Shown: one piece after another, positions 1 through 64,000 of the stretch
How the letters are laid out: every line of letters begins with the position of its first letter
How positions within the stretch are numbered: position 1 is the stretch's first letter
Origin: Escherichia phage VpaE1_ev78
Direction: 5' to 3' (one strand)
DNA length: 64,000 bases
Sequence record: LR597663
Translations under genes and position numbers: made by a program
The notes under the pieces: generated by a model
Database searches by the model: none
What the model was told of the DNA's origin: nothing
Seen by the model: only the letters and a program-made list of their open reading frames with translations

Positions 1-98
1 CAGAGCACAAGAAGTGTGACTACTGTAACGGAGAAGGGTATACAAGAGCAGGTTGTTGCCCTATGTGTGGCGGTTCTGGTAAAATGTTTAATAAGTAA
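1..98 (+). CDS. 3' end of an upstream gene (5'-truncated by window); C-terminus has a DnaJ-type zinc finger
   Basis: Frame 3 open from window start to TAA at 96-98; translation ...CDYCNGEGYTRAGCCPMCGGSGKMFNK has two CxxCxGxG motifs. Confidence 0.45.
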   Translation, partial: EHKKCDYCNGEGYTRAGCCPMCGGSGKMFNK

Positions 99-126
99 TT
101 TAACAGTAAACTAAGAGGAAAGTATT

Positions 127-2493
127 ATGCGCATGGTAAACGACCACGCAGAAGTGATTAAGAGTTCAACTTCTTTGGAGACATCTCAAGCACAGATTAC
201 AATGACACCTGAAATGTTCAGCCTTTTGAGTTCCGGTGTATATACCTTTAAAGAAAGGGCAGTGATTCGTGAACTGTCATGTAATGCAGTAGATGCTCAG
301 AAAGAAGCTGGAAAAGAGAATATCCCGTTCCATGTGCATTTACCTACTCGTTTTGAGCCTTACTTTGAAGTCCGTGATTTTGGAACTGGATTGACTCATG
401 ATAAAGTTATGAGTTTGTACCTAAACTACGGGGCTTCTACGAAGAATGACTCTAATGATTACATTGGTGCAATGGGTATCGGCTCAAAATCTCCATTTGC
501 AATTGCTCAGTCATTCACAGTATCTAGCTATGTTGACGGTGTTGTTAATAAGTACTCAGTTTACCTTGAGAATGGTATCCCTCAAGTAACTAAGCTTACT
601 ACCAACCCAACAAAGGAACCTAATGGCTTAGCTGTACGTGTAGCAGTTGCTGACCATCGTATCTCAAAATTCTTTGAAGAAGCTGGTCACGTATACTCAT
701 ACTTTGCTGTAAAACCAGAAAGCAATATCGAGTATGACGATGTATTAGCAGATATGAACGTCATTGCCCGTGAAGAAGGTGTTTATGATGCCATGATTCA
801 TAAGCAAAGCTGGCGTTCTAGTAGTAACAGGACAGAGTTTAATGTGGTGATGGGTAACATTGCATACCCTGTTAACATGGAAGCATTACTTGGTGATGAT
901 TTCTTCAAAGTCTTGCCAGAATTTTTCCGTAGGAGCGTAGACCTTGTAAACACCTACATGCCTATTGGTTCAGTTGCTATTGCAGCTTCTCGTGAAGCAT
1001 TGCAGATGAATGACACGACAAAAAATGTTATCATTGAGGCTACTAAAAAGATAACTGAAGCAATTACAAAGGATGTTATCAAGAAAGTTAATAGTCAACC
1101 TACACTCATGGATGCTGCACAGGCTTATGCTGAGTTACGTTTGAACTCACGAGAGATGTTTAATGCTGTGTGTCCAAAGTTAGAGTGGGGAGGCGTTAAG
1201 CTTGATTCTCTGGAAGAAGAATTACTAAACATTCGTCGTGGAATTATCTACGCAGAAGACGGCTCAGTCATTTATGAACGTGACGGTAAAGGTAATATTA
1301 AGGTTGATAGGAACGGAAACAACATCCCTAAAGTAGATTATCTTTATGACCCAGTTGCTTATGTCAAGTTCAACTCTTTAGAGAGTAAGATTCGTGCAAC
1401 AGCACTTTCCTACACTCAAGAGGCAAGTATGTTCAATATCTTTGGCGCAATGCGTAAAAGCCAAATTGAACAGTTTTTGTTTGTTATAAATGACCGTCGC
1501 AATAAAAATGGTACTGAGAAGACTGTAGGACGCAACCAAATCTTGCGTGGTGCATGTCGAGACTATGCCAGTGAGTCAAGTCTGTTTCACAGATACAATG
1601 GTATTGTCTTTGTATTCTCGACTGAAAAAGAGTTAGATGACTTAATCAATCTGCACAAACTTGATAAAAGCTTGTTAAAGATTGTGAAAATGTCTGATAA
1701 GGAACACCATTACCAGCGTAAAGAAGCTGTAAGAGGTGTTGTAAAACTCTGGAAAGCTGTTCCAGCAGAAGGTGTAGCCTCCTACAAAGAGGTGTCAGAG
1801 GACTTAGACACAATTGAAGAACCTCAGCTTTACATTAAGGCAATTGGTGACACAGTTGATGGTGAATGTTTTTGCTCATCCCCAGAAGATGTAGCTAAGT
1901 CAGTTGCTAATGTTATTGGAAAGACAGTCTATGTTTTCCGAAAAGCAAATTGGAAAAAGATACCAGAAGACTGGATTGAAGTAGATGAGAAGCTCTTGAA
2001 CGACAGCTTAACTGATGTTCATTGGATTAATCATAACAGGTATATGACACGCATCTACATGAATGGTGTTCTTGACCTTACAAGTAGCTGGATTATTGCC
2101 AGAAACTTTACATTCAATAATAGGAAGATTTCTCGTGGTTATTGCTATTCACGGGATACAAACAAAACTATCTTCCTAGAAGGTAATGAAGAGGCTGTAG
2201 AGGCAATGTTCGGTAAAATCCAATACGTTGCTGCACCATTTGCATACACTTATACTATTAGTGTATTGAAAACTTTGAAAGACTGTCTTGACAATGATAC
2301 AAAGCTTTACAAGAAAATTAAGAAAGCTGGTGACCGTATGGTCATTAAGGTGACAAACTACCTTTCAAAAAGAAAACAAGAAAACTTCTTGCTTTCTCAT
2401 TTAGATTGGAATAAAGTGTCACCCATCGAAGTGAGTAAGTTCTTAGGCTTTGATGTAAAATGTGTTCCAGAAGGGACTACAATTTATGATTAA
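127..2493 (+). CDS. rIIA: rIIA-like protein with GHKL-type ATPase domain
   Basis: 788 aa; ATG preceded by AGAGGA RBS; N-terminal GHKL motifs (ELSCNAVDA N-box, DFGTG, GxGSKSPF); followed by a second large early gene as in rIIA-rIIB pairs. Confidence 0.6.
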   Translation: MRMVNDHAEVIKSSTSLETSQAQITMTPEMFSLLSSGVYTFKERAVIRELSCNAVDAQKEAGKENIPFHVHLPTRFEPYFEVRDFGTGLTHDKVMSLYLNYGASTKNDSNDYIGAMGIGSKSPFAIAQSFTVSSYVDGVVNKYSVYLENGIPQVTKLTTNPTKEPNGLAVRVAVADHRISKFFEEAGHVYSYFAVKPESNIEYDDVLADMNVIAREEGVYDAMIHKQSWRSSSNRTEFNVVMGNIAYPVNMEALLGDDFFKVLPEFFRRSVDLVNTYMPIGSVAIAASREALQMNDTTKNVIIEATKKITEAITKDVIKKVNSQPTLMDAAQAYAELRLNSREMFNAVCPKLEWGGVKLDSLEEELLNIRRGIIYAEDGSVIYERDGKGNIKVDRNGNNIPKVDYLYDPVAYVKFNSLESKIRATALSYTQEASMFNIFGAMRKSQIEQFLFVINDRRNKNGTEKTVGRNQILRGACRDYASESSLFHRYNGIVFVFSTEKELDDLINLHKLDKSLLKIVKMSDKEHHYQRKEAVRGVVKLWKAVPAEGVASYKEVSEDLDTIEEPQLYIKAIGDTVDGECFCSSPEDVAKSVANVIGKTVYVFRKANWKKIPEDWIEVDEKLLNDSLTDVHWINHNRYMTRIYMNGVLDLTSSWIIARNFTFNNRKISRGYCYSRDTNKTIFLEGNEEAVEAMFGKIQYVAAPFAYTYTISVLKTLKDCLDNDTKLYKKIKKAGDRMVIKVTNYLSKRKQENFLLSHLDWNKVSPIEVSKFLGFDVKCVPEGTTIYD

Positions 2494-2572
2494 AGTGTTT
2501 GACAAGGGGCTTCAAAGCCCCTTAAAATAGCATCACAAAATGATTTATTAACTAACAAGAGAGAGTAATAAG

Positions 2573-3682
2573 ATGACTACTAAAACTAAAGCACAGATTG
2601 ACGCAGAAATTTACAAACTGGTTAAAGAGGGCAAGCTGACTAAAACCGCTATTGCACAGAAATTTAACACCTCAACCCGTTCAGTCGGTCGTGCTGTAGA
2701 GCGTCATGAAGCAACCTTAAAAGGGAATAAGAAGGTGACTTCTACACCAGCTACGAAGACTTTGAAGCAAGTTGCTAAGACCTTTAAAAAGAAAGCTGAC
2801 AAACCAGTTGAAAAGGTTGTTAAAGAGTCTGTACAGAAAGCTCCAGTAAATAAACTACATGAAGCTATGCAGAAAGATGACAAGATTGAGTACATGATTA
2901 CTGGTGACTCTGTAATTATGACTTATGGTTCAGAGTCTGAAATTGTTGAGTCTACTCATCCGAACTATCAAGAGATTGTAGTTCATGTTGTGAAAGGTGA
3001 GTTTAAGAAAGCCTTTGAACTGATGAACATTCGTAAGTCTATTGAAAACTTCACTCAGGGTGCTATCACAATCAAAGGTGACAAGTTATTCTACGGTGCT
3101 GTTGAGATGCGTTCTACTCTGGTTGACCGTATTCTTCACATGATGAAGACTGGAGATAAAGGTTTCGAACGTCTTGTGATGTTCTTCGAAAAACTGATGG
3201 AAAACCCATCTAAAGATTCCGTAGAACAACTTTGGGGCTTCGTATCTCACCTTGATGTTGAAATTGATGAAGAAGGCTACATCATTGGTTGGAAGAAAGT
3301 ATCTACTCGTGAAGGCAAGCTGGTTGACTCCCACACCTACAGAGTACCTAATGATTTGGGTAACATTGTAGAAATGCCACGTTGGATGGTTGATAATAAC
3401 CGTAACGTGACTTGCTCTCAAGGTCTTCATGTTGGTGCTTGGGATTATGTTCGTTGTTTCTCAGGTGATACAATTCTGAAGGTTCGTGTCCATCCACGAG
3501 ACGTTGTATCCGTACCAACTGATTACAACGATATGAAGATGCGCTCGTCTCGTTATGAAGTTGCAGCAATCGTTGATAATCAACGTAAAGTGCTGAAAGC
3601 ATGGGATGGCAAGACTGAAGCTTTACATGTCATCGTTGGTACTGCTGGAGAACTTATCTCCCAACGTAAACGTGAAATCTAA
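2573..3682 (+). CDS. rIIB: rIIB-like protein (assigned by position and size)
   Basis: 369 aa ORF immediately downstream of the rIIA-like gene; GAGAG RBS; no motif recognised by eye. Confidence 0.4.
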   Translation: MTTKTKAQIDAEIYKLVKEGKLTKTAIAQKFNTSTRSVGRAVERHEATLKGNKKVTSTPATKTLKQVAKTFKKKADKPVEKVVKESVQKAPVNKLHEAMQKDDKIEYMITGDSVIMTYGSESEIVESTHPNYQEIVVHVVKGEFKKAFELMNIRKSIENFTQGAITIKGDKLFYGAVEMRSTLVDRILHMMKTGDKGFERLVMFFEKLMENPSKDSVEQLWGFVSHLDVEIDEEGYIIGWKKVSTREGKLVDSHTYRVPNDLGNIVEMPRWMVDNNRNVTCSQGLHVGAWDYVRCFSGDTILKVRVHPRDVVSVPTDYNDMKMRSSRYEVAAIVDNQRKVLKAWDGKTEALHVIVGTAGELISQRKREI

Positions 3683-3699
3683 TAAGTAATTTCTTAAAA

Positions 3700-3725
3700 G
3701 GCTGCTTCGGCGGCCTTTTTTATTT
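3700..3725 (+). terminator. Rho-independent terminator after rIIB-like gene
   Basis: GC stem aggctgc/gcggcct with ttcg loop followed by TTTTTTA. Confidence 0.6.
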
Positions 3726-3751
3726 GTGTTTTGTGCAGAGTACTGTATAAT
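3724..3751 (+). promoter_or_regulatory. Candidate promoter (TATAAT -10, weak -35) containing a TGTGCAG motif
   Basis: TATAAT at 3746-3751; TTGTGT about 16 nt upstream; TGTGCAG also recurs in the 7890-8082 repeats. Confidence 0.35.
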
Positions 3752-3782
3752 TGTTGTCACGATAAACTAAACAGGAGAACCA

Positions 3783-4331
3783 ATGAAGAAATTGATTCTA
3801 GGTTTGTGCTTAATGTTTACAGCACACTTATCTTATGCAGTTGACTGCCCAGAGCTATCAATTAGCCAAAAAGTAAACATGTTAAAAGCTTACCAGTATG
3901 GTGAGAATAACATGGGTAAAGGTTGGGGTATCACTCTAGCTGCTATAGCCTTACAAGAGTCAGAGTTAGGTCTGAAGGTAGAGAATAAAAAGACACATGA
4001 TTATGGTATTTTCCAGAATCACTTGAAGACTGTTGTAAAGCGTAACAAAATTAGTCCTAATGTGGCTAAAAAGAAACTCTTAAAAGACTTTGACTATGCT
4101 GCAAAGGAAACGCACAAAGAACTTGAGTTTTGGACAAAGGTGCATGGTCAGCCAAAGTCAAAGAAGACTTTACAAAAAGTTTTAGCATCATATAATGCTG
4201 GGTATTCGTACAGAATCCCTAAAGCTAAGAAGTATTCTCAAGATGTCTATAACAACATGAAAGTTATTGCTCAATGTGAATTTGCAACAAACATTTCTAA
4301 GGTAAATCATGAAAAAATTAAGAAAGTCTGA
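3783..4331 (+). CDS. Secreted protein with lytic-transglycosylase (SLT)-like motifs
   Basis: 182 aa; N-terminal signal peptide MKKLILGLCLMFTAHLSYA; AIALQESELG ... DYGIFQ resembles SLT catalytic Glu-Ser and GLMQ-type motifs; GGAG RBS. Confidence 0.45.
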   Translation: MKKLILGLCLMFTAHLSYAVDCPELSISQKVNMLKAYQYGENNMGKGWGITLAAIALQESELGLKVENKKTHDYGIFQNHLKTVVKRNKISPNVAKKKLLKDFDYAAKETHKELEFWTKVHGQPKSKKTLQKVLASYNAGYSYRIPKAKKYSQDVYNNMKVIAQCEFATNISKVNHEKIKKV

Positions 4332-5004
4332 TGAAGTACTGTGTCATGCTTATGACTTACACCCTCATGAGTTAGGTCTTAATTCCTGTGTATGGACTCC
4401 AGAACAGTGTAGGGATTTTGAAGACACCGCAAGAGAAGTTGTATGTTCACTCGAAGAGTTCCACACATCAGAGCCAATTGTGAATGTTGTAGATAAAGAG
4501 ACTGGACAAACTATAGGCGTGAGTCGTGATAGCTTAGTCATAGTCAATAAAGACCTTGTAGAAAAAGGGAATCTCATCTTAGCAGATATTGATGGTGTTC
4601 TTACAAATTTTAATCACGAAGATTGCTCAACGGAATTGACTGATGGTTCATTCTCACAGTATACCAATCTTCTTGATTCTGTAAGAGCAAAGCCAACGTA
4701 TGTTTTCAATATCATTGATGCAATTGCTAATCATGCTGCCATTGGACTCTTGACAGCGAGAGGTGAATCTCAGAGAATACCTACTGAGATGTTTTTAAGG
4801 CATTACATAGAGCATGATTACATGCTTTTTATGCGTGGTTTTGGGACTAACTCTATAAGTGCAGAAAGTTTGAAAGTGAGGATGATTCAGTCTTGCATTC
4901 TGCCTTACTTTAATATAGTATGCTTTATAGAAGATACAGAGAAGAATGTGCAGAAGGTGAACAGAATCCTTCCACACATTAAAACCATGTTAGTTAAACA
5001 TTGA
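4309..5004 (+). CDS. HAD-superfamily phosphatase-like protein (possible 5'(3')-deoxyribonucleotidase)
   Basis: 231 aa; HAD motif I ILADIDGVLTN (DxDGV), downstream T/S and D motifs; overlaps previous gene by 23 nt. Confidence 0.4.
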   Translation: MKKLRKSDEVLCHAYDLHPHELGLNSCVWTPEQCRDFEDTAREVVCSLEEFHTSEPIVNVVDKETGQTIGVSRDSLVIVNKDLVEKGNLILADIDGVLTNFNHEDCSTELTDGSFSQYTNLLDSVRAKPTYVFNIIDAIANHAAIGLLTARGESQRIPTEMFLRHYIEHDYMLFMRGFGTNSISAESLKVRMIQSCILPYFNIVCFIEDTEKNVQKVNRILPHIKTMLVKH

Positions 5005-5014
5005 GAGAAAACTT

Positions 5015-5479
5015 ATGAATAATATCATTACGGTAGCACTGGACGATACGGCAAACAAATCTGAAGTAGTTCGTAAAATGATTCAAGGTAACTTTGAAGG
5101 TAAAATTTTCCGTGCTGTTAATGTAAAAGCTGATGGTAGCATTCGTGAATATCGTGCATTGTTGAACGTTAAGAAGCACGTAAAAGGTGTTGGTTCAACG
5201 ACTGCACACAAAGAAAACCTGATGACTATCTATGATATGGGTAAGGCTTCAGAGTTAGGTGCTGAAGGTATCGTTAAAGAAGGTGCTCCGTATCGCTCTT
5301 TCAATCTGGAAACTACTCTTATGCTTTCCTTTACAAGTGGTTCCAAAACAATCACTTATCTCTTTACTGATGCTGCAACGGTATCTGCTATTAAGGATAG
5401 CACTGTCAAAGCTGGCGTAGTTGCTGCTGCAAAAGCTTCTTCGATGGCTGCGAATATCCTTGCTAAAGTCCTCGGTTAA
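5015..5479 (+). CDS. Hypothetical protein
   Basis: 154 aa ORF in early operon; followed by terminator. Confidence 0.45.
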   Translation: MNNIITVALDDTANKSEVVRKMIQGNFEGKIFRAVNVKADGSIREYRALLNVKKHVKGVGSTTAHKENLMTIYDMGKASELGAEGIVKEGAPYRSFNLETTLMLSFTSGSKTITYLFTDAATVSAIKDSTVKAGVVAAAKASSMAANILAKVLG

Positions 5480-5484
5480 GGTTA

Positions 5485-5512
5485 AGATACAGGCTCCTTC
5501 GGGAGCCTTTTT
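5485..5512 (+). terminator. Rho-independent terminator
   Basis: caggctcc-ttcg-ggagcc stem-loop followed by TTTTTC. Confidence 0.65.
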
Positions 5513-5531
5513 CATTTCAGGAGATTGTTAA

Positions 5532-5879
5532 ATGACATTTAAAGAGTTCTGTCAAGCTACTTTCATAATTGTTTTCTTAGTTGGTGCAGGTGTCTGGGGA
5601 GGATACTCTTACAGAGACTATCAAGTTGCTGAAACTGAGCTAAACAATCAAAAGCTCATAAGTGTTGCTAAAGATGCTTATCAGGAAGGGTTAGTCACAC
5701 TGAGCACCAATTACAAAAATGATTTGAAAGATGTGCTTGCTAAGAATAAGCATACAAAAGAGGTACTAACATATGAAAAAACTAAGCCAGAGTTTTATAA
5801 TGTTTGTGTTACTGATAACTATGTCAGGGTGTTCAACGAACAAAGTGAGCAGTACATTCAAAAACTCCCAAGTAAGTGA
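5532..5879 (+). CDS. Hypothetical membrane protein
   Basis: 115 aa; AGGAG RBS; hydrophobic N-terminus FIIVFLVGAGVWGG; 3' end overlaps next ORF by about 100 nt in another frame, so one boundary is uncertain. Confidence 0.35.
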   Translation: MTFKEFCQATFIIVFLVGAGVWGGYSYRDYQVAETELNNQKLISVAKDAYQEGLVTLSTNYKNDLKDVLAKNKHTKEVLTYEKTKPEFYNVCVTDNYVRVFNEQSEQYIQKLPSK

Positions 5880-6042
5880 GAGTGATAAGTACACGCAAGA
5901 AGAATCACGGTATATCATCAAAGGTAACACAGGCAGTGATGTAGCAGCAGCACTTGAGTTCTACCGTGATGGGTTTTACCAGTGCACAATCAAAGCTAAT
6001 AACCTCATTGACATGATTTTATTAGGGAATAAGCAGCAATGA
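5773..6042 (+). CDS. Putative lipoprotein
   Basis: 89 aa; AAAGAGG RBS; signal peptide with lipobox-like LITMSGCS. Confidence 0.45.
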   Translation: MKKLSQSFIMFVLLITMSGCSTNKVSSTFKNSQVSESDKYTQEESRYIIKGNTGSDVAAALEFYRDGFYQCTIKANNLIDMILLGNKQQ

Positions 6043-6308
6043 CAGAGAATCAAGATACTTTTTACGTAGAAGGGTACTTACTGTTACCACGACCAAAAGA
6101 AACTTATATGCGAATCGACTTCTTGCCAACCATTATGGATAATGTTATGTGTCATATCTTTATGCAAGGTGTCACGGCACAGCTTAAGCATGTTGGTAAA
6201 GAGTGCAAAATAAAGGTTGACACTCATCCAGAAATCAAAGAGAATCACTACACATGGTTCTTACCAGACTCTAAAGAAATCTTAGCAGTTCTTAAAACGA
6301 GGAAGTAA
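6039..6308 (+). CDS. Hypothetical protein
   Basis: 89 aa ORF, start overlaps upstream stop. Confidence 0.4.
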   Translation: MTENQDTFYVEGYLLLPRPKETYMRIDFLPTIMDNVMCHIFMQGVTAQLKHVGKECKIKVDTHPEIKENHYTWFLPDSKEILAVLKTRK

Positions 6309-6310
6309 CT

Positions 6311-6637
6311 ATGCAGATTAATGGAAGAGACTTTGTAGCCGTTTACTACGAGAAAGGTAAAGAAGTTGGCGTAGCACAAGTATCTTATGGCAATGGTAAG
6401 TGGCTATATGGAACAATCGCAGTAGTAGGCACAAGAAGTGATACAAAAACTTTTAAAGATTGTGTTGACCTTCTTGAAGAATCCATCCAGAATCATTGGT
6501 GTCTGATATGGATGACTGACAACGAAGTGATAGAACGCTTCAAAAAGATTGATATCAACATTGATAGTATTGAGCATGTTGATTTATATGAACTGACTGA
6601 GAAGGTAAATTATGAGAGTAATTCTAGCCAGAGATAA
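6311..6637 (+). CDS. Hypothetical protein
   Basis: 108 aa ORF tightly packed in operon. Confidence 0.4.
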   Translation: MQINGRDFVAVYYEKGKEVGVAQVSYGNGKWLYGTIAVVGTRSDTKTFKDCVDLLEESIQNHWCLIWMTDNEVIERFKKIDINIDSIEHVDLYELTEKVNYESNSSQR

Positions 6638-6839
6638 AAAGACACGGAAAATTATCCGGTCAGCAGTATTCATTGGAAGAAATAAAGTGATTCCATTTAC
6701 AGCAAATGATGTGATAGCCTACAGGGAAAAATTAGCATTTAGTTATTGCTTGCGTGGCTTCATCTCACAACCATTGGAAGACTTCAAAAGTCGTTGTGGT
6801 AAAGGTATCATCATTCAAGAGGCAATTATCAATGGCTGA
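6612..6839 (+). CDS. Hypothetical protein
   Basis: 75 aa ORF overlapping neighbours by a few codons. Confidence 0.3.
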   Translation: MRVILARDKKTRKIIRSAVFIGRNKVIPFTANDVIAYREKLAFSYCLRGFISQPLEDFKSRCGKGIIIQEAIING

Positions 6840-7032
6840 CTTCTGCAAAGACTGTTCTATAGAAATGTTTGGACGTGATACAGGTGACTTAAAAGGTCTT
6901 ATCACTGAAGATGACTTTAAAGCTGGCTACGCAATGCCAGTAATCTGTGAAGGTTGTGGGTGTATCTGGGTAGACCACGAAGGACAGCGTGTAAAACCTT
7001 CAGAAGATAAAGAATCTTGGGAGAGATGTTAA
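6832..7032 (+). CDS. Small zinc-ribbon protein
   Basis: Internal ATG of track ORF 6754-7032 chosen to avoid overlap; MADFCKDCS...CEGCGC gives CxxC...CxxC. Confidence 0.35.
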   Translation: MADFCKDCSIEMFGRDTGDLKGLITEDDFKAGYAMPVICEGCGCIWVDHEGQRVKPSEDKESWERC

Positions 7033-7818
7033 ATGGGTATTGTAAAAATCATCAAAGGTGATATCTTTGATGCCTTTGATAAAGGCAAATTTGATATCAT
7101 TGGTCATGGTTGCAACTGTATGAATTTCATGGGTGCAGGTATTGCAGCAACTATTTCTAAGCGTTATCCAAAAGTGTATGATACTGACACAGAAGTTTAC
7201 CTGTTTGCAGGTGGCATTCGTCACAAACCCTGTGAAAATTTACTAGGTAATTTCTCTGTAGCACGTTTAAAACAAGGCCGTATAGCTAACCTTTACACCC
7301 AACTTCATACTGGTAAAGATGCCCGATACAGTGCTTTAGAGTCATCTTTGAAACAGCTTAACAGATACTGTGAAGTTAACCAGTTGAAGAAAGTTGGTCT
7401 ACCTATGATTGGTGCAGGTATCGGTGGGCTTGACCCTCAAGCTGTCACAGTTATCATTAATCAGGTGATGAAGAGTGTAGATGTTTATCTGTATGTCTAT
7501 GAAGCAAAAATGTATAATGAGTTACACTCAGGTTGGAAAAACTACTGTGAACCAGAATACTTTGCAGGTGTAGTTGTGTTCACAGATAACGAAGTTACCC
7601 TCTTCAGACGAAGAAAAGGTAAGATACATCAAAGTAACCCTCCGGTTGAAAAGATGTCTCTGAGTAACGCTCTAGTTACCCACCTGTCGAAGAGCAATCA
7701 CAGGATTGCAGTAACATTTGGCAGTGATGCAGATACTTATATCTATGCAAGAACTGATGAGGATATCGAGACAGTTTTCTCTTCACCAGAAGTTACCTTC
7801 TTAGACGCAAAGAACTAA
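7033..7818 (+). CDS. Macrodomain protein (ADP-ribose binding/processing) with C-terminal extension
   Basis: 261 aa; N-terminal about 160 aa matches macrodomain signatures: IIKGDIFDAF...IIGHGCNCMNFMGAGIAATI and VGLPMIGAGIGGLDP. Confidence 0.6.
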   Translation: MGIVKIIKGDIFDAFDKGKFDIIGHGCNCMNFMGAGIAATISKRYPKVYDTDTEVYLFAGGIRHKPCENLLGNFSVARLKQGRIANLYTQLHTGKDARYSALESSLKQLNRYCEVNQLKKVGLPMIGAGIGGLDPQAVTVIINQVMKSVDVYLYVYEAKMYNELHSGWKNYCEPEYFAGVVVFTDNEVTLFRRRKGKIHQSNPPVEKMSLSNALVTHLSKSNHRIAVTFGSDADTYIYARTDEDIETVFSSPEVTFLDAKN

Positions 7819-7889
7819 GAAACTCTGTAGAATATTCACAATAGACCAAGCCTTTCTTATCTGGTAAATTTTTCAGGTAAGGAGGGCTT

Positions 7890-8082
7890 TTTCATTTCAG
7901 AATTGTGCAGGTAGATTTCTATAGAGAAACCTGTAGAGAAAATATTGAACTCCAAAGAGAAAATTCATTTTCAAACTGTGCAGATAATCTCCAAAGAGCT
8001 TTTTCATTTTCAAAACGTGCAGACCCCGCTCAGGTCGGGCAAGAAAAATCATTTTAGATTTGTGCAGGTAGGTTTTTATAGA
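7890..8082 (+). repeat. Four tandem promoter-like repeats TTTCATTTTCA..TGTGCAGG(N9)TATAGA in a 0.5 kb leader
   Basis: TGTGCAG-type cores at about 7904, 7977, 8016 and 8061, each preceded by TTTCATTT; two copies followed 9 nt later by TATAGA. Confidence 0.5.
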
Positions 8083-8094
8083 GAGCCAGACCAA

Positions 8095-8124
8095 CCCCTC
8101 TCCCCCTCTTACTCCCCCTCTCCC
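8095..8124 (-). repeat. G-tract cluster (four runs of 4-5 G on the minus strand; C-tracts on plus)
   Basis: Plus strand cccctctccccctcttactccccctctcccc; conspicuous in an AT-rich genome. Confidence 0.5.
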
Positions 8125-8247
8125 CAAAAGTCAAGAGAAAAATTTGTAGCGGATTGAAAAATAATTCTTGATTTGTGTTCTGTTTTGTGGTAGTCGTGTG
8201 CGCCCGTTTCATTACAGTTTTGCCAAAAATATTTTTAAAATTTTTTC

Positions 8248-8276
8248 TTGACTCTTTGAACGTGGTTATCTAGTAT
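8248..8276 (+). promoter_or_regulatory. Sigma70-like promoter (TTGACT-17-TAGTAT) driving the small-ORF array
   Basis: Near-consensus -35 and -10 hexamers with 17 nt spacer, immediately upstream of a conserved 5' stem-loop. Confidence 0.6.
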
Positions 8277-8280
8277 TTGC

Positions 8281-8339
8281 ATCAACGGGGAGGGAATGAC
8301 CTTCCCCACTAAATAAAGTCCTAAACTGGAGATTCAAAA
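8281..8339 (+). promoter_or_regulatory. Cassette type A copy 1: 5'UTR stem-loop ggggagggaatgaccttcccc plus conserved RBS
   Basis: Near-identical about 60 nt unit recurs before six genes; GGAGA RBS 8 nt before ATG. Confidence 0.6.
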
Positions 8340-8720
8340 ATGGCATATCGCGCACCTAAATTCATCAATAAAGACAACTTTCGCAACGCACTGGAGAAGT
8401 CACTTGATGAAAATTTTAAAGGTAACATTATCGTTGTTCACGCATTCAATTTTAAGTATGATGTAAACGGGAATAGAATCAACCATTACACGGCAACCAT
8501 GTTAGATGGTACACTATCAAGTGAAAAAGCCGTACTGAATGCACTAGCAGGACGCGGAAAAGTATTAGTAAGATGCGATAAGCGACGTTATCAGGGTGGC
8601 GCATATGGTTATGATGATGCTGTTTATCATCTTGAAAATATGGGCTATAAAGTAGAAAAAGCTGGGGTATCGCAAATCATCGGGAGCGATGGTTATGTAA
8701 CAATCTTCAAAATTAACTGA
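8340..8720 (+). CDS. Hypothetical small early protein
   Basis: 126 aa ORF directly after type A cassette. Confidence 0.5.
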   Translation: MAYRAPKFINKDNFRNALEKSLDENFKGNIIVVHAFNFKYDVNGNRINHYTATMLDGTLSSEKAVLNALAGRGKVLVRCDKRRYQGGAYGYDDAVYHLENMGYKVEKAGVSQIIGSDGYVTIFKIN

Positions 8721-8721
8721 T

Positions 8722-8810
8722 AAAGTACTTTACAAGGGGCTTATAGTTCGATAGAGTAAGCCCCAGATAAAGAGCTTTACCACTCAATCCTAAATTGGAG
8801 AATCTGAAAA
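8722..8810 (+). promoter_or_regulatory. Cassette type B copy 1: TTTACA-17-TAGAGT promoter-like unit overlapping an 8 bp stem-loop, plus conserved RBS
   Basis: agtactttacaaggggctta...taagccccagataaagagctttaccactcaatcctaaattggaga recurs with small changes before six genes. Confidence 0.55.
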
Positions 8811-9104
8811 ATGGCTATTATCAAAAACGTTGTAATTACTGCAAAAACTCGTGATGACGCTCGCGTTATGGCTAAAAAGTTATGCGGGAAAGTTGTTGAC
8901 AATGGGAAAAAATCTGCTGTAAGATGGGGCGTAAAGGTTGATAAACAGTTGAAGTTAAAAAATTCACCGATAAACCTTTTTACATGTGTAAACACTATCG
9001 GGAAGACAAATGTATACACGAAAAAGGCATACATTAGACGCGTAGCATTAACATCCCCCATTCGTACAATGAGAGGTTATGCAAAGCTGAAAATTAACAA
9101 ATAA
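8811..9104 (+). CDS. Hypothetical small early protein
   Basis: 97 aa ORF after type B cassette. Confidence 0.5.
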   Translation: MAIIKNVVITAKTRDDARVMAKKLCGKVVDNGKKSAVRWGVKVDKQLKLKNSPINLFTCVNTIGKTNVYTKKAYIRRVALTSPIRTMRGYAKLKINK

Positions 9105-9105
9105 A

Positions 9106-9189
9106 GTACTTTACAGGGGGCTTAAAAGTTGATATCTTAAGCCCCAGATAAAGAGCTTTACCACTTAATCCTAAACTGGAGATTCAAAA
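9106..9189 (+). promoter_or_regulatory. Cassette type B copy 2
   Basis: Same conserved unit (tactttacagggggctta...taagccccagataaagagctttacc...ggaga). Confidence 0.55.
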
Positions 9190-9702
9190 ATGAAAACTGT
9201 AGACGCTACCTTTGAAGTTGTAAAAGAAAAATTTTCCATCATCTACGAAGCGGTAAATTGCTACGAAGCAAGCCATAATCTTGATAATTGGGAGTTTACA
9301 GATGACCATCAAGGCGGTGTGACTGTTAAAAATCCTAACTGTCAGCGTAATGATTTTAAATATGCAATACCTTTGCATTACAGCCTTAAACAGCTTTCAA
9401 GTGACTATGCAAAACAAGGCCGGGAAAATCCATCAAAAGAGGCTTACACAAGCTTACAGAAAGAATTAGAAAGAGATTTAGAGGCTTCAGAATACAACCT
9501 TGCCGCGAAAGTTGTCGATGCAAATGGTCAAACAATTTTAGAAAGTTTTTATCTTGGTTATGCTTTCGATTGGTGCTATCGTGACGGCGATGATTTAGAG
9601 GATAGACTAAAAGAAGAGGTGAACAATTCAGACGCAGAAACTGAAGTATTAGAACGTTTGGAATCGTTGAAAGATTCAGTGATGAATATCTTTAAGAACT
9701 AA
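9190..9702 (+). CDS. Hypothetical acidic protein
   Basis: 170 aa ORF after type B cassette. Confidence 0.5.
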   Translation: MKTVDATFEVVKEKFSIIYEAVNCYEASHNLDNWEFTDDHQGGVTVKNPNCQRNDFKYAIPLHYSLKQLSSDYAKQGRENPSKEAYTSLQKELERDLEASEYNLAAKVVDANGQTILESFYLGYAFDWCYRDGDDLEDRLKEEVNNSDAETEVLERLESLKDSVMNIFKN

Positions 9703-9705
9703 ATA

Positions 9706-9794
9706 GATTTCTTTACACGGGGTTATCAGGCTGGTAGGATAGCCCCAGATAGAGAGATTTATCAAATAAAGCCCTTAAACTAGGAGATTCTAAA
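9706..9794 (+). promoter_or_regulatory. Cassette type B, diverged copy
   Basis: tttctttacacggggtta...tagccccagatagagag...ctaggagattctaaaATG retains layout with sequence drift. Confidence 0.4.
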
Positions 9795-10091
9795 ATGAAA
9801 TTATCAAATCAAGTGCGTGAAAATCTGAGCAAATTACTCAACAAAATTGATTTCATTGAAACATCAAGGAATAGCCATGATGTTATGGAATGGTTACACG
9901 GCAAAATAAAAGGTCGTCGTGTAGTGATTTGCTTATGGAACAGTTGCAGGGAGTATAAAAAACCTGTATTGCAAGTCAATATCTATGATGACACTTTTAA
10001 AAGTCCAGTAAAGTCTAAAAGCGATTTATTAGAATCCTATGAGATAACTGTAAGTGGCAAAGTATCACGTAAAGAGGAAACACCATGTTAA
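9795..10091 (+). CDS. Hypothetical small early protein
   Basis: 98 aa ORF. Confidence 0.45.
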   Translation: MKLSNQVRENLSKLLNKIDFIETSRNSHDVMEWLHGKIKGRRVVICLWNSCREYKKPVLQVNIYDDTFKSPVKSKSDLLESYEITVSGKVSRKEETPC

Positions 10092-10417
10092 TGACTGGTA
10101 TCACTGCAATCATTGCCATTTTCGCGCTATATAAGGCATATAAAGCCTATAATCTAGCAAATAAGGCAATCACACAGCAGGTTAGCAATAACCTTGTAGA
10201 GAGCTTTCTAGGGCGTCTCAGTGATGAGCAAATAAAGCGGCTAGATATGAGCTTCAGATATAAAGCGAAAACCTATCAGATAAGTGACATCTTCAAAGAT
10301 GATTTTCAGTTAGTCGATGATTATAATTCTCTGATAAATGCTTTAAATGTCAGTGACTTAAAAGACTACTACGCTGTAATTGTTCAAGAGTTGAGCAAAC
10401 GAAAACAAAACTGTTGA
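10085..10417 (+). CDS. Hypothetical small membrane protein
   Basis: 110 aa; N-terminal hydrophobic segment LMTGITAIIAIFALY; stop codon lies inside the next promoter -35. Confidence 0.45.
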   Translation: MLMTGITAIIAIFALYKAYKAYNLANKAITQQVSNNLVESFLGRLSDEQIKRLDMSFRYKAKTYQISDIFKDDFQLVDDYNSLINALNVSDLKDYYAVIVQELSKRKQNC

Positions 10418-10442
10418 CACTGGTTTTTAGATAGATTAAATT
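10414..10442 (+). promoter_or_regulatory. Sigma70-like promoter (TTGACA-17-TAAATT)
   Basis: Consensus -35, 17 nt spacer, TAAATT -10, followed by type A stem-loop. Confidence 0.6.
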
Positions 10443-10447
10443 ACACA

Positions 10448-10506
10448 TCAACGGGGAGGGAATGACCTTCCCCACTAAATAAAGTCCTAAACTGGAGATT
10501 CAAAAA
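10448..10506 (+). promoter_or_regulatory. Cassette type A copy 2
   Basis: caacggggagggaatgaccttccccactaaataaagtcctaaactggagattcaaaaa. Confidence 0.6.
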
Positions 10507-10665
10507 ATGTTTTGTGCAGGTGATAAAGTTGTCTGGAATGATATAGATGACGGTTTATGTACGAAAGTTGTTGTTATCTTAGAAATTGATTATATCACTG
10601 GTGTTGCAACTGTAGCAGATAATGATATAATCTTTGATGTCTTAATTAGTGAACTGTCAAAATAA
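10507..10665 (+). CDS. Very small ORF (52 aa) missing from the ORF track
   Basis: ATG directly after a type A cassette with conserved RBS; open 52 codons to TAA. Confidence 0.4.
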   Translation: MFCAGDKVVWNDIDDGLCTKVVVILEIDYITGVATVADNDIIFDVLISELSK

Positions 10666-10690
10666 AATCCTTAAACTAGGAGCTTTTAAA

Positions 10691-10963
10691 ATGTATACTA
10701 CTAACAACGGTCGTACTTTAAATGTCACACTACGTCACTATGTGAACGGTGTAATGCACTTCGAGGATTTACAAGCTGAACAGCACATTTTGGATTGGCA
10801 AGTTGCAGGACTCCAAAAAACTGCTACAGGATACGGGAAAAAGATTCCAACCAGTTGGAAAGTATACTACGAAGGACGTTTGCGCAGAATTTATCAAGAT
10901 GTGCAAAGCAATAGCGCATCGAGTTACATTATAGTAAAAGGCAAAAAACTGCATTTAATGTAA
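10691..10963 (+). CDS. Hypothetical small early protein
   Basis: Start moved to ATG (MYTTNNG) after conserved RBS ctaggagcttttaaa; track start 10649 overlaps upstream ORF. Confidence 0.45.
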   Translation: MYTTNNGRTLNVTLRHYVNGVMHFEDLQAEQHILDWQVAGLQKTATGYGKKIPTSWKVYYEGRLRRIYQDVQSNSASSYIIVKGKKLHLM

Positions 10964-11049
10964 AGTACTTTACAAGGGGCTTGGAAGTTGATATCTTAAG
11001 CCCCAGATAAAGAGCTTTACCACTCAATCCTAAATTGGAGAACTTAAAA
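10964..11049 (+). promoter_or_regulatory. Cassette type B copy 3
   Basis: Conserved unit as copies 1-2. Confidence 0.55.
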
Positions 11050-11454
11050 ATGGCTATTAATAACCGTGAATTATCAATGTTAAAAGCACGTTTGACCGTT
11101 AATCGAATCAACATTATGACATCATCAGCGCCTGATGAGACATTGCACAACATTATCGGAAAGATTCAAAGCGTTATTTTAGACGTTGAAAACGTAAAAA
11201 GTTCATTGGCTGACGTTGCAGCAGGTATCACGCTAGACGGTGCGCAATATGAAATGTCCGACATGTTAGGCAAATCAAAGGTAATGAATAAAGAGCTTGA
11301 TTTAAAGATGTTCCGATTTGCTGTTAAAGTATGGCTATCCGTCGAGTATGACGCTAATTTTGCAATCGCTGATTTCTTTGCCACTTGGTTACAACGTAAT
11401 TTGACAAATCACGATTTTCGTGATGTCTGCGATGCAATTTATGCAGAACTCTAA
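11050..11454 (+). CDS. Hypothetical small early protein
   Basis: Start at ATG (MAINNREL) after conserved RBS; track start 11035 lies inside the cassette. Confidence 0.45.
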   Translation: MAINNRELSMLKARLTVNRINIMTSSAPDETLHNIIGKIQSVILDVENVKSSLADVAAGITLDGAQYEMSDMLGKSKVMNKELDLKMFRFAVKVWLSVEYDANFAIADFFATWLQRNLTNHDFRDVCDAIYAEL

Positions 11455-11462
11455 AAATTTTG

Positions 11463-11491
11463 TTGACACTGGTTTTTAGATAGATTAAATT
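11463..11491 (+). promoter_or_regulatory. Sigma70-like promoter (TTGACA-17-TAAATT), duplicate of 10414-10442
   Basis: Identical promoter sequence ttgacactggtttttagatagattaaatt. Confidence 0.6.
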
Positions 11492-11495
11492 ACAC

Positions 11496-11554
11496 ATCAA
11501 CGGGGAGGGAATGACCTTCCCCACTAAATAAAGTCCTAAACTGGAGATTCTAAA
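11496..11554 (+). promoter_or_regulatory. Cassette type A copy 3
   Basis: Conserved stem-loop and RBS unit. Confidence 0.6.
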
Positions 11555-11758
11555 ATGGCTATTATTAATGGTTTAACCATTGAAACTACACACATCAAAG
11601 ATATCAAAGTTGGCGATATAGTCCTTTCCCACGGCGTAGAAAAAACTGTCACTGCAAAGGATATCAAAGAGGATTCTTTCATGGGTAGGACTCTTTTCGG
11701 TGATTCTTATTGCTTAGGTTACCTTGCAGTTTTAAAAGTTGTCAAAAATAACAAATAA
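11555..11758 (+). CDS. Hypothetical small early protein
   Basis: 67 aa ORF after type A cassette. Confidence 0.45.
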   Translation: MAIINGLTIETTHIKDIKVGDIVLSHGVEKTVTAKDIKEDSFMGRTLFGDSYCLGYLAVLKVVKNNK

Positions 11759-11842
11759 AGTACTTTACAAGGGGCTTATAAGTCTGTAAAGTAAGCCCCA
11801 GATAAAGAGCTTTACACAATCCTTAAACTAGGAGATTAAAAA
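11759..11842 (+). promoter_or_regulatory. Cassette type B copy 4
   Basis: Conserved unit. Confidence 0.55.
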
Positions 11843-12091
11843 ATGATGAACTATTTCAATATCCCTGATACCTGCCGACTGTTGACACGAGAAGAAAACT
11901 TGGGTAAACCTTTTCTTTACCACATGCCAGATAACACACCAAAAACTTATAGTTACAATGTCAACCGTTTTACCGCATACGCTGCAAAGAACGGTTATAA
12001 GTTGGTCACTCAAAAAGTAATGCTGGTTACAATCGCTGACGAGGTTCCTACGGTTGCAGTTAAACTAATTTTCTCAAAGAAAGTTAAATAA
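11843..12091 (+). CDS. Hypothetical small early protein
   Basis: 82 aa ORF after type B cassette. Confidence 0.45.
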   Translation: MMNYFNIPDTCRLLTREENLGKPFLYHMPDNTPKTYSYNVNRFTAYAAKNGYKLVTQKVMLVTIADEVPTVAVKLIFSKKVK

Positions 12092-12178
12092 AGTACTTTA
12101 CAAGGGGCTTATAGTTCGATAAAGTAAGCCCCAGATAAAGAGCTTTACCACTAAATCCTTAAACTAGGAGATTCTAAA
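12092..12178 (+). promoter_or_regulatory. Cassette type B copy 5
   Basis: Conserved unit. Confidence 0.55.
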
Positions 12179-12721
12179 ATGAAATGCTATCACGGAACTA
12201 CTCAAGAAAATTTCCTCAACCTGATTAATAACGGTGATAAACCATCAGGCGCATGGAATTGTTCAGATATGGACGGCAATTTTTACGTGTATCCAGAAAA
12301 TAAAATCTATGGCGACGATGAGGAAGAAATAGCATCAGAGGGCATTCAGCAAGCTCTAGGCAATGCCACTATCACCGCAGCTTTTCAGATGAAGACTCAA
12401 AATATTGTTATCTTAGAACTCGATATTCCAGAGGATGAGCTAAATGATGATTATTCTTGTGATAATATGTCGAGTGTAGCAAGTTTTACAGAGTACTTTG
12501 ATGTAAATTGGATTAAAAAGGTCTATACAACAGAGTTTAACGCTATGTATTCACCTTTTTGTCTTCCTTCATTGGATAACCCAAATTTAAACTATCTTGA
12601 CGAGTCTCTGGAGCTTCTTGCTAAAAGTGTTCAACAGTCAGACAGTATTCAGGTTTTTTGTGACATCATGGATACACTAACAGGAAACATTGCAGAAGAG
12701 GATTTAAAGAGCTTTTTCTAA
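12179..12721 (+). CDS. Hypothetical highly acidic protein
   Basis: 180 aa ORF rich in Asp/Glu (DDEEEIASEG, EDELNDDYSCDN); followed by terminator. Confidence 0.5.
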   Translation: MKCYHGTTQENFLNLINNGDKPSGAWNCSDMDGNFYVYPENKIYGDDEEEIASEGIQQALGNATITAAFQMKTQNIVILELDIPEDELNDDYSCDNMSSVASFTEYFDVNWIKKVYTTEFNAMYSPFCLPSLDNPNLNYLDESLELLAKSVQQSDSIQVFCDIMDTLTGNIAEEDLKSFF

Positions 12722-12747
12722 AAACCTATGCAATCACCTTATAAACA

Positions 12748-12776
12748 CTAATCAGCCCCTTGTAGGGGCTTTTAGG
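12748..12776 (+). terminator. Rho-independent terminator
   Basis: cagcccc-ttgt-aggggct followed by TTT. Confidence 0.55.
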
Positions 12777-12787
12777 AGGCTTAAATC

Positions 12788-13030
12788 ATGCTTACAACCG
12801 TTTATCTCATCCTTTCTATTTGTAATGGCCATTCATGTGACTTTAAAGGGCTTGAAGAGTTTACAGGAAGTAAAGAAAATGCTATTCAGGTTTGCCAGAT
12901 AGCAAGACAAGACTATCCCGCCAGTGATGATATACAATGTTACTTTAAGACAGAAGATGAAGACGGTATCTATTTTGACAGCGTAGATGGTCAATATGAA
13001 ATCATCATTGAAAAGACTAGACAAGCCTGA
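12788..13030 (+). CDS. Hypothetical small early protein
   Basis: 80 aa ORF with AGGAGG RBS. Confidence 0.45.
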   Translation: MLTTVYLILSICNGHSCDFKGLEEFTGSKENAIQVCQIARQDYPASDDIQCYFKTEDEDGIYFDSVDGQYEIIIEKTRQA

Positions 13031-13051
13031 TAAAAGTCTGTAAATTACTAA

Positions 13052-13109
13052 TCAACGGGGAGGGAATAACCCCCCTACTAAATAAAGTCCTAAACTGGAG
13101 ATTCTAAAA
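13052..13109 (+). promoter_or_regulatory. Cassette type A copy 4 (variant stem)
   Basis: caacggggagggaataacccccctactaaataaagtcctaaactggagattctaaaa. Confidence 0.55.
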
Positions 13110-13451
13110 ATGGCTTATGTAACCGTAATTACCGATAAAGAGGGTTCATCTTGGTCAACTCAAGTAAGTGACAAGATGTCACCTATGCAGTGCCTAAAAT
13201 ACTTTGAACAGTGGAACAAAGGTGAGGACACAAGCCCCTTTCAAGTGATGCAGATTATCCATGTAGACAACGAAGGGAATAAAACGACGCTGAATAGTGA
13301 GTACTATGCAAGCCGTTTTGAAACAAGAAGTAAAACGATGAAGCTCTTACGTGAATCCGGTTATGCCCATATTGCCGCGCTAATCTGGGATGACCTGCTA
13401 AAAAGTCAGCGTATCAGCTATGTAAAACCTGAAAAAATATTCATCAGTTAA
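13110..13451 (+). CDS. Hypothetical small early protein
   Basis: 113 aa ORF after type A cassette. Confidence 0.5.
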   Translation: MAYVTVITDKEGSSWSTQVSDKMSPMQCLKYFEQWNKGEDTSPFQVMQIIHVDNEGNKTTLNSEYYASRFETRSKTMKLLRESGYAHIAALIWDDLLKSQRISYVKPEKIFIS

Positions 13452-13483
13452 TCAATAACTTACAAAAAACTTTTAAAAAAATG

Positions 13484-13512
13484 TTGACAATACCCCTTGA
13501 CATTGGTAACTT
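13484..13512 (+). promoter_or_regulatory. Sigma70-like promoter (TTGACA-17-TAACTT)
   Basis: Consensus -35 and 17 nt spacer. Confidence 0.5.
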
Positions 13513-13579
13513 TGTTCGAGGGGGTTTATCTAAAAGGATTCACTTAAAAGATTCTTTATAGATAAGCTTAAAAAATTGC

Positions 13580-13608
13580 TTGCAATCAGCTATCAAAACA
13601 AGTAAATT
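13580..13608 (+). promoter_or_regulatory. Sigma70-like promoter (TTGCAA-17-TAAATT)
   Basis: -35-like hexamer, 17 nt spacer, TAAATT -10, followed by type A stem-loop. Confidence 0.5.
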
Positions 13609-13610
13609 AC

Positions 13611-13668
13611 TAATCAACGGGAGGGATGACCTCCCCCACTAAATAAAATCCTAAACTGGAGATTCAAA
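13611..13668 (+). promoter_or_regulatory. Cassette type A copy 5
   Basis: caacgggagggatgacctcccccactaaataaaatcctaaactggagattcaaa. Confidence 0.55.
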
Positions 13669-13932
13669 ATGGAACACGTCGAACTGACCACAATTTTACA
13701 AATTGCAACCGACAAAGAGGATGTAGCATTATTCCACCGTATCGAAAGTGATTTGTTCAATGGTGAAATCATTAAAGAGTCTTACGAAGTTGTCGGATTC
13801 AAAGACGGTAAAGCGTTCGGATTCTTTGACCTCGACAAAGGCAAAGCGGTTACAAAATATGATGTTTTATCTTGTGAGATTCTGACAAAATACAACGAAA
13901 AAAGACTTGCAACATACACCAATATGCAGTAA
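13669..13932 (+). CDS. Hypothetical small early protein
   Basis: 87 aa ORF. Confidence 0.45.
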   Translation: MEHVELTTILQIATDKEDVALFHRIESDLFNGEIIKESYEVVGFKDGKAFGFFDLDKGKAVTKYDVLSCEILTKYNEKRLATYTNMQ

Positions 13933-13937
13933 ATTAC

Positions 13938-14012
13938 TAATCAACGGGGAGGGAATGACCTTCCCCACTAAATAAAGTCCTTAAACTACTTCCTAAACTG
14001 GAGATTCTAAAA
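13938..14012 (+). promoter_or_regulatory. Cassette type A copy 6 (with duplicated RBS segment)
   Basis: TAAATT -10 followed by conserved stem-loop; RBS region partly duplicated (cctaaact twice). Confidence 0.55.
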
Positions 14013-14261
14013 ATGGCAACTATCCGCGCAACTGTCAATGCTTATGGCTGTTATACTCTGGACGTTAAATTCGATATTGGTGGAACTGATGAATGCTTTT
14101 CATTAGTGAAGACAGTTATCAAGCAAGTCATTCCAGATTATAATCCTACTGATGACTTCTGGAAAGATGCTGTAAAAGAGGCATTAAACGATGAACATCA
14201 TTACCATTATTGGGGTGACTTAATTGTCTCCCTGTACTACAATAAACAAGGTTACAACTAA
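14013..14261 (+). CDS. Hypothetical small early protein
   Basis: 82 aa ORF, last gene of the plus-strand early array. Confidence 0.45.
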   Translation: MATIRATVNAYGCYTLDVKFDIGGTDECFSLVKTVIKQVIPDYNPTDDFWKDAVKEALNDEHHYHYWGDLIVSLYYNKQGYN

Positions 14262-14299
14262 TCGACGCAACGGGGCTAAATAGCCCCAGATACCTTCAC

Positions 14300-14330
14300 A
14301 GCCCCATTTAAGGGGCTTTTTTACGTCTAT
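14300..14330 (+). terminator. Rho-independent terminator ending the early plus-strand unit
   Basis: cagcccc-attta-aggggct followed by TTTTTTA. Confidence 0.6.
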
Positions 14331-14350
14331 GTAATAGCCTCTATACAATC

Positions 14351-14372
14351 CCTTTCCTTTCCTTTCCTTTCC
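14351..14372. repeat. Microsatellite (CCTTT)4
   Basis: cctttcctttcctttcctttcc read directly. Confidence 0.8.
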
Positions 14373-15904
14373 AGAATCTTACCAGACCTTAAAAGTAATA
14401 ACTCTATAGCTTACTCTATAACCTCTTATCAAATCAACTTAAATATAAGCCCATAACCCGAGAGGGAAGGGCAACCGTTTAAACGCTCTATAAAGCTCTA
14501 TAACGGCCTTATCAACCTAACTTAAGGGATTGCATTAACTCACCCTAAAAAGCCCTTTATAGAGCTTCCTATAGCCTTAAAAGAATCTTATAAGGGTGTA
14601 AGCTTTATCATCTCGTTAGTTATCTTGTGAACTACTAAAAAGGGCTATGAGATAGGAATCTATCGAATCCTATTGTTAGTGTCTTAAAAGTATGTTATAG
14701 GGGCTTTAAAGTTACTTCAAAGTTGCTTAAAAGGAGCTATAAAGTTACGTAAATGCTAGCCCCCTTAACATTTTCTTAACAATTTCTTAACAATCCCTAC
14801 ATAGTTATGCTTTTAAGGCACTTGTTAGCAACTTGTTAGCCCCTTGTTAAATCTCTGTTAAGACCACGTAAAAGCCTTGTAAGAGTCTTTGACATAGCCT
14901 TAAAAGCTCCTGTAAAGCCCTATAAAGAGGTATCTGTACAGTTGGGGGATAGATACTAGGAAGAGACTTAAAAGAGCTTATAAAGAGCTATAGAGAGCTT
15001 TTAAGAGGTATGTTTAAAGAATCACTAAGAAAGGAAAGGGAACGATAAGAAAAGAAGTAGTGACCATGTTAATAGCTTGTTAAAAAGATTAAACACTTGT
15101 TAGAAACTTGTTAATTATCTTAACAAAATAACTCTTAAAAATTAACTTGTTAGCTCTTGTTAGTCATCTGTTAAGATTCTGTAAAGCCTATTCAGTACTT
15201 GTTAGAAATCTGTTACAGCCTTGTTAGTTCTGTTAAGAATCTGTTAAGACCTTTGAAGAGTTGTTAAGAAGGTGTTAGAACTGTTAAGAGATTGTTAAGG
15301 ATATTTTAAAATTTTGCAAAGTACTTGTAAGGGAGCTGTTAAGGGCTACCAAGCAGATATACATCCTAATCAGATATTTTTGAGTTCCTTCAAAGACCCT
15401 AAAAAATGACTTGACAGTCCTATTTTATAAAAATTTTAAGATTCTGAATAATTACCTATACAGCCTTTTAAAAATACAGGTAATAACAGGCTTATAAGAT
15501 ACCTTGTTAGTACCGTGTTAGACCTTGTGAGATAAGGTCTGTAAAGATATTCCTGTTAAGTTTGTTAAAACAGTCTATATAGAGGCTTAGTAATACCTAG
15601 TGAACACCTATAGAGAGTATCATAGCTAACATAGAGATTAAGAGGTGTATAGGAGCTTCTAAGAAGGTGTAGAGGGATGGTTAAGGTGATTGTATAGGTT
15701 GTTAAGAAGGCTTGTTAGAGGGCTTGTTAGAAGGGTTATACAGAGGGGCTATTAAGACCACTAGATAGTTACTAAGATACTATATAGTACTATATAACTA
15801 TATAGAGAGTAAGATTAAGAAGGTTGTTAAGAAGGATAGATACTTTATTCACATATGATGGTGACCCAGAGGTTGGGACAACCGATAAAATTTTATAAAA
15901 AATA

Positions 15905-15935
15905 TAAATTTCGTAAATTTTACTCAATAAAAAGC
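15905..15935 (-). terminator. Rho-independent terminator for the minus-strand unit
   Basis: Minus-strand reading agcctcc-ttaatt-gggggct followed by TTTTTATT. Confidence 0.5.
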
Positions 15936-15963
15936 CCCCAATTAAGGAGGCTCTTAAGATATT

Positions 15964-16557
15964 TTAAATCAGTGTTTCCAGAACTGTTTTTAGGGATGAC
16001 TTAGTTGTCTGATAAAAATGAGTGAATCCGTTGTTATTATCGAATATCTGCATCATGATATCATCTCCCTTGATTGGATACACTCGGATATCATAGTGAA
16101 ACCCATTAAAGACAGCAGAACCATTACAGAACACACTAAAATCATCCACTGAGATGTACTCTTCATGACCTGTGATTTTTATACAGATACCCTTACTTGG
16201 TCTCTTAGGATTGATGTCTTCCATAATAGACATACTCTGTCCACCAAGAGATACCATCGTGACCACTTTACGGTTCTTCTGTTTAAAGTACATCTTAACT
16301 TTCTGCAAAGTGTCTTCATAGAACGGATAAGACCTTTCTACAAAGATTCCTTCAAGTGGCTCTTTACCATTTTCAACTTCTCGGTTATGCCGTACTGCAA
16401 AGATAATTTGTTCGAACCAGTCAAGATTTTCTTCGGAGAGTGCTTCCCGAATATCACTCCAATCAAGGACTAGATAGTTACCTTCAACTTCTTTTAAGTT
16501 ATCTTTTTCCATAGCTATCACACCATTATCGTAAAACTTGGTAAGCTGGAACCGCAA
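15964..16557 (-). CDS. Hypothetical protein
   Basis: 197 aa ORF, last gene of minus-strand operon. Confidence 0.45.
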   Translation of the reverse strand: MRFQLTKFYDNGVIAMEKDNLKEVEGNYLVLDWSDIREALSEENLDWFEQIIFAVRHNREVENGKEPLEGIFVERSYPFYEDTLQKVKMYFKQKNRKVVTMVSLGGQSMSIMEDINPKRPSKGICIKITGHEEYISVDDFSVFCNGSAVFNGFHYDIRVYPIKGDDIMMQIFDNNNGFTHFYQTTKSSLKTVLETLI

Positions 16558-16990
16558 ACTTGTTGCCGTTGTTCTTAATGAGGTCTTCTTCTGTTACTAA
16601 GAATGTAATCCCACACAAGTGTGTGTAGTGGCTATCATACTCAAATATTTTAAGTAAGTATTTACCATCGTGATAAACAGATTCTACTACACCTTTTGCA
16701 ACAATCTTTCCAGTCTTGAAATCTTTAAGAGGGTATACATTACCAACTTTAGGGACTGTTTTCATCTCAGGTTCTTTTAGCTTCTCACTAACTTCTACAT
16801 CACCTAGTAAGTGAGAACTTTCAAACGCTACATATTGCATATAGGCTTCTGAGCATTCCCAGATAAAACAATGTACAAGAACCTTAGCAGCATGTCTTGA
16901 GCAATTTAACTTATCACAAATTTCTTTGTACATTTCGTCTTTAGTTGAGTTGTCAAGCATTGCTCTTTGCACTACTTCTTTAACTTTCAT
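16526..16990 (-). CDS. Hypothetical protein
   Basis: 154 aa ORF. Confidence 0.45.
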   Translation of the reverse strand: MKVKEVVQRAMLDNSTKDEMYKEICDKLNCSRHAAKVLVHCFIWECSEAYMQYVAFESSHLLGDVEVSEKLKEPEMKTVPKVGNVYPLKDFKTGKIVAKGVVESVYHDGKYLLKIFEYDSHYTHLCGITFLVTEEDLIKNNGNKFAVPAYQVLR

Positions 16991-17408
16991 AAGCTCTCCG
17001 AATAACCCTATTAAGCATCTCTAAAGTCAGTTTTCCAGACTCTAAATGTGGCATAACAAGCTTTAAAGCTTTTTCAACATCATGCACAACATCTATTATA
17101 CCTTCTGCATAGGCTTCTACAAGGATATCTTTTACGTTTTGTTGGTTACCTTTTTGTGGTATCACTAGATGCATATCAAAATCATTTGCTTGAGGATGGT
17201 CACTGCCACGCCAATAACCCTCTTTGTTAAAGCTGATGTAGTTACCGTGGTAAAAGTGTATACCATTAACTTTAAACTTTTCCAGTACAAGGCATTGAAT
17301 GGGGTATTCAGTATCCCAATCCCTGACTCCTAGAGCCTTCACTGTTGCGATATACTTCTGTGTTTTTGCATCTATGATGTCAAGTTCTTGACCAGCAATG
17401 ATTTGCAT
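16980..17408 (-). CDS. Hypothetical protein
   Basis: 142 aa ORF. Confidence 0.45.
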   Translation of the reverse strand: MQIIAGQELDIIDAKTQKYIATVKALGVRDWDTEYPIQCLVLEKFKVNGIHFYHGNYISFNKEGYWRGSDHPQANDFDMHLVIPQKGNQQNVKDILVEAYAEGIIDVVHDVEKALKLVMPHLESGKLTLEMLNRVIRRAYES

Positions 17409-17462
17409 ATTCGCTACCTTCTAAGTTCTATAAAGGGGCTATCAAGTAACCCCCTCAAGTTA

Positions 17463-17687
17463 CTACTCAGACTTTTCAGTCTTCTTATCGGATTTCTTGC
17501 TAGTCTTCTTCTCAGCTTTCTGCTCAGGTTCCTTCTCAGAAGTTGCCTTGATAACCATATCAAGAAGTTCTGATAAGTCACTCTTCAGAAGCGTTACAGG
17601 CTGCTCATTATAGAAGTTTTTGTCAAGATAAACTTTAAACTCTTCTATAGAAGGAAATCCAAAAATTGGTACAGGTGTCTTAATCAT
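17463..17687 (-). CDS. Hypothetical protein with Lys/Glu-rich C-terminal tail
   Basis: 74 aa; C-terminus EKEPEQKAEKKTSKKSDKKTEKSE. Confidence 0.4.
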   Translation of the reverse strand: MIKTPVPIFGFPSIEEFKVYLDKNFYNEQPVTLLKSDLSELLDMVIKATSEKEPEQKAEKKTSKKSDKKTEKSE

Positions 17688-17763
17688 TACTTAGTCTCTC
17701 CATAGGCATCTTTTAAGATTGCCTTGTTAATCATTTCAGCGATTGCAAAACGAACACATACAG

Positions 17764-18297
17764 CTATAATTGTAGGTTGCATTCTTTACTTACCTCTTCA
17801 AGTTTAACCTCAGAGTCCTTAAGTCGTTTCTTATGAACTCTGAATATCATTAGTGAGATGATGATACCAACTAAAGGAGCAGTATACAAGTACCAGATAT
17901 CATGTAGCTTTGCAGTAATCTGTGTAATGGTCAAGTCTTGAGCTATGTAGCTGATTGCTGATACGGCTAGTAATGTTGCTAAGAAGAAAACCAGTATCAT
18001 AACAATATTCAGACAACCTCTGGCGTGGTATTCATGCTTAATGCACTTATTCTTCTCTTCAACAACCCTGTTGTAGTCATTTGTAAAGTCTCTGTAGAAA
18101 GCTTTCAAGTATTCTTGAGTGTAGCCTTCAAAGCAACCTGTACCGTACCAATAATCACCACCAAAATGTGCTATGATACCGGTATCTCCATTCGGTTTGG
18201 TTACTCTAAGAGAAGTATGATGACCAGTCTTCTGGTAATCTATTTTGTATCTTTCTTCGTAAATCATTTCCCAACCCCTCTCAATCGTTTGTTCCAC
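17764..18297 (-). CDS. Hypothetical membrane protein
   Basis: 177 aa; two hydrophobic segments in C-terminal half. Confidence 0.45.
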   Translation of the reverse strand: MEQTIERGWEMIYEERYKIDYQKTGHHTSLRVTKPNGDTGIIAHFGGDYWYGTGCFEGYTQEYLKAFYRDFTNDYNRVVEEKNKCIKHEYHARGCLNIVMILVFFLATLLAVSAISYIAQDLTITQITAKLHDIWYLYTAPLVGIIISLMIFRVHKKRLKDSEVKLEEVSKECNLQL

Positions 18298-18482
18298 TCA
18301 AGGTCAACAAGCCTTTGCAGGACTTTCCCTCTAGGTGTTACACCTTTTAAATCTGCATCGTAGCAACGGTAAAAGTCACCTTCAGCGTGTTTACCATAGC
18401 ATTTTCTGATATTCTGGCTCCTACGATACTGCTCTAACAGGGATAGTTTGTAGTAATCTTCAACTGTAGTTAACTTTTTCAT
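18264..18482 (-). CDS. Hypothetical protein
   Basis: 72 aa ORF. Confidence 0.35.
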   Translation of the reverse strand: MKKLTTVEDYYKLSLLEQYRRSQNIRKCYGKHAEGDFYRCYDADLKGVTPRGKVLQRLVDLEWNKRLRGVGK

Positions 18483-19024
18483 TCTTTCACCATAGCATTT
18501 CTGAACTGGCGTTGTGTTTCTCTTGTAATTTCGTTTGGAGTAAACCCTGCTTTTAGCATATCTCTGAAAAGAACTTCTAAATGGTTCCTCTCAATGATGT
18601 AAATAGCATTCTGAATAACTGTTTTACGCTCCTTCAGGTCACTACTAATTTCTTCGCACTTACTGGTAAGCTCTGTGTCAACTTTCTTATAGACTGGCAT
18701 AACATGTGTGTAGCAACCTTTATTAGTCTCCATGAAAAATTTAAAAGATTCTTCAGAGTCCTTTAGAGCAATCCCTATAAAGTTTTTGTAAGCACCCGTG
18801 AAAGATAAGGACTCAATCTCAGCAGTTGAGTATACAGTCCCTGCACACAGTCTTGCAGAAGTACTAAATGTGTGGTTTGGTGTTGTGTCAAAGTCTAAGT
18901 TCTTCAGTGGTCGGAAATAAACTGTACCATTGTGTGAGATGTGTGTTACAACAGCCTCAACACTCTTTGAAGGATTCTGTTTAACATACAAAATAATTTT
19001 ATCGTGTTCTTTCACTTTAGCCAT
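18479..19024 (-). CDS. Hypothetical protein
   Basis: 181 aa ORF. Confidence 0.45.
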   Translation of the reverse strand: MAKVKEHDKIILYVKQNPSKSVEAVVTHISHNGTVYFRPLKNLDFDTTPNHTFSTSARLCAGTVYSTAEIESLSFTGAYKNFIGIALKDSEESFKFFMETNKGCYTHVMPVYKKVDTELTSKCEEISSDLKERKTVIQNAIYIIERNHLEVLFRDMLKAGFTPNEITRETQRQFRNAMVKE

Positions 19025-19096
19025 ATCTACTCTCCAGAAACTAAAAAGGGAACTACCTCTCGATAGCTCCCATCATAGTCAATATTGTATACTCGG

Positions 19097-19678
19097 TCAA
19101 GAGTATTTTTTAGGCAGTAATGCACTGCGCTTGTTACTCTCTTCACTCAACAATGCAATGAAATCATCACTTTTACCTTTCCACGGGCTGAATGAAGGGA
19201 TATGTTCACGGATAGCCTCGATAACCGTCTTAAGTGCCGTGTTCTTCATCCACCAATCAGAATCTGCTGATGCCACCACGTAGTATCCACCGTCATCAGT
19301 TAAAATTGGCTCTGAAATACATGGTGAAATCAAAGTGGTGATAATTGAACCATTGTTCATGTAGTATGTGCGTTTCATAACCTTTTCAAGAAGCTTGTGA
19401 AGGTCGCCAAACAATGTTACAAGTTCTTTGTGGTCAATATCTTTTTCGAGGTTTGCTCGATACTTCAATAGTGCAGCATCAACCTCTCTGTCATTGAACT
19501 TGAAATATTGAACTTCTTCAACAAGGCAAACACTGATGTTGTTAACATTCATAGTCAACTTGCAAACTTTTGCAGGAGAGTTGATACTTGGTTGAAAAAG
19601 TGCAATACAACCTTCAATATTTCCAAAATGTTGTACCAGTGTTACTTGTGGAGTGATATTCTGTTGCTCTTCGGACAT
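19097..19678 (-). CDS. Hypothetical protein
   Basis: 193 aa ORF. Confidence 0.45.
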   Translation of the reverse strand: MSEEQQNITPQVTLVQHFGNIEGCIALFQPSINSPAKVCKLTMNVNNISVCLVEEVQYFKFNDREVDAALLKYRANLEKDIDHKELVTLFGDLHKLLEKVMKRTYYMNNGSIITTLISPCISEPILTDDGGYYVVASADSDWWMKNTALKTVIEAIREHIPSFSPWKGKSDDFIALLSEESNKRSALLPKKYS

Positions 19679-20022
19679 TACAGTTTCCTCATTAAATACT
19701 TTTTAAGTTGTGTGTTAGGTTTCTCAAAAACTTCTATAGAAGATATCTTAACAGCTTCACCACGCATACCAGTATGTTTGAATATGTAGTACTCTAACAT
19801 CCCTATGTACTTTGCTGGTAAGTCATATTTGACATACACCGTCACAGAATCTTCAAATTCAACGACCTTTGTACCATCTTTGTAGTTAAACTCTTTAGGA
19901 TGGTCGTAGTTGTCTATGTCGTACATTAAAAAGAGTCTTTTACGTTGTAAGTCAAGCTTATTTGTTAAAGACTCTTTTATATCTGAGAAGTTTTTGTACA
20001 CTGTGACATGGAGCTTACTCAT
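19678..20022 (-). CDS. Hypothetical protein
   Basis: 114 aa ORF. Confidence 0.45.
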   Translation of the reverse strand: MSKLHVTVYKNFSDIKESLTNKLDLQRKRLFLMYDIDNYDHPKEFNYKDGTKVVEFEDSVTVYVKYDLPAKYIGMLEYYIFKHTGMRGEAVKISSIEVFEKPNTQLKKYLMRKL

Positions 20023-20308
20023 CGTTAAACTCTCTGACGAAGAAATAGTTGACTTTGTTATTACCTACCATAAGGTCAAAGCAGGTATTCTCAAAAGGTT
20101 TGTTGTAGGCATCATAAGAAGTATATGAGTCAGCTACTTGTTTAGTATTGAGCTTTTTACTTGATGGGTTTAAGAGGCCACCATACAGCTTCTTGATAGC
20201 CTCTTCTACAACAGACCAGATAATCTCGTCAGTAATTTCTTCGTACAGGTCAAGTTCACGCTCTAGTGAGAAGTCACAAATAGGGAAAACAACCTGTACT
20301 TTACTCAT
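20015..20308 (-). CDS. Hypothetical protein
   Basis: 97 aa ORF. Confidence 0.4.
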   Translation of the reverse strand: MSKVQVVFPICDFSLERELDLYEEITDEIIWSVVEEAIKKLYGGLLNPSSKKLNTKQVADSYTSYDAYNKPFENTCFDLMVGNNKVNYFFVREFNDE

Positions 20309-20706
20309 TAACGAATAACCTGTGAGACTTGAATTGCTTCAGTTACTGACAAATCACCCACTTTCTCTTCTTTGATAAAAGTGAAGGTGAGTTCAACAGG
20401 CTCTTGCTCTTCTTGCTCAACTGGAACACCATTAAGCTCATCAAAGATTGACTGAGTTGTCCAGTCTTCTCCACCATCTGGATAGTGGATTACGTAGAGA
20501 GGAAACTCTGTGTCAAACCAACCAAATACAGGGCAGCCATCTTCATCATCTCGCACCCGATGAAGGGTGCTTCCAGACCCTGTAAAACGAAGGAATAAAT
20601 CTCCGTTGCACTTGAATATTACTGCGTCGGCAAAACCTATGTCTTCTCGACCATCATGACCAAATGTGTCAACCTTTACTTGAATATCTCTAACATCTTT
20701 ATTCAT
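20308..20706 (-). CDS. Hypothetical protein
   Basis: 132 aa ORF. Confidence 0.45.
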   Translation of the reverse strand: MNKDVRDIQVKVDTFGHDGREDIGFADAVIFKCNGDLFLRFTGSGSTLHRVRDDEDGCPVFGWFDTEFPLYVIHYPDGGEDWTTQSIFDELNGVPVEQEEQEPVELTFTFIKEEKVGDLSVTEAIQVSQVIR

Positions 20707-21097
20707 AAAAACCTCTCTCTGCTTGTTCGATTTTTGCTCTTAAAGCTTCGCAATGTTGTAGATGATAGTTAGCTTCTTGTTCATGTGTTGCTAACTGCCT
20801 TTCCAGAACAGTTTTATAATAACTTGCGAGTTGCTCTTTTGTCAATGGGTGCTCTGAAATAATATCAAGTCCACTTTCACCGAGAGGGTTGAATTGTCCA
20901 TGTTCGTTGACATTGTAAGTCTCAAACTTGAACAGGCCATTGTTCACAGACTCAATAGGTGACAGTTCAACAAGCTCTACAGTAAACCGTGTATATACCT
21001 TGTCACCTCTTGAAACCACATTGTTCCCGACAATGCGTACAAGCGAGCCATTACGAGTGTACTTAAAAGTTCCAAAGTCACTAGCCCAAAGTTTCAT
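20699..21097 (-). CDS. Hypothetical protein
   Basis: 132 aa ORF with GGAG RBS. Confidence 0.45.
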   Translation of the reverse strand: MKLWASDFGTFKYTRNGSLVRIVGNNVVSRGDKVYTRFTVELVELSPIESVNNGLFKFETYNVNEHGQFNPLGESGLDIISEHPLTKEQLASYYKTVLERQLATHEQEANYHLQHCEALRAKIEQAERGFYE

Positions 21098-21111
21098 AGT
21101 TTTCTCCTTAG

Positions 21112-21140
21112 AAAATAAAAAAGGCTCCCGAAGGAGCCTA
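21112..21140 (-). terminator. Rho-independent terminator downstream of endolysin gene
   Basis: Minus-strand reading ggctcc-ttcg-ggagcc followed by TTTTTTTATTTT. Confidence 0.6.
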
Positions 21141-21148
21141 TGAAGATA

Positions 21149-21613
21149 TTACTTTGGGTATACACTGTCAAGATAAATGTCAGCTTCCATTCTACGTCTG
21201 TTTTTCAGTCCGTTTGAAGTGACTTTCTTACCTTTGACTGTAACCTTGTTCCACCACTGCATAGCTTCTGCACAACCAACCTTATTACCAGCATTGTGGC
21301 GCTTGATAAATGTGGAGTCCTGCATAGCCGTGATACCAATGTTGTATGTTTCACTTACGAGTGCATCAAACTCATTCTGAGAAGTTGGAACCTTGATAGC
21401 TTTGTTAACTGCTGCAACGAACTTTTCAACATCTGCGAGAAGGTACTGTTCAGCTTGTTCAGCCGTAATTTTCATACCCATCTTAACAGGTTTGCCAGCA
21501 ATACGGATAGTCCCATACCCAATTGTTGGGATTCCAGCAGAATCTTCGTAAGCCTCTAGCTTAAGACCTTCAAAGAACTTAATAGCGTCTAAACCTTTTC
21601 TTGAGAGTTGCAT
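21149..21613 (-). CDS. Endolysin, GH24 (T4/lambda-type) lysozyme
   Basis: 154 aa; FEGLKLEAYEDSAGIPTIGYGT matches the GH24 Glu-Asp-Thr catalytic arrangement. Confidence 0.7.
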   Translation of the reverse strand: MQLSRKGLDAIKFFEGLKLEAYEDSAGIPTIGYGTIRIAGKPVKMGMKITAEQAEQYLLADVEKFVAAVNKAIKVPTSQNEFDALVSETYNIGITAMQDSTFIKRHNAGNKVGCAEAMQWWNKVTVKGKKVTSNGLKNRRRMEADIYLDSVYPK

Positions 21614-22746
21614 TATGCCTCCCCTGCTGGATTAACTGTAACTGTTGCTGCATTAGATGTTACAGAGCCACCTGCGCCAGTAACTACACAGGTGTAGCTT
21701 CCTGCATCAGCAGCGGTTGCTCCTTCTTTGGTGTAGGTTGCAGTAGTTGCATCGAGGATGTCTTCCTCATCTTTCTTCCACTGATAACCTGTTGCACCTG
21801 TTGCCACAACATTCAACGTTAAGGTCTCACCTTCATTGATTTCTTGATTGGTTGGCTGTTGAGTGATGACAGGAAGTGCATTCACAGTAACTGTTGCAGG
21901 GCTAGAAGTAACAGAACCACCTGCGCCTGTTACAACGCAAGTGTATGAACCTGCATCTGCTGGCAGAGCACCAGACTTACTATAGGTTGCATCTGTAGCC
22001 GAAGGAATGTCAGAGCCATCTTTCTTCCACTGATAACCTGTTGCACCTGTTGCAGTCACTTCCAAGTTGATGTTTCCACCCTCATTGATGGTCTGGCTAG
22101 AAGGTTGTTGTGTAATCACAGGTAGTGCGTTCACAGTCACTGTTGCTGCATCTGAGGTAACACTTGTTCCACCCTCTCCAGATACAACACAAGTGTATGA
22201 ACCAGCGTCAGAAGGTGCTACTGACTGTTTTGTGTAAGTTGCAGAATTGGCACTAGGGATGTCCTCACCATCCTTCTTCCACTGATATCCAGTGGCGTTA
22301 GTTGCTAGAATGCTTAGAGTAAGTGTGCCACCCTCATTGACTGTTTGACCTGTTGGTTGCTGAGTAATTGCTGGTGGCTTAATAGCATCCTTCAACTTAG
22401 CATTCAACATTGAGAACGGCTTAACTCTTGCCAACCATTCACAGTAAATTGTGTCAACATCTTTACCATTGATGATTGCATACTGCAAATCCATGAAGAA
22501 GTCAGCAGTTCTCATCTGTGCACCAACACTGTAAAGCAATTCATCACTAAATGGAACTTTGTAGTCTGGTTTGTAGTCAAACTTCTCAACTTCTGCAATA
22601 TCAGCTTCAGGCCAATATGAACTATAGGTAAGTGGTAAAATAGCCTCTTGATATGTTCTAAAATCATATCTCTTACCAGCCTTTACATTTGCAATGAAAC
22701 CCTTCACAAACTCTTTGAAGTCTGGGTAAGTCTTTGCTTTAATCAT
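21613..22746 (-). CDS. Protein with N-terminal domain of unknown function plus three tandem Ig-like domains
   Basis: 377 aa; about 86 aa unit ITQQP..NEG....ATGATGYQWKKDG.DIP....ATY.K.....DAGSYTCVV.G.GGSVTS..ATVTVN repeated three times. Confidence 0.55.
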   Translation of the reverse strand: MIKAKTYPDFKEFVKGFIANVKAGKRYDFRTYQEAILPLTYSSYWPEADIAEVEKFDYKPDYKVPFSDELLYSVGAQMRTADFFMDLQYAIINGKDVDTIYCEWLARVKPFSMLNAKLKDAIKPPAITQQPTGQTVNEGGTLTLSILATNATGYQWKKDGEDIPSANSATYTKQSVAPSDAGSYTCVVSGEGGTSVTSDAATVTVNALPVITQQPSSQTINEGGNINLEVTATGATGYQWKKDGSDIPSATDATYSKSGALPADAGSYTCVVTGAGGSVTSSPATVTVNALPVITQQPTNQEINEGETLTLNVVATGATGYQWKKDEEDILDATTATYTKEGATAADAGSYTCVVTGAGGSVTSNAATVTVNPAGEA

Positions 22747-23114
22747 TTCTTTTTAGCCTCTAAATGTGCGTTTAGTCTAAAATAACCTTTGTGATGCGGA
22801 GATACATCACCAACAACAATACCTTTGACCTTATAACCTTTACCAATTACATACTGGATATCCATAAGGAATCTTCCAAGACCAACAATATGGAACATTG
22901 GATATAATAGATTCTCAGAATCTGGAATATTGATTTCAGGTTTGTAGGTGCGTTGTTCGCTTGTTGGTGTAATATCTTCTTCAGGCCATTTACTGAGTCT
23001 CCATGTCAAAGGTGTTGGGATAACATCATTAAGGTTGTACCTTTCACCATTTTGCACGGAATTGATATAGGATTGTAGGAAGCAATAAAAGTCTTTTGCA
23101 CTCTTAGCCTTCAT
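22743..23114 (-). CDS. Paralog of the N-terminal domain of the Ig-repeat protein
   Basis: 123 aa; aligns with residues 1-130 of the neighbour (MKAK..DF..F...I..V..G.RY, W.PE.DI, YKP, LLY, FLMD.QY). Confidence 0.5.
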   Translation of the reverse strand: MKAKSAKDFYCFLQSYINSVQNGERYNLNDVIPTPLTWRLSKWPEEDITPTSEQRTYKPEINIPDSENLLYPMFHIVGLGRFLMDIQYVIGKGYKVKGIVVGDVSPHHKGYFRLNAHLEAKKK

Positions 23115-23161
23115 TAAATATCCTTATAAATAGTTAAAGGGGCATCAGCCCCTATTCACAC

Positions 23162-23752
23162 TTAAGCTTTGGTCTTAAGTAGGTTCTTAAGTTTTTTAAG
23201 ATTCATACTCTCATCAAACTTAAAACCAAATCCATTGACATAATCAATGAACTCGGATTTCTTACTAAGTGACAATGCGTAACTCATATCAAAGTTCTTA
23301 CTTGTTTCTGCGTCTGGACTAGAGTTCACATCAAATGAAATTTCTGTAGGTTCTTGCTTACTTTTTCTCATATTATCAACCAACAAACATGTATAGTTTG
23401 CTGGATAGAAGTTTACACTACCATCAACGTAGCTGTACTTATTATTATGGATAAGGTTTGAAAATACCTTAAGGAATGTTTCTGAGTCGTGGCAAACAAG
23501 TTTGAATTGGCTGCTCTCTCCAAGCGCAACTAATGAGTACGGACTTTCACTATCAAAGTCATAATTTGGATTCGATGCCGTTACTGTTACACGCATCAAG
23601 TTATTAGCAATAGTCTTCTGTTTAAAAGAATTTTGAACATAGTGAAGACCTCTATCACACTGATTGACTAGCTCTTTAAGTAGGTCATTTGCATATGGCG
23701 AATTAATTGATACAGAGCCATCACTATTGTAATTAAAACTTACTGTTAACAT
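23162..23752 (-). CDS. Hypothetical protein
   Basis: 196 aa ORF. Confidence 0.45.
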   Translation of the reverse strand: MLTVSFNYNSDGSVSINSPYANDLLKELVNQCDRGLHYVQNSFKQKTIANNLMRVTVTASNPNYDFDSESPYSLVALGESSQFKLVCHDSETFLKVFSNLIHNNKYSYVDGSVNFYPANYTCLLVDNMRKSKQEPTEISFDVNSSPDAETSKNFDMSYALSLSKKSEFIDYVNGFGFKFDESMNLKKLKNLLKTKA

Positions 23753-23979
23753 TTTTCAGTTCTCCTGCGATTTATAATTTTGCTGCAATAGAGAAACGAA
23801 GTAAACTCACTGGAAGAAACCATTAAGTGTTGTTCACTAGATTGAGCCATTGCCCTGAAATACATTCCAGTCAAAGCATCATAGTGACTATTCTTTCCAA
23901 TTGAGGTTATATAGCCATGACTCTTTGCAGTTTGATATAAATCTATAATATCTGCGATTTCTAATTGGGAACTACACAT
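23746..23979 (-). CDS. Hypothetical protein
   Basis: 77 aa ORF. Confidence 0.35.
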   Translation of the reverse strand: MCSSQLEIADIIDLYQTAKSHGYITSIGKNSHYDALTGMYFRAMAQSSEQHLMVSSSEFTSFLYCSKIINRRRTEKC

Positions 23980-24143
23980 AGATAATCCTCTTGTCTTCTG
24001 TAATTTTGAAAGAACAGGTACAGACCAATTTCAGAGGATGAATAGTAGATTAACTCTACCCTTTTTGATTCCTTACAGTGATTGGTATTCTTACCTTTCT
24101 TCGGTTTATTTGATTTTCTCATTAAGTCTCCTTTGTAGAACAA
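23961..24143 (-). CDS. Hypothetical basic protein, first gene of minus-strand operon
   Basis: 60 aa ORF. Confidence 0.3.
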   Translation of the reverse strand: MFYKGDLMRKSNKPKKGKNTNHCKESKRVELIYYSSSEIGLYLFFQNYRRQEDYLCVVPN

Positions 24144-24371
24144 GGCAGACCTACAGCTTTAAGTAAGATGGTACAGTAATCCATACAACAAGTCAAGAAC
24201 TATTGCAAGTTAAAAAAGTTGTTGACAAAGTACTTGACAAGGTGTAGGCTTATAAATACTTAGAAGATAACTTAAAAGGTTCCTCTAAAAAGGCTATTTA
24301 AACAGATATCTTTCTGGATATCTATCTTTTATCTTAAAAGCCTTTTAAGAGGTCTTATAAGAGGCATACCA

Positions 24372-24743
24372 ATGAAAAACAGAACAAACAAAGGCCAGTT
24401 TAAAAAAGGCCAATCTGGAAACCCATCTGGAAGACCAAAAGGCTCTCGTAACAAAAGTTCACTTGTAAAAGCTCAACTGACCATTGATAATTCTGCTGAG
24501 TTTGCTGCAAAGTTGTTTGAAGCGATTGTTACAAGGGACGCTGCTAAGCTTGCAGAGTTCGGTTTGACGACTGACGATGTAAACCTGAAGTCGATGATGG
24601 AAGCTGGTAAAACTATCATGACTCACTCAGCAGGTGAGATGAAAGCGATTGCAGCAGACACTAAGAAGACACCTGATAATGGTGGTCAGTCTCAGGCAGA
24701 TAACAAACCAACGTTCTCTGCTGTAGCGACTCTCAAAAAATAA
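24372..24743 (+). CDS. Hypothetical protein with N-terminal GNPSGRPKG motif
   Basis: 123 aa; FKKGQSGNPSGRPKGSRNKS near N-terminus. Confidence 0.45.
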   Translation: MKNRTNKGQFKKGQSGNPSGRPKGSRNKSSLVKAQLTIDNSAEFAAKLFEAIVTRDAAKLAEFGLTTDDVNLKSMMEAGKTIMTHSAGEMKAIAADTKKTPDNGGQSQADNKPTFSAVATLKK

Positions 24744-24755
24744 TTTTAAAAGGTG

Positions 24756-24785
24756 TTGACAGACTCTACAAAGTTGCTCTAAAGT
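24756..24785 (+). promoter_or_regulatory. Sigma70-like promoter (TTGACA-18-TAAAGT)
   Basis: Consensus -35 and TAAAGT -10 upstream of the vWA gene. Confidence 0.5.
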
Positions 24786-24824
24786 CTGTCACATCAAACA
24801 ACAAATGAGAGAAGAGAGTAAAAT

Positions 24825-26240
24825 ATGAGCGAATTATTTAAACATGCGCACCTTCATGCAGGTCGAACTGAAAATGGTGCTGTAAACCATACTTCATCAA
24901 TGTCTGCTCTTGTGGACTTTTATAAAGCTGCTGGTTCAAGCCGTAGCAATGTAGAAGTCTTACCAGACCTGTTCTACAAAGCTTTGCGTGAGGATGTTGA
25001 TGTTGCAGTTCGTATTTTGCTTCATATGCGAGATGTACGAGAAGGTATGGGTGAGCGTAAAGCCTTCAGAACTGTTTTGCTTCAAGCGATTGAAGACAAA
25101 GTTTTAGAGCCTGTACAGGTTCTTCGCATTATGGATAAGATTGCAGAACTTGGTCGTTTTGATGACTTCAAAATCTTCGTAGGTACTCGTTTCGAGACAG
25201 ATGCCTTCAAACATTTAGAAGCAGCATTACTAGACCCTGCAACAGCAGGTTTGGCAGCCAAGTGGCTACCACGAGTCAAACCACGTCATAAGCAGTTTGT
25301 AAAACGTTTCTGCAAGTTTGCCAACTTGAGTGAGAAAGAGTACCGCACACTGTTGTCTGCACTATCTGATACAGTTGAGCAAAAAATCTCTGCTAATGAG
25401 TTTGGTAAGATTGACTACAGTAAGATTCCTTCTCTTGCTGCTGCACGTTACCAAAAGCTGTTTAACCGTAAAGATGGAGAGCGTTACAAAGCTTACATCG
25501 AGTCCTTATCAAAGGGTGAGGCTAAGATTAATGCTGGTGCTGTTTACCCATACGATGTGATTAAATCTGTCAAGCATGGTAATGCAGATGTTGCTAATGA
25601 GCAGTGGAAAGCACTACCAAACTGGATGGCAGAAGGTGAAAACATCTTATGTATGACTGATGTTTCAAGCTCAATGTCTTGGGTGAATTTTGGCTCCATT
25701 ACTGCTCTTGATATTGGTGTATCACTTGCCTTGTATGTAGCAGAACGCAATACAGGTTGCTTTAAGGATGAGTTGATGGTTTATTCAACAAACCCTCACT
25801 TCATCGAACTGAGTGGTGATTTACGAAACCGTCATCGTCAGGTGATGCGACACGTTGAATATGGCTCAACCAACTTACAAGCAGCTTTTGACCGCATTCT
25901 TGAGATAGGTAAGAGAAACAACTTGACTCAGGAAGATATGCCAAGTAAGCTTATCATCTTCTCCGATATGGAGTTCAATCAGGTTGATGGAGCTAACGGT
26001 CGTACAAACTTTGAAGCAATTCAGAGCAAGTACAAGAAAGCTGGATATGAGATGCCACAACTGGTATTCTGGTACTTAGCAAACCGTAATGGTACTTGCG
26101 AAGTGTCTGTTAAGGATAACGGTGTAGCAATGGTATCTGGTTTCTCTCCAGCCACTTTAAAAGCTCTGCTTGGTGGTGAGAAGTTTGACCCAATCAGCGT
26201 AATGCTCAAAGCAGTAATGATTGACCGCTATATCTGGTAA
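24825..26240 (+). CDS. vWA-domain protein with helical N-terminal domain (possible TROVE/Ro60-like architecture, unverified)
   Basis: 471 aa; C-terminal about 190 aa has MIDAS-like D-x-S-x-S (MTDVSSSMS) and later acidic motif FSDMEFNQ typical of von Willebrand A domains. Confidence 0.5.
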   Translation: MSELFKHAHLHAGRTENGAVNHTSSMSALVDFYKAAGSSRSNVEVLPDLFYKALREDVDVAVRILLHMRDVREGMGERKAFRTVLLQAIEDKVLEPVQVLRIMDKIAELGRFDDFKIFVGTRFETDAFKHLEAALLDPATAGLAAKWLPRVKPRHKQFVKRFCKFANLSEKEYRTLLSALSDTVEQKISANEFGKIDYSKIPSLAAARYQKLFNRKDGERYKAYIESLSKGEAKINAGAVYPYDVIKSVKHGNADVANEQWKALPNWMAEGENILCMTDVSSSMSWVNFGSITALDIGVSLALYVAERNTGCFKDELMVYSTNPHFIELSGDLRNRHRQVMRHVEYGSTNLQAAFDRILEIGKRNNLTQEDMPSKLIIFSDMEFNQVDGANGRTNFEAIQSKYKKAGYEMPQLVFWYLANRNGTCEVSVKDNGVAMVSGFSPATLKALLGGEKFDPISVMLKAVMIDRYIW

Positions 26241-26258
26241 AAAGTTTTAAAAAGGGTA

Positions 26259-26287
26259 TTGACAATGTGTTTAATACCCTTTAATAT
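26259..26287 (+). promoter_or_regulatory. Sigma70-like promoter (TTGACA-17-TAATAT) ahead of tRNA array
   Basis: Consensus hexamers; embedded in an 8 bp inverted repeat agggtatt/aataccct. Confidence 0.55.
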
Positions 26288-26349
26288 GTTCTACATAGAA
26301 ACGAAATGAGAGCTTTTCTAAGATACTGAAAAATATTTTAAAAAAGTTC

Positions 26350-26379
26350 TTGACAATCACTAAAAAATAATGTTAAAGT
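26350..26379 (+). promoter_or_regulatory. Sigma70-like promoter (TTGACA-18-TAAAGT) ahead of first tRNA
   Basis: Consensus -35 and TAAAGT -10 about 25 nt upstream of tRNA at 26406. Confidence 0.55.
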
Positions 26380-26405
26380 GGTTACATAGAGTTTGAAAAG
26401 TTTAT

Positions 26406-26482
26406 CTCTGTTTAGCTCAGCTTGGTAGAGCGTTCCGTTTGGGGCGGTAAGGCCGGAGGTTCAAGTCCTCCAACAGAGACCA
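26406..26482 (+). tRNA. tRNA-Pro (anticodon TGG), CCA encoded
   Basis: 7 bp acceptor ctctgtt/aacagag, D-loop with GG, T-arm ggagg-ttcaagt-cctcc; hand-folded. Confidence 0.55.
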
Positions 26483-26489
26483 AATTAAT

Positions 26490-26567
26490 GTTCCAGTAGA
26501 CAAAATGGTAAAGTCACCACTCTTTCAAAGTGGATATCTGAGGGTTCAAATCCCTTCTGGAACGCCA
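26490..26567 (+). tRNA. tRNA-Glu (TTC)
   Basis: Acceptor gttccag/ctggaac, anticodon stem ccact/agtgg with loop ctTTCaa, T-loop ttcaaat, CCA encoded. Confidence 0.6.
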
Positions 26568-26574
26568 GTTTTGA

Positions 26575-26648
26575 CAGAAGACCAATTGCAGCAAACTTAA
26601 TCTTATTCATCTGAAGGTAAATCGGACAAAGAAGAGATTTGGTCTGGT
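26575..26648 (+). repeat. Inverted-repeat-bracketed element, copy 1 (cagaagacca ... tggtctgg)
   Basis: Conserved 5' end cagaagacc(a/g)..t.cagcaa and 3' end ggtctgg shared by four elements; ends are mutually complementary. Confidence 0.55.
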
Positions 26649-26658
26649 CATTAAGAAT

Positions 26659-26735
26659 TGCGGGTATAGAGAAAGGGCGTCTCACATGTCTCATTAGCAT
26701 GGTATCGGCAGGTTCGACTCCTGCACCCGCCTCCA
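26659..26735 (+). tRNA. tRNA with CAT anticodon (Met/Ile2/initiator type); acceptor register uncertain
   Basis: D-stem gaga/tctc, anticodon stem catgt/gcatg with loop ctCATta, T-arm gcagg-ttcgact-cctgc; 1-72 appears mismatched. Confidence 0.4.
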
Positions 26736-26741
26736 AATTTA

Positions 26742-26806
26742 CAGAAGACCGTTTACAGCAATATTTATTAAATTTTTAGCGGAAAAAATTGAAAGATACG
26801 GTCTGG
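26742..26806 (+). repeat. Inverted-repeat-bracketed element, copy 2
   Basis: 5' acagaagaccgtttacagcaa identical to copy 4; 3' cggtctggtaa. Confidence 0.55.
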
Positions 26807-26819
26807 TAACACTAAACAT

Positions 26820-26896
26820 GGTTAGGAAGCACATAAGGTATGTGCGGTCGCCTGTTAAGCGAATGGCACAGGGTTCGAATCCCTGACTAACCGCCA
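26820..26896 (+). tRNA. tRNA-Asn (GTT)
   Basis: D-stem gcac/gtgc, anticodon loop ctGTTaa, T-arm caggg-ttcgaat-ccctg, CCA encoded. Confidence 0.55.
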
Positions 26897-26905
26897 AATT
26901 TAAAT

Positions 26906-26993
26906 GTGTCGTTATCCCGTAGATGGTAGCGGTGGGGACTGTAAATCCCTTGTCATTGAGACTCGGTAGGTTCGACTCCTACACGGCACACCA
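26906..26993 (+). tRNA. tRNA-Tyr (GTA), long variable arm
   Basis: Acceptor gtgtcgt/acggcac, anticodon loop ctGTAaa, 88 nt with extra arm, T-arm gtagg-ttcgact-cctac, CCA encoded. Confidence 0.6.
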
Positions 26994-26998
26994 ATAAA

Positions 26999-27076
26999 GG
27001 TTATGTAGTTTAATTTGGTTAAAATACTCCCCTGTCACGGGAGATGATGAGGGTTCAAATCCCTTCGTAACCGCCA
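26999..27076 (+). tRNA. tRNA-Asp (GTC)
   Basis: Acceptor ggttatg/cgtaacc, anticodon stem ctccc/gggag with loop ctGTCac, T-loop ttcaaat, CCA encoded. Confidence 0.65.
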
Positions 27077-27137
27077 ATTTTGAGAGGGCTATTTAGCCCC
27101 TCCCTTAAAGAGTTCTTACGAGTATTCTTTAAAGGAG

Positions 27138-27211
27138 CAGAAGACCAAATACAGCAAGTTATTTAAAATTTCAAGCCAATTTAATTTTGAAAAATTTAAA
27201 ACTTGGTCTGG
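27138..27211 (+). repeat. Inverted-repeat-bracketed element, copy 3
   Basis: cagaagaccaaatacagcaag ... cttggtctgg. Confidence 0.5.
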
Positions 27212-27224
27212 CTCAACAAATTTA

Positions 27225-27355
27225 CAGAAGACCGTTTACAGCAAAACTTAACAATCTATTTCTCCGGTAAAGAAAAGGCGAAGGTTCGATTCCTTCACTC
27301 GGCAGATGTCGAGTTGGTGTAATGGTAGTACTTAAGATGATAAACAACGGTCTGG
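27225..27355 (+). ncRNA. Inverted-repeat-bracketed element, copy 4, carrying tRNA-like fragments (candidate structured ncRNA or decayed tRNA)
   Basis: Same conserved ends as copy 2; interior has a T-arm gaagg-ttcgatt-ccttc (27280-27296), a 7 bp hairpin (27297-27314) and a D-arm-like tggtgtaatggtagtac, but no anticodon arm. Confidence 0.4.
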
Positions 27356-27504
27356 TAATTATCTTTGTAGATAAGTTATTAAGCTTACCTGTGAGTATGC
27401 GACCACAAAGGGTGAAAGGGTAAATTCTAGATTTAAACCCAAAAAGGCACATCGCTACAGACCTTAAGCAAGTCTGGGTAGCTTATCTACAAAGATAATT
27501 TAAT

Positions 27505-27580
27505 GGAAGTGTAGCAGAATGGTGATGCGGCAGACTTTTAATCTGACAGGCGATGGGTTCGAATCCCTCCACTTCTACCA
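27505..27580 (+). tRNA. tRNA-Lys (TTT)
   Basis: Acceptor ggaagtg/cacttct, anticodon loop ctTTTaa, T-loop ttcgaat, CCA encoded; T-stem appears short. Confidence 0.5.
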
Positions 27581-27584
27581 ATAT

Positions 27585-27661
27585 GGTTCAGTCGCAGATA
27601 AGGTAATGCAAGGGTCTCATAAGCCCTATGAATGTGGGTTCGATTCCCATCTGAACCTCCA
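27585..27661 (+). tRNA. tRNA-Met (CAT)
   Basis: Acceptor ggttcag/ctgaacc, anticodon stem agggt/gccct with loop ctCATaa, T-arm gtggg-ttcgatt-cccat, CCA encoded. Confidence 0.6.
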
Positions 27662-27662
27662 A

Positions 27663-27738
27663 GCTGGTATAGTTAAGAAGGTTATAACACTCCCCTGATA
27701 AGGGAACATCGGTGGTTCGATTCCACCTACCAGTACCA
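27663..27738 (+). tRNA. tRNA-Ile (GAT)
   Basis: Acceptor gctggta/taccagt, D-stem gtta/taac, anticodon loop ctGATaa, T-arm ggtgg-ttcgatt-ccacc, CCA encoded. Confidence 0.65.
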
Positions 27739-27753
27739 ATTTCAATAAAGTTG

Positions 27754-27782
27754 TTGACATTGAGATGTGACTACTTTATAGT
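27754..27782 (+). promoter_or_regulatory. Sigma70-like promoter (TTGACA-17-TATAGT) inside tRNA region
   Basis: Consensus -35, 17 nt spacer, TATAGT -10. Confidence 0.55.
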
Positions 27783-27986
27783 AACCTTAGTTTTCGTTGC
27801 GTAGCGTCTATTTTGCAAATTTAAAATAAATGCAAACGACAATGTTTTTCTGGCAGTAGCTTGATAGGCTAAACACCAGTGAGGTCTTCCAATCCCTCAT
27901 CAAAGAATTTGGCGTACTCGCCCACGGTATGATTAATAAGGTGGGCATCTTTAAGGGCTTTCTAAGAGAGTCTTTAAAGATAATTA

Positions 27987-28068
27987 CGGGGCGTATCTCA
28001 GCGGTCTTCTAAACCGCCGTTAACCGAGTAAGTGGAGTATGCGGGTTCGAGTCCTGCCGCCTCGACCA
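27987..28068 (+). tRNA. Atypical tRNA-like gene (no clear D-arm; anticodon-type loop ctTCTaa); identity unresolved
   Basis: Acceptor cggggcg/cgcctcg, T-arm gcggg-ttcgagt-cctgc and CCA present; only one perfect 5 bp stem-loop in the body, 23 nt between it and the T-arm. Confidence 0.3.
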
Positions 28069-28082
28069 ATTTTGGAGAAATC

Positions 28083-28430
28083 ATGAAAACTTGTATTAGG
28101 TGCAAACTTAGCAAGGATGAAAATGATTTCTACATGAAAGATGGTAGGAGAACTCATTCATACTGTAAAAAGTGTGTTAATGAGCAAACCATAGAAAGAC
28201 AAAGAGCACTTAAACTCTCAGCTATTGAGTACAAAGGTGGGGTTTGTCACGATTGTGGTAAAAAGTATCATCCAGCAGTGTATGACTTCCATCATTTGAA
28301 TCCTTCAGAGAAAGATTTTAACATTGGTCATAGGAAAAGCCTTAAGTTCTCTCAAGAACTAAAAGATGAACTTGACAAATGTGTTTTGCTATGTTCAAAT
28401 TGCCATAGGGTAAGACATGCAAAGTATTAG
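28083..28430 (+). CDS. HNH endonuclease with N-terminal zinc finger
   Basis: Start at ATG (MKTCIRCK) with GGAG RBS; CxxC...CxxC then DFHHLNP...LLCSNCHRVRH (HNH motif); track start 28032 lies in the upstream tRNA. Confidence 0.6.
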   Translation: MKTCIRCKLSKDENDFYMKDGRRTHSYCKKCVNEQTIERQRALKLSAIEYKGGVCHDCGKKYHPAVYDFHHLNPSEKDFNIGHRKSLKFSQELKDELDKCVLLCSNCHRVRHAKY

Positions 28431-28573
28431 TTAGCAGATTACTTAGACGACCTAAGCGGGTCTTCCTGTAGGGAGGTGGTCTGTATCTCATGTTTTCCAG
28501 AACATGTAAATAATCTGAGAAGAAGCTTGACAGTGTTGAGATAACAGGGTAAGCTTCGAATTATAGTTTTAAT

Positions 28574-28644
28574 AGGGGTGAGCTATGGCAGCAATAGAGT
28601 CTCCAAAATTCTTGATTAGAGTTCGAATCTCTACACCCCTGCCA
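28574..28644 (+). tRNA. tRNA-Trp (CCA)
   Basis: Acceptor aggggtg/cacccct, anticodon loop ctCCAaa, T-arm tagag-ttcgaat-ctcta, CCA encoded. Confidence 0.5.
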
Positions 28645-28658
28645 GAACAGGTGCTTGT

Positions 28659-29063
28659 ATGAAACTTTGTAGAAAATGTTCTCAAGAAAAGCCTTTAAGC
28701 TGCTTTCATAAAAGAGGTAATGGCTATCAGTCTGCTTGCAAAGATTGTAAAGCTAAGTACTCAGCAAAGAGATACAAAGAAGACCCTACTTATAAAGCAA
28801 AAAGAAAAGTTAGGGCAAAATATGACAAAAAGAGGAACAGAGAGTTCCTTAGTAGATATAAAAAGTTTTGCAAATGCAGAATATGTGGCGAATCTGAGCC
28901 AGTAGCTTTGGATTTTCATCACTTAGACCCTAAAGAGAAAGATTTTGCTCCAAGCAATCTTAAAACTTACTCTAGGGGCACTATTAAGCGTGAAGTCCGT
29001 AAGTGTGTTGTGCTTTGTTCAAACTGTCATAGGAAAGTTCATGAAGGACTGTTAAGTATTTAA
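28659..29063 (+). CDS. HNH endonuclease with N-terminal zinc finger (paralog of 28083-28430)
   Basis: 134 aa; CRKCSQEK...CKDC zinc finger and DFHHLDPKEKDF...VLCSNCHRKVH HNH motif. Confidence 0.6.
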   Translation: MKLCRKCSQEKPLSCFHKRGNGYQSACKDCKAKYSAKRYKEDPTYKAKRKVRAKYDKKRNREFLSRYKKFCKCRICGESEPVALDFHHLDPKEKDFAPSNLKTYSRGTIKREVRKCVVLCSNCHRKVHEGLLSI

Positions 29064-29076
29064 CAGTCTTATTAGG

Positions 29077-29164
29077 GGTAGGTAGCGGCTAATGGTAGCC
29101 AAACTGTCTTGAAAACAGTTGCCACTGTAGAGATACGGTGAGGGTTCGACTCCTTTACTTACCG
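29077..29164 (+). tRNA. tRNA-Ser (TGA), long variable arm
   Basis: Acceptor ggtaggt/acttacc, anticodon stem actgt/acagt with loop ctTGAaa, 88 nt with extra arm. Confidence 0.6.
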
Positions 29165-29323
29165 CCTAATAAGATTTAAAGCCAAGCTTCATTCGGATGT
29201 TGCTTTGGTATCCCGCGTGTATTGTTGTACACACTGATAAAGCACCTAGTAGGTGTCACGGAGAAGAGATAATATCAAGCTCTCCAAAGGTTCTAGTCAC
29301 CGGATTAAACAAGACTATGCAAA

Positions 29324-29350
29324 GACCTTTTTAGGTCTTTTTAGAGGGCT
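29324..29350 (+). terminator. Terminator-like hairpin
   Basis: aaagacc-ttttta-ggtcttt followed by TTAG. Confidence 0.4.
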
Positions 29351-29421
29351 TCTAAGGTTATTACAGCTTGTTGTGGAACCTTGTTGCTTAGGTTCTTAGA
29401 AGTTCTCTAAAAAGATTTAAT

Positions 29422-29499
29422 GGGAGATTGACGGTAATTGGTAAACCTATCTCGCTTAGAACGAGATGTTTGAGGGTTCGAATCCCTTGTCTCCTACCA
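29422..29499 (+). tRNA. tRNA with anticodon TAG (Leu-type) but short variable loop
   Basis: Acceptor gggagat/gtctcct, perfect anticodon stem tctcg/cgaga with loop ctTAGaa, T-arm gaggg-ttcgaat-ccctt, CCA encoded; only 5 nt variable region. Confidence 0.45.
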
Positions 29500-29506
29500 A
29501 ATTAAT

Positions 29507-29582
29507 GCAGGTGTAGCAAAATGGTTATGCGGCTGACTCTTAATCAGTAAGACGATGGGTTCAATTCCCTCCACCTGTACCA
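29507..29582 (+). tRNA. tRNA-Lys (CTT)
   Basis: Acceptor gcaggtg/cacctgt, anticodon loop ctCTTaa, T region gatgggttcaattccctcc like the Lys(TTT) gene, CCA encoded. Confidence 0.5.
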
Positions 29583-29587
29583 AAAAT

Positions 29588-29663
29588 GGGGTCATAGTTT
29601 ATATGGTTAAAATTCGAGTTTTGCAAACTTGGGAACTGAGTTCAATTCTCAGTGACTCCACCA
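29588..29663 (+). tRNA. tRNA-Ala (TGC)
   Basis: Acceptor ggggtca/tgactcc, anticodon stem cgagt/acttg with loop ttTGCaa, T-arm ctgag-ttcaatt-ctcag, CCA encoded. Confidence 0.6.
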
Positions 29664-29669
29664 ATTAGT

Positions 29670-29744
29670 GCATCCATAGTTTAAACGGGAAAATTACAGT
29701 CTTCCAAACTGAGGTTGAGGGTTCGATTCCCTCTGGATGCTCCA
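29670..29744 (+). tRNA. tRNA-Gly (TCC)
   Basis: Acceptor gcatcca/tggatgc, anticodon loop ctTCCaa, T-arm gaggg-ttcgatt-ccctc, CCA encoded. Confidence 0.6.
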
Positions 29745-29751
29745 AATTAAT

Positions 29752-29827
29752 GCTCCTATCGTATAATTGGCTATTACGGTTGCCTTGTAAGTAACTTATC
29801 AGGGTTCGAATCCTTGTGGGAGCACCA
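29752..29827 (+). tRNA. tRNA-Thr (TGT)
   Basis: Acceptor gctccta/tgggagc, anticodon stem gttgc/gtaac with loop ctTGTaa, T-loop ttcgaat, CCA encoded. Confidence 0.6.
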
Positions 29828-29924
29828 ATTTAGAGGTCAAGTGAAAGACCGCTTTGAGTCAACTGAAGACCGTAACAAATTCCACGGAGTTGAGTTAGCG
29901 GCACAACTCCAGACCTCTTCTCAC

Positions 29925-29999
29925 ACTCGCTTAGTTTATATGGTAAAACACCACCCTTACAAGATGAAGAAAAAGGTTCAAGTCCTTTAGTGAGTACCA
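29925..29999 (+). tRNA. tRNA, anticodon uncertain (possibly TAC, Val)
   Basis: Acceptor actcgct/agtgagt, T-arm aaagg-ttcaagt-ccttt, CCA encoded; anticodon stem pairs poorly. Confidence 0.4.
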
Positions 30000-30000
30000 T

Positions 30001-30078
30001 GTTCCAGTATCCCAATTGGCAGAGGATGCAAGCTCAAACCTTGTACTAGTGATGGTTCGAATCCATCTTGGAACACCA
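30001..30078 (+). tRNA. tRNA with anticodon CAA (Leu-type) but short variable loop
   Basis: Acceptor gttccag/ttggaac, anticodon stem gcaag/cttgt with loop ctCAAac, T-arm gatgg-ttcgaat-ccatc, CCA encoded. Confidence 0.45.
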
Positions 30079-30083
30079 ATTTT

Positions 30084-30159
30084 GCAGGATTAGTTCAAAT
30101 GGATAGAGCAACAGTCTACGAAGCTGTTAATAGGGGTTCAAATCCCTTATCCTGCGCCA
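30084..30159 (+). tRNA. tRNA-Arg (ACG)
   Basis: Acceptor gcaggat/atcctgc, anticodon stem acagt/gctgt with loop ctACGaa, T-loop ttcaaat, CCA encoded. Confidence 0.6.
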
Positions 30160-30178
30160 ATTTAAAGAGGCTATTTAG

Positions 30179-30736
30179 ATGAGATATTTGAAGTATGCTT
30201 CATGGATTTTCTTAGCTTTGTTAGAACCATTTGCAGCAATCTTAGCAGTTATCTTAGCACCTTTTGTAGTTCCATTCTACAGTGAGAAGAAAGGACACTT
30301 ACCTTTCGGGTTCAGATGGATGGAGACATATGACAACCCAATTGATGGTGATGAAGGTCACGTTAAAAGATGGGCTAATATTAGATGGATTGGTAAACTA
30401 GGTGTCTACATGCAAAGAGTCGGATGGCTCTGGAGAAACAAAGCTTATAACTTCTCTTACCATGTGTTAGGAAGAGATGTAAAAGATGTTACTAAGTGGA
30501 AAGGTAATATCAACGTAAGTTCTAACCCTGAAGATAATCAGACAGGTTATCTCCTAATGTGGAACAGTAATGCTTGGGGATTATTCGCTTTTACCCCATC
30601 AATTAAAATCTTTGGTAAACAGTTTTACTGGAGAATTTATATTGGGTGGAAGCTAAAAAGTGTTGTCCCAGAAGAAAGAGCATTCTCAAGGGAAAGAGTT
30701 ATGTTGGCATTCTTTATTCATCCACTAAGAAAGTAA
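30179..30736 (+). CDS. Hypothetical membrane protein embedded in tRNA array
   Basis: 185 aa; AAGAGG RBS; hydrophobic N-terminus WIFLALLEPFAAILAVILAPFVVPF; Trp-rich. Confidence 0.5.
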   Translation: MRYLKYASWIFLALLEPFAAILAVILAPFVVPFYSEKKGHLPFGFRWMETYDNPIDGDEGHVKRWANIRWIGKLGVYMQRVGWLWRNKAYNFSYHVLGRDVKDVTKWKGNINVSSNPEDNQTGYLLMWNSNAWGLFAFTPSIKIFGKQFYWRIYIGWKLKSVVPEERAFSRERVMLAFFIHPLRK

Positions 30737-30744
30737 AGATTTAA

Positions 30745-30820
30745 AGGGGATTAGTTTACAAGGTTAAAACCTCGGTCTTTGAAATCGAAGAAGTTGGTTC
30801 AATTCCAACATCCCCCGCCA
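30745..30820 (+). tRNA. tRNA-Gln (TTG)
   Basis: Acceptor aggggat/atccccc with 1-72 mismatch, anticodon loop ctTTGaa, T-arm gttgg-ttcaatt-ccaac, CCA encoded. Confidence 0.5.
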
Positions 30821-30822
30821 AT

Positions 30823-30901
30823 GCTCCATTACTCCAATTGGCAGAGAGGCCAGACTTAAAATCTGTGTTATGTATCGGTTCGAATCCGATATGGAGTACC
30901 A
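30823..30901 (+). tRNA. tRNA with anticodon TAA (Leu-type), atypical fold
   Basis: Acceptor gctccat/atggagt, 4 bp anticodon stem with loop ctTAAaa, T-arm atcgg-ttcgaat-ccgat, CCA encoded; 8 nt variable region. Confidence 0.4.
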
Positions 30902-30905
30902 AATT

Positions 30906-30981
30906 TAGCGGTATAGCATAACTGGCAATGCAGCAGCCTCTGAAGCTGTCCTATTAAGGTTCAAATCCTTATGCCGCTGCC
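30906..30981 (+). tRNA. tRNA-Gln (CTG)
   Basis: Acceptor agcggta/tgccgct, anticodon stem gcagc/gctgt with loop ctCTGaa, T-loop ttcaaat, CCA encoded. Confidence 0.5.
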
Positions 30982-31012
30982 ACTTCTAAGGATTCTTACG
31001 AGAGTCCTTAAA

Positions 31013-31088
31013 TGTGGCCTTATCATAAATGGTAATGACCCATGCTGTGAACATGGTCTATACGGGTTCAAATCCCGTAGGTCACCCC
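31013..31088 (+). tRNA. tRNA-His (GTG)
   Basis: Acceptor gtggcct/aggtcac, D-stem tcat/atga, perfect anticodon stem ccatg/catgg with loop ctGTGaa, discriminator C, CCA encoded. Confidence 0.65.
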
Positions 31089-31092
31089 AATT

Positions 31093-31168
31093 TATAGTCC
31101 AAGTAGCTTATATGGTTAAAGCGCGTGTCTGAAAAACATGAGAAGAGGGTTCAAATCCCACTGGACTA
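31093..31168 (+). tRNA. tRNA-Phe (GAA)
   Basis: Perfect 7 bp acceptor tagtcca/tggacta, anticodon stem cgtgt/acatg with loop ctGAAaa, T-loop ttcaaat. Confidence 0.6.
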
Positions 31169-31187
31169 CCAATTTCAAAGGTGCTTA

Positions 31188-31922
31188 ATGAAAGAGATGA
31201 CAGAACAAGGTAAGGAGATTTTTAATCTCTTAAAAACCGGTAAAGGGTTCTCTAACCCACTTATTACTGGTGCAGCAGTTCTCGGTGGAACCGTAGCTGC
31301 TTCTACATCACTTGTAAGCTCTATTAGTTCTGTAACAGACCCTACAATGAAGGAGAAACTTGTTGCTGCTGGACTTACAACAGTCCTTCTAAACAGCTTT
31401 ACAACAAGCCTTACAAGCACTACAGCAACTACTAAAACTCTGACAGACTACGGTCAAAAGTCTATTGATGAGTTTTCATCACGTATGCAGGTAGCAAAGG
31501 GGTATTCCAATGTTATGGGTGCAGCAGGAGAACAAGTTGGTTGTACACCATTCAGTGGTATCATGGGTGTTGCTACAGAGTATGGTCAAAAAGCTATTGA
31601 CATGATGAACAGTACACTAGATAGTGTTAATGGTGTGTTAAGTGACTTGCAAGATGCTATTGATAAGGGTCTTGATACTGTTTCTGATTTAGCTAATCAG
31701 GCTGTTAGTAAGATTAATGAAGGTATTTCAAAGATTACAGCTTATGCAGATGAAGTTGTGCAGATGATTGAAGAAGAAGCTGCCCTTATTGCAGAGTACC
31801 TTAAAACGAATATCAATGGGTTCTTAGCAGGTATCTTACCAGACTGGTTTGATGATGCCTGTAAAACTGGTGTGATTGACACTATTGCAACACCAGAAAT
31901 GAAGAGCGCATTACAGAAATAA
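31188..31922 (+). CDS. Hypothetical Ser/Thr-rich protein
   Basis: Start at internal ATG (MKEMTEQ) with AAAGGTG RBS, because track start 31125 lies inside tRNA-Phe. Confidence 0.45.
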   Translation: MKEMTEQGKEIFNLLKTGKGFSNPLITGAAVLGGTVAASTSLVSSISSVTDPTMKEKLVAAGLTTVLLNSFTTSLTSTTATTKTLTDYGQKSIDEFSSRMQVAKGYSNVMGAAGEQVGCTPFSGIMGVATEYGQKAIDMMNSTLDSVNGVLSDLQDAIDKGLDTVSDLANQAVSKINEGISKITAYADEVVQMIEEEAALIAEYLKTNINGFLAGILPDWFDDACKTGVIDTIATPEMKSALQK

Positions 31923-31924
31923 AT

Positions 31925-32017
31925 GGAAGATTAACCCTAAAAGGTAAGGGAGCAGTTTGCTAAACTGCCAGTAGCTGAGAAATCGGTGTACCAGTTCAAG
32001 TCTGGTATCTTCCTCCA
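31925..32017 (+). tRNA. tRNA-Ser (GCT), long variable arm
   Basis: Acceptor ggaagat/atcttcc, anticodon stem gcagt/actgc with loop ttGCTaa, 93 nt with extra arm, CCA encoded. Confidence 0.65.
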
Positions 32018-32021
32018 ATTT

Positions 32022-32097
32022 GAATCCGTGACAGAAATGGCTATGTGCCTGTCTGCAAAACAGGTTTATAAGGGTTCGAGTCCCTTCGGATTCTCCA
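32022..32097 (+). tRNA. tRNA-Cys (GCA)
   Basis: Acceptor gaatccg/cggattc, anticodon stem cctgt/acagg with loop ctGCAaa, T-arm aaggg-ttcgagt-ccctt, CCA encoded. Confidence 0.65.
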
Positions 32098-32262
32098 AGT
32101 TATTTTACTCTCTCTCAATTAAAATAATAATAATGCCCTGCTATAAGTATTCTTCCTTTCGCTACCGAAGAGTATTTTTAGACAGGGCTTTTTTACAGAG
32201 TTATACTTTATAAGAAGGCTTATACAGTATGTCTCTGACGTACATTGTGGTTTCTCCTTGAC

Positions 32263-32292
32263 GGTCTCTGTGCCGTCTTTTTTAAGGAGAAA
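32263..32292 (+). terminator. Rho-independent terminator closing the tRNA unit
   Basis: gacggtctc-tgt-gccgtc followed by TTTTTTAA, just upstream of the structural operon RBS. Confidence 0.55.
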
Positions 32293-32319
32293 CATGGTTA
32301 ATTATTTGGAGAAAACATA

Positions 32320-32520
32320 ATGAGTGAGACCGTTTATAAAGAACTTTATGAAGCTAATAAGAAGCTAGAATTTATGCAGAATACTATCATGGCAATTGCA
32401 GACAGATTGTCTGTAGCAACAGGTATTGATATTAAAGAAGCATCTATGGATGCACTTCTTGATGCTGTTGATGCAAAGTTCGAAGTTAAGAAAGAAGAGA
32501 CTGCTACAGACTCTGAATAA
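32320..32520 (+). CDS. Small protein upstream of large terminase
   Basis: 66 aa ORF with GGAGA RBS; too small to call a small terminase with confidence. Confidence 0.4.
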   Translation: MSETVYKELYEANKKLEFMQNTIMAIADRLSVATGIDIKEASMDALLDAVDAKFEVKKEETATDSE

Positions 32521-32541
32521 TTCTATTTGCGGAGGCGCTTA

Positions 32542-34143
32542 ATGGACTTAAATGCTGTTAAGCAGAAGCGAGTGGAAGATGTTAGGAAAGTCCTAGCTGG
32601 AGAGTTGGGGCTTTCTGATGAAGTAAAAGAAATTATCAAATCATTCGGTAAAGACCCCTCTAAATTCCTTCCAACTCAAATTCTGACTTTATTAAGATAC
32701 ACACCAGACCAAGTTCGCCTTATCTTTAAATTGATGACTGATAAGAACTATGTAGCCCCTCAACCGGGTTCTCAAGAGGTCTTTTTAAATACTAATGCTG
32801 ACTTGGTTCTTTATGGTGGTGCTGCTGGTGCTGGTAAAACTGCTGCATTGTTAATGGACTCTTTAAGATTTATTGAAGACCCTAACTATAATGCTGTATA
32901 TTTCCGTCGAAATACAACACAGTTACAAGGTGGTTTATGGCCTGCTGCAAAGAAACTATTTGGTAAGTTTGGTGGGATTCCTCACGAGCAGAAGATGACT
33001 ATCACATTCCCTTCTGGGGCAACTATCAAGTTTACCTACCTAGAACTTGAAAAGCACGCTGAAGGTCATCAGGGTATTGAATACTCAGCTATTTACTTTG
33101 ACGAAGGTACACACTTCTCTGCTTCACAGATTTCATACCTACAAACCCGTCTACGTTCTGGTGCTGAAGGCGATTCATACATGAAGATTTCCATGAACCC
33201 AGACAGAGACCATTTTATTTATGATTGGGTAGAACCATTCTTAGATGAAGAAGGTTATCCAGACCCTGAAAAGTGTGGTCGTATTCGTTGGTATGTAATG
33301 AATGATGGTGTGATGGTTTCTGATTGGGAGAGAGACAAGATTCTTGAAATGTTCCCTCTTGAGATTCCTCAAACATACACCTTTATCTCTGGTACGATTG
33401 ATGATAACCCAATCCTTGACTTCTTAGAGCCTAAGTACCGTGGTAAGTTGGAAAACAACACCCCTGTAAACGTTGCAAGACTTCGTTTCGGTAACTGGAA
33501 GGCTCGTGCAGAAGGTTCAAACTATTGGCAAAGACAATGGTGTGAAATTGTTGATTCACTCCCAGAAGATGTATTTGATGTTAGAGCATGGGACTTAGCA
33601 GCAACTTTACCATCTGAGATTAACCCTAATCCAGACTGGACAGCAGGTGTTAAGATGGGTAAATCTAAAAAAGACGGTTGCTATTATATCATTGATGTAG
33701 TAAGATTTAGAGATAGACCCTCTGGAGTCGAAACACAAATTAATTTGACTGCTGAAAGTGACGGTAAGCGAACTGGTATTTTTATCCCTCAAGACCCAGG
33801 CGCTGCTGGTAAATCCTACGCAACATCCCTCATCAGGAAACTTGCCGAGAAAGGCTATCGTGCAAGAGCTAAACCAACAAATAAAGATAAAGTTACCCGA
33901 TTTGCGGGGTTTTCTGCTGCTTCTGAAGCTGGACTTGTAAAAGTCTTGAGAGGTAGTTGGAACGAAGCTTACTTCCAAGAACTTGAAGGCTTTTGTGGTG
34001 ATGGTAAAACTAAAGATGACCAAGTGGATGCTACCAGTGATGCTTTCAACAGTCTTAACGAAGTTAAATTATTCAAGCCACCATCAATGGGTGCTCACAC
34101 AGACTTAGTGAGAGGAAACCCATATGAGGGGCTTAGACGTTGA
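32542..34143 (+). CDS. Terminase large subunit
   Basis: About 533 aa from ATG after GGAGG RBS (track used TTG at 32527); Walker A-like GGAAGAGKT; first gene of head operon. Confidence 0.6.
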   Translation: MDLNAVKQKRVEDVRKVLAGELGLSDEVKEIIKSFGKDPSKFLPTQILTLLRYTPDQVRLIFKLMTDKNYVAPQPGSQEVFLNTNADLVLYGGAAGAGKTAALLMDSLRFIEDPNYNAVYFRRNTTQLQGGLWPAAKKLFGKFGGIPHEQKMTITFPSGATIKFTYLELEKHAEGHQGIEYSAIYFDEGTHFSASQISYLQTRLRSGAEGDSYMKISMNPDRDHFIYDWVEPFLDEEGYPDPEKCGRIRWYVMNDGVMVSDWERDKILEMFPLEIPQTYTFISGTIDDNPILDFLEPKYRGKLENNTPVNVARLRFGNWKARAEGSNYWQRQWCEIVDSLPEDVFDVRAWDLAATLPSEINPNPDWTAGVKMGKSKKDGCYYIIDVVRFRDRPSGVETQINLTAESDGKRTGIFIPQDPGAAGKSYATSLIRKLAEKGYRARAKPTNKDKVTRFAGFSAASEAGLVKVLRGSWNEAYFQELEGFCGDGKTKDDQVDATSDAFNSLNEVKLFKPPSMGAHTDLVRGNPYEGLRR

Positions 34144-34159
34144 TAGCTAGGTGAGAAGA

Positions 34160-35626
34160 ATGGCAGATATTACAGAAACACAAGAAAGCTTACCACCATT
34201 TAGAATGGGTGAAGTAGGTTCTTTGGGTCTGAAGGTTAAGAATGGAAGAATCTATGAAGAACCTCGTCAGGCACTAAGGTTCCCTGAAAGTATTAAAACT
34301 TTCCAATTAATGATGCGTGACCCTGCTGTAGCAGCATCTGTAAATATTATTAAGATGTTTGTCAGAAAAGTCAACTGGAGATTCGTACCTCCAAAGGGAA
34401 AAGAGCAAGACCCTAAAATGCTTGAAAGAGCAGACTTCTTTAATTCTTTAATGGATGACATGGAGCATGATTGGGCAGATTTTATTAACTCTGTAATGTC
34501 ATTCTGCACTTATGGGTTCTGTGTTAACGAAAAGGTTTATAAGAAACGTCAGGGTAAAAAAGGAAAGTACCAGTCGAAATTTGATGATGGTCTAATTGGG
34601 TGGGCTAAATTACCAATTAGAAACCAATCAACACTTGATAAGTGGTATTTTGACGAAGACTTTAGAAAAGTTACTGGTGTTAGGCAGAATCTGAGAAATG
34701 TTTCACATATTGCTGGAGCAATTAATCTCGGAGAAAGACCACTAACAAGAAAACTTCCACGAGCTAAATTCATGCTGTTTAAGTATGACGATGAATATGG
34801 AAACCCAGAAGGTCGCTCACCATTACTTAATGCTTATGTACCGTGGAAGTATAAAGTTCAGATTGAAGAGTACGAAGCTGTTGGTGTCTCAAGAGATTTA
34901 GTAGGTATGCCAAAGATTGGTTTACCACCAGATTATCTGGATGAAAATGCAGAACCTGAAAAGAAAGCTTTCGTACAATACTGCAAAACTGTTGTTAACG
35001 ATATGATTGCTAATGATAGAGCGGGTTTAATCTGGCCTAGATATATCGACCCAGAAACTAAAGAGGATATTTTCGAGTTCTCATTAGTTTCTAGACAGGG
35101 TGCTAAAGCATACGATACAGGTTCTATTATTGACAGATATTCCAAGCAGATTATGATGGCATTTATGTCAGATGTTCTTGCTATGGGTCAGTCAAAATAC
35201 GGTTCATTCTCTCTTGCAGATTCTAAGACAAGCTTACTAGCGATGTCAGTAGATATTCTGCTTAAGCAAATTAAGAACGTAATTAACCGTGACTTAGTTG
35301 CACAGACTTATGCTCTTAATATGTGGGATGATGAAGAACATGTACAAATCACATATGATGATATCGAAACTCCAGACCTTGAAGCAATTGGTTCTTATAT
35401 TCAGAAGACTGTTGCAGTAGGTGCTTTGGAAGTTGACAAAGAGCTATCTAACAAGCTTAGAGAGCATATTGGTCTTCCTCCTGCTGATGAATCTCAGCCA
35501 GTATCTGAAAAGCTTTCTCCAAATAGTCAAAGCCGCTCAGGAGATGGTTATAAGACCGCTGGAGAAGGTACTGCAAAGACACCTTCAGCAAAAGACCCAA
35601 GCACAGCAAATAAGGCAAATAAATAA
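34160..35626 (+). CDS. Portal protein
   Basis: About 489 aa directly after terminase; ATG with GGTGA RBS (track used GTG at 34151); assigned by position and size. Confidence 0.5.
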   Translation: MADITETQESLPPFRMGEVGSLGLKVKNGRIYEEPRQALRFPESIKTFQLMMRDPAVAASVNIIKMFVRKVNWRFVPPKGKEQDPKMLERADFFNSLMDDMEHDWADFINSVMSFCTYGFCVNEKVYKKRQGKKGKYQSKFDDGLIGWAKLPIRNQSTLDKWYFDEDFRKVTGVRQNLRNVSHIAGAINLGERPLTRKLPRAKFMLFKYDDEYGNPEGRSPLLNAYVPWKYKVQIEEYEAVGVSRDLVGMPKIGLPPDYLDENAEPEKKAFVQYCKTVVNDMIANDRAGLIWPRYIDPETKEDIFEFSLVSRQGAKAYDTGSIIDRYSKQIMMAFMSDVLAMGQSKYGSFSLADSKTSLLAMSVDILLKQIKNVINRDLVAQTYALNMWDDEEHVQITYDDIETPDLEAIGSYIQKTVAVGALEVDKELSNKLREHIGLPPADESQPVSEKLSPNSQSRSGDGYKTAGEGTAKTPSAKDPSTANKANK

Positions 35627-36126
35627 TGGCTGAAGTTATCTCTATTTCAAATGCTACACGAGTGCATTCGTATAGGGGTGTCCTTATCATCACTGATAAG
35701 TTATCTGTAGAGGCTGGCTCAAGGGTCAGCCTTTCAGGTTATGTTAGTGATGGTGGAATCTCTGACGTTTTCACTATTTGCAGGTTACTTGATGCACCAA
35801 TGAGTGGAAAACCGTTTATTTCAGGAAATTGTAGTGAAATTGTTAAAATTCCATTTGACAGTTCATGCCTTTTGGGTGTAAAGTTATATAACTGCGAGAA
35901 TAAACGTATCAATGTTAATAGCATTGAAGCCGCTTTCATTACCCTCGATACTGCATTTCAATCTCCAATGACAGTTAATAAAGAAACAAACAGACTTGAA
36001 TACATTTTTTCACAAAATGATTACAAAGTACTTGTCAAAGGTAAAGTATATGATATGATTGTAAATGTGGTAGATGAATCTGGTAACCATTCAACAGTCC
36101 TTAAACAAAAAGTAAGGTTTAATTAA
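35626..36126 (+). CDS. Hypothetical head-module protein
   Basis: 166 aa; start overlaps portal stop (TAATG). Confidence 0.45.
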   Translation: MAEVISISNATRVHSYRGVLIITDKLSVEAGSRVSLSGYVSDGGISDVFTICRLLDAPMSGKPFISGNCSEIVKIPFDSSCLLGVKLYNCENKRINVNSIEAAFITLDTAFQSPMTVNKETNRLEYIFSQNDYKVLVKGKVYDMIVNVVDESGNHSTVLKQKVRFN

Positions 36127-36458
36127 TGGGAACATTAACTATTGATGGTAAGAATAAAATCCTCGCCACGCTAACCCCAACGACTATTATTTTACACAAT
36201 GTAGACCCAACGGCAGACCCTACAGCAAATAAGGTTACTCAGCCAGTGGCTATTTATTTTTCTGAACCGGATAATGGCTTAATTGCCTCAGAAGACACAG
36301 TTAATATTACTGTCCCAGCTTCTGCAACGGTCTCACACTATAGCTTGTGGGATGCTAACGATAAATGCGTGGCAACTGGTGCTCTTAGCAAACCTCAATT
36401 CTTTGCTGAAGAAGGTATCTATGTTATCTCTTCAGTCTCTGTAGATTTAAACAAATAG
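36126..36458 (+). CDS. Hypothetical head-module protein
   Basis: 110 aa; start overlaps upstream stop. Confidence 0.45.
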   Translation: MGTLTIDGKNKILATLTPTTIILHNVDPTADPTANKVTQPVAIYFSEPDNGLIASEDTVNITVPASATVSHYSLWDANDKCVATGALSKPQFFAEEGIYVISSVSVDLNK

Positions 36459-36469
36459 GGTGAGTAAAA

Positions 36470-37816
36470 ATGAGTTCGAATATCTTCAGACTTGCTGATA
36501 GATTATTCAACCAACCTTTACTAGCCACTGAATCATTAGCTCACTCAGCAGCAACTTATGTGAATAACAGATTGCTGGGTGATGTCCAAGCAGCAGTAAA
36601 CTTTGATAAACCTAAAGGTGAAGCAAGAAGTCTTTTAAAAGTAAAAGATGATATTGCTATTATCCCTATTATGGGTGGCTTAACCCATCGTATGACATTC
36701 ATTGATGCAATGTGCACAGGTGGTTTAAGTTCTTATGAAGGTTTACGCAGAGGCTTTGACGAAGCTTTAGCAGATGAGTCAATTAAGACTATTGTTCTGC
36801 ACATTGATTCTGGTGGTGGTGAAGCTTCAGGTTGCTTTGAATTAGCACGTCACATTATGGCTTCAAGAGGCCAAAAGAAAATTATTGCTTATGTAGATGA
36901 GTTCGCTTGTTCCGCTGCATATGCTCTTGCATCTTCTGCTGAAGAAATTATTGCATCACCAGATGCAGATGTTGGTTCTATTGGTGTAATCATGGTTCAT
37001 CAGGAATTAACTAAGGCATTTGAAAAGAATGGCGTAACAATTAACGTCATCAAAGCTGGTGAGTTTAAAGGTATGGGTTCACCATTCCAAGCACTTTCAG
37101 AAGAAAGCAAAGAAAGACTTCAAAAGAGAATTAATGATACCTACGCAACCTTTACAGGTTTTGTAGCTGAATCTCGTAATCTCTCTGAAGAAGCTGTAAA
37201 GAATACTGAGGCGAATGTTTATTCTGCTCAGGAAGCTCTTGAACTTGGTTTAATTAATTCAATCATGTCTCAAGATGATTTCTTAAATTACTTACAAGGT
37301 TCTGAAGAGGCTCCTGTAAGTTTAAACGTTAACAATTCAGGTGAAGAAATGACTGAACAAGAAAAGCAAGAACTAGAAGCTTTGCGTCTTCAGGTTGCTC
37401 AAATGAAAGCTAAAGAACAGGAAGCTGCTTTGTCAGATTTGACTAATAAGATTTCTGCTTCTGCTGAAGCTTTTGGGTTTGATGCAAAAGAAGCTGCAAC
37501 GACTATTTTAGGTGCTGGTCTTGACAACCCTCTGAGTGTTCTGTTTATGAATGCTATGGAAGGTGCTAACCAGAAACTTAATGAAACTATCGCGTCCCAT
37601 GCTTCTGCAATGGAAGAAAAAGAATCAGAAATTACCAAGCTGAAAGAAACTGCTGGTGCTGTTCTTGAACATTCCAACGCTATGGAAGAAATGGGTAATG
37701 ACGGCGAAGCTGATTTGGTTGAAGAAGAAAAAGAACCAGCTAAGAATGCTTCCGAAGACACCGCTGAACAACGCAAACTGGCTCTCCAGAATGCTCTAAA
37801 ATCTCTTATCAAATAA
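36470..37816 (+). CDS. Prohead protease (S49/ClpP-like) fused to a C-terminal scaffold-like coiled-coil region
   Basis: 448 aa; TIVLHIDSGGGEASG and DEFACSAAYALASSAEEIIASP resemble SppA/ClpP-family motifs; C-terminal 150 aa is Glu/Ala/Lys-rich. Confidence 0.55.
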   Translation: MSSNIFRLADRLFNQPLLATESLAHSAATYVNNRLLGDVQAAVNFDKPKGEARSLLKVKDDIAIIPIMGGLTHRMTFIDAMCTGGLSSYEGLRRGFDEALADESIKTIVLHIDSGGGEASGCFELARHIMASRGQKKIIAYVDEFACSAAYALASSAEEIIASPDADVGSIGVIMVHQELTKAFEKNGVTINVIKAGEFKGMGSPFQALSEESKERLQKRINDTYATFTGFVAESRNLSEEAVKNTEANVYSAQEALELGLINSIMSQDDFLNYLQGSEEAPVSLNVNNSGEEMTEQEKQELEALRLQVAQMKAKEQEAALSDLTNKISASAEAFGFDAKEAATTILGAGLDNPLSVLFMNAMEGANQKLNETIASHASAMEEKESEITKLKETAGAVLEHSNAMEEMGNDGEADLVEEEKEPAKNASEDTAEQRKLALQNALKSLIK

Positions 37817-37827
37817 GGAACACAATA

Positions 37828-38205
37828 ATGGCATATCAAGGTTTTACTAAGTTAGGTAACAGAGAACCTCTGAATGATATCATTCTTTGGGAACAGATTA
37901 CCCCAACAGGTCACTCTCGTAAAGAGTACACTCCAGTTGCTTCAACAGAATACCGTGTAGGTGAAGTTCTGAAAGCAGACGGTACTAAAGTTGCAGCAGG
38001 GGAAGAAGCTCAGGCTGACTCTGTATGTATCGTTAACTTCTACGCAGACTCACAACTGTCTTATCATGGTCAGTTGAAAGTTGTTGGTATTTACCGTGAC
38101 GCAGAACTAAAAGACCTGCTTACTCTTGAATCAGGTGTTGATGCTGATGCAGTCAAGACAGCTCTGGCTGCTAAAGGTATTGATTTCGTACCAACTGGCC
38201 TGTAA
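37828..38205 (+). CDS. Putative head decoration protein
   Basis: 125 aa ORF between protease and capsid genes; assigned by position. Confidence 0.35.
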   Translation: MAYQGFTKLGNREPLNDIILWEQITPTGHSRKEYTPVASTEYRVGEVLKADGTKVAAGEEAQADSVCIVNFYADSQLSYHGQLKVVGIYRDAELKDLLTLESGVDADAVKTALAAKGIDFVPTGL

Positions 38206-38238
38206 TAACAATAATAAGACATTCTGGAGAATTTTACA

Positions 38239-39345
38239 ATGTTGACTAATTCTGAAAAAAGCAGATTTTTCCTTGCTGACCTGACTGGTGAAGTCCAGTC
38301 TATCCCAAACACTTATGGGTATATTTCCAACTTAGGTCTATTCCGTTCAGCACCAATCACCCAAACTACTTTCCTTATGGACTTGACTGATTGGGATGTT
38401 AGCTTGCTTGATGCGGTAGACCGTGATAGCCGTAAAGCAGAGACTAGCGCACCTGAGCGTGTTCGTCAAATCAGCTTCCCAATGATGTACTTCAAAGAAG
38501 TTGAAAGCATTACTCCTGATGAGATTCAGGGTGTACGTCAGCCAGGCACTGCAAACGAACTGACTACTGAAGCTGTAGTACGTGCTAAGAAGCTGATGAA
38601 GATTCGTACCAAGTTCGATATTACTCGTGAGTTCCTGTTTATGCAAGCTCTGAAGGGTAAAGTTGTTGATGCTCGTGGTACTCTGTACGCTGACCTGTAC
38701 AAGCAGTTCGACGTTGAGAAGAAGACTATTTACTTCGACCTTGACAATCCTAATGCTGATATCGACGCTTCTATTGAAGAACTGCGTATGCACATGGAAG
38801 ATGAAGCTAAGACTGGCACTGTAATCAACGGTGAAGAGATTCACGTAGTTGTTGACCGTGTATTCTTCAGCAAACTGGTTAAGCATCCTAAGATTCGTGA
38901 TGCTTATCTTGCACAGCAGACTCCACTGGCTTGGCAACAGATTACTGGTTCTCTGAGAACTGGTGGTGCTGACGGCGTTCAGGCTCATATGAATACTTTC
39001 TACTACGGTGGTGTTAAGTTTGTCCAGTACAACGGTAAGTTCAAAGACAAGCGTGGTAAGGTTCACACTCTGGTTAGCATTGACAGCGTAGCAGACACTG
39101 TTGGTGTTGGTCATGCTTTCCCTAACGTAGCTATGCTGGGTGAAGCTAACAACATCTTCGAAGTTGCATATGGTCCATGTCCTAAGATGGGTTACGCAAA
39201 TACACTTGGTCAGGAACTGTACGTATTCGAATACGAAAAAGACCGTGACGAAGGTATTGACTTCGAAGCTCACTCTTACATGCTGCCATACTGTACTCGT
39301 CCTCAGTTGCTGGTAGATGTTCGCGCTGACGCTAAAGGCGAATGA
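38239..39345 (+). CDS. Major capsid protein
   Basis: 368 aa directly after protease/decoration genes; strong RBS context. Confidence 0.5.
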   Translation: MLTNSEKSRFFLADLTGEVQSIPNTYGYISNLGLFRSAPITQTTFLMDLTDWDVSLLDAVDRDSRKAETSAPERVRQISFPMMYFKEVESITPDEIQGVRQPGTANELTTEAVVRAKKLMKIRTKFDITREFLFMQALKGKVVDARGTLYADLYKQFDVEKKTIYFDLDNPNADIDASIEELRMHMEDEAKTGTVINGEEIHVVVDRVFFSKLVKHPKIRDAYLAQQTPLAWQQITGSLRTGGADGVQAHMNTFYYGGVKFVQYNGKFKDKRGKVHTLVSIDSVADTVGVGHAFPNVAMLGEANNIFEVAYGPCPKMGYANTLGQELYVFEYEKDRDEGIDFEAHSYMLPYCTRPQLLVDVRADAKGE

Positions 39346-39366
39346 TATTCTTAAGGAGGGTTATGA

Positions 39367-39816
39367 ATGTGTTATACAGGCGACCCAGCCAATAACCCTC
39401 TTGATAGAGTAAGAATCCTCTGCACAGACACCAATAATGATGAAATTCTTATTGAACAGTCTGTGCTAGAGTGGTTCTATCTAGAATCTGGAAAGGATGA
39501 AAAGAAAGCAGCCATCAAAGCTCTTAAATATTTACTCTTTCAAGTAGCCAAGATGGGAGATGAGAAGGTTGGTGGTGTTTATTTACGTAACTCTTCCAGA
39601 TTCAAATCTCTGAAAGCTGTTTATGACGACCTTGTTAAAAGCTCTGTTTCAGGACTACCCTATGCAGGTGGTATTAATCAGTGTGACATTGATATGCGTC
39701 GTCAGAATCCTTGCTCTGTCAAGAAATACACAGAATATGGTGATGCTGCCAGATACGAAGGCAGAGATTACTGCAACCGTGTTAATGGCGTATTTATTAT
39801 CGAGCGAGATGAATAA
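39367..39816 (+). CDS. Head-tail connector/completion protein (positional)
   Basis: 149 aa ORF after capsid gene. Confidence 0.35.
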   Translation: MCYTGDPANNPLDRVRILCTDTNNDEILIEQSVLEWFYLESGKDEKKAAIKALKYLLFQVAKMGDEKVGGVYLRNSSRFKSLKAVYDDLVKSSVSGLPYAGGINQCDIDMRRQNPCSVKKYTEYGDAARYEGRDYCNRVNGVFIIERDE

Positions 39817-40298
39817 TGGTTAAAAGGGTTATTCACCCCGCTAGAGCAAAATTAGTCGGGGCTATGAAGAACTTGCAAACGGCTAATGCTCAAGTTGGGT
39901 ATTTTCAAGAACAAGGTCAACATAGCTCTGGTTTTTCTTATCCTGCTTTAATGTATTTACAAGAAGTTATTGGGGTTCCTTCAGCTTCTGGTAAAGTATA
40001 TCGTAGGTTGTTTGAAATCACTATGATGCTAAACAGACAGACCTTGTTAGAGCAGACTAAGAAGAATCTATATAAGCAACTTAGCAGTCTCAACACAGAC
40101 CCTTCAAATACCTTAGAAGCATTTGCAAAGAATGCTCAAAAGGCAATTAAAAGGGGTTTTGGTAATTCTGCTATCCTCCCTCCTAACGCACCTTCCACAG
40201 TCAAGAAAAAAGGCTTTAATGCACCTCTTGTTGAGACAGGTGACTTAAGAGATAACCTTGCTTATAAAATTTCTACTAAGAAGGGTATTAAGAAATGA
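39816..40298 (+). CDS. Head-tail joining protein (positional)
   Basis: 160 aa ORF. Confidence 0.35.
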   Translation: MVKRVIHPARAKLVGAMKNLQTANAQVGYFQEQGQHSSGFSYPALMYLQEVIGVPSASGKVYRRLFEITMMLNRQTLLEQTKKNLYKQLSSLNTDPSNTLEAFAKNAQKAIKRGFGNSAILPPNAPSTVKKKGFNAPLVETGDLRDNLAYKISTKKGIKK

Positions 40299-40696
40299 GA
40301 CTCTTAAACAGACACAGCTTTGTAGTAAAGCGTAAAGTCTCTGAAGACGGTTATTATAATGATGATGGTGATTGGGTAGCTTCACAAGATATTGTAGAGG
40401 TTAACTGTAAAGGTAATATCCAGCCATATATCAAAGGTTCTGTAAAGAATGGTACACAGATTGCTTTACCGGAAGGTATTAGACTAACCGATACAAGAAT
40501 CCTGTATACTACATATAAACTTAGAACTTCAGATGATGTAGAGTGGAATGAGTCTGATATTGTTATGATTGATGGTCATGAGTATGAAGTATTTATGACT
40601 ATGGATTGGTCACAGCAATTAGCCCATACATCCCATTATGAATATATCATTATTAGAAGGGATAAAATGAATGCAGTTAGAAACAGCAGAACTTGA
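40295..40696 (+). CDS. Hypothetical structural protein
   Basis: 133 aa ORF. Confidence 0.35.
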   Translation: MRLLNRHSFVVKRKVSEDGYYNDDGDWVASQDIVEVNCKGNIQPYIKGSVKNGTQIALPEGIRLTDTRILYTTYKLRTSDDVEWNESDIVMIDGHEYEVFMTMDWSQQLAHTSHYEYIIIRRDKMNAVRNSRT

Positions 40697-41270
40697 AAAA
40701 GGTCTAGTTAGAACCTTAGTGGATGTTATTGGTCACAGATTAGCTCGTGATAAAAATAATAGACCAAACGTAATTAGAGCTTACCCTTCTGATAACTCAA
40801 ATGACAAAGGTTTAAAACCTGACCAGCCATTTATTACCGTATATTGTCAAGATGCTGCAACACCTTATGGTTGGGTTCTTGATAAGTTTGTTGAAGATGA
40901 TGTAGTTTGTTACAGAATCGCTTTTCAGATTCCTGTATTGATTACGGTAAATGGTAAAGGTGCTCACAGTATTATGCTTGAGCTTAAACAAAGATTAGAG
41001 ATGAGTTCAGTCAGAGATTTAATCCTTGAAGAAACAGGAGCTACAGTATTAGACACTGGAGCAATCCCTAACGATTACACTTATCTCAATACAGATTTCG
41101 AAAATTCTGCGCCTCTTGTTGTAACTCTTGTAAAAAACTCAGTCCTGAAAGATGAACGTGGAAGTATTATTGAGCGTGTCATTGTTGATGGTGAGTTGGT
41201 TTATGAAGAAGGGCAAGAGCCACCAGAATATACTATCCATCTAGATGTAGACTCCAAAGGGGTAAAATAA
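40671..41270 (+). CDS. Tail completion/terminator protein (positional)
   Basis: 199 aa ORF immediately upstream of sheath-like gene. Confidence 0.35.
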   Translation: MQLETAELEKGLVRTLVDVIGHRLARDKNNRPNVIRAYPSDNSNDKGLKPDQPFITVYCQDAATPYGWVLDKFVEDDVVCYRIAFQIPVLITVNGKGAHSIMLELKQRLEMSSVRDLILEETGATVLDTGAIPNDYTYLNTDFENSAPLVVTLVKNSVLKDERGSIIERVIVDGELVYEEGQEPPEYTIHLDVDSKGVK

Positions 41271-42623
41271 ATGTGGAATCCAATTGTTAATGTAGGTATT
41301 ACATTGAACACCGCAGGAACTACAAGAGAAGGTTTTGGTTTGCCACTATTCTTAGCTTCAACAGATAACTTTGAAGAAAGAGTGCGTGGTTATACTTCCT
41401 TAACTGAAGTTGCTGAAGATTTCGATGAGAATACTGCTGCATATAAGGCTGCTAAACAACTTTGGAGTCAGACTCCTAAAGTAACTCAGCTTTATATTGG
41501 TAGACGCGCTATGCAGTACACTGTATCAATTCCTGATGAGGTTACTGAGAGCACGGACTACTCAATTACTGTAGCTGTCGGTGGGGGAATGTCACAACCA
41601 TTCCAGTACACCTCACAAGGTGAAGATACTGCCGAGAATGTATTACAACAGTTTAAAACACAGATTGAAGCTGACCAATCAATTAAAGATAAAGTTTCAG
41701 TCAATGTTACTGGTAGCAACGGTTCTGCCACAATGGTCATCTCCAAAGCTGGTGACAATGATTTCGTGAAGGTAACCACTACAGCACAAACTGTGTCTAT
41801 TGCAAGCACAACTGCTGATACAGCGTCAACTGCTCTGGCAGCTATTGAAGCTTATTCTACCGACTGGTATTTCATTGCAGCAGAAGGCAGAACTCAACAG
41901 TTTGTTTTGGCAATGGCTTCTGAGATTCAGGCTCGTAAGAAAATCTTCTTCACAGCTAACTCTGATGTAGCAGCACTGCAAGGTACAGAATTAAATAGTG
42001 CAAATGATGTTCCAGCACAGCTTGCTAAGAGTATGTATACTCGCACAGTTTGCTTGTGGCATCACACAGCGGCAGAAGATTATCCAGAGATGGCATATAT
42101 TGCTTATGGCGCTCCATACGATGCAGGGTCAATTGCTTGGGGTAATGCTCAGTTGACTGGTGTAGCTGCTTCTTTACAGCCAGCTAATAAGAGACCTCTG
42201 ACAAGCATTCAGAAGTCAGCTTTAGATGTACGTCACTGTAACTTTATCGACCTTGATGGTGGTGTTCCAGTGGTTCGTAGAGGGATTACTTCTGGTGGGG
42301 AATGGATTGATATCGTCCGTGGTGTTGACTGGTTAGAATCAGACCTGAAAACTTCTCTGAGAGACTTGCTAATTAACCAGAAGGGTGGTAAGATTACTTA
42401 TGATGATACTGGTATTACCCGTATTCGTCAAGTCATTGAAACCTCTCTACAAAGAGCAGTCAACAGAAACTTCCTGTCATCTTACACAGTTAATGTTCCT
42501 AAAGCCTCTCAAGTTGCTTTGGCAGACAAGAAAGCTCGTATCCTGAAAGATGTTACCTTCGCAGGTATCTTAGCAGGGGCTATCTTGGATGTTGACTTGA
42601 AAGGTACAGTGGCTTACGAATAA
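41271..42623 (+). CDS. Tail sheath-like protein
   Basis: 450 aa followed by a 148 aa tube-sized gene, chaperone pair and tape measure: the sheath-tube order of contractile tails. Confidence 0.45.
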   Translation: MWNPIVNVGITLNTAGTTREGFGLPLFLASTDNFEERVRGYTSLTEVAEDFDENTAAYKAAKQLWSQTPKVTQLYIGRRAMQYTVSIPDEVTESTDYSITVAVGGGMSQPFQYTSQGEDTAENVLQQFKTQIEADQSIKDKVSVNVTGSNGSATMVISKAGDNDFVKVTTTAQTVSIASTTADTASTALAAIEAYSTDWYFIAAEGRTQQFVLAMASEIQARKKIFFTANSDVAALQGTELNSANDVPAQLAKSMYTRTVCLWHHTAAEDYPEMAYIAYGAPYDAGSIAWGNAQLTGVAASLQPANKRPLTSIQKSALDVRHCNFIDLDGGVPVVRRGITSGGEWIDIVRGVDWLESDLKTSLRDLLINQKGGKITYDDTGITRIRQVIETSLQRAVNRNFLSSYTVNVPKASQVALADKKARILKDVTFAGILAGAILDVDLKGTVAYE

Positions 42624-42638
42624 TAGAGGTAAATTGGA

Positions 42639-43085
42639 ATGGCTATGTATCAGCAATATTCCCCTAAAGACGTTGTATGTAGCTGGAATGGTATTGCCAT
42701 TGAAGGCTTTGCCCCAGACTCATTTTTACGTCTACAGAGAACATCACCACTTATCACACCAGTTGTAGGTGCAGGTGGTCAGGTTGCTCTGACAAGAAAT
42801 GCAGACAAGACAGGTACTATTGAGATTGAGCTAATGCAGACTTCTCTCTCTAACCAGATGCTTTCTGCAATTCAAGCTAAACAAGACAACATGGAACTTG
42901 AAGAAGATATCTCTTCTAACTTCGTAATCTACGACCCATCAGGCTCTGTTCTGGCAACTGGTATTAATGCTTGGTTGCAGGAATTACCACAGATTGAACT
43001 TGGGCGTGACCAGAACTCTAAAACTTGGATTTTTGGTTGTGAGAAGCTAGACTACACTTCTACAATTCCAGCGTCAAGTGTTTAA
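42639..43085 (+). CDS. Tail tube protein
   Basis: 148 aa after sheath-like gene; followed by terminator-like hairpin. Confidence 0.45.
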   Translation: MAMYQQYSPKDVVCSWNGIAIEGFAPDSFLRLQRTSPLITPVVGAGGQVALTRNADKTGTIEIELMQTSLSNQMLSAIQAKQDNMELEEDISSNFVIYDPSGSVLATGINAWLQELPQIELGRDQNSKTWIFGCEKLDYTSTIPASSV

Positions 43086-43094
43086 TAAATCCTA

Positions 43095-43130
43095 TAAGGG
43101 GGAGACTTTAAAAGGTCTTCCCCTTTTTTG
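43095..43130 (+). terminator. Terminator/attenuator hairpin after tube gene
   Basis: gggggagac-ttaaaa-ggtcttcccc followed by TTTTTTG. Confidence 0.5.
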
Positions 43131-43158
43131 TTTCTTTTAAAAGTATTAAGGAATCACA

Positions 43159-43557
43159 ATGAAAACAGAATCTAAAGTAATTAATGGTAAGAAAGTAAAT
43201 ATCGTTCTGCTTGGGGCAAGAGATGGGATTAAGATGTCTATGAAGCTGGGTAAAATTGTTGTTCCAACATTTGCACAGATGCTGTCAAGTCTGACTGACA
43301 AGGGTAAGAAAGAAGCTCCAATGGTTCCATTTAAAGAACTTGTTGAAGCTTGTTTTGACAGAATTGAAGAAATTAACCTTGAAGAAATGGCTACCCTGTT
43401 ATTTCAAGGGGCAACTGTTGATGACTTCCCACTTAATATTGATACATACTTCCAAGCAAACTATGGTGAATTTATTGATTACTTAGCATTTGCGCTGGAG
43501 GCAAACTTCGGAAGTTTTTTCGAAGCAAGCATTTTCAAAAGCCTAACTTCTCAGTAA
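43159..43557 (+). CDS. Tail assembly chaperone (G-like)
   Basis: 132 aa upstream of tape measure; contains slippery heptamer T_TTT_TTC near its 3' end. Confidence 0.5.
   Translation: MKTESKVINGKKVNIVLLGARDGIKMSMKLGKIVVPTFAQMLSSLTDKGKKEAPMVPFKELVEACFDRIEEINLEEMATLLFQGATVDDFPLNIDTYFQANYGEFIDYLAFALEANFGSFFEASIFKSLTSQ
43515..43521 (+). other. Candidate -1 programmed ribosomal frameshift site (T TTT TTC)
   Basis: X_XXY_YYZ heptamer in the zero frame of 43159-43557; the -1 frame stays open from here through 43799. Confidence 0.5.
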
Positions 43558-43559
43558 AC

Positions 43560-43798
43560 ATGGGTAACACTCTACAGACACCACTGACTGATGCTGCTGT
43601 AGAGGCAACCTATGAAGAAGCAGACGAGATGAAATTTGTGCTTGCTATTTATGGTATGGAAGGGTGTAAAGAAACACTTGACCAACTCTTTGCTATGACA
43701 TTCTCTGATTTATTATCATTGAGACAATTTCTTGAAATTCAGAGGTCGTATAAAGAGGAAATTGCTTACAACGAACTTAGAAGAGCAGGAAAAATGTA

Positions 43799-43799
<1 letters not shown>
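43560..43799 (+). CDS. Tail assembly chaperone extension (T-like; probably made as a frameshift fusion)
   Basis: 79 aa ORF in the -1 frame relative to upstream chaperone, ending at tape measure start. Confidence 0.45.
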
Positions 43800-51797
<7,998 letters not shown>

Positions 51798-51799
51798 TA

Positions 51800-52987
51800 A
51801 TGGCGGTAGGTGAAATTCAAATTAGTGCCTTGCCTCAAGCAGCCTTACCAATTGACCTTAGTGATATCTTCCATCTTAAGCAGGGTATTGAGGATAAGAG
51901 ATGTACTCTTGAGCAATTACTTGCTCCACACTCAAGCCTAAGAAATAACCCTCATGGTGTTACTAAAACACAAATTGGTTTAGATAACGTTATCAATGCT
52001 CTTCAGTTAGTTGCTGCAAATAACTTATCAGACGTTACTAATGTAGCTCAGGCAAGAGCAAATCTACAGATTATGTCTTCAGAAGAGGTTAATAATCTTG
52101 TTCAACAGCATATTCAGGACAAGAGCAACCCACATAATACAACTAAGGCACAGGTAGGGTTGAGTAATGTTCAGAACTGGACAACATCTAACCTTTATAA
52201 TGAAGATGCAGATAAGTATGCTACAGCAAGAGCAGTAAATAACTTGTACAAGGCTGTTCAGGCTTCCTATCCAGTAGGTACTATCCATCTTTCCATGAAC
52301 TCTGCAAACCCTTCTACATATTTAATTTGTGGAGGAACTTGGGAGTTAGTTTCAAAAGGTAGAGCATTGGTTGGTTATGACTCTGACACAAGACCAGCAG
52401 GTTCTGTATTTGGTGCTTCAACTGTCACTTTGTCAGTTAATAACATGCCTCAACACTCTCACTCTGTGTCTCTTAGTGGTGGTGGTCATACTCATAATGC
52501 AACGGTGTCAATTTCAACTTTTGATTATGGAACTAAGACTACCAATTCTTTTGACTATGGAACAAAGACTACTAACACAACAGGTAACCACAACCATGTT
52601 GGTAGTGGGTCAACAAGTACTGCTGGTGCTCACAACCACAGATTGACACATGAAGCAGGCGGTGGCCTATCGGAAAGACCTGCAATGGTTTGGTCTACAA
52701 GAAATGACCAATCGTGGTACTCAGCAGATGCTGTCTGTGAAGTCGCTGGTGCACATACCCACTCTTTCAGTGTTACCACCAACACAACTGGTAACCACAA
52801 CCATACAGTAGGTATTGGTGCTCACAGCCACACAGTTGGTATTGGTTCGCATACACATAATGGTACTGTAACAGTTTCTTCTTCTGAACATACGCATAGC
52901 GGGAACACTAATAGTGTTGGTGGAGGACAAGCTTTCAACATTGAGCAGCCATCCTTCGTACTGTATGTATGGCAGAGAACAGCTTAA
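51800..52987 (+). CDS. Tail fibre protein with tail-collar domain and His-rich (HxH) C-terminus
   Basis: 395 aa; NPH..TK.Q.GL.NV repeats, YPVGTIHLSMNSANPSTYLICGGTWELVSKGRALVG collar motif, then HSHSVS...HTHN...FDYGTKTTN...NHNH...AHSHTVGIGSHTHN. Confidence 0.6.
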   Translation: MAVGEIQISALPQAALPIDLSDIFHLKQGIEDKRCTLEQLLAPHSSLRNNPHGVTKTQIGLDNVINALQLVAANNLSDVTNVAQARANLQIMSSEEVNNLVQQHIQDKSNPHNTTKAQVGLSNVQNWTTSNLYNEDADKYATARAVNNLYKAVQASYPVGTIHLSMNSANPSTYLICGGTWELVSKGRALVGYDSDTRPAGSVFGASTVTLSVNNMPQHSHSVSLSGGGHTHNATVSISTFDYGTKTTNSFDYGTKTTNTTGNHNHVGSGSTSTAGAHNHRLTHEAGGGLSERPAMVWSTRNDQSWYSADAVCEVAGAHTHSFSVTTNTTGNHNHTVGIGAHSHTVGIGSHTHNGTVTVSSSEHTHSGNTNSVGGGQAFNIEQPSFVLYVWQRTA

Positions 52988-53000
52988 TTTCTTTACAGGG

Positions 53001-53026
53001 GCTTTATAGCCCCTTTTAAGAGGAAA
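53001..53026 (+). terminator. Terminator-like hairpin between the two fibre genes
   Basis: ggggct-ttat-agcccc followed by TTTTAAG. Confidence 0.45.
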
Positions 53027-53033
53027 ATTTATA

Positions 53034-55382
53034 ATGGCAGACTACAAATTGAGTGAATTAAACTCAATCGACACAATCCGTTCAGATGACCTTCTTCATG
53101 TCAGAGTTAAAAAGAGACCTGAAATGCTGGGTGATGAAGACCGTCGAATGACCTATCAAGACTTCTTAGCATCTTTTAAGCTTGAGAGATTTGTTCAGAT
53201 TGCTGGTAGCACTATGACAGGTGACTTAGGGATTGTTAAGTTACTTTATGGTGGTAAGGTAGTATTTAACCCAACAGGCTCTTCTGAGATTAATATTGGG
53301 GATGTTTTAAAGACTTTTAAAATCAACGCAAATGGCCTTAAACTGACTATTGCAGACACTTCAAGGTCGGCAACTGTTTATCATACTCTGAATAAGCCAA
53401 GCCCTAATGAACTTGGGATGAGAACTAATGAAGAGAATGATGCAAGGTATGCAAGACTAGCTATCACAAACACATTCTCTGGAACTCAAAATATTCAAGG
53501 TGATGCTAACTTACTTCGCCTTAGAAACCAAAATGCAAATAATGCACAATATATCGAAGGTGTAAACCTAGATGGCTCGGCTAGATGGTGGGTTGGTATT
53601 GGTAGTAATGGCTCTGACGAAGTAAAGCTGTACAATAACAAATACAACTCAGCCTTGACTGTTGCAAGTAATGTCTCTGTTAATAAGTCTTTAGCAATCA
53701 CTGGTCAAGTTCAACCTTCTGACTTCTCTAACTTAGATGCTAGATACTTTACTCAGACAGTAGCTAATCAGAGATTTGCACAGTTAGCTGCGAATAACAA
53801 TTTCACTGGCACTAACACGTTTAGCAGAAACCTACGTATTATCAGTGACGGTGCTGCTTTAAGGTTGAAAAATGCAACAACTAGCTCACTATACATTCAG
53901 GGTGTTGACTCTCAGAACACTAACAGGTGGTATGTAGGGAACGGGGATAACACAGCCTCTGTGCTGCTAAACAACTATGTACACGGTTCAAATATCAGGC
54001 TTGATAATGGCTATATCTCAGTCAACCAGAACTTCAGAATCACTGGTCAAGTTCAACCTTCGGATTGGACTAATATTGACTCTAGATATATTCCGGCAGC
54101 AACTTTGAGTAACCTACCTAAGCTTAATGTTGCTAACACATTTGTGAATGTGCAAACTATTGTATCAAATAATGAAGGCGTAGTATTAAGAAACTTAACA
54201 CAGGGGCAGCCACAATATATCCGTGGTGTTGATACCCAGAATGTATCTAGTTGGTGGGTAGGTGTGGGTGGCACAAATTCTACTGATGTGGCATTAAACA
54301 ACAGCTACTCTGGGACTCAAATTACTCTTATGCCTTCAGCGATTAAGGCTAATAAGAACCTAACCATTACTGGTCAAGTTCAACCTTCTGATTGGTCTAA
54401 CTTAGATGCTAGATATTTTGTTAAAACTCAGTTATTAAACCAATCCTTAATGACTGTTTCTGTAGATAACCTTGAAAACCCTTCAGGTTTTAATCTTGGA
54501 TATTCAGGTTTTGTCAGAAACAATCAGGTTGCTAGTGGACTGAGAGAATTGGCAATTCATGTTGCTCACTCTAATAAGACTGCTGCACATGCAAGAGGAA
54601 TCTCTTTTGTGTATGGCTCAAATGGACTGGCAACATTTACCTATGCCTATGACAAAAATGGTGACTATGCCGGAGAGGCACAGCTTTACACAACTGATTT
54701 TAAACCAACCCCTTCAGATATCGGTGCATACACTAAAGCTGAAACTGACCAGAAGATTGCACAGGCAGTAAGTGACTCTACAGACCTTAATAAAATCTAT
54801 CCAGTAGGTATTGTAACGTGGTTTAACAGTAATGTTGACCCTAATACAGCGTTGCCTGGGTTAACTTGGACGTACCTTAACAATGGTGTTGGTAGAACTA
54901 TCAGGATTGCAGCAGCAAACGGTTCAGATGTTGCTACAACAGGTGGTTCAGATTCTGTGACGCTAGCTGTTGGTAACTTACCATCACACACCCATAGTTT
55001 CTCTGCTACCACTTCATCTTTTGATTATGGTACGAAGAACACTAATAGTACTGGTGCACATACCCATTCAGTTAGTGGTACTGCTGCATCTGCTGGGCAA
55101 CACGCACACAGAATTTCACAGGGTGACAACGCTAACGTTTCATCAGGTAGAGTCGCATCTTCAAACTCTGCTCAGACCCATGTTGGTTGGACTGAAAATG
55201 ATGGTGTTCACACCCACTCAGTTAGTGGTACTGCTGCATCTGCTGGTGGACATGCTCACTCTGTAGGTATTGGTGCTCATAGCCACACAGTTAGTGGTAA
55301 CACTGGTGGTACAGGTTCTGGTTCAGCATTTAGTGTTACTAACCAGTTCTACAAGTTAATGGCTTGGGTAAGAACTGCTTAA
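53034..55382 (+). CDS. Large tail fibre protein with three internal repeats, tail-collar domain and HxH-rich C-terminus
   Basis: 782 aa; three about 110 aa repeats each ending ITGQVQPSD(F/W)(S/T)N(L/I)D(A/S)RY; YPVGIVTWFNSNVDP collar motif; C-terminal FDYGTKNTN and repeated H.H. Confidence 0.6.
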   Translation: MADYKLSELNSIDTIRSDDLLHVRVKKRPEMLGDEDRRMTYQDFLASFKLERFVQIAGSTMTGDLGIVKLLYGGKVVFNPTGSSEINIGDVLKTFKINANGLKLTIADTSRSATVYHTLNKPSPNELGMRTNEENDARYARLAITNTFSGTQNIQGDANLLRLRNQNANNAQYIEGVNLDGSARWWVGIGSNGSDEVKLYNNKYNSALTVASNVSVNKSLAITGQVQPSDFSNLDARYFTQTVANQRFAQLAANNNFTGTNTFSRNLRIISDGAALRLKNATTSSLYIQGVDSQNTNRWYVGNGDNTASVLLNNYVHGSNIRLDNGYISVNQNFRITGQVQPSDWTNIDSRYIPAATLSNLPKLNVANTFVNVQTIVSNNEGVVLRNLTQGQPQYIRGVDTQNVSSWWVGVGGTNSTDVALNNSYSGTQITLMPSAIKANKNLTITGQVQPSDWSNLDARYFVKTQLLNQSLMTVSVDNLENPSGFNLGYSGFVRNNQVASGLRELAIHVAHSNKTAAHARGISFVYGSNGLATFTYAYDKNGDYAGEAQLYTTDFKPTPSDIGAYTKAETDQKIAQAVSDSTDLNKIYPVGIVTWFNSNVDPNTALPGLTWTYLNNGVGRTIRIAAANGSDVATTGGSDSVTLAVGNLPSHTHSFSATTSSFDYGTKNTNSTGAHTHSVSGTAASAGQHAHRISQGDNANVSSGRVASSNSAQTHVGWTENDGVHTHSVSGTAASAGGHAHSVGIGAHSHTVSGNTGGTGSGSAFSVTNQFYKLMAWVRTA

Positions 55383-55461
55383 TCCCTTGTTGACTGATTG
55401 TTAAGATGGTGTTAATATTCTTTATGGGTATTCTCACCATCTTGGCTGATGAGGTGATTAA

Positions 55462-55656
55462 ATGCCTACAATCCTAGCAATTCTTCTAAAAAATCTAGGT
55501 AGCTTCTTCTGGAAACTCATTTTATCCCTTCTAAGTGAATACATGATTGAGAAAGTGTTCTTTAAGCTTGCAAGATACCTTGCGAGTAAAACAGACACGC
55601 CTATTGATGATGAGTTCGTAGATAACTTAGAAAAAGCTTTTAAGGGGGAGAAATAA
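55462..55656 (+). CDS. Small membrane protein (holin-like candidate)
   Basis: 64 aa; GAGGTGA RBS; hydrophobic N-terminal segment. Confidence 0.4.
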   Translation: MPTILAILLKNLGSFFWKLILSLLSEYMIEKVFFKLARYLASKTDTPIDDEFVDNLEKAFKGEK

Positions 55657-56028
55657 ATGAAGTGGCTAGAGGAAGCTTTTAAAAATAATATTGGTGCAAT
55701 TGTAGTTGGTATTTTTAGTGTTATTGGGATGTATACCACTATGCAAGTTTCAAGTGGTAAGCAAGAAGTGTCTGTCACAACAAAGTTACAGCAGCTAGAT
55801 AATTATTCCAAAAGTAACTATTCAGCTATTCGTGATTTACAGTCTGACATGAGACTGATTCAGCTAGGGATGGAGAACCAGAAAGTTCAGTTAGAGAATG
55901 TTAAGGGTGAAAACGCAAAACTTACCAAAACTCTTGATAAATTCTCTGACAGTGTGAACAATCTGGCTCAATCAGTATCAGCCCTCCAAGCTATTACTGA
56001 AAAGAACACAAAGAATACTGAAAAATAA
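55657..56028 (+). CDS. Small membrane-anchored coiled-coil protein (lysis accessory/spanin-like candidate)
   Basis: 123 aa; N-terminal TM segment IGAIVVGIFSVIGMYTTM then helical region. Confidence 0.4.
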   Translation: MKWLEEAFKNNIGAIVVGIFSVIGMYTTMQVSSGKQEVSVTTKLQQLDNYSKSNYSAIRDLQSDMRLIQLGMENQKVQLENVKGENAKLTKTLDKFSDSVNNLAQSVSALQAITEKNTKNTEK

Positions 56029-56035
56029 AGTTTAA

Positions 56036-56062
56036 GGCTCCTTTTTACGGGAGCCTTTTTTG
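56036..56062. terminator. Bidirectional rho-independent terminator between convergent operons
   Basis: ggctcc-tttttac-gggagcc with T-runs on both strands. Confidence 0.65.
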
Positions 56063-56064
56063 TT

Positions 56065-56964
56065 TTACTTACCTACTGACAGAGGTGCTTCAATCTTCCC
56101 TGCATGTTGGTAGTTGTTAATTCCACCAATAAAGTCACTTGCAGTAAGATGTTTTAAGTCACTTAAAGTGTTAAGCTGTACACCAATCTCAAAAGTAGGT
56201 GCATGAAACTCTTCATTGTTCATCAGTTCATAGACCTGCTTCATATGGTTATGATAAATCTGAGTATCTCCAAAGACACCTATCAAGTATCGTGGAGTGT
56301 ATCCAGTCATCTTGCAAAGAACTTCCAGAATAAAACCATAAGATGCAATGTTAAACGGAAGTCCTAAAAAGGTGTCTACAGAACGTTGATACCATTGTAA
56401 GTCAACTTCACCTTCGTTAGTGATATAAATCTGAAACAGAACATGACAAGGTGCTAAAGCCATTGAGTTAGCTGCAATATCTGCTGCATTCCAAGCATTA
56501 ACAAGCATGTAACGGTCTGTGATATCACCTTTCATCTTCGTTACTAAGGTCTCTAACTGGTCTACAACACAACCATTATGACCTTCAAAGTTTCTCCACT
56601 GAACCCCGTAGATTCTCCCACCTGCATCCTCTAACCAATCTTGTTCAGAAGAATAGTTAGAGCTTAACCAGCGTTTAAAATCATCTGACCAGATAGTCCA
56701 GCGTTCCCCATCATTTTCACCCCAAGTACGGTAACGAAGTTCACCAAGCTTATTCTCACCGTTCAGGAACCATAAAGCTTCCCCAATAACTTGCCTTGTA
56801 AACACCTGTTTAGATGTTAAGAGTGGGAAACCAGTACGCATATCAAAACGAAACTGTGGTGGAGCAAATGCAGAGATAACATCTCCAGTTCTTGTAGTAC
56901 GCAGTTCACCAACGGATAAAACATGGTTCAGGATATTTTTGTAACTTGTATCTGCTTGTGACAT
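56065..56964 (-). CDS. thyA: Thymidylate synthase (ThyA family)
   Basis: 299 aa; FPLLTSK, EALWFLNGE, ALAPCHVLFQIYI (catalytic Cys), QRSVDTFLGLPFNIASY; Asn conserved in PFNIAS indicates dUMP specificity. Confidence 0.75.
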   Translation of the reverse strand: MSQADTSYKNILNHVLSVGELRTTRTGDVISAFAPPQFRFDMRTGFPLLTSKQVFTRQVIGEALWFLNGENKLGELRYRTWGENDGERWTIWSDDFKRWLSSNYSSEQDWLEDAGGRIYGVQWRNFEGHNGCVVDQLETLVTKMKGDITDRYMLVNAWNAADIAANSMALAPCHVLFQIYITNEGEVDLQWYQRSVDTFLGLPFNIASYGFILEVLCKMTGYTPRYLIGVFGDTQIYHNHMKQVYELMNNEEFHAPTFEIGVQLNTLSDLKHLTASDFIGGINNYQHAGKIEAPLSVGK

Positions 56965-56965
56965 A

Positions 56966-57511
56966 TCAAAAGTGTCCTTTTACTTGTGGAACATAAATTT
57001 CAAAGGTTGCTTTACCATCCTCTGATGGTTTTGACTGTACCTTTGTAAATACACGGTTATCATACAGCTTCTCAAAGAAGTTTTCAAAAGGTAAATACAC
57101 AGTGGCCTCTTCAGTAACTTTATGGAAAACTGTATGGAAAACTACACCAGCATACGGCAAAGCATTGACAAGAACACCTGCACCACCAATTACAAAGACA
57201 TCTTCATCAATAGAGCTATCAAGATACTTCAAAAATGCTCCAAAGGATTCTTTACTGGCCTTAGCATACATTACATCATCTTTGTCAAAGTCTATACCCA
57301 AATATGGAACAGAGTTCGTTAAGACGAGGTTTGTACGTTCTGGTAATGGTTTGCTACCCAGAGTCTTAAAAGTCTCATTACCCATTACTACTAAGTTATC
57401 TTTAGTGAGTCTCTTAAACTCTTGCATATCCTGTTTATGTCGAGGCCACGGCATACCAGTTGGAGTACCAAACTCCCCATTTTCACCACTTGCAAAGATT
57501 AATTTAATCAT
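56966..57511 (-). CDS. folA: Dihydrofolate reductase
   Basis: 181 aa; GMPWPRHKQDMQEFKRLT resembles the DHFR N-terminal motif; adjacent to thyA. Confidence 0.65.
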   Translation of the reverse strand: MIKLIFASGENGEFGTPTGMPWPRHKQDMQEFKRLTKDNLVVMGNETFKTLGSKPLPERTNLVLTNSVPYLGIDFDKDDVMYAKASKESFGAFLKYLDSSIDEDVFVIGGAGVLVNALPYAGVVFHTVFHKVTEEATVYLPFENFFEKLYDNRVFTKVQSKPSEDGKATFEIYVPQVKGHF

Positions 57512-57768
57512 TTTGTAAATCCTTTCTTAATGAACCAGTTGATAACACTCTTCACAGCTTTACTACGATGGTAGATAAAATGTGGAGAGGGTTGGTATGA
57601 ACCATAAGCCCAGAAAGCGATAATTTCATTACACCCTGTGCATCGGGTACTTTCTTCAGCAATATGACCGTTGACTATTTCACTTACCTCACCTTGTAAG
57701 TCTGTACACCCGCAATGTGGACAACGGATAGGTGTTCCATCAGACTCATAGCAGTGTTCAATTTTCAT
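57508..57768 (-). CDS. Small zinc-ribbon protein
   Basis: 86 aa; CPHCGC ... CTGC. Confidence 0.4.
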   Translation of the reverse strand: MKIEHCYESDGTPIRCPHCGCTDLQGEVSEIVNGHIAEESTRCTGCNEIIAFWAYGSYQPSPHFIYHRSKAVKSVINWFIKKGFTK

Positions 57769-58284
57769 CTATTTAACCTCAAAAACTGGTTCAAGAACCA
57801 ATATAAAGTCTACACAGTCATCTTCTTCATCCAGAATACCATCAAAGTTCTTAGGTACAAAGTCGAAGAGGCTCATAGAATATCGGTCAGAAGTAACCCT
57901 GATAGTGTTCCCTATATTCTCTACAGTTAATATTGTACGGCTTTCTGTTACCTCACTTAGAAGATTACTCACAAAGTCATCTAAGAAGTGTTTCATCAGT
58001 GACTTGAAGCCTTTAGGGTAATCTGTACCAGAGTATGTTTCAATCTGAGGAACAAGCTTAACATTTATACTAGTCTTTGTTAAGAACGTTTTAGAGAACA
58101 TGCTATCAGGTAGCTTACAAACAGTCTTTCCAGTACCTTCATGTTCAATCTCAACAAAACCAGCTTCGTCGCCACATGTAACTATTTTAAAAGATGCTTC
58201 ATTCTCATACTGTGAAGCCATAAACTTTTTAAGCATCTCTTTAAGGAAATCTGCATGAGCATCTTGTAAGTAGATATCAATCAT
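57769..58284 (-). CDS. Hypothetical protein
   Basis: 171 aa ORF. Confidence 0.45.
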   Translation of the reverse strand: MIDIYLQDAHADFLKEMLKKFMASQYENEASFKIVTCGDEAGFVEIEHEGTGKTVCKLPDSMFSKTFLTKTSINVKLVPQIETYSGTDYPKGFKSLMKHFLDDFVSNLLSEVTESRTILTVENIGNTIRVTSDRYSMSLFDFVPKNFDGILDEEDDCVDFILVLEPVFEVK

Positions 58285-58297
58285 AGTTAATCACCTA

Positions 58298-58657
58298 TTA
58301 TGGGAACAAACATTTAATGTCATCGTTTTTGAAAACGAAGCTTGTGTAGTTGTGACCGTCAACATCCAGCCAAACAGCTTGAACATCTACACCATCAAGA
58401 TTGTGGTAAAGCTCTTTGATGAAGTGGTCTTTCACAATCTGGCTGCTAGTTGTCTCCAGCTTAATGTTTGAGATTGCTGAACCTACAGCCATATAACCCA
58501 TGACACGTTTCTTCTCAGTGTGCTTAATCTTACCATCTTTGTAAGCCATAATGAGATTGGAAAGAATCTTCACACCATAATACTTTTCAAGGTGAGTAGG
58601 TGCACCATAAAAGCCTAATGCAAAGTTTTCAGAGTGGATAATGTTTTCACGTTTCAT
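58298..58657 (-). CDS. Hypothetical protein
   Basis: 119 aa ORF. Confidence 0.45.
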   Translation of the reverse strand: MKRENIIHSENFALGFYGAPTHLEKYYGVKILSNLIMAYKDGKIKHTEKKRVMGYMAVGSAISNIKLETTSSQIVKDHFIKELYHNLDGVDVQAVWLDVDGHNYTSFVFKNDDIKCLFP

Positions 58658-58658
58658 A

Positions 58659-58988
58659 TTAATCTGCCAGCCTTAAATTAAAATTAACACCAAATTTTTC
58701 GCATACTTCCAACATATACTCAAGGGAGACATTACCAGTGAGGTGGATTATGTTGGATACGCGAGCCTGAGAGATACCACAAATTTTAGCAACTTGCTCT
58801 TGAGAAAGACCTCTGGATTTAATCTCTCTCTTAAAACGATGTGCAACGAAATCTCTCATTTCGTCTACATCCATTGGACAAATATAACTCTCCATTTCAG
58901 CCTCTCTGTCAGCCTCCCAATCATCTTGTGGAGCATAAGGGTCAAAAACCTCATTCATCTTTCTTCTTCCGTTTTCGTGAAGTGTCAA
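58659..58988 (-). CDS. Helix-turn-helix DNA-binding protein (XRE-like)
   Basis: 109 aa; C-terminal LSQEQVAKICGISQARVSNIIHLTGNVSLEYMLEVCEKFGV resembles an XRE-family HTH. Confidence 0.5.
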   Translation of the reverse strand: MTLHENGRRKMNEVFDPYAPQDDWEADREAEMESYICPMDVDEMRDFVAHRFKREIKSRGLSQEQVAKICGISQARVSNIIHLTGNVSLEYMLEVCEKFGVNFNLRLAD

Positions 58989-59163
58989 TCAATGAATCTA
59001 TGTTTGTAGCCCTAACCTTTTCACGTTCATCGTTAAGATAATCATCAAGAGCCTTTTCAATCTGTGAATCATCTTGACAGATAACTGTAAAGACTGTAAA
59101 GCCGTCTGTATCATCAATTATCTTACCATAACCGCTTCTGGGATGTAACTTTTTAAGAGCCAT
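58951..59163 (-). CDS. Hypothetical protein
   Basis: 70 aa ORF overlapping downstream gene start. Confidence 0.3.
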   Translation of the reverse strand: MALKKLHPRSGYGKIIDDTDGFTVFTVICQDDSQIEKALDDYLNDEREKVRATNIDSLIDTSRKRKKKDE

Positions 59164-59164
59164 A

Positions 59165-59548
59165 TCAAATACCTGTGCAGCTTCTGTTTTCTAAGAAATA
59201 CTCAACACCATACATAGCTTTTTGCATCAAATCTTCTTTAAACTGGATACGATGATTGAGCATAGCCTGTACATCAATATCATCAGGGTGCTTCTCTTTA
59301 ATATTTGCAGATTGCAGGAAATACTCTGCAAGAACACGATACTGATAGTCAGTTACCTTATCAGTCATCTCTGTTAAAGACTCTTCAGAGATTGGTTTAA
59401 GTAGCTCACCATTAGCCAGAGCAACACCTTTAACAATCTGGCAAGTGTCTTCTGGAACTCCTGATAAATCCACATTTGGAAGTTCTGTTGCATTGACTGG
59501 TAAATTCATTGACATAACCATTGCAGCAGCTAATAAAATCTTTTTCAT
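59165..59548 (-). CDS. Secreted protein (signal peptide)
   Basis: 127 aa; N-terminal MKKILLAAAMVMSMNLPVNA. Confidence 0.45.
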   Translation of the reverse strand: MKKILLAAAMVMSMNLPVNATELPNVDLSGVPEDTCQIVKGVALANGELLKPISEESLTEMTDKVTDYQYRVLAEYFLQSANIKEKHPDDIDVQAMLNHRIQFKEDLMQKAMYGVEYFLENRSCTGI

Positions 59549-59820
59549 AATGACCTCAAAGTTATATTAAATTTTGTATTACATTGAGTATAAAAATAAG
59601 CTATAACACCTGACTTGTCAACAGATTTTATAGCTTATTTGGCAGATTTTTTATAAGGCTACTGCCATCCTTCCATACCAGACCACACCATGCCAAACCA
59701 GACTTCACATCACCTTACCGTGCAATACATTACTTAAAAACCCTCTTAAAAGACTCTTAAGTTATGCTGGTGAGTACCTGTTGGTTTATGCTGCTCAGTA
59801 TACTCACCAAATTTTCTATG

Positions 59821-60009
59821 TCAACAGCTTTCTAATAAAGTTTTATGAAGATTTTGCTTAACAACCCGCCTCACATGCCTGTGCTCTTTCTTAATAAAGA
59901 GTGACCTCTTCTTGACAGAGCGCCTATTCTTGTAGGTATCACTAGGATACTTATCATGAACCGGACAACAGCTACCCGGATTTGTAAACTTGATAATCTC
60001 TCTTTTCAC
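59821..60009 (-). CDS. Small basic protein
   Basis: 62 aa, Lys/Arg-rich. Confidence 0.3.
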   Translation of the reverse strand: MKREIIKFTNPGSCCPVHDKYPSDTYKNRRSVKKRSLFIKKEHRHVRRVVKQNLHKTLLESC

Positions 60010-61148
60010 TATTCATAATCCCTAATAACTAGCCCAACAGGGAACTGTAAAGAACCCTTACGAGTCATCTTCTGGAACTGAACCGTTAAAGGCTTCCCGA
60101 TAAACTCTTCAGGATGTTCAGCAAGATACTGTTTCTTCTCATGAGTAGTCTTCCATGAGACATCTACAAAGACGTTAGGAAGAGTCTCTACAACGAACTT
60201 GCCATGACCGCGTTTATCGGTCTTTACACCAGTCACTTTAAACTCTTCAGTGTGCATCTTCTTGTGTTTAATCAAGAAGTAAGAACGGTGACAACACTCA
60301 TAGAAGGAGTCTTCAGAGATTGAACGGTACATTGCACCTTCAAACTTAGCTTCAACCCACTTATCATGAGCTTCATCAAACTCTTCCCAAGAATTTACAC
60401 GACGAGATTTGACAGGAACAACTTTACAGCCATCTCTGAAGTCATTCAATGGTGAAGTCTCAATAATATCTCTACGCTCAGGCCACGTCTTAGTGCTGTC
60501 ACAAATATCATACCAGTAAAACTTGAGTAGGCGACGGTCAGGATTGTCTTCATTTTTAATCATAGAGACAATATCTTCTAAATCCCACCCATGAGCATAA
60601 ATCTCACCATCAAACTCATCAACATCTTTGTGGAGCCTTAACATTGCCATAATGTCAGGTATTAGCTCAGTAGGGATTTTATAAACAGTATTCTCACGAG
60701 AGTATGCTGTAAATACACTACCAATGCTTAAGTGTCTTGAAATTCTACAACGGACACCATCAAGTTTTGGTTGAGCATCAGCAGGAAATATCAAATACTT
60801 TGCATGACTAACCTTTGCAGCATCATGAGCAAGCTGTACACCTACCTTCTCAGTATTCTGTGCAGACTCTTTTGTGTAAGCATAACCTTTGCGGTCAACT
60901 TGCTTTTTATACTTAGCAGCAACTTCAAAGAGGGCTTGCTGTTCAGCGTTACGCTCATTCTTTTTACCGATGTTTTTAGGTTCTGCTGTATACTCTTCAA
61001 ACATCATCTTGCCATTTTCTTTACCGTAGGTTGTAATAACTTTGTCACCTACAGCAACGCATGACCAGACGTTGAAGGAACCATCTTTATTTTGTTTGTA
61101 CAGAATTGTCATTTTTAACCTCTGAGTGATACCAAGTCTTGCAAGCAT
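60009..61148 (-). CDS. ATP-dependent DNA ligase
   Basis: 379 aa (true start may be internal MTILYKQ); motif I KLDGVRCRI, DGEIYAHG, EGAMYRS, LIKHKK; C-terminal OB-like region. Confidence 0.7.
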   Translation of the reverse strand: MLARLGITQRLKMTILYKQNKDGSFNVWSCVAVGDKVITTYGKENGKMMFEEYTAEPKNIGKKNERNAEQQALFEVAAKYKKQVDRKGYAYTKESAQNTEKVGVQLAHDAAKVSHAKYLIFPADAQPKLDGVRCRISRHLSIGSVFTAYSRENTVYKIPTELIPDIMAMLRLHKDVDEFDGEIYAHGWDLEDIVSMIKNEDNPDRRLLKFYWYDICDSTKTWPERRDIIETSPLNDFRDGCKVVPVKSRRVNSWEEFDEAHDKWVEAKFEGAMYRSISEDSFYECCHRSYFLIKHKKMHTEEFKVTGVKTDKRGHGKFVVETLPNVFVDVSWKTTHEKKQYLAEHPEEFIGKPLTVQFQKMTRKGSLQFPVGLVIRDYE

Positions 61149-61305
61149 TACATGCGTAAAGCTCTAAGTCATTTTTATCTGGTTTATGGAAACAGTTTGA
61201 CCCACAACGACACCGGAATAGTTTACCATCAACACGAAGAATGAATGTTTCAAGCTCACCATCTTCTGTAAGAACTGCGTTCTTAAATTTATCTTCTACA
61301 GTCAT
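61087..61305 (-). CDS. Small zinc-ribbon protein
   Basis: 72 aa; CRCGSNC ... CNAC; overlaps the annotated ligase start, favouring an internal ligase start. Confidence 0.35.
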   Translation of the reverse strand: MTVEDKFKNAVLTEDGELETFILRVDGKLFRCRCGSNCFHKPDKNDLELYACNACKTWYHSEVKNDNSVQTK

Positions 61306-61508
61306 TTTCTCTTACCGCCAATCTCTACGTCAATAACTTGAACATCACCAGCAACATCAAACTTATGAATGATGCTTTCCACAGTGTAAGTCCAACCATC
61401 AATGCGAACCAGCTCACCTTCTCGTGGAACTATTGGATTACGTTGAGCTACGGTTGTAGTGGAGTGAACAACATCATAACAGTAGATATAGTTTACTAGG
61501 ACTTCCAT
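61302..61508 (-). CDS. Hypothetical protein
   Basis: Track ORF 61302-61607 shortened to an internal Met to avoid overlap with the lipoprotein gene. Confidence 0.3.
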   Translation of the reverse strand: MEVLVNYIYCYDVVHSTTTVAQRNPIVPREGELVRIDGWTYTVESIIHKFDVAGDVQVIDVEIGGKRK

Positions 61509-61518
61509 CGTGAAAACC

Positions 61519-61779
61519 TCACTCAATAACCGTAGTATGTGATTGCCCATTTTTGCCATAGCTATAAGATGTTGTTGTTTGAGAGTTTGGGCATCTGACA
61601 ACAACAATATCTCTACTTATAGCATCACCATGTAACTTGTATACTCTGCAATCTTGCATCTCTGGTGGGAGGCTGTAAGAAGCATTTTTATCTTCATAAG
61701 AAGGGTTGCAGCCAGATAGAAAAATAACACCAAGCGCAATTACTGCTTTCCACATAACACTTCTCCTATTACTGTTCAC
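61519..61779 (-). CDS. Putative lipoprotein
   Basis: Signal peptide with lipobox MWKAVIALGVIFLSGC (start may be this internal Met). Confidence 0.45.
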   Translation of the reverse strand: MNSNRRSVMWKAVIALGVIFLSGCNPSYEDKNASYSLPPEMQDCRVYKLHGDAISRDIVVVRCPNSQTTTSYSYGKNGQSHTTVIE

Positions 61780-62011
61780 GATGTTCTACTTCTCTGTATG
61801 TACGTCGGTAGTTTATGATAAGAGGTGCTAATTCATTGCTTTTAACATTTGAACGTAACAGTTGCCAATCAAAACCTTTACCGACTCTTCCATACAAACT
61901 AAATAATTTTACTTTGCGTTTCATTTTGGTATACCAATACTCAGAGGTCAATATTAATACGTTCGCCCTTAAGGACTCCTGTACGGTCTCTTGCAATCTT
62001 GCCGTCAACAA
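61769..62011 (-). CDS. Hypothetical protein
   Basis: 80 aa ORF. Confidence 0.3.
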   Translation of the reverse strand: MLTARLQETVQESLRANVLILTSEYWYTKMKRKVKLFSLYGRVGKGFDWQLLRSNVKSNELAPLIINYRRTYREVEHREQ

Positions 62012-62168
62012 TAAGGATATGTGCAGCCCTTAAAGAGTCACCATTAAAAGCTTTTACGAACTTACTAGGCATCACTACAATGGACATCTCCTGAATCAAC
62101 TCTGGAGTATAGCAATTGTCGTGAAGTTGCTGAATAACGTCTGCAAGTGTCATTTTTGATGTCTCCAA
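61941..62168 (-). CDS. Hypothetical protein
   Basis: 75 aa ORF. Confidence 0.3.
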   Translation of the reverse strand: METSKMTLADVIQQLHDNCYTPELIQEMSIVVMPSKFVKAFNGDSLRAAHILIVDGKIARDRTGVLKGERINIDL

Positions 62169-62359
62169 TACTCAATGTCAATAAGTTCTTGTGCAATGCT
62201 TTTCAGATTACCTTTCAAGAAAACCTTCTCAGAACCTGAAATAGATGAATTGTCAATTAACCTGTTCATCCTCTCAAACAACTTCTGCTTACGATTCTTG
62301 ATAGTCTCCTTTGAAGCACCTTTCATCATTGCTGCATGGGTTCTTCCACGATGGCTCAT
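62150..62359 (-). CDS. Hypothetical protein
   Basis: 69 aa ORF. Confidence 0.3.
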   Translation of the reverse strand: MSHRGRTHAAMMKGASKETIKNRKQKLFERMNRLIDNSSISGSEKVFLKGNLKSIAQELIDIEYWRHQK

Positions 62360-62410
62360 AAGCCCTCCTATATAAGATATAGTATAAGGTACTCTTCCCT
62401 GAGCACCTTG

Positions 62411-62977
62411 TCAACTTAGTTTTGCAAACTCTCCGTGGAGTTTAGTAGCAGCTTCACAGTAAGCTTTATGGGCTTCTTCAGGTGTGTCATAGTATCCTAA
62501 TGACATCTTTTTACCTTTATAGCTTATTTGCGCAACCCACCTACCAGACTTCTTCTTCAGGCTTACACCCTTATAGCCTGATTTATTGGTGGATAGTTTG
62601 CTTTTATTCCAAGCACTTTGGTAGTCATCTGCTTCTCTTAAGTTTGCAATCCTGTTATCAAGGGAGTCCCCGTTAATATGGTCAATAACACCTTTCGGTA
62701 ACCTGCCATACACGTACAGCCATGCGAGTCTGTGCGCTTTATGTGCTTTCTTGTCAAAATAGATAGTAATCTGCTTATGACCAGTTGAGTCAATCTGAAT
62801 GCTCCCCGCTACCTGTCCTGCGTGCTGACTATTAAAAACTTTAACAGCCTTTGAGTCACCCTCTCTACGAAGCCAAGTAAAGACCCCTGTTTCGGGGTCA
62901 TAGTGTAGTAGTTCCTTTAAACGTTCTTGTGTAATCATTTTGTCACCATTAATGCACTTCCAACCACGATTTACCAA
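62411..62977 (-). CDS. HNH homing endonuclease with AP2-type DNA-binding domain
   Basis: 188 aa; HRLAWLYVYGRLPKGVIDHINGDSLDNRIANLR (HNH) then YKGVSLKKKSGRWVAQISYKGKKMSLGYYDTPEEAHKAY (AP2-like); start overlaps 3' end of DNA polymerase gene. Confidence 0.7.
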   Translation of the reverse strand: MVNRGWKCINGDKMITQERLKELLHYDPETGVFTWLRREGDSKAVKVFNSQHAGQVAGSIQIDSTGHKQITIYFDKKAHKAHRLAWLYVYGRLPKGVIDHINGDSLDNRIANLREADDYQSAWNKSKLSTNKSGYKGVSLKKKSGRWVAQISYKGKKMSLGYYDTPEEAHKAYCEAATKLHGEFAKLS

Positions 62978-64000
62978 CCTTACCAGTACCAGTTACCAGT
63001 GTTTCACTCTTTAGTCCTAAGTTCTTAGAGGCTTGCCCGTAATACCAATCAGTGACAGCTTTCACCTCTGCCGTCATACTTTCTGGGCATTCCCAACTCG
63101 TCTCGTCGTGATAGGAGCACAATAAACGAGCACCTATAGCTGGTTTGCGACCGTTCAACTTCATCAAACCTTCGTCAATCATACGACGGCAAGCAAGGTT
63201 AATTGCCTCGTTCTGAATCTGACTTTCCGAACCCATGAGCAAATAATTCAATAGCTTATGCGGAGATTTACACCACAACCAAGCTCCAGCAACCTTTACA
63301 AAACCCCCTTTAGAGATTGCAGCAGTCTTACCAAACACCTCTTCAAGTGCCTTTTTAGTTGCTTTGTAGTCAGCTTCCAAGTCATCTAGTAGCTTCTTAA
63401 TTTTAGGCAAACGAATAAAGTAAGTTTGTTTAGTCAGTGCACCTTCCTGAGTAGTTGCAGCTTTAATCGTCTTAGCAAACTTCTCATCCCCTGCACCGAA
63501 CAGCAGTGCATAGATACCATTCTTAGCTTTCTTACGGCCTTTGCTAATCTCATGAAGAAGGTTCTCATCCTGAGTAGCTCGACAAGTCAAGATGTCCTGC
63601 TCATCATTCAAGCTAAAGTAAATACTGTTCAGTGTATGTGCATCAGTCCCTGAATAGACAACGTACAGGTCATTCTCAGAGTCATAGCGAAGGTACTTAT
63701 CAATCTCTGGGTTGAGGTACTCATCAAAATGTTTGCAGTAATAGCGTCCATCTTCTTGACGAATGAACTCAATCTCTTCTTTACCTTGCGTTACCGCTTT
63801 GGTGAAGTCTTTATCGCCCATAAAGTTACAAAGAAGAACTAGCTGGGCTGAGTTCATATCTACAGAGACAACGTTAGTACCTTCCTCACAAATCCACACT
63901 GCCCTCATTGGTTCTCCATAGACAGCAGCACCAGACGGTACGTTTACAATACCATACTGTGTCATACGTCCAGTTGAAGTACCAAACACCATTGCACCAG
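62949..64000 (-). CDS. DNA polymerase, family A (C-terminal polymerase domain only; gene continues beyond window end)
   Basis: Motif A-like VSVDMNSAQLVLL, motif B-like RKKAKNGIYALLFGAG, motif C SYHDETSW, C-terminus SWLEVH; the Met at 63992 is probably not the true start. Confidence 0.65.
   Translation of the reverse strand, partial: GAMVFGTSTGRMTQYGIVNVPSGAAVYGEPMRAVWICEEGTNVVSVDMNSAQLVLLCNFMGDKDFTKAVTQGKEEIEFIRQEDGRYYCKHFDEYLNPEIDKYLRYDSENDLYVVYSGTDAHTLNSIYFSLNDEQDILTCRATQDENLLHEISKGRKKAKNGIYALLFGAGDEKFAKTIKAATTQEGALTKQTYFIRLPKIKKLLDDLEADYKATKKALEEVFGKTAAISKGGFVKVAGAWLWCKSPHKLLNYLLMGSESQIQNEAINLACRRMIDEGLMKLNGRKPAIGARLLCSYHDETSWECPESMTAEVKAVTDWYYGQASKNLGLKSETLVTGTGKVGKSWLEVH

What the first reader, a model, noticed from the sequence alone, without database searches (positions are those of the whole stretch)
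27987..29063. Two paralogous zinc-finger HNH endonuclease genes, each directly behind a tRNA; the first tRNA is atypical
The genes at 28083-28430 and 28659-29063 share a CxxC...CxxC finger and a DFHHL(N/D)P...LCSNCHR.(R/V)H HNH core. Each starts within about 15 nt of a tRNA 3' end. The tRNA-like gene at 27987-28068 has acceptor, T-arm and CCA but no clear D-arm and a 23 nt spacer, and may be a cleavage or processing target rather than a functional tRNA.
Basis: partly seen in the sequence, partly recalled or inferred. Interest (0 to 1): 0.45.

Follow-up and report, generated by a model that had tools for sequence, protein, structure and literature searches.

The report
Rearranged phage arginine tRNA beside homing nucleases
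The two small genes are ordinary selfish HNH homing-endonuclease insertions in a Felix O1-like phage's tRNA cluster, but the "odd tRNA" next to the first one belongs to a widespread, unannotated class of phage arginine tRNAs whose D-arm is wired in a different order from every textbook tRNA.

Summary
The window is a Felixounavirus (Felix O1/wV8-like) tRNA cluster. HNH1 (28083-28430) and HNH2 (28659-29063) belong to one phage HNH family (phrog_2255). Each starts 14 nt after a tRNA 3' end.

Both are presence/absence polymorphisms. HNH1 is a clean 356-bp insertion found in 27 phage records. HNH2 travels with its own tRNA-Trp allele as a 497-bp cassette found in 22 records. No database phage carries both. 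They are typical free-standing homing endonuclease genes and are already annotated as HNH in relatives.

The atypical tRNA (27987-28068) is neither debris nor merely a nuclease target. It belongs to a conserved phage RNA family of 59 distinct variants across many phage groups, almost absent from cellular genomes. Acceptor, anticodon and T stems covary fully. 58 of 59 anticodons are arginine (UCU, CCU, ACG, UCG). A 3-bp D-stem-like helix covaries, but its two strands flank the anticodon arm, and a D-loop-like UAAYUGGA motif follows it.

It is the only UCU tRNA gene here, and AGA is the phage's commonest Arg codon. Canonical tRNA-Arg(UCU) replaces it at the same slot in other relatives. It is most likely a functional, topologically rearranged tRNA-Arg. 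Charging and decoding are untested.

The parts
27754..27782 (+). Sigma-70-like promoter (TTGACA-17-TATAGT) about 200 nt upstream of the non-canonical tRNA gene. It is conserved in relatives.
   Evidence: 11 of 12 matches. The sequence is identical in wV8, TP15 and SP-107. Function is not tested.
27987..28068 (+). Non-canonical tRNA-Arg(UCU), 82 nt. Layout: acceptor 27987-27993 / 28058-28064; U8 A9 at 27994-27995; UCUC at 27996-27999; A at 28000; anticodon arm 28001-28017 (anticodon TCT at 28008-28010); linker 28018-28025; GAG at 28026-28028; D-loop-like UAAGUGGA at 28029-28036; GUAU at 28037-28040; T-arm 28041-28057; discriminator A at 28065; CCA at 28066-28068.
   Evidence: Rfam tRNA 31.7 bits. 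The family model R1 scores it 103.4 bits, against at most 33 bits for the other tRNAs of the window. Covariation.
27997..27999 (+). CUC, the 5' strand of the D-stem-like helix. It pairs with GAG at 28026-28028, so the helix encloses the anticodon arm.
   Evidence: Family-wide covariation of these three pairs (CUC/GAG, CCC/GGG, CGG/CCG, CGA/UCG, CAC/GUG). 169 of 177 cells are paired. In the divergent set 46 of 54 are paired, against a shuffle mean of 27.1 (0 of 5000 shuffles reach the observed value).
28026..28036 (+). GAG (3' strand of the D-stem-like helix) followed by UAAGUGGA, a motif resembling the canonical D-loop A14-A15-Y16-U17-G18-G19-A20.
   Evidence: The motif resembles the D-loop AAUUGGAUA of the canonical tRNA-Arg(UCU) allele of typing phage 15. 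Assigning positions 14-20 is inference.
28071..28426 (+). 356-bp insertion carrying HNH1. Its boundaries are ambiguous by 2 nt within a TT. The empty site in relatives reads CCAAT(T)T^TAGTTAGCAG.
   Evidence: Alignments with wV8, SP-107 and TP15 (empty sites) and with Sf16 (filled site).
28083..28430 (+). HNH1, 115 aa: an N-terminal CxxC...CxxC zinc ribbon plus a Cys4 HNH core (C55, C58, H70, H71, N106, C104, C107, H108, H112). The Shine-Dalgarno GGAG lies at 28074-28077.
28568..29064 (+). 497-bp cassette of tRNA-Trp allele A plus HNH2. It replaces the resident Trp-like element ('type B') found in most relatives.
   Evidence: Alignment with Alf5 and Felix O1. tRNA-Trp allele A and HNH2 are each found in 22 full-length records, and the listed records are the same phages. 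Type B is found in 231 records.
28574..28644 (+). tRNA-Trp(CCA) allele A, 71 nt, with a reduced D-arm.
   Evidence: ARAGORN. Rfam tRNA 33.2 bits with three non-standard D-stem pairs. Annotated tRNA-OTHER/pseudo in wV8.
28659..29063 (+). HNH2, 134 aa, with the same architecture as HNH1. It ends 13 nt before tRNA-Ser(UGA), which spans 29077-29166.
   Evidence: phrog_2255 E 3.3e-45. 99% nt identity to wV8 gp50, annotated as HNH endonuclease. Homologous to the K18PH07C1 HNH and to Felix O1 ORF47 and ORF44.

Best explanation
Two things sit side by side here.

(1) HNH1 and HNH2 are free-standing homing-endonuclease genes of one phage HNH (His-Me finger) family that colonise the spacers of the Felixounavirus tRNA cluster. 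HNH1 is a 356-bp gene-only insertion placed 2-4 nt after the CCA of whichever tRNA-Arg(UCU) allele occupies that slot. HNH2 moves as a 497-bp cassette together with its own tRNA-Trp allele, which replaces the resident Trp-like gene. The inferred mechanism applies during mixed infection. The enzyme cuts or nicks the allele that lacks it, at or near the tRNA gene or spacer. Recombinational repair then copies the nuclease gene, and for HNH2 the linked tRNA, into the cut genome. Starting 14 nt after a tRNA 3' end probably couples expression to the tRNA precursor transcript and its processing.

(2) The atypical tRNA is an independent, conserved gene. It is a topologically rearranged tRNA-Arg. Its gene order is: acceptor 5' strand, U8 A9, one D-stem strand (UCUC), A, anticodon arm, linker, the other D-stem strand (GAG), a D-loop-like UAAYUGGA, 4 nt, T-arm, acceptor 3' strand, CCA. 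The D-stem therefore stacks on the anticodon stem as one extended hairpin. The G18G19A20-like motif is delivered to the elbow from the variable-region side. The RNA most likely still folds into an L shape, is charged by host ArgRS (C35 and an A20-like adenine are kept) and reads AGA, the phage's commonest and the host's rarest arginine codon.

Shown here: sequence family membership, the insertion polymorphisms, covariation of all helices, anticodon restriction to Arg, and replacement by canonical tRNA-Arg(UCU).

Inferred only: nuclease activity and target, 3D fold, aminoacylation, decoding.
For: HNH genes:
- Both match phrog_2255 over full length.
- The Cys4 + HH + N + H motif is invariant in 52 homologues.
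- The AF2 model has pLDDT 95.9. Its best structural matches are Hpy99I, Cap5, Cas9 HNH domains, Gme HNH and McrA.
- Precise empty sites exist in 95-98% identical genomes.
- HNH1 is in 27 phage records and HNH2 in 22, with no overlap between the lists. The best coverage of the window region by any record is 83%.
- HNH1 occupies the same site behind both tRNA-Arg alleles.
- Felix O1 has further family members in the Met/Ile and Gly/Thr spacers, which are empty in this window.
- In K18PH07C1 an HNH2-like gene plus a canonical tRNA-Arg(UCU) interrupts the T-stem of the non-canonical gene, which is intact in KB57.
- Precedent: T4 SegB recognises the T-psi-C motif of tRNA genes and drives inheritance of the tRNA region (PMC2330249).

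tRNA:
- 41 main-family variants show 99.2% of cells paired and 16 pairs with double-sided changes; 0 of 500 shuffles reach the observed values. RNAalifold independently finds the acceptor, anticodon and T helices.
- The family model separates members (78-106 bits) from canonical tRNAs (39 bits or less).
- 18 more divergent members were found.
- D-stem-like helix: 169 of 177 cells paired, several fully compensated triplets, slid controls at most 48%, 0 of 5000 shuffles.
- Anticodons: UCU 48, ACG 5, CCU 3, UCG 2, GAU 1.
- AGA is used 17.5 times per 1000 codons and is the commonest Arg codon. No other UCU tRNA gene is in the window.
- Only 2 of 74 held loci have a separate canonical tRNA-Arg(UCU).
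- A canonical tRNA-Arg(UCU) occupies the same slot in TP15, Sf16 and roughly 100 other records.
- Only two MAG contigs among 185,579 cellular species genomes carry the motif.
Against: - No experiment of any kind supports this.
- No cleavage site or immunity polymorphism is visible around the HNH1 site. The flanks are identical in filled and empty alleles, so the target is only guessed.
- The MFE of the tRNA is not better than shuffles (z = 0.04).
- In the main family the D-stem-like triplets are invariant (CUC/GAG). A competing 3-bp hairpin (YCG/YGG) is fully paired there, with one compensatory change.
- One family member has an Ile-type GAU anticodon.
- The pattern scans fixed the conserved single-stranded motifs, so family diversity is sampled with bias.
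- The literature check covers only the held library.
Confidence: 0.7

Rival explanations
1. The rearranged RNA is a real, conserved structured RNA but not a decoder. It would be a tRNA mimic used as a decoy or shield against tRNA-targeting host defences or toxins (anticodon nucleases, colicin-D-like enzymes), or as a regulator or processing signal.
For: - The anticodon loop CUUCUAA is nearly invariant while the stems drift.
- The core is wired differently from anything ArgRS, EF-Tu or the ribosome is known to accept.
- Phage tRNAs are known to counter tRNA-cleaving immunity (abstract of PMC12409363).
- The element is essentially phage-specific.
Against: - Anticodons change within the arginine box (UCU, CCU, ACG, UCG). 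That is expected for decoders of different codons, not for a decoy of one target.
- Most members keep a 7-bp acceptor stem, discriminator and CCA.
- It is the only UCU tRNA gene in an AGA-rich genome.
- It is exchanged one-for-one with canonical tRNA-Arg(UCU) at the same slot, and within the K18PH07C1 cassette.
Confidence: 0.22
2. The tRNA-like gene is a decaying pseudogene, a scar of rearrangement caused by nearby nuclease activity.
For: - ARAGORN misses it.
- Some annotators label it tRNA-OTHER or pseudo.
- The Rfam score is marginal.
- It lies next to a homing endonuclease gene in this window.
Against: - 59 distinct variants occur in unrelated phage groups with compensatory changes in every helix.
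- The single-stranded motifs are invariant.
- It is present without any HNH of this family nearby in most lineages.
- It is identical in about 94 Felixounavirus records that lack HNH1.
Confidence: 0.03
3. The HNH genes are not selfish homing elements but domesticated phage genes, for example for host DNA degradation, recombination, packaging or tRNA-cluster maintenance. Their variable presence would then reflect ordinary accessory-gene turnover.
For: - No target site or cleavage has been shown.
- Small HNH proteins have other roles in some phages.
- The flanks show no obvious co-conversion tract.
Against: - The insertions are gene-sized and precise, at identical positions in otherwise 95-98% identical genomes.
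- Several family members occupy different tRNA spacers in different strains.
- One member interrupts a tRNA gene while carrying a replacement tRNA.
- Each gene is carried by only about 10% of relatives.
Confidence: 0.1

Closest known systems
Felix O1 ORF45 (NP_944866.1) and wV8 gp50 (YP_002922832.1), annotated HNH endonucleases; the 'six HNH homing endonuclease copies' of Felix O1 (PMC3185647)
   Same: They are the same genes. HNH1 is 95.7% identical in protein to Felix O1 ORF45. HNH2 is about 99% identical in DNA to wV8 gp50. They lie in the same tRNA-cluster locations.
   Different: This window carries both. Every database genome carries one or neither. The Felix O1 paper lists 22 tRNAs and does not list the rearranged tRNA-Arg or the Trp-like element.
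Phage T4 SegB (GIY-YIG) and phage T5 F-TflI/II/IV, free-standing homing endonucleases inside tRNA gene clusters (PMC2330249)
   Same: These are free-standing nuclease genes between tRNA genes. SegB recognises the T-psi-C stem-loop motif of tRNA genes and carries neighbouring tRNA genes with it. That resembles the tRNA-Trp + HNH2 cassette and the K18PH07C1 HNH + tRNA-Arg cassette inserted in a T-stem.
   Different: SegB has a different catalytic fold from the HNH proteins here. No activity, target or cross data exist for the proteins here.
Small Cys4 HNH nucleases with solved structures: Gme HNH nicking endonuclease (4H9D), the McrA HNH domain (6GHC), Hpy99I (3FC3), Cas9 and Cap5 HNH domains
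   Different: Sequence similarity is very low: no PDB hit for the family profile, and Pfam HNH is below threshold. The N-terminal zinc ribbon plus long helix has no named counterpart here.
D-arm-lacking mitochondrial tRNAs (mammalian mt-tRNA-Ser(AGY), nematode mt-tRNAs; reviewed in PMC7609411)
   Same: No D-arm sits between the acceptor and anticodon stems; a short connector takes its place.
   Different: The mitochondrial tRNAs have no D-stem at all and a short variable region. Here a covarying D-stem-like helix and a D-loop-like GG motif are retained but relocated around and after the anticodon arm. The setting is bacterial translation. A 2024 paper states that all known bacterial tRNAs are canonical cloverleaves (PMC11551756).
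Canonical phage tRNA-Arg(UCU), e.g. the allele of E. coli O157 typing phage 15 or of T4
   Same: Same anticodon loop (CUUCUAA), same position in the cluster, a similar T-arm, and a similar D-loop sequence AAUUGGA.
   Different: The canonical order is D-stem 5' strand, D-loop, D-stem 3' strand, anticodon arm, 5-nt variable loop. The window's gene has one D-stem strand, the anticodon arm, a linker, the other D-stem strand, then the D-loop-like motif.
Circularly permuted and split tRNA genes (red alga Cyanidioschyzon, Nanoarchaeum); comparison from my own knowledge
   Same: The order of tRNA segments in the gene is non-standard.
   Different: In those cases processing restores a canonical mature tRNA. 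Here restoring the canonical order would need two cuts and two ligations, and the covarying helix fits the RNA as encoded. The mature RNA is therefore probably itself rearranged. This is not tested.

Membership tests
HNH / His-Me finger nucleases | Beta-beta-alpha-metal fold | tested here: met
HNH / His-Me finger nucleases | Catalytic His, plus Asn and a distal His, plus (in the Cys4 subclass) two CxxC zinc ligand pairs | tested here: met
   C55, C58, H70, H71, C104, C107, H108 and H112 are invariant, and N106 nearly invariant, in 52 homologues. The same residues are invariant in six tRNA-cluster HNH proteins.
HNH / His-Me finger nucleases | Pfam HNH (PF01844) at or above the gathering score | tested here: not met
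   17.8 and 15.6 bits against a cut-off of 21.4. Most homologues carry no precomputed Pfam domain. PHROG family phrog_2255 'HNH endonuclease' matches at E 1e-39 and 3e-45.
HNH / His-Me finger nucleases | Metal-dependent DNA nicking or cleavage | not testable with these tools
   Needs purified protein and substrates.
Free-standing homing endonuclease genes | Presence/absence polymorphism at the same site among close relatives, with intact flanks | tested here: met
   HNH1 is a 356-bp insert whose empty site is present in wV8, SP-107 and TP15. The HNH2 cassette is replaced by the type B element in Alf5 and Felix O1. There are 27 and 22 carriers among about 260 related records.
Free-standing homing endonuclease genes | Site-specific cleavage of the allele lacking the gene, and biased inheritance in mixed infection | not testable with these tools
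The only indirect hint is the K18PH07C1 insertion inside a tRNA T-stem.
tRNA (Rfam RF00005) | Score at or above the Rfam gathering threshold | tested here: met
   31.7 bits against 29. The pass is marginal, with the D-arm positions deleted.
tRNA (Rfam RF00005) | 7-bp acceptor stem with discriminator and CCA; 5-bp anticodon stem with a 7-nt loop carrying U33 and purine 37; 5-bp T-stem with a GTTCRA loop | tested here: met
   Read directly from the sequence. All three helices covary: 98-99.5% of cells paired and 15 pairs with double-sided changes.
tRNA (Rfam RF00005) | D-arm hairpin between position 9 and the anticodon stem | tested here: not met
   Only UCUC-A lies there. The partner strand GAG and the GG-containing loop motif lie 3' of the anticodon arm.
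tRNA (Rfam RF00005) | Aminoacylation and ribosomal decoding | not testable with these tools
   Indirect support only: Arg-only anticodons in 58 of 59 members, AGA-rich codon usage, and reciprocal replacement by canonical tRNA-Arg(UCU).
D-arm-lacking (mitochondrial-type) tRNAs | Complete absence of a D-stem, with a short connector and a short variable loop | tested here: not met
   A 3-bp helix equivalent to a D-stem covaries. The region before the T-arm is 23 nt.

The most novel reading that the evidence does not exclude
Phages of enterobacteria and many environmental phages encode a natural elongator tRNA-Arg whose core is topologically permuted. The D-stem strands flank the anticodon arm, and the D-loop enters from the variable-region side. 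The RNA would nevertheless be charged by host ArgRS and used by bacterial ribosomes. That would make it the first non-cloverleaf tRNA working in bacterial translation. It may be maintained because the altered core escapes tRNA-targeting host immunity, or a phage's own attack on host tRNAs. The HNH + canonical-tRNA cassettes would then be selfish elements that specifically home into such tRNA genes while supplying a replacement.
Probability: 0.45. Interest if true: 0.9.

Novelty: new variant of a known kind. Interest (0 to 1): 0.72.

Why it matters
The HNH genes themselves are routine. They do document how homing endonucleases shuffle tRNA alleles within phage tRNA clusters, including cassettes that carry a replacement tRNA.

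The tRNA is the valuable part.
- If it is charged and decodes AGA, it breaks the rule that all tRNAs used in bacterial translation are canonical cloverleaves.
- It shows that the L-shape can be built with a different strand order.
- It offers a natural scaffold for orthogonal tRNA engineering.
- It is missed by standard annotation tools in hundreds of deposited phage genomes, so phage tRNA repertoires and codon-usage analyses are systematically incomplete.
- The roughly even split between canonical and rearranged alleles at one locus in near-identical phages makes it directly testable whether the rearranged form gives an advantage, for example against tRNA-targeting defence systems.

Tried and rejected
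- **Y RNA / Ro link.** The upstream ORF 24825-26240 is called 'RNA-binding protein' in RefSeq. Pfam gives only DUF2828, DUF7788 and a weak vWA hit. Rfam finds no Y RNA in 26000-32500. I dropped this lead.
- **tRNA-like gene as part of an HNH mobile unit.** phmmer with HNH1, HNH2 and the K18 HNH against ORFs within 1.5 kb of every held copy found such genes only in Ounavirinae-like loci and K18PH07C1. Rejected.
- **A helix UAU/GUA** (columns 9-11 with 52-54). It is invariant apart from one U-to-C change, so uninformative. Not adopted.
- **The variable hairpin YCG/YGG predicted by RNAalifold.** It is fully paired in the main family but only 22 of 54 cells are paired in divergent members. I kept it only as a main-family alternative that overlaps the D-stem-like helix by one nucleotide.
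- **Profile searches of the HNH family against PDB sequences.** No hits. Fold comparison was needed instead.
- **Weak Rfam hits in the spacers** (permuted tmRNA 29.2 bits, tmRNA 16 bits, MIR473 32.7 bits). All are far below gathering scores and I treated them as chance.
- **Literature searches** for a D-arm-less or rearranged phage tRNA, including searches for the conserved sequence itself. Nothing was found.
- **The pattern TAATTGGAN{8,13}GTTCGA.** It returned many chance matches. Only the 16 matches that model R1 scored at E <= 1e-8 in the 78 loci searched were used.
Full report
**Identity of the window.** Region 27400-29500 matches 269 phage records at 85-99% identity. Almost all are Felixounavirus and related Ounavirinae (Felix O1, wV8, Alf5, the O157 typing phages). 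ARAGORN finds 26 tRNA genes between 26406 and 32097. The finding lies inside this tRNA cluster.

**Checking the observation.** The ORFs at 28083-28430 (115 aa) and 28659-29063 (134 aa) exist as described.
- Both begin with CxxC...CxxC. Both end with a CxxC...DFHHL(N/D)P...CSNCHR..H core, and the cores are 48% identical (E 6e-15).
- Each starts 14 nt after a tRNA 3' end.
- The gene at 27987-28068 has a 7-bp acceptor stem, a T-arm, a discriminator and CCA. It has 4 nt where Rfam expects a 15-nt D-arm, and 23 nt before the T-arm.
- It scores 31.7 bits on Rfam tRNA (gathering score 29) and is missed by ARAGORN.

**The proteins are HNH nucleases by family and fold.**
- Pfam HNH hits are below threshold (17.8 and 15.6 bits against 21.4). 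NCBIfam gives nothing relevant.
- Both proteins match phrog_2255 'HNH endonuclease' end to end (E 1e-39 and 3e-45).
- Among 255 database homologues, few carry a Pfam label.
- In an alignment of 52 homologues, C4, C7, C28, C55, C58, H70, H71, C104, C107, H108 and H112 are invariant, and C31 and N106 nearly so.
- Sequence searches against PDB give only McrA at E 0.002, and nothing for family profiles.

The call 'HNH' is therefore sound, but it rests on motif, PHROG family and fold, not on Pfam.

**Both genes are insertion polymorphisms.**
- *HNH1.* Against wV8, SP-107 and typing phage 15, the window has a clean 356-bp extra segment between CCAATTT and TTAGTTAGCAG. It contains the Shine-Dalgarno site and HNH1, whose stop codon overlaps the right flank. 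HNH1 DNA is found in 27 records, including Felix O1 ORF45 and Alf5.
- *HNH2.* HNH2 DNA is found in 22 full-length records, including wV8 gp50. The two lists do not overlap, and no record covers more than 83% of the region. The window's combination is therefore new, though that is trivial.
- *The HNH2 cassette.* HNH2 is never alone. tRNA-Trp allele A (28574-28644) is found in the same number of records, and the listed ones are the same phages. In Alf5 and Felix O1 the whole 497-bp block 28568-29064 is replaced by a different Trp-like element of about 85 nt, which is present in 231 records.
- *Other family members.* Felix O1 carries two more members of this HNH family in the Met/Ile and Gly/Thr spacers, which are empty here.
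- *Same site, both Arg alleles.* In the Mooglevirus Sf16, an 85%-identical HNH1 sits at the same site but behind a canonical tRNA-Arg(UCU).
- *Not close paralogues.* HNH1 is closer to Vibrio and Pseudomonas phage proteins (55-56%) than to HNH2.

This is the standard picture of free-standing homing endonuclease genes. The Felix O1 genome paper already noted six HNH copies (PMC3185647). A well-studied parallel is T4 SegB, which recognises the T-psi-C motif of tRNA genes and carries the T4 tRNA region into related phages (PMC2330249).

**The atypical tRNA is a conserved gene in its own right.** Searching the 111 nt around it gave an unexpected result. Besides 119 Felixounavirus-type records, the element itself is 83-90% identical in phages with no other DNA similarity:
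- Justusliebigvirus and Vequintavirinae of about 146 kb;
- Mydovirus;
- Klebsiella phages of about 110 kb;
- Asteriusvirus jumbo phages of 350-380 kb;
- an Erwinia Kolesnikvirus.

It is almost always unannotated in these records.

Two pattern scans of IMG/VR that fixed only the single-stranded motifs added dozens more copies. In 41 distinct sequences:
- 99.2% of helix cells are standard pairs;
- 16 pairs show changes on both sides;
- no shuffle or slid control comes close;
- RNAalifold independently predicts the acceptor, anticodon and T helices.

A covariance model built from these sequences scores family members at 78-106 bits and ordinary tRNAs at 39 bits or less. Only two MAG contigs among 185,579 cellular species genomes carry the motif. 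The element is therefore essentially viral.

**Architecture.** A looser scan filtered with the model gave 18 divergent relatives. These resolve what replaces the D-arm.
- The three bases after U8-A9-N10 pair with the three bases immediately 5' of a conserved UAAYUGGA motif that lies downstream of the anticodon arm.
- The observed pairings are CUC/GAG (44 sequences), CCC/GGG, CGG/CCG, CGA/UCG and CAC/GUG, plus variants with two pairs and a C·A.
- Overall 169 of 177 cells are paired. In the divergent set 46 of 54 are paired, against a shuffle mean of 27.1 ± 2.8 (0 of 5000 shuffles). Slid registers reach at most 48%.

The gene order is therefore: acceptor 5' strand, U8 A9, one D-stem strand, A, anticodon arm, linker, the other D-stem strand, A-A-Y-U-G-G-A, a few nt, T-arm.

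UAAYUGGA resembles the D-loop AAUUGGAUA of the canonical tRNA-Arg(UCU) allele. My inference is as follows:
- the D-stem and anticodon stem form one extended stacked hairpin;
- the G18G19A20-like motif reaches the T-loop from the variable-region side;
- the canonical tertiary contacts, and the A20 and C35 identity elements of ArgRS (established knowledge of E. coli tRNA-Arg identity), could therefore be kept.

In the main family a short hairpin YCG/YGG can also form. It overlaps the D-stem-like helix by one base and has one compensatory change, but it is not conserved in the divergent members. Which of the two forms in vivo is open.

**Evidence that it works as tRNA-Arg.**
- Across 59 distinct sequences the anticodons are UCU 48, ACG 5, CCU 3, UCG 2 and GAU 1. 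All but one are arginine.
- In the window's long ORFs, AGA is the commonest arginine codon at 17.5 per 1000. No other gene in the cluster has a UCU anticodon.
- Among 74 held loci with an intact copy, only two also have a separate canonical tRNA-Arg(UCU).
- In typing phage 15, Sf16 and roughly 100 other related records, a canonical tRNA-Arg(UCU) occupies exactly this slot.
- In Klebsiella phage K18PH07C1, the rearranged gene (intact in its relative KB57) is split in its T-stem by a cassette of about 490 nt. That cassette consists of an HNH2-like gene followed by a canonical tRNA-Arg(UCU).

These reciprocal replacements argue that the two forms are functionally interchangeable. Charging and decoding remain untested. 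A decoy or anti-defence role is the main rival.

**Comparison with known things.**
- The HNH genes are already annotated in relatives and are ordinary.
- The tRNA is not a member of the mitochondrial D-arm-lacking class, because a D-stem equivalent is present.
- It is not like permuted or split tRNA genes, which mature into canonical tRNAs (my own knowledge).
- A review of natural non-canonical tRNAs mentions no phage or viral example (PMC7609411).
- A 2024 paper states that all known bacterial tRNAs are canonical cloverleaves (PMC11551756).
- Seven literature searches, including searches for the conserved sequence, found no description. The library is incomplete, so prior description cannot be excluded.

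**Verdict.**
- The nuclease part is known biology.
- The tRNA part is a new structural variant of tRNA that is widespread in phages and overlooked by annotation. It is supported here by strong comparative evidence but by no experiment.

Noticed in passing
L005 (Alf5) about 2650-2752; the same slot as window 28568-29064: The element that the HNH2 cassette replaces is itself an odd Trp-like tRNA. It has acceptor AUGGGAC/GUCCCAU + G + CCA, anticodon loop CUCCAAA (CCA), and about 26 nt between the acceptor and anticodon stems. ARAGORN and the Rfam tRNA model do not detect it (the only hit is tRNA-Sec at 23 bits). It is present and unannotated in 231 phage records. Its anticodon stem shows compensatory changes between Alf5 (AACGG/CCGTT), Michonne/ESh21 (GTAAG/CTTAC) and Yersinia phage P778 (GTAGG/CCTAC).
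   Followed up: partly
L013 (Klebsiella phage K18PH07C1) 698-1270, compared with L011 (KB57) 698-780: A cassette of about 490 nt, made of an HNH2-like ORF (749/755-1180) plus a canonical tRNA-Arg(UCU) (1157-1231), is inserted in the T-stem of the rearranged tRNA-Arg gene and replaces 5 nt. It looks like a homing element that destroys a tRNA gene while bringing a substitute.
   Followed up: partly
window 28574-28644: The tRNA-Trp(CCA) linked to HNH2 is only 71 nt and has a defective D-stem (Rfam 33.2 bits, with three non-standard pairs). It is annotated as a pseudo-tRNA in wV8 but as tRNA-Trp in the typing phages.
   Followed up: partly
L076 12998-13080 and 13347-13429; L063 2688-2766 and 4028-4110: Some environmental phage contigs carry two rearranged tRNA-Arg genes with different anticodons (CCU + UCU; ACG + UCU). 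One divergent member (L155 190-272) has a GAU (Ile-type) anticodon.
   Followed up: partly
window 27739-27986, 28431-28573, 29167-29421: These non-coding spacers of 140-250 nt between tRNA genes are conserved at near identity in relatives. They give weak sub-threshold Rfam hits (permuted tmRNA 29.2 bits at 27680-27864, tmRNA 16 bits at 27796-27985, MIR473 32.7 bits at 29327-29426), which are probably chance. A strong promoter-like site lies at 27754-27782. Whether the spacers encode small RNAs is unknown.
   Followed up: no
window 28523-28532: The window reads AAGAAGCTTGACAG where wV8, TP15, Alf5 and Felix O1 read AAGGGGCTTTACAG. This creates a perfect TTGACA -35 hexamer (28527-28532) upstream of tRNA-Trp and HNH2.
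   Followed up: no
window 24825-26240: A 471-aa ORF lies directly upstream of the tRNA cluster. It has DUF2828 plus DUF7788 and a weak vWA hit, and is named 'RNA-binding protein' in RefSeq for Felix O1, wV8 and Alf5. No Y RNA or other partner RNA was found by Rfam nearby.
   Followed up: partly
L007 (Klebsiella phage phi1_146058) 798-1307; L006 (SE_PL) 809-1327: In two unrelated phages a CDS starts 8-16 nt after the rearranged tRNA-Arg. One is annotated HNH endonuclease. phmmer at E 1e-5 did not recognise either as a member of the HNH1/HNH2 family. Different nuclease families may use the same landing site.
   Followed up: no
L003 (Felix O1) 1780-2265 and 4063-4476: Felix O1 has further members of the same HNH family in the tRNA-Met/tRNA-Ile and tRNA-Gly/tRNA-Thr spacers. 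In the window these tRNA pairs are directly adjacent (27585-27738 and 29670-29827).
   Followed up: partly

Follow-up and report, generated by a model that had tools for sequence, protein, structure and literature searches.

Armless tRNA-Leu genes in the tRNA array of Escherichia phage VpaE1_ev78 as probable substrates of the host leucyl-tRNA synthetase

Described tRNA-Leu species with and without a long variable arm

According to the reviewed literature, the leucyl-tRNA synthetase (LeuRS) of E. coli ignores the anticodon and reads A73, the U8:A14 and A15:U48 pairs, the G18G19 register, A20a, and D/T-loop contacts, while SerRS depends on the size of the variable arm. The C-terminal domain of E. 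coli LeuRS (EcLeuRS) touches arm nucleotides 47f to 47i, and its leucine-specific domain prefers a large arm loop. In vitro, armless tRNA-Leu can be charged by this enzyme if A73 and the D/T-loop contacts are intact, as reported from SELEX (Asahara 1998) and minimalist RNAs (Larkin 2002; summarised in PMC9976931). Streptomyces coelicolor has a natural armless species, the type I tRNA-Leu(CAA), which occurs beside long-arm isoacceptors and is served by a single LeuRS (PMC6614811). Its variable loop comprises 5 nt (ACAGC), the length rather than the sequence of which matters, and position 48 is C; the leucine-specific domain of the S. coelicolor enzyme is adapted to type I tRNA, and A73 is no identity element there (PMC6614811). 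EcLeuRS, described as charging type II only, was unable to charge this tRNA (Fan et al. 2019, PMC6614811). In Mycobacterium, a tRNA-Leu(TAG) with a short variable loop lies in a horizontally acquired tRNA cluster with an HNH endonuclease (PMC6582537). A normal long-arm chromosomal copy accompanies that tRNA-Leu, and the case was given as a one-sentence example, with no analysis of identity, distribution, or function (PMC6582537); it is probably the same phenomenon as that described below for phage tRNAs. On the virus-wide occurrence of armless tRNA-Leu, our literature search found a single passing mention.

Three armless tRNA-Leu genes in a Felixounavirus tRNA array

The window analyzed here, a stretch of 64,000 nt from Escherichia phage VpaE1_ev78 (LR597663), belongs to Felixounavirus and contains a tRNA array that also appears in the annotations of Felix O1 and Erwinia phage phiEa104. 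The array and the tRNA genes considered in this study were as follows.

26406 to 32097, plus strand: tRNA array with 26 tRNA genes (ARAGORN), all on the plus strand, with small ORFs in between
26906 to 26993, plus strand: tRNA-Tyr, 88 nt, long variable arm
29077 to 29166, plus strand: tRNA-Ser-tga, 90 nt, long variable arm
29422 to 29499, plus strand: armless tRNA-Leu(UAG) (ARAGORN, Rfam), 78 nt including the encoded CCA; acceptor stem 29422-29428/29489-29495, connector TGA 29429-29431 (3 nt), D-arm CGG-TAATTGGTAAA-CCT 29432-29448, anticodon TAG 29457-29459 with A37, variable region TGTTT 29467-29471 (5 nt), A73 at 29496
30001 to 30078, plus strand: armless tRNA-Leu(CAA) (ARAGORN, Rfam), 78 nt; T8 and A9, D-arm TCC-CAATTGGCAGA-GGA 30010-30026 (C12-G23), anticodon CAA 30035-30037, variable region ACTAGT 30045-30050 (6 nt), A73 at 30075, CCA 30076-30078
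30823 to 30901, plus strand: armless tRNA-Leu(UAA) (ARAGORN, Rfam), 79 nt; T8 and A9, D-arm CTC-CAATTGGCAGA-GAG 30832-30848 (C12-G23), anticodon TAA 30857-30859 in the loop CTTAAAA, variable region GTTATGT 30867-30873 (7 nt), A73 at 30898, CCA 30899-30901
31925 to 32017, plus strand: tRNA-Ser-gct, 93 nt, long variable arm

The initial annotation, made by hand folding, had placed tRNAs of 78 to 79 nt with anticodons TAG, CAA, and TAA and short variable regions at these three loci, while doubting its own register. ARAGORN calls tRNA-Leu at exactly the same positions and finds variable regions 5, 6, and 7 nt long; ARAGORN and Rfam concur on the fold, indicating that the register was correct and the class I shape is real. 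A class II tRNA has a variable region of more than 10 nt with a stem-loop, which none of the three possesses. The long arms that had been noticed in the Ser and Tyr tRNAs of the same array were likewise recovered, the tRNA-Tyr and two tRNA-Ser having variable arms of 15 to 21 nt by ARAGORN. All three tRNA-Leu cloverleaves consist of a 7-bp acceptor stem, A73, an encoded CCA, and anticodon and T stems of 5 bp each, with a TTCRANY T-loop and G18G19 (ARAGORN, Rfam). The general tRNA model of Rfam (RF00005) matched them end to end with 44.5 (TAG), 43.8 (CAA), and 47.5 (TAA) bits, the gathering score being 29 (E values of 5e-8 to 5e-7); every other well-formed tRNA of the array scored higher. In tRNA-Leu(UAG), an additional nucleotide lies in the connector that leads from the acceptor stem to the D stem, the 10-25 pair is mismatched, and the Rfam match begins one base later, at 29423.

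For the array, a promoter and terminator scan yielded a count not above that of shuffled sequences (19 versus 16.9), and the ORF upstream of it (24825-26240) had no sequence match among solved structures. The Felix O1 annotation includes no synthetase. ORF4 of Felix O1 is annotated as a polynucleotide kinase and has an orthologue in the window at 4309-5004; a phage tRNA-repair context was dropped, that orthologue being without a Pfam match.

Leucine identity elements and probable charging by the host enzyme

As a remedy for the doubt about their identity, inspection of identity elements had been suggested, and it revealed in all three tRNAs A73, a Leu-type D-arm (A14, A15, G18G19, and A20a), and U48, which constitute the identity set of E. 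coli LeuRS. The anticodons conform to the NAG or YAA of leucine. Each D-arm combines a 3-bp stem with an 11-nt loop of the form NAATTGGYARA, an arrangement also seen in E. coli leuZ, leuX, and leuW and in T4 tRNA-Leu, the loops being TAATTGGTAAA (TAG) and CAATTGGCAGA (CAA and TAA) versus GAATCGGTAGA, AAATCGGTAGA, and AAATTGGTAGA in the host. All three have T8, A14, and A15 and a T as the last base of the variable region, and judging from these bases both the A15:U48 Levitt pair and the U8:A14 pair can be formed in each. A combined Leu signature, confined to these three tRNAs within the window, was found in 1 of 1,506 non-Leu tRNAs, 215 of 253 long-arm tRNA-Leu, and 143 of 164 armless tRNA-Leu, with A73 occurring in all 164 of the latter. 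Thus, of the earlier suggestion that these might be class I tRNAs of unusual identity, the class I shape held and the unusual identity did not, considering the LeuRS set, the rarity of the signature outside tRNA-Leu, and the leucine meaning of TTA, TTG, and CTA (described below).

Compared with class II tRNA-Leu (E. coli leuZ, leuX, and leuW, T4, and T5 Leu(UAG)), the phage tRNAs share Leu anticodons, A73, U8, U48, the 3-bp D stem with an 11-nt loop (NAAT[C/T]GG[C/T]A[G/A]A), a canonical T loop, and an encoded CCA, whereas their variable region has 5 to 7 nt rather than the 12 to 15 nt with a stem found in the host, T4, and T5. Moreover, the CAA and UAA species carry A9 with C12-G23 instead of G9 with G12-C23, the combination that was invariant, save for 3 viral cases, in the 231 long-arm tRNA-Leu with 3-bp D stems examined. 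The tRNA-Leu(UAG) retains G9 and G12-C23, with its extra nucleotide after position 9, and has A37 in place of the G37 of E. coli leuW.

The phage tRNAs resemble that of S. coelicolor in being natural, bacterial-type, and armless, and the CAATTGGCAGA D-loop of the CAA and UAA species is shared by chromosomal armless tRNA-Leu that we found in other actinomycetes. They differ from it in having variable loops of 5 to 7 nt, U48, and an enterobacterial host LeuRS; C48 in place of U48 may lie behind the failure of EcLeuRS on the Streptomyces tRNA. They can also be regarded as resembling natural counterparts of the Asahara and Larkin constructs, which were laboratory-made. Mitochondrial class I tRNA-Leu(UUR) likewise has a short variable loop and gains its identity via A73 and A14, but its D, T, and anticodon arms are fragile and reduced and a dedicated mitochondrial LeuRS serves it, while the D and T loops of the phage tRNAs are full and canonical.

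The three genes are retained in more than 200 Felixounavirus records and also in Kolesnikvirus and Mooglevirus, and throughout Ounavirinae they have been kept while their stems underwent many compensatory changes. Relative to Felix O1, tRNA-Leu(UAG) has one difference and tRNA-Leu(UAA) is identical. When tRNA-Leu(CAA) is compared with its orthologue in the Erwinia phage, both sides differ in 7 of 20 pairs and no pair is broken, and for tRNA-Leu(UAA) both sides differ in 13 of 20 pairs, with the D-loop identical in both comparisons. Across 116 armless tRNA-Leu, 97.5% of cells pair versus ∼42% when the partners are slid, and compensatory change occurred at 20/20 pairs. Strict conservation of A73, U48, and the Leu-type D-loop in hundreds of divergent armless tRNA-Leu whose stems covary is the pattern expected of a synthetase substrate.

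Considering these features, the three tRNAs are probably functional phage Leu isoacceptors in which the class II arm has been cut to a 5- to 7-nt loop, most likely charged by the host LeuRS and serving heavily used codons. They would be transcribed within the phage tRNA array with CCA encoded, receive leucine from the host LeuRS, all of whose known elements (A73, U8/A14, A15/U48, the G18G19 register, A20a, and the D/T-loop contacts) they keep, and read UUA/UUG, UUG, and CUA/CUG (possibly also CUU), which are heavily used in this AT-rich phage. Leucine codon usage in the window is 28% TTA, 27% CTT, 14% TTG, 13% CTG, 12% CTA, and 6% CTC. The arm could be lost from tRNA-Leu because LeuRS would have no need of it, and the Ser and Tyr tRNAs of the array retain theirs. 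Charging by E. coli LeuRS is suggested by the bases present in the genes, and given the contacts of the enzyme with the arm, it may be less efficient for armless tRNAs.

Occurrence of armless tRNA-Leu and possible reasons for arm loss

Armless tRNA-Leu was found at 30 of 115 sampled viral loci and 4 of 111 cellular loci (P = 1.3e-6), being ∼7 times commoner in the viral than in the cellular DNA sampled. Accordingly, the view that phage tRNA-Leu is normally class II stands for T4 and T5 but not in general, as an armless one was present at roughly one in four of the viral tRNA-Leu loci sampled. The design occurs in unrelated cultured phages, including those of Bacillus, cyanobacteria, actinomycetes, Xanthomonas, and enterobacteria, while an armless Leu(CAA) type that is common in metagenomes (L013) had no cultured-phage relative at E ≤ 1e-8. 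The length of the variable region is bimodal, with 5 versus 13 to 15 nt and few cases at 7 to 10, and armless Leu(NAG) tends to drop G37. Annotation pipelines name such genes tRNA-Leu by the anticodon alone or, in occasional cases such as phiEa104, "Undet," hence the structural class has been overlooked.

The reason for arm loss may be sought in defense. It is possible, though on balance improbable, that the loss is an adaptation by which the Leu tRNAs resist host toxins or nucleases that recognize or cut the class II arm, so that translation continues under attack. Arm-dependent attack is known, as retron-Eco7 PtuAB cuts the variable loop of E. coli tRNA-Tyr and phage tRNA-Tyr escapes via a different loop (PMC12673091). 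Viral enrichment, the tendency to lose G37, and the bimodal length, more suggestive of a selected switch than of gradual decay, are consistent with this explanation. On the other hand, no known E. coli or Salmonella defense aimed at the tRNA-Leu arm was found, the Ser and Tyr tRNAs of the same arrays retain their arms, and relaxed constraint together with deletion bias in compact genomes accounts for the Leu specificity without an attacker. Retron-Kva2 was rejected as a precedent for arm evasion, since it cuts tRNA-Leu in the anticodon loop and not in the arm. A broader proposal, which we regard as speculative and likewise doubtful, is that armless tRNA-Leu constitutes a recurrent, virus-enriched counter-defense against arm-gripping toxins (AbiEii/MenT nucleotidyltransferases and PtuAB nucleases), often with G37 shed as well, and is charged by enterobacterial LeuRS despite the published type-II-only statement.

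Uncharged or misidentified tRNAs as alternatives

It is quite unlikely that the three tRNAs are made but not, or only marginally, charged by the host LeuRS and act as decoys or regulators that soak up anticodon nucleases or modification enzymes or occupy sensors of uncharged tRNA. The failure of EcLeuRS on the sole natural bacterial armless tRNA-Leu tested, the remodelled core (A9, C12-G23) in two of the three, and their low Rfam scores relative to the other well-formed tRNAs of the array are compatible with such a role. Against it are the strict conservation of A73, U48, and the D-loop while the stems covary, the encoded CCA, the match of the anticodons to the most-used phage Leu codons, and the activity in vitro retained by armless variants of E. 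coli tRNA-Leu.

Charging of these class I-shaped tRNAs with another amino acid, with TTA, TTG, or CTA partly recoded, is very improbable. In ThyA (thymidylate synthase), the three columns at which each of 80 distant homologues has Leu (100%) are encoded in the phage as TTA, TTA, and TTG. Among 15,939 codons aligned with Felix O1, we counted 19 TTG<->CTG, 32 TTA<->CTA, and 32 CTA<->CTG exchanges, corresponding to rates of 0.06 to 0.10 for Leu codons versus 0 to 0.012 for nonsynonymous first-position T<->C changes, and TTA, TTG, and CTA swap with CTG, CTT, and CTC at synonymous rates and trade freely with host-only Leu codons. By these results, TTA, TTG, and CTA stand for leucine in the phage, and none of the three has the nonstandard meaning of a recoding or suppressor system, although the results give the meaning of the codon and not the tRNA that decodes it, since inert phage tRNAs together with host tRNA-Leu would yield the same result. 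Furthermore, the G3:U70 pair that AlaRS reads is absent from the tRNAs, as are the long arm and G73 for SerRS.

A possible pointer to another identity came from body profiles improvised with nhmmer for each isotype. They were built from ∼1,900 tRNAs whose anticodons had been masked and whose variable regions had been cut out, armless tRNA-Leu being set aside. For the three tRNAs, these ranked Leu second to third, with Asn, Tyr, Glu, or Gly marginally above it, by a classifier that was right for only 13 of 25 controls from the window (52%). The same profiles rated armless tRNA-Leu with the G9/G12-C23 core (Xanthomonas X1 and Providencia PR1) strongly as Leu. The synthetases of the top-ranked isotypes read anticodon bases that are absent from the three tRNAs.

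An artifact of wrong register or chance tRNA-like sequence can practically be dismissed, as nothing was found in its favor, two independent methods concur on coordinates and fold, and more than 250 phage records contain the conserved genes under the annotation tRNA-Leu; wrong register, pseudogenes, and recoding were rejected on the evidence of fold, conservation, and codons.

Significance

In the textbook view, the long extra arm is fixed in bacterial tRNA-Leu, and the sole detailed study of a natural exception reported that E. coli LeuRS cannot use the armless form. Here, three Leu tRNAs of a well-studied coliphage lineage lack the arm and keep the E. coli identity elements intact. If charged, they would delimit, as natural minimal substrates, the requirements of LeuRS and would be compact scaffolds for tRNA engineering. 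Moreover, they would offer a concrete test of whether the structure of phage tRNAs, beyond the sequence of the anticodon loop, evolves to evade tRNA-targeting immunity.

Fold and conservation of the three tRNA-Leu genes

Within the tRNA array of the window, ARAGORN predicted three tRNAs with leucine anticodons that lack the long extra arm of class II tRNAs and are hereafter called armless (class I or type I).

tRNA array and its tRNA-Leu genes (ARAGORN)
26406-32097, + strand throughout: array of 26 tRNA genes
29422-29499, + strand: tRNA-Leu(TAG), variable region TGTTT (5 nt)
30001-30078, + strand: tRNA-Leu(CAA), variable region ACTAGT (6 nt)
30823-30901, + strand: tRNA-Leu(TAA), variable region GTTATGT (7 nt)

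In the ARAGORN cloverleaves, each of the three has an acceptor stem of 7 bp followed by A73 and an encoded CCA, and both the anticodon arm and the T arm are regular; the Rfam tRNA model covered all three at full length with 43.8 to 47.5 bits (gathering score, 29). Leu(TAG) is the least regular: its acceptor and D stems are separated by 3 nt instead of 2, and its 10-25 pair is mismatched. The initial annotation had placed exactly these anticodons and short variable regions at the same coordinates, while allowing that its register might be wrong; considering the ARAGORN coordinates, the Rfam matches, and the short variable regions, the observation is real and the register is correct. The long arms that it described for the Ser and Tyr tRNAs of the array were also recovered, at 15 to 21 nt in both Ser genes and the Tyr gene (bracket strings of the ARAGORN cloverleaves).

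Annotations of the individual genes already exist in hundreds of records. A 2.2-kb region around them matched 257 phage records at 80 to 99.7% identity, nearly all from Felixounavirus, the FelixO1/VpaE1-like myoviruses infecting E. coli, Salmonella, Shigella, and Citrobacter. The same three genes occur in Felix O1 with 1, 3, and 0 differences from the window; of the three in Leu(CAA), two compensate each other as a pair. Mooglevirus phages also match the armless genes, and Erwinia phage phiEa104 (Kolesnikvirus) carries armless Leu(CAA), Leu(AAG), and Leu(TAA) of 77 to 78 nt. Between the window and phiEa104, both sides changed in 7 of 20 pairs of Leu(CAA) and 13 of 20 pairs of Leu(TAA), with at most one pair broken, and the 11-nt D loop stayed unchanged despite these stem changes. 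In an alignment of 116 armless tRNA-Leu, 97.5% of cells were paired, compared with 36 to 47% when partners were slid by 1 to 3 columns, and both-sided changes occurred in all 20 pairs, these genes having been selected by ARAGORN and thus having the fold by construction.

Leucine identity and codon meaning

According to a review of tRNA identity, the determinants for E. coli leucyl-tRNA synthetase (LeuRS) are A73, the A15:U48 Levitt pair, G18G19, A20a, and D/T-loop tertiary pairs (PMC9976931). When E. coli leuZ, leuX, and leuW, the T4 and T5 tRNA regions, and the window were parsed identically, the tRNA-Leu of E. coli, T4, and the window agreed in A73, in the final T of the variable region, and in a D arm made of a 3-bp stem and the 11-nt loop NAAT[C/T]GG[C/T]A[G/A]A, whereas the arm was missing from the window copies; T4 and T5, unlike the window, have ordinary long-arm tRNA-Leu. 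Inspection of identity elements, suggested as a check in the initial annotation, found A73, the Leu-type D loop, and U48 in all three genes. These elements taken together as a signature are nearly Leu exclusive, being present in 1 of the 1,506 distinct non-Leu tRNAs assembled here and, within the window, limited to the three Leu tRNAs. The signature was present in 215 of 253 long-arm and 143 of 164 armless tRNA-Leu, counts that are inflated because the loci were retrieved by a pattern holding part of that D loop, a bias that leaves the non-Leu figure unaffected. The tRNA-Glu of the array (26490-26567, + strand) resembles Leu in its D arm (stem of 3 bp, 11-nt loop AAAATGGTAAA), its variable region also ends in T, and it falls short of the full signature because its discriminator is G73.

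Judged from the sequences, no anticodon-independent synthetase other than LeuRS fits, AlaRS being rejected for the lack of G3:U70 and SerRS for the lack of a long arm or G73. The window tRNAs are class I in shape, and their identity elements argue for leucine. The proposal of class I tRNAs of unusual identity was therefore partly right, in shape rather than in identity.

Codon meaning was assessed with thymidylate synthase and by comparison with Felix O1.

Gene used for the codon alignment
56065-56964, - strand: thymidylate synthase, ThyA (Pfam E value, 4e-73)

Aligned with 80 homologues of 34 to 41% identity, ThyA has three columns that are 100% Leu across the homologues, with TTA, TTA, and TTG in the window; in this alignment, Leu stood no less often opposite phage-read codons than opposite host-only ones (mean, 0.58 versus 0.50). 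The window ThyA contains no CTA, and the test covers TTA and TTG. Across 71 ORFs orthologous between the window and Felix O1 (15,939 aligned codons), Leu codons were exchanged (TTG<->CTG, 19; TTA<->CTA, 32; CTA<->CTG, 32) at 0.06 to 0.10 per codon, and nonsynonymous first-position T<->C exchanges occurred at 0 to 0.012. The phage-read codons are therefore synonymous with the Leu codons that host tRNAs alone read; both tests establish that the codons mean leucine, not which tRNA reads each of them. Leu codon shares in the window are 28% TTA, 27% CTT, 14% TTG, 13% CTG, 12% CTA, and 6% CTC, while in E. coli CTG makes up about half of Leu codons and CTA ∼4%.

Distribution in viruses and cells

A search pattern matched only by armless tRNA-Leu with this D loop hit at least 120 loci in viral contigs. 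Among the matches listed, ARAGORN predicted armless tRNA-Leu in 107 of 120 loci, both armless and long-arm tRNA-Leu in 30 of 120, and, in the same arrays, long arms in 98 of 99 Ser tRNAs and all Tyr tRNAs. With a second pattern, which admits short and long variable regions and was run on viral and cellular genome contigs, armless tRNA-Leu was several-fold commoner in the viral sample (30 of 115 informative loci) than in the cellular one (4 of 111; odds ratio, 9.4; Fisher p = 1.3e-6), fractions that are indicative rather than a census because they cover the matches listed, with AATTGG-type D loops and YAR anticodons only. Of the four cellular loci (L290:3550-3900, L239:491-566, L277:2732-2806, and L334:4733-5010 in our locus numbering), one is a cluster from a Planctomycetota MAG in which three armless Leu genes accompany a Tyr gene, two are lone Leu(TAA) genes from Gordonia and Herbiconiux, which like Streptomyces are actinomycetes, and one, from a further genome, holds two armless Leu genes. 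Most cellular armless copies share the D loop CAATTGGCAGA with the window's tRNAs.

Cultured phages with armless tRNA-Leu (74 to 77 nt, annotated as plain tRNA-Leu)
Bacillus phage P59 (Herelleviridae)
Cyanophage P-RSM6 (Kyanoviridae)
Rhodococcus phage Trina (L342:144-324)
Providencia phage PR1 (Demerecviridae)
Xanthomonas phage X1

In Trina, the armless Leu(TAA) of 74 nt adjoins a long-arm Leu(CAA) of 86 nt.

Loss of the arm and features that vary with it

Arm size is the major identity element of tRNA-Ser and of low importance for tRNA-Leu (PMC9976931), which leaves the arm of tRNA-Leu free to go, and relaxed constraint is the simplest reading of its loss. Arm loss could plausibly be adaptive instead, evading attack that depends on the arm: a retron effector cleaves E. 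coli tRNA-Tyr within the variable loop, and a phage tRNA-Tyr with a different loop escapes (PMC12673091); the long loop of tRNA-Ser serves MenT3 as a handle; and AbiEii, an abortive-infection toxin, seems to favor long-arm tRNAs. However, we consider evasion unlikely, since none of the three has been shown to act on enterobacterial tRNA-Leu.

Variable-region length in viral tRNA-Leu is bimodal, with 113 genes at 5 nt, further maxima at 13 and 15 nt, and low counts from 7 to 10 nt. Among long-arm tRNA-Leu with 3-bp D stems, G9 and G12-C23 occur together in 128 of 131 genes from viruses and in 100 of 100 from cells. Armless copies with G9 have G12-C23 in 56 and C12-G23 in 20 cases, while those with A9 have C12-G23 in 49 of 49 (p = 7e-19); the A9 type includes the window's Leu(CAA) and Leu(TAA) as well as Bacillus, Rhodococcus, and actinomycete copies. 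This split may stem from remodelling of the 9:12-23 triple, or the two types may simply be two lineages. Position 37 of Leu(NAG) also varied (sampled loci L007 to L337), being G in 53 of 55 cellular, 50 of 65 viral long-arm, and 6 of 21 viral armless genes, and A in 15 of the last 21; in the anticodon loop of the window's Leu(TAG) (29455-29461), A37 stands in place of the G37 of E. coli leuW. Lacking G37, the site of m1G37, many phage CUN-reading Leu tRNAs would be without this modification.

Other genes of the array

Further features in and beside the array (all + strand)
24825-26240: 471-amino-acid ORF, Pfam DUF7788, DUF2828, and a weak vWA match
26659-26735: tRNA-Met(CAT), one of two such ARAGORN calls
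27248-27297: partial Rfam tRNA model match, 22 bits
27987-28065: tRNA-like element, Rfam 31.7 bits (above the gathering score), no ARAGORN call
28032-28430 and 28659-29063: ORFs with weak, subthreshold HNH matches
28574-28644: tRNA-Trp(CCA), 71 nt, ARAGORN, Rfam 33.2 bits
30179-30736: conserved DUF7338 ORF (Pfam E value, 1e-61), function not assigned
31125-31922: conserved DUF7217 ORF (Pfam E value, 3e-87), function not assigned

The 471-amino-acid ORF adjoins the first tRNA on the upstream side, a location that may be meaningful; Felix O1 has an orthologue, ORF42, that carries the annotation "RNA-binding protein," and a sequence comparison with solved structures gave no match. The DUF7338 and DUF7217 ORFs lie inside the array and correspond to Felix O1 ORF48 and ORF49. 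The tRNA-like element overlaps the start of the first weak-HNH ORF, and both this element and the partial match may be tRNA remnants of homing-endonuclease insertion. The tRNA-Trp has a degenerate D arm without a regular D stem, barely exceeds the Rfam threshold, and was absent from the results of the larger search. In the tRNA-Met, T1 and C72 are mismatched, the connector (ATA) is 3 nt long, the D loop is short, and position 73 is T; this gene had no Rfam match at an E value of ≤1 and could be initiator-like or otherwise aberrant.

Comparison with known armless tRNA-Leu

In the literature searched, which covered papers readable without subscription, "type I tRNALeu" was found only in Fan et al. 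2019, who described an armless tRNA-Leu(CAA) of S. coelicolor that E. coli LeuRS, described as charging type II only, could not charge (PMC6614811). Its variable loop is ACAGC (PMC6614811), so it has C48, whereas E. coli LeuRS requires U48 opposite A15 and the window tRNAs have A15 and U48; this difference may account for the failure of E. coli LeuRS on the S. coelicolor tRNA. Horizontally acquired mycobacterial tRNA clusters include, in a passing remark, a tRNA-Leu(TAG) with a short variable loop (PMC6582537), and the same search yielded no paper that treats the armless form of tRNA-Leu as a trait of phages. The apparent novelty lies in recognizing these genes as natural armless tRNA-Leu with, by sequence, the full E. 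coli identity set, and in the several-fold higher frequency of the armless form among the viral matches listed than among the cellular ones.
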